A DNA stretch of 526 nucleotides from a phage. The DNA is taken from the sequence record EF517084.1, one strand, 5' to 3'. Positions 1 to 526 of this stretch are shown in pieces. Position 1 is the stretch's first letter; every line of letters starts with the position of its first letter. The notes below the pieces were generated by a model that had not been told where the DNA came from, did no database searches, and worked only from the letters and a program-made list of their open reading frames with translations. The translations under genes were made by a program, and so were the position numbers.

Positions 1-1
1 G

Positions 2-238
2 GAAGGGACTCGTCCGGTTAAACAGGTTGCTGGCGGTCTAGCTGGTTTGGCTAGTGGTACTGGTGAAGCACAGATGGTGGTAGTACCACAAGCTGCCGCA
101 CAGATTGTTGACGTACCTGAGAAAGAGGTTTCCACTGAGGACGAAGCACAGACAGAAAGCGGACACAAAAAAGCTCGTGCTGGCGGTAAGAAATTCTTGA
201 GTGTAACCCGTAGCTCCGGTGACGGTATCAACATTTAA
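2..238 (+). CDS. 7.3: 3' end of a gp7.3-like virion/tail-associated protein gene of a T7-like phage (5' end lies upstream of the window)
   Basis: Frame 2 is open from position 2 with no upstream stop, ending at TAA 236-238. Translation: EGTRPVKQVAGGLAGLASGTGEAQMVVVPQAAAQIVDVPEKEVSTEDEAQTESGHKKARAGGKKFLSVTRSSGDGINI. The ORF-track start at 47 is a TTG inside this frame, so the reported 63-aa ORF is a truncation artefact. The sequence closely resembles the C-terminus of T7 gp7.3 as I remember it (not checked), and it sits directly upstream of an HNH endonuclease gene as in T7. Confidence 0.8.
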   Translation, partial: EGTRPVKQVAGGLAGLASGTGEAQMVVVPQAAAQIVDVPEKEVSTEDEAQTESGHKKARAGGKKFLSVTRSSGDGINI

Positions 239-240
239 TC

Positions 241-246
241 AGGAGG
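241..246 (+). promoter_or_regulatory. Shine-Dalgarno ribosome-binding site (AGGAGG) for the downstream HNH endonuclease gene
   Basis: Perfect AGGAGG at 241-246, followed by a 5-nt spacer (ttatc) and GTG at 252. It lies 2 nt after the TAA stop of the upstream gene. Confidence 0.65.
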
Positions 247-251
247 TTATC

Positions 252-526
252 GTGGAAAACTGCATTGAATGGACCGGAAGTGTCAACTCTAAGGGTTATG
301 GTCGTAAGTGAATTAATGATAAACTTGTGACTCCACATAGGCATATCTATGAGGAAACATATGGTCCAGTTCCAACAAGAATTGTGGTGATGCATATCTG
401 CGATAACCCTAGGTGCTATAACATAAAGCACCTTACGCTTGGAACTCCAAAGGATAATTTCGAGGACATGGTTACCAAAGGTAGACAGGCTAAAAGAGAG
501 GAACTAAGCAAGAAACTTACAGAGTC
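252..526 (+). pseudogene. 7.7: HNH homing endonuclease gene (T7 gp7.7-like), interrupted by an in-frame TGA at 309-311; 3' end beyond the window
   Basis: GTG 252 with SD. Translation: VENCIEWTGSVNSKGYGRK*, then the same frame stays open to the window end: INDKLVTPHRHIYEETYGPVPTRIVVMHICDNPRCYNIKHLTLGTPKDNFEDMVTKGRQAKREELSKKLTE. The GYGR motif upstream of the stop and the HRH...HICDNPRCYNIKHL...DN core downstream are typical of phage HNH_3-type endonucleases. The single stop falls between two conserved blocks, with no frameshift. Not in the ORF track because the frame is split by the stop and runs off the window. Confidence 0.7.

Follow-up and report, generated by a model that had tools for sequence, protein, structure and literature searches.

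The 526-nucleotide stretch of phage DNA analysed here, which we call the window, resembles bacteriophage T7 but carries numerous base changes, and it raises the question of where these changes came from. A sequence-only reading, made from a remembered T7 sequence, had claimed that nearly all of the differences are G:C>A:T transitions. We aligned the window to 50,697 phage records using megablast, and all 526 bases matched positions 19597-20122 of the T7 genome (NC_001604) without gaps and with 96.4% identity. The identical T7 sequence occupies positions 19598-20123 of AY264774. After T7, the nearest natural relatives are the Yersinia phages YpsP-G and phiA1122, which are 91-94% identical to the window. 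Gene content and order are T7-like and colinear, with gp7.3 (PF11653) followed by gp7.7 (HNH_3). Pfam places the former in the T7 virion assembly protein family and identifies an HNH_3 domain at residues 29-70 of the latter, and an Rfam scan of both strands of the window gave no match. The window is a piece of phage T7, probably of a laboratory derivative, and contains parts of genes 7.3 and 7.7, arranged as follows.

1 to 238, plus strand: gene 7.3, T7 virion/tail assembly protein (PF11653), codons 22-99 and the TAA stop; 9 substitutions, of which 7 are missense and 2 silent.
239 to 251, plus strand: 7.3-7.7 spacer of 13 bases, with the Shine-Dalgarno sequence AGGAGG for gene 7.7 at 241-246; no substitution.
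252 to 526, plus strand: gene 7.7, HNH endonuclease (PF13392), GTG start, codons 1-92; 10 substitutions, of which 7 are missense, 1 nonsense and 2 silent.

A base-by-base comparison with T7 identified 14 G>A, 4 C>T and 1 A>T, which makes 19 differences in all. Thus, 18 of the 19 (95%) are G:C>A:T. No A:T>G:C change was seen, against about 0.6 expected, and the 526-base alignment contains no indels or other error types. The individual substitutions are listed here.

Position 8, plus strand: G>A, gene 7.3 A24T; the sole change found commonly in nature, as a G/A polymorphism.
Position 47, plus strand: C>T, gene 7.3 L37L, silent.
Position 53, plus strand: G>A, gene 7.3 G39S.
Position 81, plus strand: A>T, gene 7.3 E48V; the sole transversion, in a codon also changed in laboratory isolate K (E48K).
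Position 165, plus strand: G>A, gene 7.3 R76H.
Position 169, plus strand: G>A, gene 7.3 K77K, silent.
Position 195, plus strand: C>T, gene 7.3 S86F.
Position 206, plus strand: G>A, gene 7.3 A90T.
Position 222, plus strand: G>A, gene 7.3 G95D, in a codon also changed in isolate K (G95S).
Position 258, plus strand: G>A, gene 7.7 D3N.
Position 279, plus strand: G>A, gene 7.7 G10S.
Position 311, plus strand: G>A, gene 7.7 W20*; codon 309 to 311 goes from TGG to TGA, a premature stop.
Position 312, plus strand: G>A, gene 7.7 V21I; together with 311 an adjacent GG>AA, each G being preceded by G.
Position 319, plus strand: G>A, gene 7.7 G23D.
Position 344, plus strand: C>T, gene 7.7 H31H, silent.
Position 356, plus strand: G>A, gene 7.7 E35E, silent.
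Position 378, plus strand: G>A, gene 7.7 G43R.
Position 460, plus strand: C>T, gene 7.7 S70F.
Position 495, plus strand: G>A, gene 7.7 G82R.

The alignment therefore bears out the claim of a near-exclusive G:C>A:T spectrum, which had been based on 17 of the 19 differences. All ten sites that the sequence-only reading named in gene 7.7 (258, 279, 311, 312, 319, 344, 356, 378, 460 and 495) were right in position, base and coding effect. Its account of gene 7.3 needed some repair: sites 8, 53, 81, 195, 206 and 222 stand, the site given as 164 is really 165, and the silent changes C>T at 47 and G>A at 169 had been missed. The glutamate-to-valine change at 81, about which it was unsure, is present as an A>T substitution (E48V). 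We rejected the GG>AA tandem at 311-312 as a meaningful signal, as an adjacent mutated pair arises by chance in 44% of simulations at the same density.

One explanation for these differences is the natural divergence of a wild T7-like phage. In its favor, A24T at site 8 is a natural polymorphism, and two distant relatives carry the A alleles of sites 258 and 356. We gathered 24 natural relatives from phage records, IMG/VR and metagenomes and found that the window base is absent from all of them at 16 of the 19 sites, indicating that the window has the derived state. Every relative keeps the T7 base at the eight gene 7.3 sites that run from 47 to 222, even those that are only 82-87% identical to T7. 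Additionally, natural T7-group phages show a mixed spectrum in this same stretch. T7 and YpsP-G differ at 22 positions, of which 16 are transitions, running either way, and the other 6 transversions, and the comparison of T7 with phiA1122 is similarly mixed. Natural divergence should also be mostly silent, whereas 15 of the 19 changes alter a protein, and six of the seven gp7.3 changes (G39S, E48V, R76H, S86F, A90T and G95D) fall at residues conserved in 98-100% of the 118 homologues compared. T7 itself remains the closest relative in the collections searched. The mixed natural spectrum, the derived alleles and the changed invariant residues refute natural divergence, to which we assign practically no probability, and they uphold the earlier view that this spectrum is unlike that of natural divergence.

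The window alleles were equally absent from wider collections. Exact k-mers across the mutated sites had no match in viral, metagenome or genome contigs, and megablast searches of plasmids and of E. coli genomes found no sequence with the window alleles. An exact-protein look-up of the gp7.3 fragment gave no match, protein-guided locus searches recovered wild-type T7 and more distant relatives only, and none of the proteins found in a database search with the gp7.3 fragment, nor their cluster members, carries the window residues. Nor did the gp7.7 fragment yield any candidate in a protein search. The sequence-only reading had named a mixed spectrum, or a natural phage already carrying these bases, as evidence that would speak against it; the aligned spectrum is 18 of 19 G:C>A:T, and none of the phages and public contigs searched carries the bases. 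The haplotype is new to the collections searched, and the kind of object it represents has already been published and deposited.

The coding effects of the substitutions show how little selection has shaped the fragment. The G:C>A:T changes comprise 13 missense, 4 silent and 1 stop, compared to 174, 68 and 10 possible changes of each type. This split matches the neutral expectation and shows that purifying selection is absent. Because W20* lies upstream of the HNH_3 domain, the reading frame predicts that this copy of gene 7.7 is likely a null allele. Gene 7.7 is presumably dispensable to T7.

Two laboratory isolates of T7, K and P, provide a reference spectrum. Both were reportedly treated with nitrosoguanidine by Bull and colleagues. 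The relevant accessions form a run, AY264774 (T7+), AY264775 (K), AY264776 (K115), AY264777 (P) and AY264778 (P82), and we compared K and P over their whole genomes with the parent AY264774. From the adjacent accession numbers, we take all five to come from Bull, Badgett, Rokyta and Molineux (2003, J Mol Evol 57:241). The T7+ used in that study has been identified as AY264774 (PMC2680503), and another paper cites the work as fixing random mutations by extreme bottlenecks (PMC4811365).

Genome-wide, K has 417 substitutions (1.07%) and P has 307 (0.79%), and G:C>A:T makes up 93% in each, with G>A:C>T ratios of 196:191 in K and 127:159 in P. The mutated G follows a purine in 80% of cases in K and 84% in P, compared to a background of 51%. 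Missense or stop changes account for 54% (K) and 52% (P) of the G:C>A:T changes; both values are below the 66% expected, pointing to mild purifying selection in the two lineages. K and P contain four nonsense changes, all of them W>stop, in genes 4.7, 5.7, 5.9 and 0.4, which we take to be dispensable in T7.

The window does not descend from either isolate. Over this stretch the substitution counts are 9 for K, 10 for K115 and 3 each for P and P82, and none is shared with the window, so we rejected descent from K or P and conclude that the window represents an independent lineage. Isolate K (AY264775) is less similar to the window than wild-type T7 is. Five other records of laboratory-evolved T7 have one or two changes in the stretch, again with none in common.

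The window is also denser in mutations, with changes at 3.6% of its bases and 7.0% of its G:C sites. Its 19 substitutions outnumber those in the densest 526-base stretches of K (13), K115 (15) and P (10). Over the same stretch, the window has about six times as many substitutions as P, a significant difference (19 versus 3, p=0.0009), and about twice as many as K, which is not significant (19 versus 9, p=0.087). The densest 526 bases of K115 start at 19451, overlapping the region of the window, and K115 gp7.3 has 7 amino-acid changes in its 99 residues in a propagated phage. In K, 7 of the 8 coding changes in the stretch are missense. The stretch thus appears to be tolerant of mutation. Scaling from K very roughly suggests a load of about 900 substitutions in the source genome, which may lie anywhere from K-like to several times K. 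A local or biological origin of the excess would, if true, be far more interesting; nothing points to it.

The distribution of the changes between the strands bears on several explanations. The sequence-only reading had described the changes as mostly G>A when read on the coding strand, a bias that did not survive correction for composition. The stretch contains 156 G and 102 C, of which 14 (9%) and 4 (4%) are changed, and given these numbers the 14:4 ratio is not significant (Fisher p=0.14; binomial p=0.10-0.15). Over many rounds, a methylating agent would be expected to affect the two strands about equally, and the corresponding counts are 196:191 in K and 127:159 in P. The four C>T changes, at 47, 195, 344 and 460, are interspersed among the 14 G>A changes. 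Because a single treatment gives daughter molecules changes from one parental strand only, the presence of both kinds on one molecule implies lesions on both strands and either several rounds or recombination.

This distribution also limits the possibility that the haplotype is not biological and reflects a read or assembly of damaged or deaminated DNA, a partly converted methylation read or an in-silico alteration. The window is short, its coding changes look unselected and the collections searched contain no matching sequence, all of which would suit such an origin. A conversion read should show near-complete change of C, and on a single strand. In the window the changed sites are few and lie on both strands, which excludes conversion sequencing, and we rejected a bisulfite or enzymatic conversion artefact accordingly. 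The absence of indels and other error types also speaks against a non-biological origin. Furthermore, neither random damage nor a simple simulation would be expected to reproduce the sequence context that the window shares with K and P, as described below. We consider a non-biological haplotype improbable.

The mutated sites share a sequence context. A purine precedes 15 of the 18 mutated G, compared to 145 of the 258 sites available in the stretch (p=0.024 and an odds ratio of 4.2, in a small sample of n=18). In pyrimidine notation, the 18 sites include 7 NpCpC and 8 NpCpT. Other motifs were not enriched among these 18 sites, including TC (6/63 versus 12/195, p=0.40), CC (p=1.0), YC (p=0.47), WRC (p=0.79) and CpG (p=0.49), nor was the UV motif enriched among them. 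We then calculated mutation rates by 5' base from K and P combined (A 2.4%, G 3.3%, C 0.9%, T 0.5%) and used them to predict the profile of the window.

5' A: 6.9 expected from the K and P rates, 8 observed.
5' G: 8.5 expected, 7 observed.
5' C: 1.3 expected, 1 observed.
5' T: 1.3 expected, 2 observed.

The K and P model gives the window's context profile 13 times the likelihood of a uniform model, a modest ratio drawn from 18 informative sites. An alkylating agent, hydroxylamine and a cytidine deaminase had all been put forward for these changes from the sequence alone; the 5'-purine bias (15 of 18, p=0.024) and the 13-fold likelihood ratio favor the alkylating agent, and the deaminase is left without positive support. 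We conclude that the window is probably from a laboratory T7 derivative that carries the signature of mutagenesis by a methylating agent such as nitrosoguanidine.

Another chemical specific for G:C>A:T, namely hydroxylamine, ethyl methanesulfonate, nitrous acid or bisulfite, would explain the spectrum equally well, whether free phage or a cloned fragment was treated. The high local density and the lack of any sign of selection suit treatment of a fragment in vitro. Hydroxylamine is the foremost candidate in this group. Single-strand bisulfite treatment is expected to affect one strand only, whereas the window has G>A and C>T changes intermingled. The 5'-purine bias agrees with isolates K and P, and to our knowledge no such bias has been described for hydroxylamine or ethyl methanesulfonate. 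Hydroxylamine has been used on T7 and gave mostly G:C>A:T (PMC6042481). Overall, we regard a chemical of this group as an unlikely source of the changes.

If a methylating agent was responsible, the changes would have arisen in a few steps. An SN1 methylating agent would form O6-methylguanine, preferentially at a G with a purine on its 5' side. During replication, the polymerase would insert T opposite the lesion, and the G:C>A:T change would be fixed at the next round of replication. Lesions on both strands would contribute, through several rounds of mutagenesis and replication or through recombination between genomes. Weak selection would then allow missense changes at invariant gp7.3 residues and a nonsense change in gene 7.7 to become fixed. 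The unselected missense and nonsense changes would imply that the phage went through bottlenecks or was complemented, or else that the molecule escaped selection altogether. Published data are consistent with the chemical steps: later work from the laboratory that produced the 2003 study states that treatment of T7 with nitrosoguanidine or hydroxylamine gives predominantly G:C>A:T (PMC6042481), and O6-methylguanine formed by temozolomide leads to C>T at NpCpC and NpCpT, the SBS11 signature (PMC12556801). [quoted passage not shown]

Enzymatic editing of cytosines could also produce a spectrum of this type, whether by an engineered deaminase (a polymerase fusion or a base editor) or by one encoded by the host as a defence or toxin. 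Save for one A>T, the window contains only outcomes expected of C>U deamination. The context does not fit: none of the TC, CC, YC or WRC motifs is enriched (p=0.40 to 1.0), and the enriched feature is instead a pyrimidine 3' of the C. We know of no deaminase for which a 3'-pyrimidine preference has been described. The changes also lack strand coordination, with the four C>T dispersed among G>A. Fusions of a deaminase with RNA polymerase act mainly on the non-template strand and should yield C>T on the plus strand, whereas G>A predominates here. Engineered T7-based hypermutators do exist (PMC13236587, PMC9437889). The published LySE hypermutator, which joins a deaminase to T7 DNA polymerase, gives about 30% transversions and both directions of transition, A:T>G:C included, and we rejected it as the source on account of this spectrum. 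Deaminase editing has no positive support, and the odds of it are slim.

Imbalance of the nucleotide pool offers a further route, in which T is misinserted opposite G, for example when a host dCTP deaminase defence depletes dCTP. We grade dCTP-pool depletion as speculative. Such an imbalance would presumably give G:C>A:T only, and a defence of this kind acts on T7 (bioRxiv 10.1101/2021.04.26.441389). We found no report of hypermutated survivors, a divergence of 3.6% would need many cycles, and the 5'-purine context and the match to K and P would be left without a reason. It is highly improbable that a pool imbalance caused these changes. Little more can be said for the broader idea of hypermutation in vivo, whether through a DNA cytosine deaminase of bacterial origin or through dCTP depletion by a defence that leaves heavily mutated survivors, which we consider very improbable. 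A deaminase without a 5' motif and with a 3'-pyrimidine preference would still be compatible with the evidence. If true, hypermutation in vivo would be a phage counterpart of APOBEC hypermutation of retroviruses.

Mutagenesis by a methylating agent thus remains our preferred explanation, and it affects how the fragment should be classified. Its correct place is with laboratory T7 bearing the footprint of a mutagen; it should be taken neither for a novel variant of the phage, nor for a natural HNH gene turned pseudogene, nor for an unfamiliar editing system. As an independent lineage, it shows that gp7.3 can tolerate, or at least build up, many substitutions at positions otherwise invariant in natural phages, and codons 48 and 95 are among those changed again. 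It also illustrates that as few as 18 substitutions over 526 bases can suffice to attribute a class of mutagen, given a matched reference spectrum such as that of K and P.

Comparison with known systems places the window most closely beside other mutagenized T7. It shares G:C>A:T substitutions with APOBEC/AID-type hypermutation and with deaminase-polymerase mutators, but differs from both in having neither a deaminase motif nor strand-coordinated clusters. SN1 methylating agents (MNNG, MNU and temozolomide; COSMIC SBS11) leave a signature of C>T at NpCpC and NpCpT; read on the other strand, this is G>A following a purine, as in the window. With 18 of 19 changes being G:C>A:T, the window also exceeds the share of about 90% taken as a mark of this signature. 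SBS11 was defined in eukaryotic cells and in vitro, while the window offers 18 sites of a phage fragment. T7 from lethal-mutagenesis experiments, grown in nitrosoguanidine or treated with hydroxylamine, is the same phage with the same dominance of G:C>A:T (Springman et al. 2010; Bull et al. 2013; both as cited in PMC6042481 and PMC8923235). In those studies each round reportedly added some 4 to 8 mutations to a genome (PMC6042481), whereas the window is a haplotype at 3.6% divergence.

The mutation-loaded isolates K, K115, P and P82 are the closest match. Gene 7.7 is intact in K and P and truncated in the window, and K has a G>A at 242 in the 7.3-7.7 spacer that the window does not. In other respects they agree: all derive from a common parent sequence, G:C>A:T accounts for 93% of changes in K and P and 95% in the window, and the mutated G follows a purine in 80-84% of cases in the isolates and 83% in the window. 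Nonsense changes are of the W>stop type in each, and both K and the window have missense changes at conserved gp7.3 residues, including codons 48 and 95.

Two codons of gene 7.3, codons 48 and 95 (window 79-81 and 220-222), are altered both in the window and in isolate K (L002, AY264775), a mutation-loaded laboratory T7. Isolate K carries E48K and G95S, which are both of its gp7.3 changes within the window (2/2), and the window carries E48V and G95D, the former arising from its sole transversion. By a rough, post hoc estimate, the chance of this coincidence is (9/78)x(8/77), or about 0.012. GG hotspots may account for it, as may selection acting on the two invariant residues during laboratory propagation.

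The related isolate K115 (L003, AY264776) has its densest 526-base stretch genome-wide, with 15 substitutions, at 19451-19976 of the parental T7+ sequence, overlapping the window region. Its gp7.3 (protein P0001) contains seven amino-acid changes. Because two of these, K3M and K28T, are transversions acquired after isolate K, they suggest compensatory evolution in K115 gp7.3.

Variants of gp7.3 also occur in other T7 lineages. An in-frame four-codon deletion (KKVV, gene 7.3 codons 17-20) is common to two independent laboratory lineages; it lies just upstream of the window, leaves a gp7.3 of 95 residues, and may have arisen by recurrent slippage between repeated KKV motifs. The proteins with this deletion are:

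P0121: UJQ71080 and others
P0124: AAP34153, from isolate P82

Another T7 gp7.3 variant, protein P0126, comes from a 1184-base contig of a Logan assembly and bears G23E and D58N. Both changes are of the G>A type, and the source may be another mutagenised T7 sequencing run. A contig of 39820 bases in a metagenome assembly (L028, ERZ807347 NODE-48) matches wild-type T7 at every base of the window; its presence there is probably due to laboratory T7 that was added as a spike-in or carried in as a contaminant.

Turning to gene 7.7, a large protein search with gp7.7 residues 21-91 (window 312-524) returned zero candidates. Pfam detected the HNH_3 domain in this same fragment, which shares long identical runs with wild-type T7 gp7.7. 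Missing entries in the search index, rather than biology, seem to explain the empty result.

In isolate K, a G>A change at window 242 falls within the AGGAGG ribosome-binding site (Shine-Dalgarno) of gene 7.7, and the gene has five missense changes besides. The window, in contrast, retains an unchanged AGGAGG and its gene 7.7 is cut at codon 20. The HNH endonuclease was probably lost by two distinct routes, one in isolate K and another in the window.

What the first reader, a model, noticed from the sequence alone, without database searches (positions are those of the whole stretch)
309..311. In-frame opal (TGA) stop at codon 20 of the HNH endonuclease gene
Reading from GTG 252, codon 20 (309-311) is TGA. 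The upstream 19 codons carry the conserved GYGRK block and the downstream codons carry the HNH catalytic and zinc-binding block, all in the same frame. This is a nonsense lesion in an otherwise intact gene, not a frameshift or decayed remnant. It could be a recently inactivated selfish endonuclease, a lab or induced mutation, a sequencing error, or a site of low-level readthrough.
Basis: partly seen in the sequence, partly recalled or inferred. Interest (0 to 1): 0.6.

Follow-up and report, generated by a model that had tools for sequence, protein, structure and literature searches.

The report
Mutagen-type stop codon in T7 gene 7.7
The stop codon is real, but it is one of 19 chemical-mutagen-type base changes in a heavily mutated copy of phage T7, and it knocks out a dispensable selfish nuclease gene, which is an ordinary and already documented outcome.

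Summary
Reading from GTG 252, codon 20 (309-311) is TGA, where wild-type T7 and five natural relatives have TGG (Trp).

The window is T7 19597-20122: the end of gene 7.3 plus the first 91 codons of HNH endonuclease gene 7.7. It has no indels and 19 substitutions (3.6%) relative to wild-type T7, which is the closest sequence found in any collection searched.

- **Spectrum:** 18 of the 19 substitutions are G>A or C>T, and 15 of those 18 lie at 5'-purine-G sites.
- **Coding effect:** the silent, missense and nonsense proportions match what unselected GC>AT hits would give.
- **Precedent:** the sequenced T7 isolate K (AY264775) shows the same signature, but none of its substitutions is shared with the window. 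From memory only, K is a nitrosoguanidine/bottleneck line.
- **Chance:** at this mutation load, the chance of at least one nonsense codon in the window is about 52%.

The gene is not "otherwise intact". It carries 7 further missense changes, including G43R at a family-invariant glycine. Gene 7.7 can be deleted from viable T7. Nothing points to recoding: there is no Rfam hit and no significant hairpin, and no relative has TGA here.

Verdict: a by-product of GC>AT hypermutation in a T7 derivative, most likely a laboratory-mutagenised line. This is already known biology and of low interest.

The parts
2..238 (+). 3' part of T7 gene 7.3 (codons 22-99 plus TAA at 236-238), a tail/host-range protein required for infectivity. 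It carries 9 substitutions, 7 of them missense: A24T, G39S, E48V, R76H, S86F, A90T and G95D.
   Evidence: The alignment with 12 natural homologues shows R76, A90 and G95 identical in all of them.
241..246 (+). Shine-Dalgarno AGGAGG of gene 7.7, 5 nt upstream of the GTG start. Unchanged from wild-type T7.
252..311 (+). Truncated gene 7.7 reading frame: GTG start, 19 sense codons and the opal stop. It contains family-invariant C4, G15 and Y16, plus substitutions D3N and G10S.
309..311 (+). TGA stop, derived from TGG (Trp20) by G>A at 311.
311..312 (+). Tandem GG>AA double substitution (W20stop plus V21I). Both bases lie in 5'-purine-G context.
   Evidence: The chance of at least one adjacent pair at this load is 0.42.
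312..526 (+). Untranslated remainder of gene 7.7 (codons 21-91 of 130), in frame with the start. It carries V21I, G23D, G43R, S70F and G82R plus two silent changes.
336..461 (+). HNH_3 (His-Me finger) domain, residues 29-70 of T7 gp7.7, holding most of the family-invariant residues: H29, H48, C50, C55, N57, H60 and N69. All of these are retained in the window.
   Evidence: The nearest solved structure is I-HmuI, 1U3E.
378..380 (+). AGA (Arg) replacing GGA (Gly43), a glycine invariant across the family. This is a probable second inactivating lesion.

Best explanation
The window is a piece of a bacteriophage T7 derivative that has taken a very heavy load of GC>AT transitions of the kind made by alkylating mutagens such as nitrosoguanidine. 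One of these transitions (G>A at 311) turned Trp20 (TGG) of gene 7.7 into an opal stop. Translation from GTG 252 therefore ends after a 19-residue peptide, and the HNH nuclease domain (residues 29-70) is not made. Gene 7.7 is a dispensable, free-standing homing-type endonuclease gene, so the stop is tolerated and persists by drift or bottlenecking. It has no function of its own. What is shown: the identity of the locus, the ancestral codon, the mutation spectrum and its sequence context, the absence of purifying selection in the window, the dispensability of 7.7, and the matching signature in the sequenced T7 isolate K (which, from my memory, is a mutagenised line). What is inferred: that this particular sequence comes from a laboratory mutagenesis or bottleneck lineage, since no provenance record was found, and that the truncated or restarted products are inactive.
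For: 1. Locus identity. The best match in 50,697 phage records is wild-type T7 at 96.4% over 526/526 bases with no gaps. No record matches better.
2. Spectrum. The 19 differences are 14 G>A, 4 C>T and 1 A>T. In natural divergence at the same locus (T7 vs Bas102), GC>AT makes up 28 of 85 differences. P(at least 18 of 19) under that fraction is 3e-8.
3. Context. 15 of 18 GC>AT changes lie at 5'-purine-G sites, against a background of 56% (p = 0.016).
4. Positive control. T7 isolate K (AY264775) differs from wild type over 3.5 kb by 34 substitutions: 23 G>A, 7 C>T, 3 A>G and 1 T>C. 26 of its 30 GC>AT changes lie at purine-G sites (p = 1e-4). Its G>A:C>T ratio is indistinguishable from the window's (23:7 vs 14:4). 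It reaches up to 13 substitutions per 526 nt.
5. No purifying selection in the window. Observed GC>AT effects are 13 missense, 1 nonsense and 4 silent. The neutral expectation is 67% missense, 4% nonsense, 26% silent and 2% intergenic. Density is equal in 7.3 (9 in 238 nt) and 7.7 (10 in 275 nt). Silent versus non-silent changes differ from the natural control (Fisher p = 0.0035).
6. Dispensability. T7 with 2.8 and 7.7 deleted was isolated, as was the triple homing-endonuclease deletion (bioRxiv 10.1101/2025.09.07.674715). T7 clone T7_290S lacks 7.7. Many T7-like phages match only gene 7.3 at this locus.
7. Published precedent. T7 passaged with nitrosoguanidine evolved 11 nonsense codons, all GC>AT (Cunningham et al. 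1997, as summarised in PMC5850294).
8. P(at least one stop in this window at this load) = 0.52.
Against: The density (3.6%) is about 4 times isolate K's local average (0.96%) and exceeds its local maximum of 13 per 526 nt, so the lineage would have to be more heavily mutated than the sequenced examples. Gene 7.3 is required for infectivity, yet it carries three changes at residues identical in 12 natural homologues (R76H, A90T, G95D). This raises doubt about whether this exact genome is viable, although K also changes G95 and E48. None of the 19 substitutions is shared with K, K115, P or P82. Exact 30-41-mers spanning the TGA are absent from IMG/VR, JGI metagenomes and GTDB genomes, so the provenance is unproven. 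The purine-G context test on the window alone is only modestly significant.
Confidence: 0.78

Rival explanations
1. The DNA was never a replicating phage lineage. It could be an in-vitro or in-vivo random-mutagenesis clone, a non-viable genome from a lethal-mutagenesis population, or a sequence mutated in silico. The stop would still be a passive by-product of GC>AT hits.
For: There is no sign of purifying selection, even in gene 7.3. The density is higher than in the sequenced viable isolate K. No public collection holds the sequence.
Against: The purine-G context and the plus-strand G>A excess match a real T7 isolate that I recall to be mutagenised, which a naive simulation would not reproduce. 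K115 stays viable with 7 amino-acid changes in gp7.3. The only non-GC>AT change (E48V) falls on a codon that is also substituted in K, which hints at selection in culture.
Confidence: 0.1
2. The A at 311 is a base-call, PCR or DNA-damage (cytosine deamination) artefact, and the real phage has TGG.
For: It is a single-base change and no read data are available. Deamination artefacts are also GC>AT.
Against: It would have to be one of 18 like errors in 526 bases with no indels. The purine-G context bias fits O6-alkylguanine mutagenesis, not deamination: the 5' neighbour of the affected C shows no TC or CC preference (p = 0.26 and 0.53). The same signature occurs in an independently sequenced complete genome.
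Confidence: 0.07
3. Natural pseudogenisation: a wild T7 relative in which the selfish homing endonuclease has started to decay after fixation.
For: Free-standing HNH genes are patchily distributed and often lost. Many T7-like phages lack 7.7 at this site.
Against: Natural relatives differ by mixed substitution types, mostly silent (37 silent vs 24 non-silent codons; GC>AT only 33%). Here 95% are GC>AT and mostly missense, including in gene 7.3. The nearest sequence is the laboratory T7 reference itself.
Confidence: 0.03
4. The UGA is decoded: programmed or tolerated read-through by tRNA-Trp (which would restore the wild-type residue), selenocysteine insertion, or a TGA=Trp genetic code. The gene would then still be expressed, perhaps at a throttled level.
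For: The stop sits exactly on a Trp codon. From general knowledge, near-cognate reading of UGA by E. coli tRNA-Trp occurs at a low level and would insert Trp. The next base is A (UGA-A), which is not the strongest termination context.
Against: All relatives have TGG. The other Trp codon in the window (W7, 270-272) is still TGG. There is no Rfam hit. The RNA after the stop folds no better than shuffles (z = -0.96), so there is no SECIS-like element. Even a read-through product carries G43R at an invariant glycine plus 6 other missense changes. W20 itself is not conserved across the wider family.
Confidence: 0.02

Closest known systems
T7 isolates K, K115, P and P82 (GenBank AY264775-AY264778). 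From my own memory, not verified here, these are the nitrosoguanidine-mutagenised, bottlenecked lines of Bull et al. 2003, J Mol Evol 57:241; one search confirms only that paper's citation.
   Same: They have a wild-type T7 backbone without indels in this region. They show the same GC>AT dominance (30 of 34 in K), the same purine-G context (26 of 30) and the same plus-strand G>A excess. Missense changes accumulate in gp7.3 (codons E48 and G95 are hit in both) and in gene 7.7, where K has an SD mutation plus T8A, G17D, Y33C, G38D and D68N.
   Different: No substitution is shared. The window has 19 changes per 526 nt, against 9-10 in K/K115 and 3 in P/P82. Those isolates keep 7.7 open, while the window has a stop.
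Parallel nonsense mutations in T7 passaged with nitrosoguanidine (Cunningham et al. 1997, Mol Biol Evol 14:113, as summarised in PMC5850294)
   Same: Nonsense codons arose by GC>AT transitions in a mutagenised T7.
   Different: Which genes those 11 nonsense codons affected could not be read here, and I did not see a 7.7 W20 opal reported. Those events were interpreted as adaptive or parallel. Nothing here shows that the 7.7 stop was selected.
T7 gp7.7 / I-HmuI-like HNH (Pfam HNH_3) free-standing phage homing endonucleases
   Same: Same gene, same start and same domain order. The HNH_3 match is retained in the conceptual translation. The profile hits I-HmuI, PDB 1U3E.
   Different: The reading frame is interrupted at codon 20 and an invariant glycine is replaced, so this copy is best called a pseudogene allele.

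Membership tests
T7 gene 7.7 / HNH_3 homing-type endonuclease | Sequence match to Pfam HNH_3 above the gathering score | tested here: met
   46.0-46.8 bits against a cut-off of 24.8, on the window's conceptual translation.
T7 gene 7.7 / HNH_3 homing-type endonuclease | Family-invariant His/Asn/Cys residues retained (H29, H48, C50, C55, N57, H60, N69, C4) | tested here: met
   All are present in the window translation when compared with the invariant columns of the 12-sequence alignment.
T7 gene 7.7 / HNH_3 homing-type endonuclease | All family-invariant residues retained | tested here: not met
   G43, invariant in 12 of 12 homologues, is Arg in the window.
T7 gene 7.7 / HNH_3 homing-type endonuclease | Uninterrupted reading frame from the conserved start | tested here: not met
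   TGA at codon 20. Downstream in-frame starts (GTG 327, ATG 390) have no Shine-Dalgarno sequence and would remove C4, G15 and Y16.
T7 gene 7.7 / HNH_3 homing-type endonuclease | Endonuclease or homing activity | not testable with these tools
   Requires biochemistry or mixed-infection crosses.
Alkylating-agent (nitrosoguanidine-type) mutagenised T7 lineage | Substitutions overwhelmingly GC>AT relative to wild-type T7, with no indels | tested here: met
   18 of 19 substitutions and 0 indels. P = 3e-8 against the natural spectrum.
Alkylating-agent (nitrosoguanidine-type) mutagenised T7 lineage | Preference for G preceded by a purine | tested here: met
   15 of 18 against a 56% background, p = 0.016. 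Isolate K as control: 26 of 30, p = 1e-4.
Alkylating-agent (nitrosoguanidine-type) mutagenised T7 lineage | Missense changes outnumber silent changes (relaxed selection under bottlenecks) | tested here: met
   14 non-silent GC>AT changes plus E48V against 4 silent, which matches the neutral expectation.
Alkylating-agent (nitrosoguanidine-type) mutagenised T7 lineage | Shares derived substitutions with a sequenced mutagenised line | tested here: not met
   No substitution is shared with K, K115, P or P82. If the window comes from such an experiment, it is an independent line.
Alkylating-agent (nitrosoguanidine-type) mutagenised T7 lineage | Documented provenance (record or paper naming the lineage and treatment) | not testable with these tools
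   The sequence is absent from all collections searched. The key papers are not held.
Programmed UGA recoding (selenocysteine or read-through) | TGA conserved at the site in relatives | tested here: not met
   TGG in T7, phiA1122, Bas102 and two IMG/VR contigs.
Programmed UGA recoding (selenocysteine or read-through) | Stable stimulatory RNA structure just downstream of the UGA | tested here: not met
   MFE -14.7 kcal/mol, z = -0.96 against shuffles. No Rfam match at E <= 1.

The most novel reading that the evidence does not exclude
The GC>AT hypermutation is not from a laboratory chemical. It is the footprint of a natural process that damages phage DNA (for example a host DNA-alkylating or deaminating anti-phage activity). 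Alternatively, the UGA at a Trp codon is kept because tRNA-Trp read-through restores the wild-type residue and throttles a toxic homing endonuclease.
Probability: 0.03. Interest if true: 0.6.

Novelty: already known. Interest (0 to 1): 0.08.

Why it matters
It matters little biologically. GC>AT nonsense mutations and missense decay in T7 grown with nitrosoguanidine were described in the 1990s and 2000s, and gene 7.7 is known to be deletable. The practical value is for annotation. This 7.7 copy should be annotated as a pseudogene allele in a hypermutated T7 derivative. It should not be read as a recoding site or as an example of natural homing-endonuclease decay. The neighbouring gene 7.3 allele is unusually altered as well.

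Tried and rejected
- **Source hunt, all negative.** Exact 41-mer and 30-mer searches spanning the TGA found nothing in IMG/VR, JGI metagenomes or GTDB genomes. Megablast against plasmids and E. coli genomes found nothing. The exact look-up of the 30-aa ORF 219-311 found nothing. The protein search with the gp7.3 fragment found nothing closer than T7's own cluster, whose representative (the K115 variant) is 90% identical, and none of the cluster's members carries the window's changes.
- **Recoding.** Rfam gave no hit and folding of the RNA after the stop showed nothing significant. Rejected.
- **Deaminase-type signature.** The 5' neighbour of the mutated C shows no TC or CC enrichment. Rejected in favour of the purine-G (alkylation) context.
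- **Strand bias.** G>A versus C>T is 14:4, which is not significant once the G-rich coding strand is allowed for (p = 0.15). It is identical in ratio to isolate K.
- **Restart hypothesis.** The in-frame GTG 327 and ATG 390 lack Shine-Dalgarno sequences and would delete invariant residues.
- **Idea that W20 is essential.** W20 is conserved only among close relatives, not family-wide.
- **Papers not held.** Springman 2010 and Hahn 2002 could not be read. What I say about Hillis 1992, Bull 2003 and the purine-G preference of nitrosoguanidine beyond the cited snippets is from my own knowledge.
- **My error.** One row of alignment A5 was a mistyped junk sequence. Alignment A6 replaces it.
- **Tool issue.** Several loci were not copied to the Python sandbox, so those comparisons were done with the alignment tools instead.

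Full report
**Observation.** The window reads GTG at 252-254, preceded by AGGAGG at 241-246. Nineteen sense codons follow, then TGA at 309-311, and the same frame stays open to base 526. The upstream peptide contains the GYGRK block. Pfam HNH_3 matches residues 29-70 of T7 gp7.7 (29-69 in the window's own read-through translation), all downstream of the stop (46-50 bits against a cut-off of 24.8).

**Identity of the locus.** Megablast against 50,697 phage records gives wild-type T7 as the best match: 96.4% over all 526 bases with no gaps, at T7 19597-20122. This region covers the last 78 codons of gene 7.3, a 13-nt spacer, and the first 91 of 130 codons of gene 7.7, which is annotated as an HNH endonuclease. 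No record matches better than the T7 reference. Exact 30-41-mers spanning the TGA are absent from IMG/VR, JGI metagenomes and GTDB genomes. Plasmids and E. coli genomes give no match.

**What the differences are.** A base-by-base comparison with T7 gives 19 substitutions and no indels: 14 G>A, 4 C>T and 1 A>T.
- The stop is TGG>TGA (W20), caused by G>A at 311. The adjacent base 312 is also G>A (V21I).
- T7, phiA1122, Bas102 and two IMG/VR T7-like contigs all have TGG at this codon and start the gene at the same position.
- Gene 7.7 also carries D3N, G10S, V21I, G23D, G43R, S70F and G82R plus two silent changes.
- In a 12-sequence alignment reaching 35% identity, the invariant residues are C4, G15, Y16, H29, Y33, G43, H48, C50, C55, N57, H60, L61 and N69. 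G43R therefore hits an invariant glycine.
- W20 itself is conserved only in close relatives.
- The gene is therefore not "otherwise intact".

**The stop is part of a mutational signature.**
- At the same locus, natural divergence between T7 and Bas102 is 33% GC>AT, 26% AT>GC and 41% transversions, with 37 silent and 24 non-silent codon changes. Getting at least 18 of 19 GC>AT changes under that spectrum has P = 3e-8. The silent to non-silent ratio in the window (4:15) differs from the natural control (Fisher p = 0.0035).
- Among all 258 G/C sites in the window, a GC>AT change would be missense at 67%, silent at 26%, nonsense at 4% and intergenic at 2%. The observed figures are 72%, 22%, 6% and 0%. 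No purifying selection is visible.
- Density is the same in gene 7.3 (9 in 238 nt) and gene 7.7 (10 in 275 nt).
- 15 of 18 GC>AT changes sit at a G preceded by a purine, against a 56% background (p = 0.016). From my own knowledge, this is the classical site preference of nitrosoguanidine-type alkylation. A deaminase-type 5'-TC or 5'-CC preference is absent.

**Precedent.** The protein search with the gp7.3 fragment found nothing closer than T7's own gp7.3 cluster, whose representative is 90% identical. The members of that cluster include variants from GenBank AY264775-AY264778, which are T7 isolates K, K115, P and P82. [quoted passage not shown] 1992 (described in PMC2491900).
- Isolate K differs from wild type over 3.5 kb around this locus by 34 substitutions (0.96%): 23 G>A, 7 C>T, 3 A>G and 1 T>C. 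It has up to 13 substitutions per 526 nt.
- 26 of K's 30 GC>AT changes are at purine-G sites (p = 1e-4). Its G>A:C>T ratio is indistinguishable from the window's.
- In the window-equivalent stretch, K has 9 substitutions, K115 has 10, and P and P82 have 3 each. None is shared with the window.
- K also damages gene 7.7: AGGAGG>AAGAGG in the ribosome-binding site, plus T8A, G17D, Y33C, G38D and D68N. It changes the same gp7.3 codons E48 and G95 as the window.
- PMC5850294 summarises Cunningham et al. 1997: T7 passaged with nitrosoguanidine evolved 9 deletions and 11 nonsense codons, all of the nonsense codons GC>AT.
- PMC6042481 notes GC>AT domination after nitrosoguanidine or hydroxylamine mutagenesis of T7.

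**Is the stop more than chance?** No. The window has 10 sites where a GC>AT change creates a stop. With 18 random hits, P(at least one stop) = 0.52 and P(at least one adjacent pair) = 0.42. Four of the five nonsense targets in 7.7 are the G's of the two Trp codons, and two of those are at purine-G sites. All five targets in 7.3 are C's of CAA or CAG in the disfavoured context.

**Consequence and mechanism.**
- Translation from GTG 252 should release a 19-residue peptide.
- In-frame restarts exist at GTG 327 and ATG 390. Neither has a Shine-Dalgarno sequence, and the products would lack invariant C4, G15 and Y16, and from 390 also H29.
- The nearest solved relative is I-HmuI (1U3E). The profile alignment begins at the GY motif, so the stop lies inside the folded N-terminal nuclease domain.
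- Low-level reading of UGA by tRNA-Trp (general knowledge) would restore Trp. The product would still carry G43R and six other changes.
- There is no Rfam match and no significant hairpin after the stop.
- Gene 7.7 is dispensable. A T7 with 2.8 and 7.7 deleted and a triple homing-endonuclease deletion were isolated (10.1101/2025.09.07.674715). T7 clone T7_290S lacks the gene. Many T7-like phages match only gene 7.3 at this locus.
- In wild-type T7, gene 8 has its own GGAG upstream of an ATG that overlaps the 7.7 stop. A polar effect therefore need not be lethal. This is an inference and concerns sequence outside the window.

**Points that do not fit perfectly.** The 3.6% density is higher than anything seen in K. 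Gene 7.3 is required for infectivity (annotation), yet it has R76H, A90T and G95D at residues identical in 12 natural homologues, and S86F at a Ser/Ala position. The sequence might therefore come from a more extreme line, from a non-viable genome in a mutagenised population, or from an artificial mutagenesis. In all of these cases the stop is a passive by-product. Provenance could not be established with the tools available.

**Verdict.** The most likely explanation (0.78) is an alkylating-mutagen-type G>A nonsense mutation in a dispensable homing-endonuclease gene of a heavily mutagenised T7 derivative. This is a known phenomenon and of low interest.

Noticed in passing
window 2-235: The gene 7.3 fragment carries 7 missense changes in 78 codons. 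R76H, A90T and G95D fall in the C-terminal block (RKKARAGGKKSLSVARSSGGGINI), at residues identical in 12 natural homologues down to 66% identity.
   Followed up: yes
window 80-82 and 221-223; L039 (AY264775) equivalent: Codons E48 and G95 of gp7.3 are substituted both in the window (E48V, G95D) and, independently, in T7 isolates K and K115 (E48K, G95S). E48V (A>T at 81) is the only non-GC>AT change in the window. This may be parallel adaptation to laboratory passage.
   Followed up: partly
L039 3005-3397 (AY264775 gene 7.7): In isolate K, gene 7.7 stays open but has a weakened ribosome-binding site (AGGAGG>AAGAGG) and five missense changes, including G17D in the GYG motif and Y33C at an invariant Tyr. 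The gene therefore decays under mutagenesis in that line too.
   Followed up: partly
window 247-252 (boundary of homology): Many T7-like phages (for example 04922B, JeanTinguely, NC-A) match the window only up to about base 247, at the end of gene 7.3. Related HNH genes sit at other genome positions in other phages. This fits 7.7 being a mobile free-standing insertion between genes 7.3 and 8.
   Followed up: partly
L001 2131-2146 (T7 20227-20242, outside the window): The 7.7 stop TAA overlaps the gene 8 ATG (TAATG), and a GGAG lies 9 nt upstream inside 7.7. A premature stop in 7.7 could uncouple translation but need not abolish gene 8 expression.
   Followed up: no
protein P0047: A T7-type gp7.3 homologue is recorded as a hypothetical protein of Staphylococcus hyicus, and the longest contig on record for it is 78.7 kb. 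This is probably phage contamination or a misassigned contig.
   Followed up: no
window 228-431, minus strand: A 67-aa GTG-initiated ORF lies antisense to gene 7.7. It overlaps a well-supported gene and has no other support, so it is treated as spurious.
   Followed up: no
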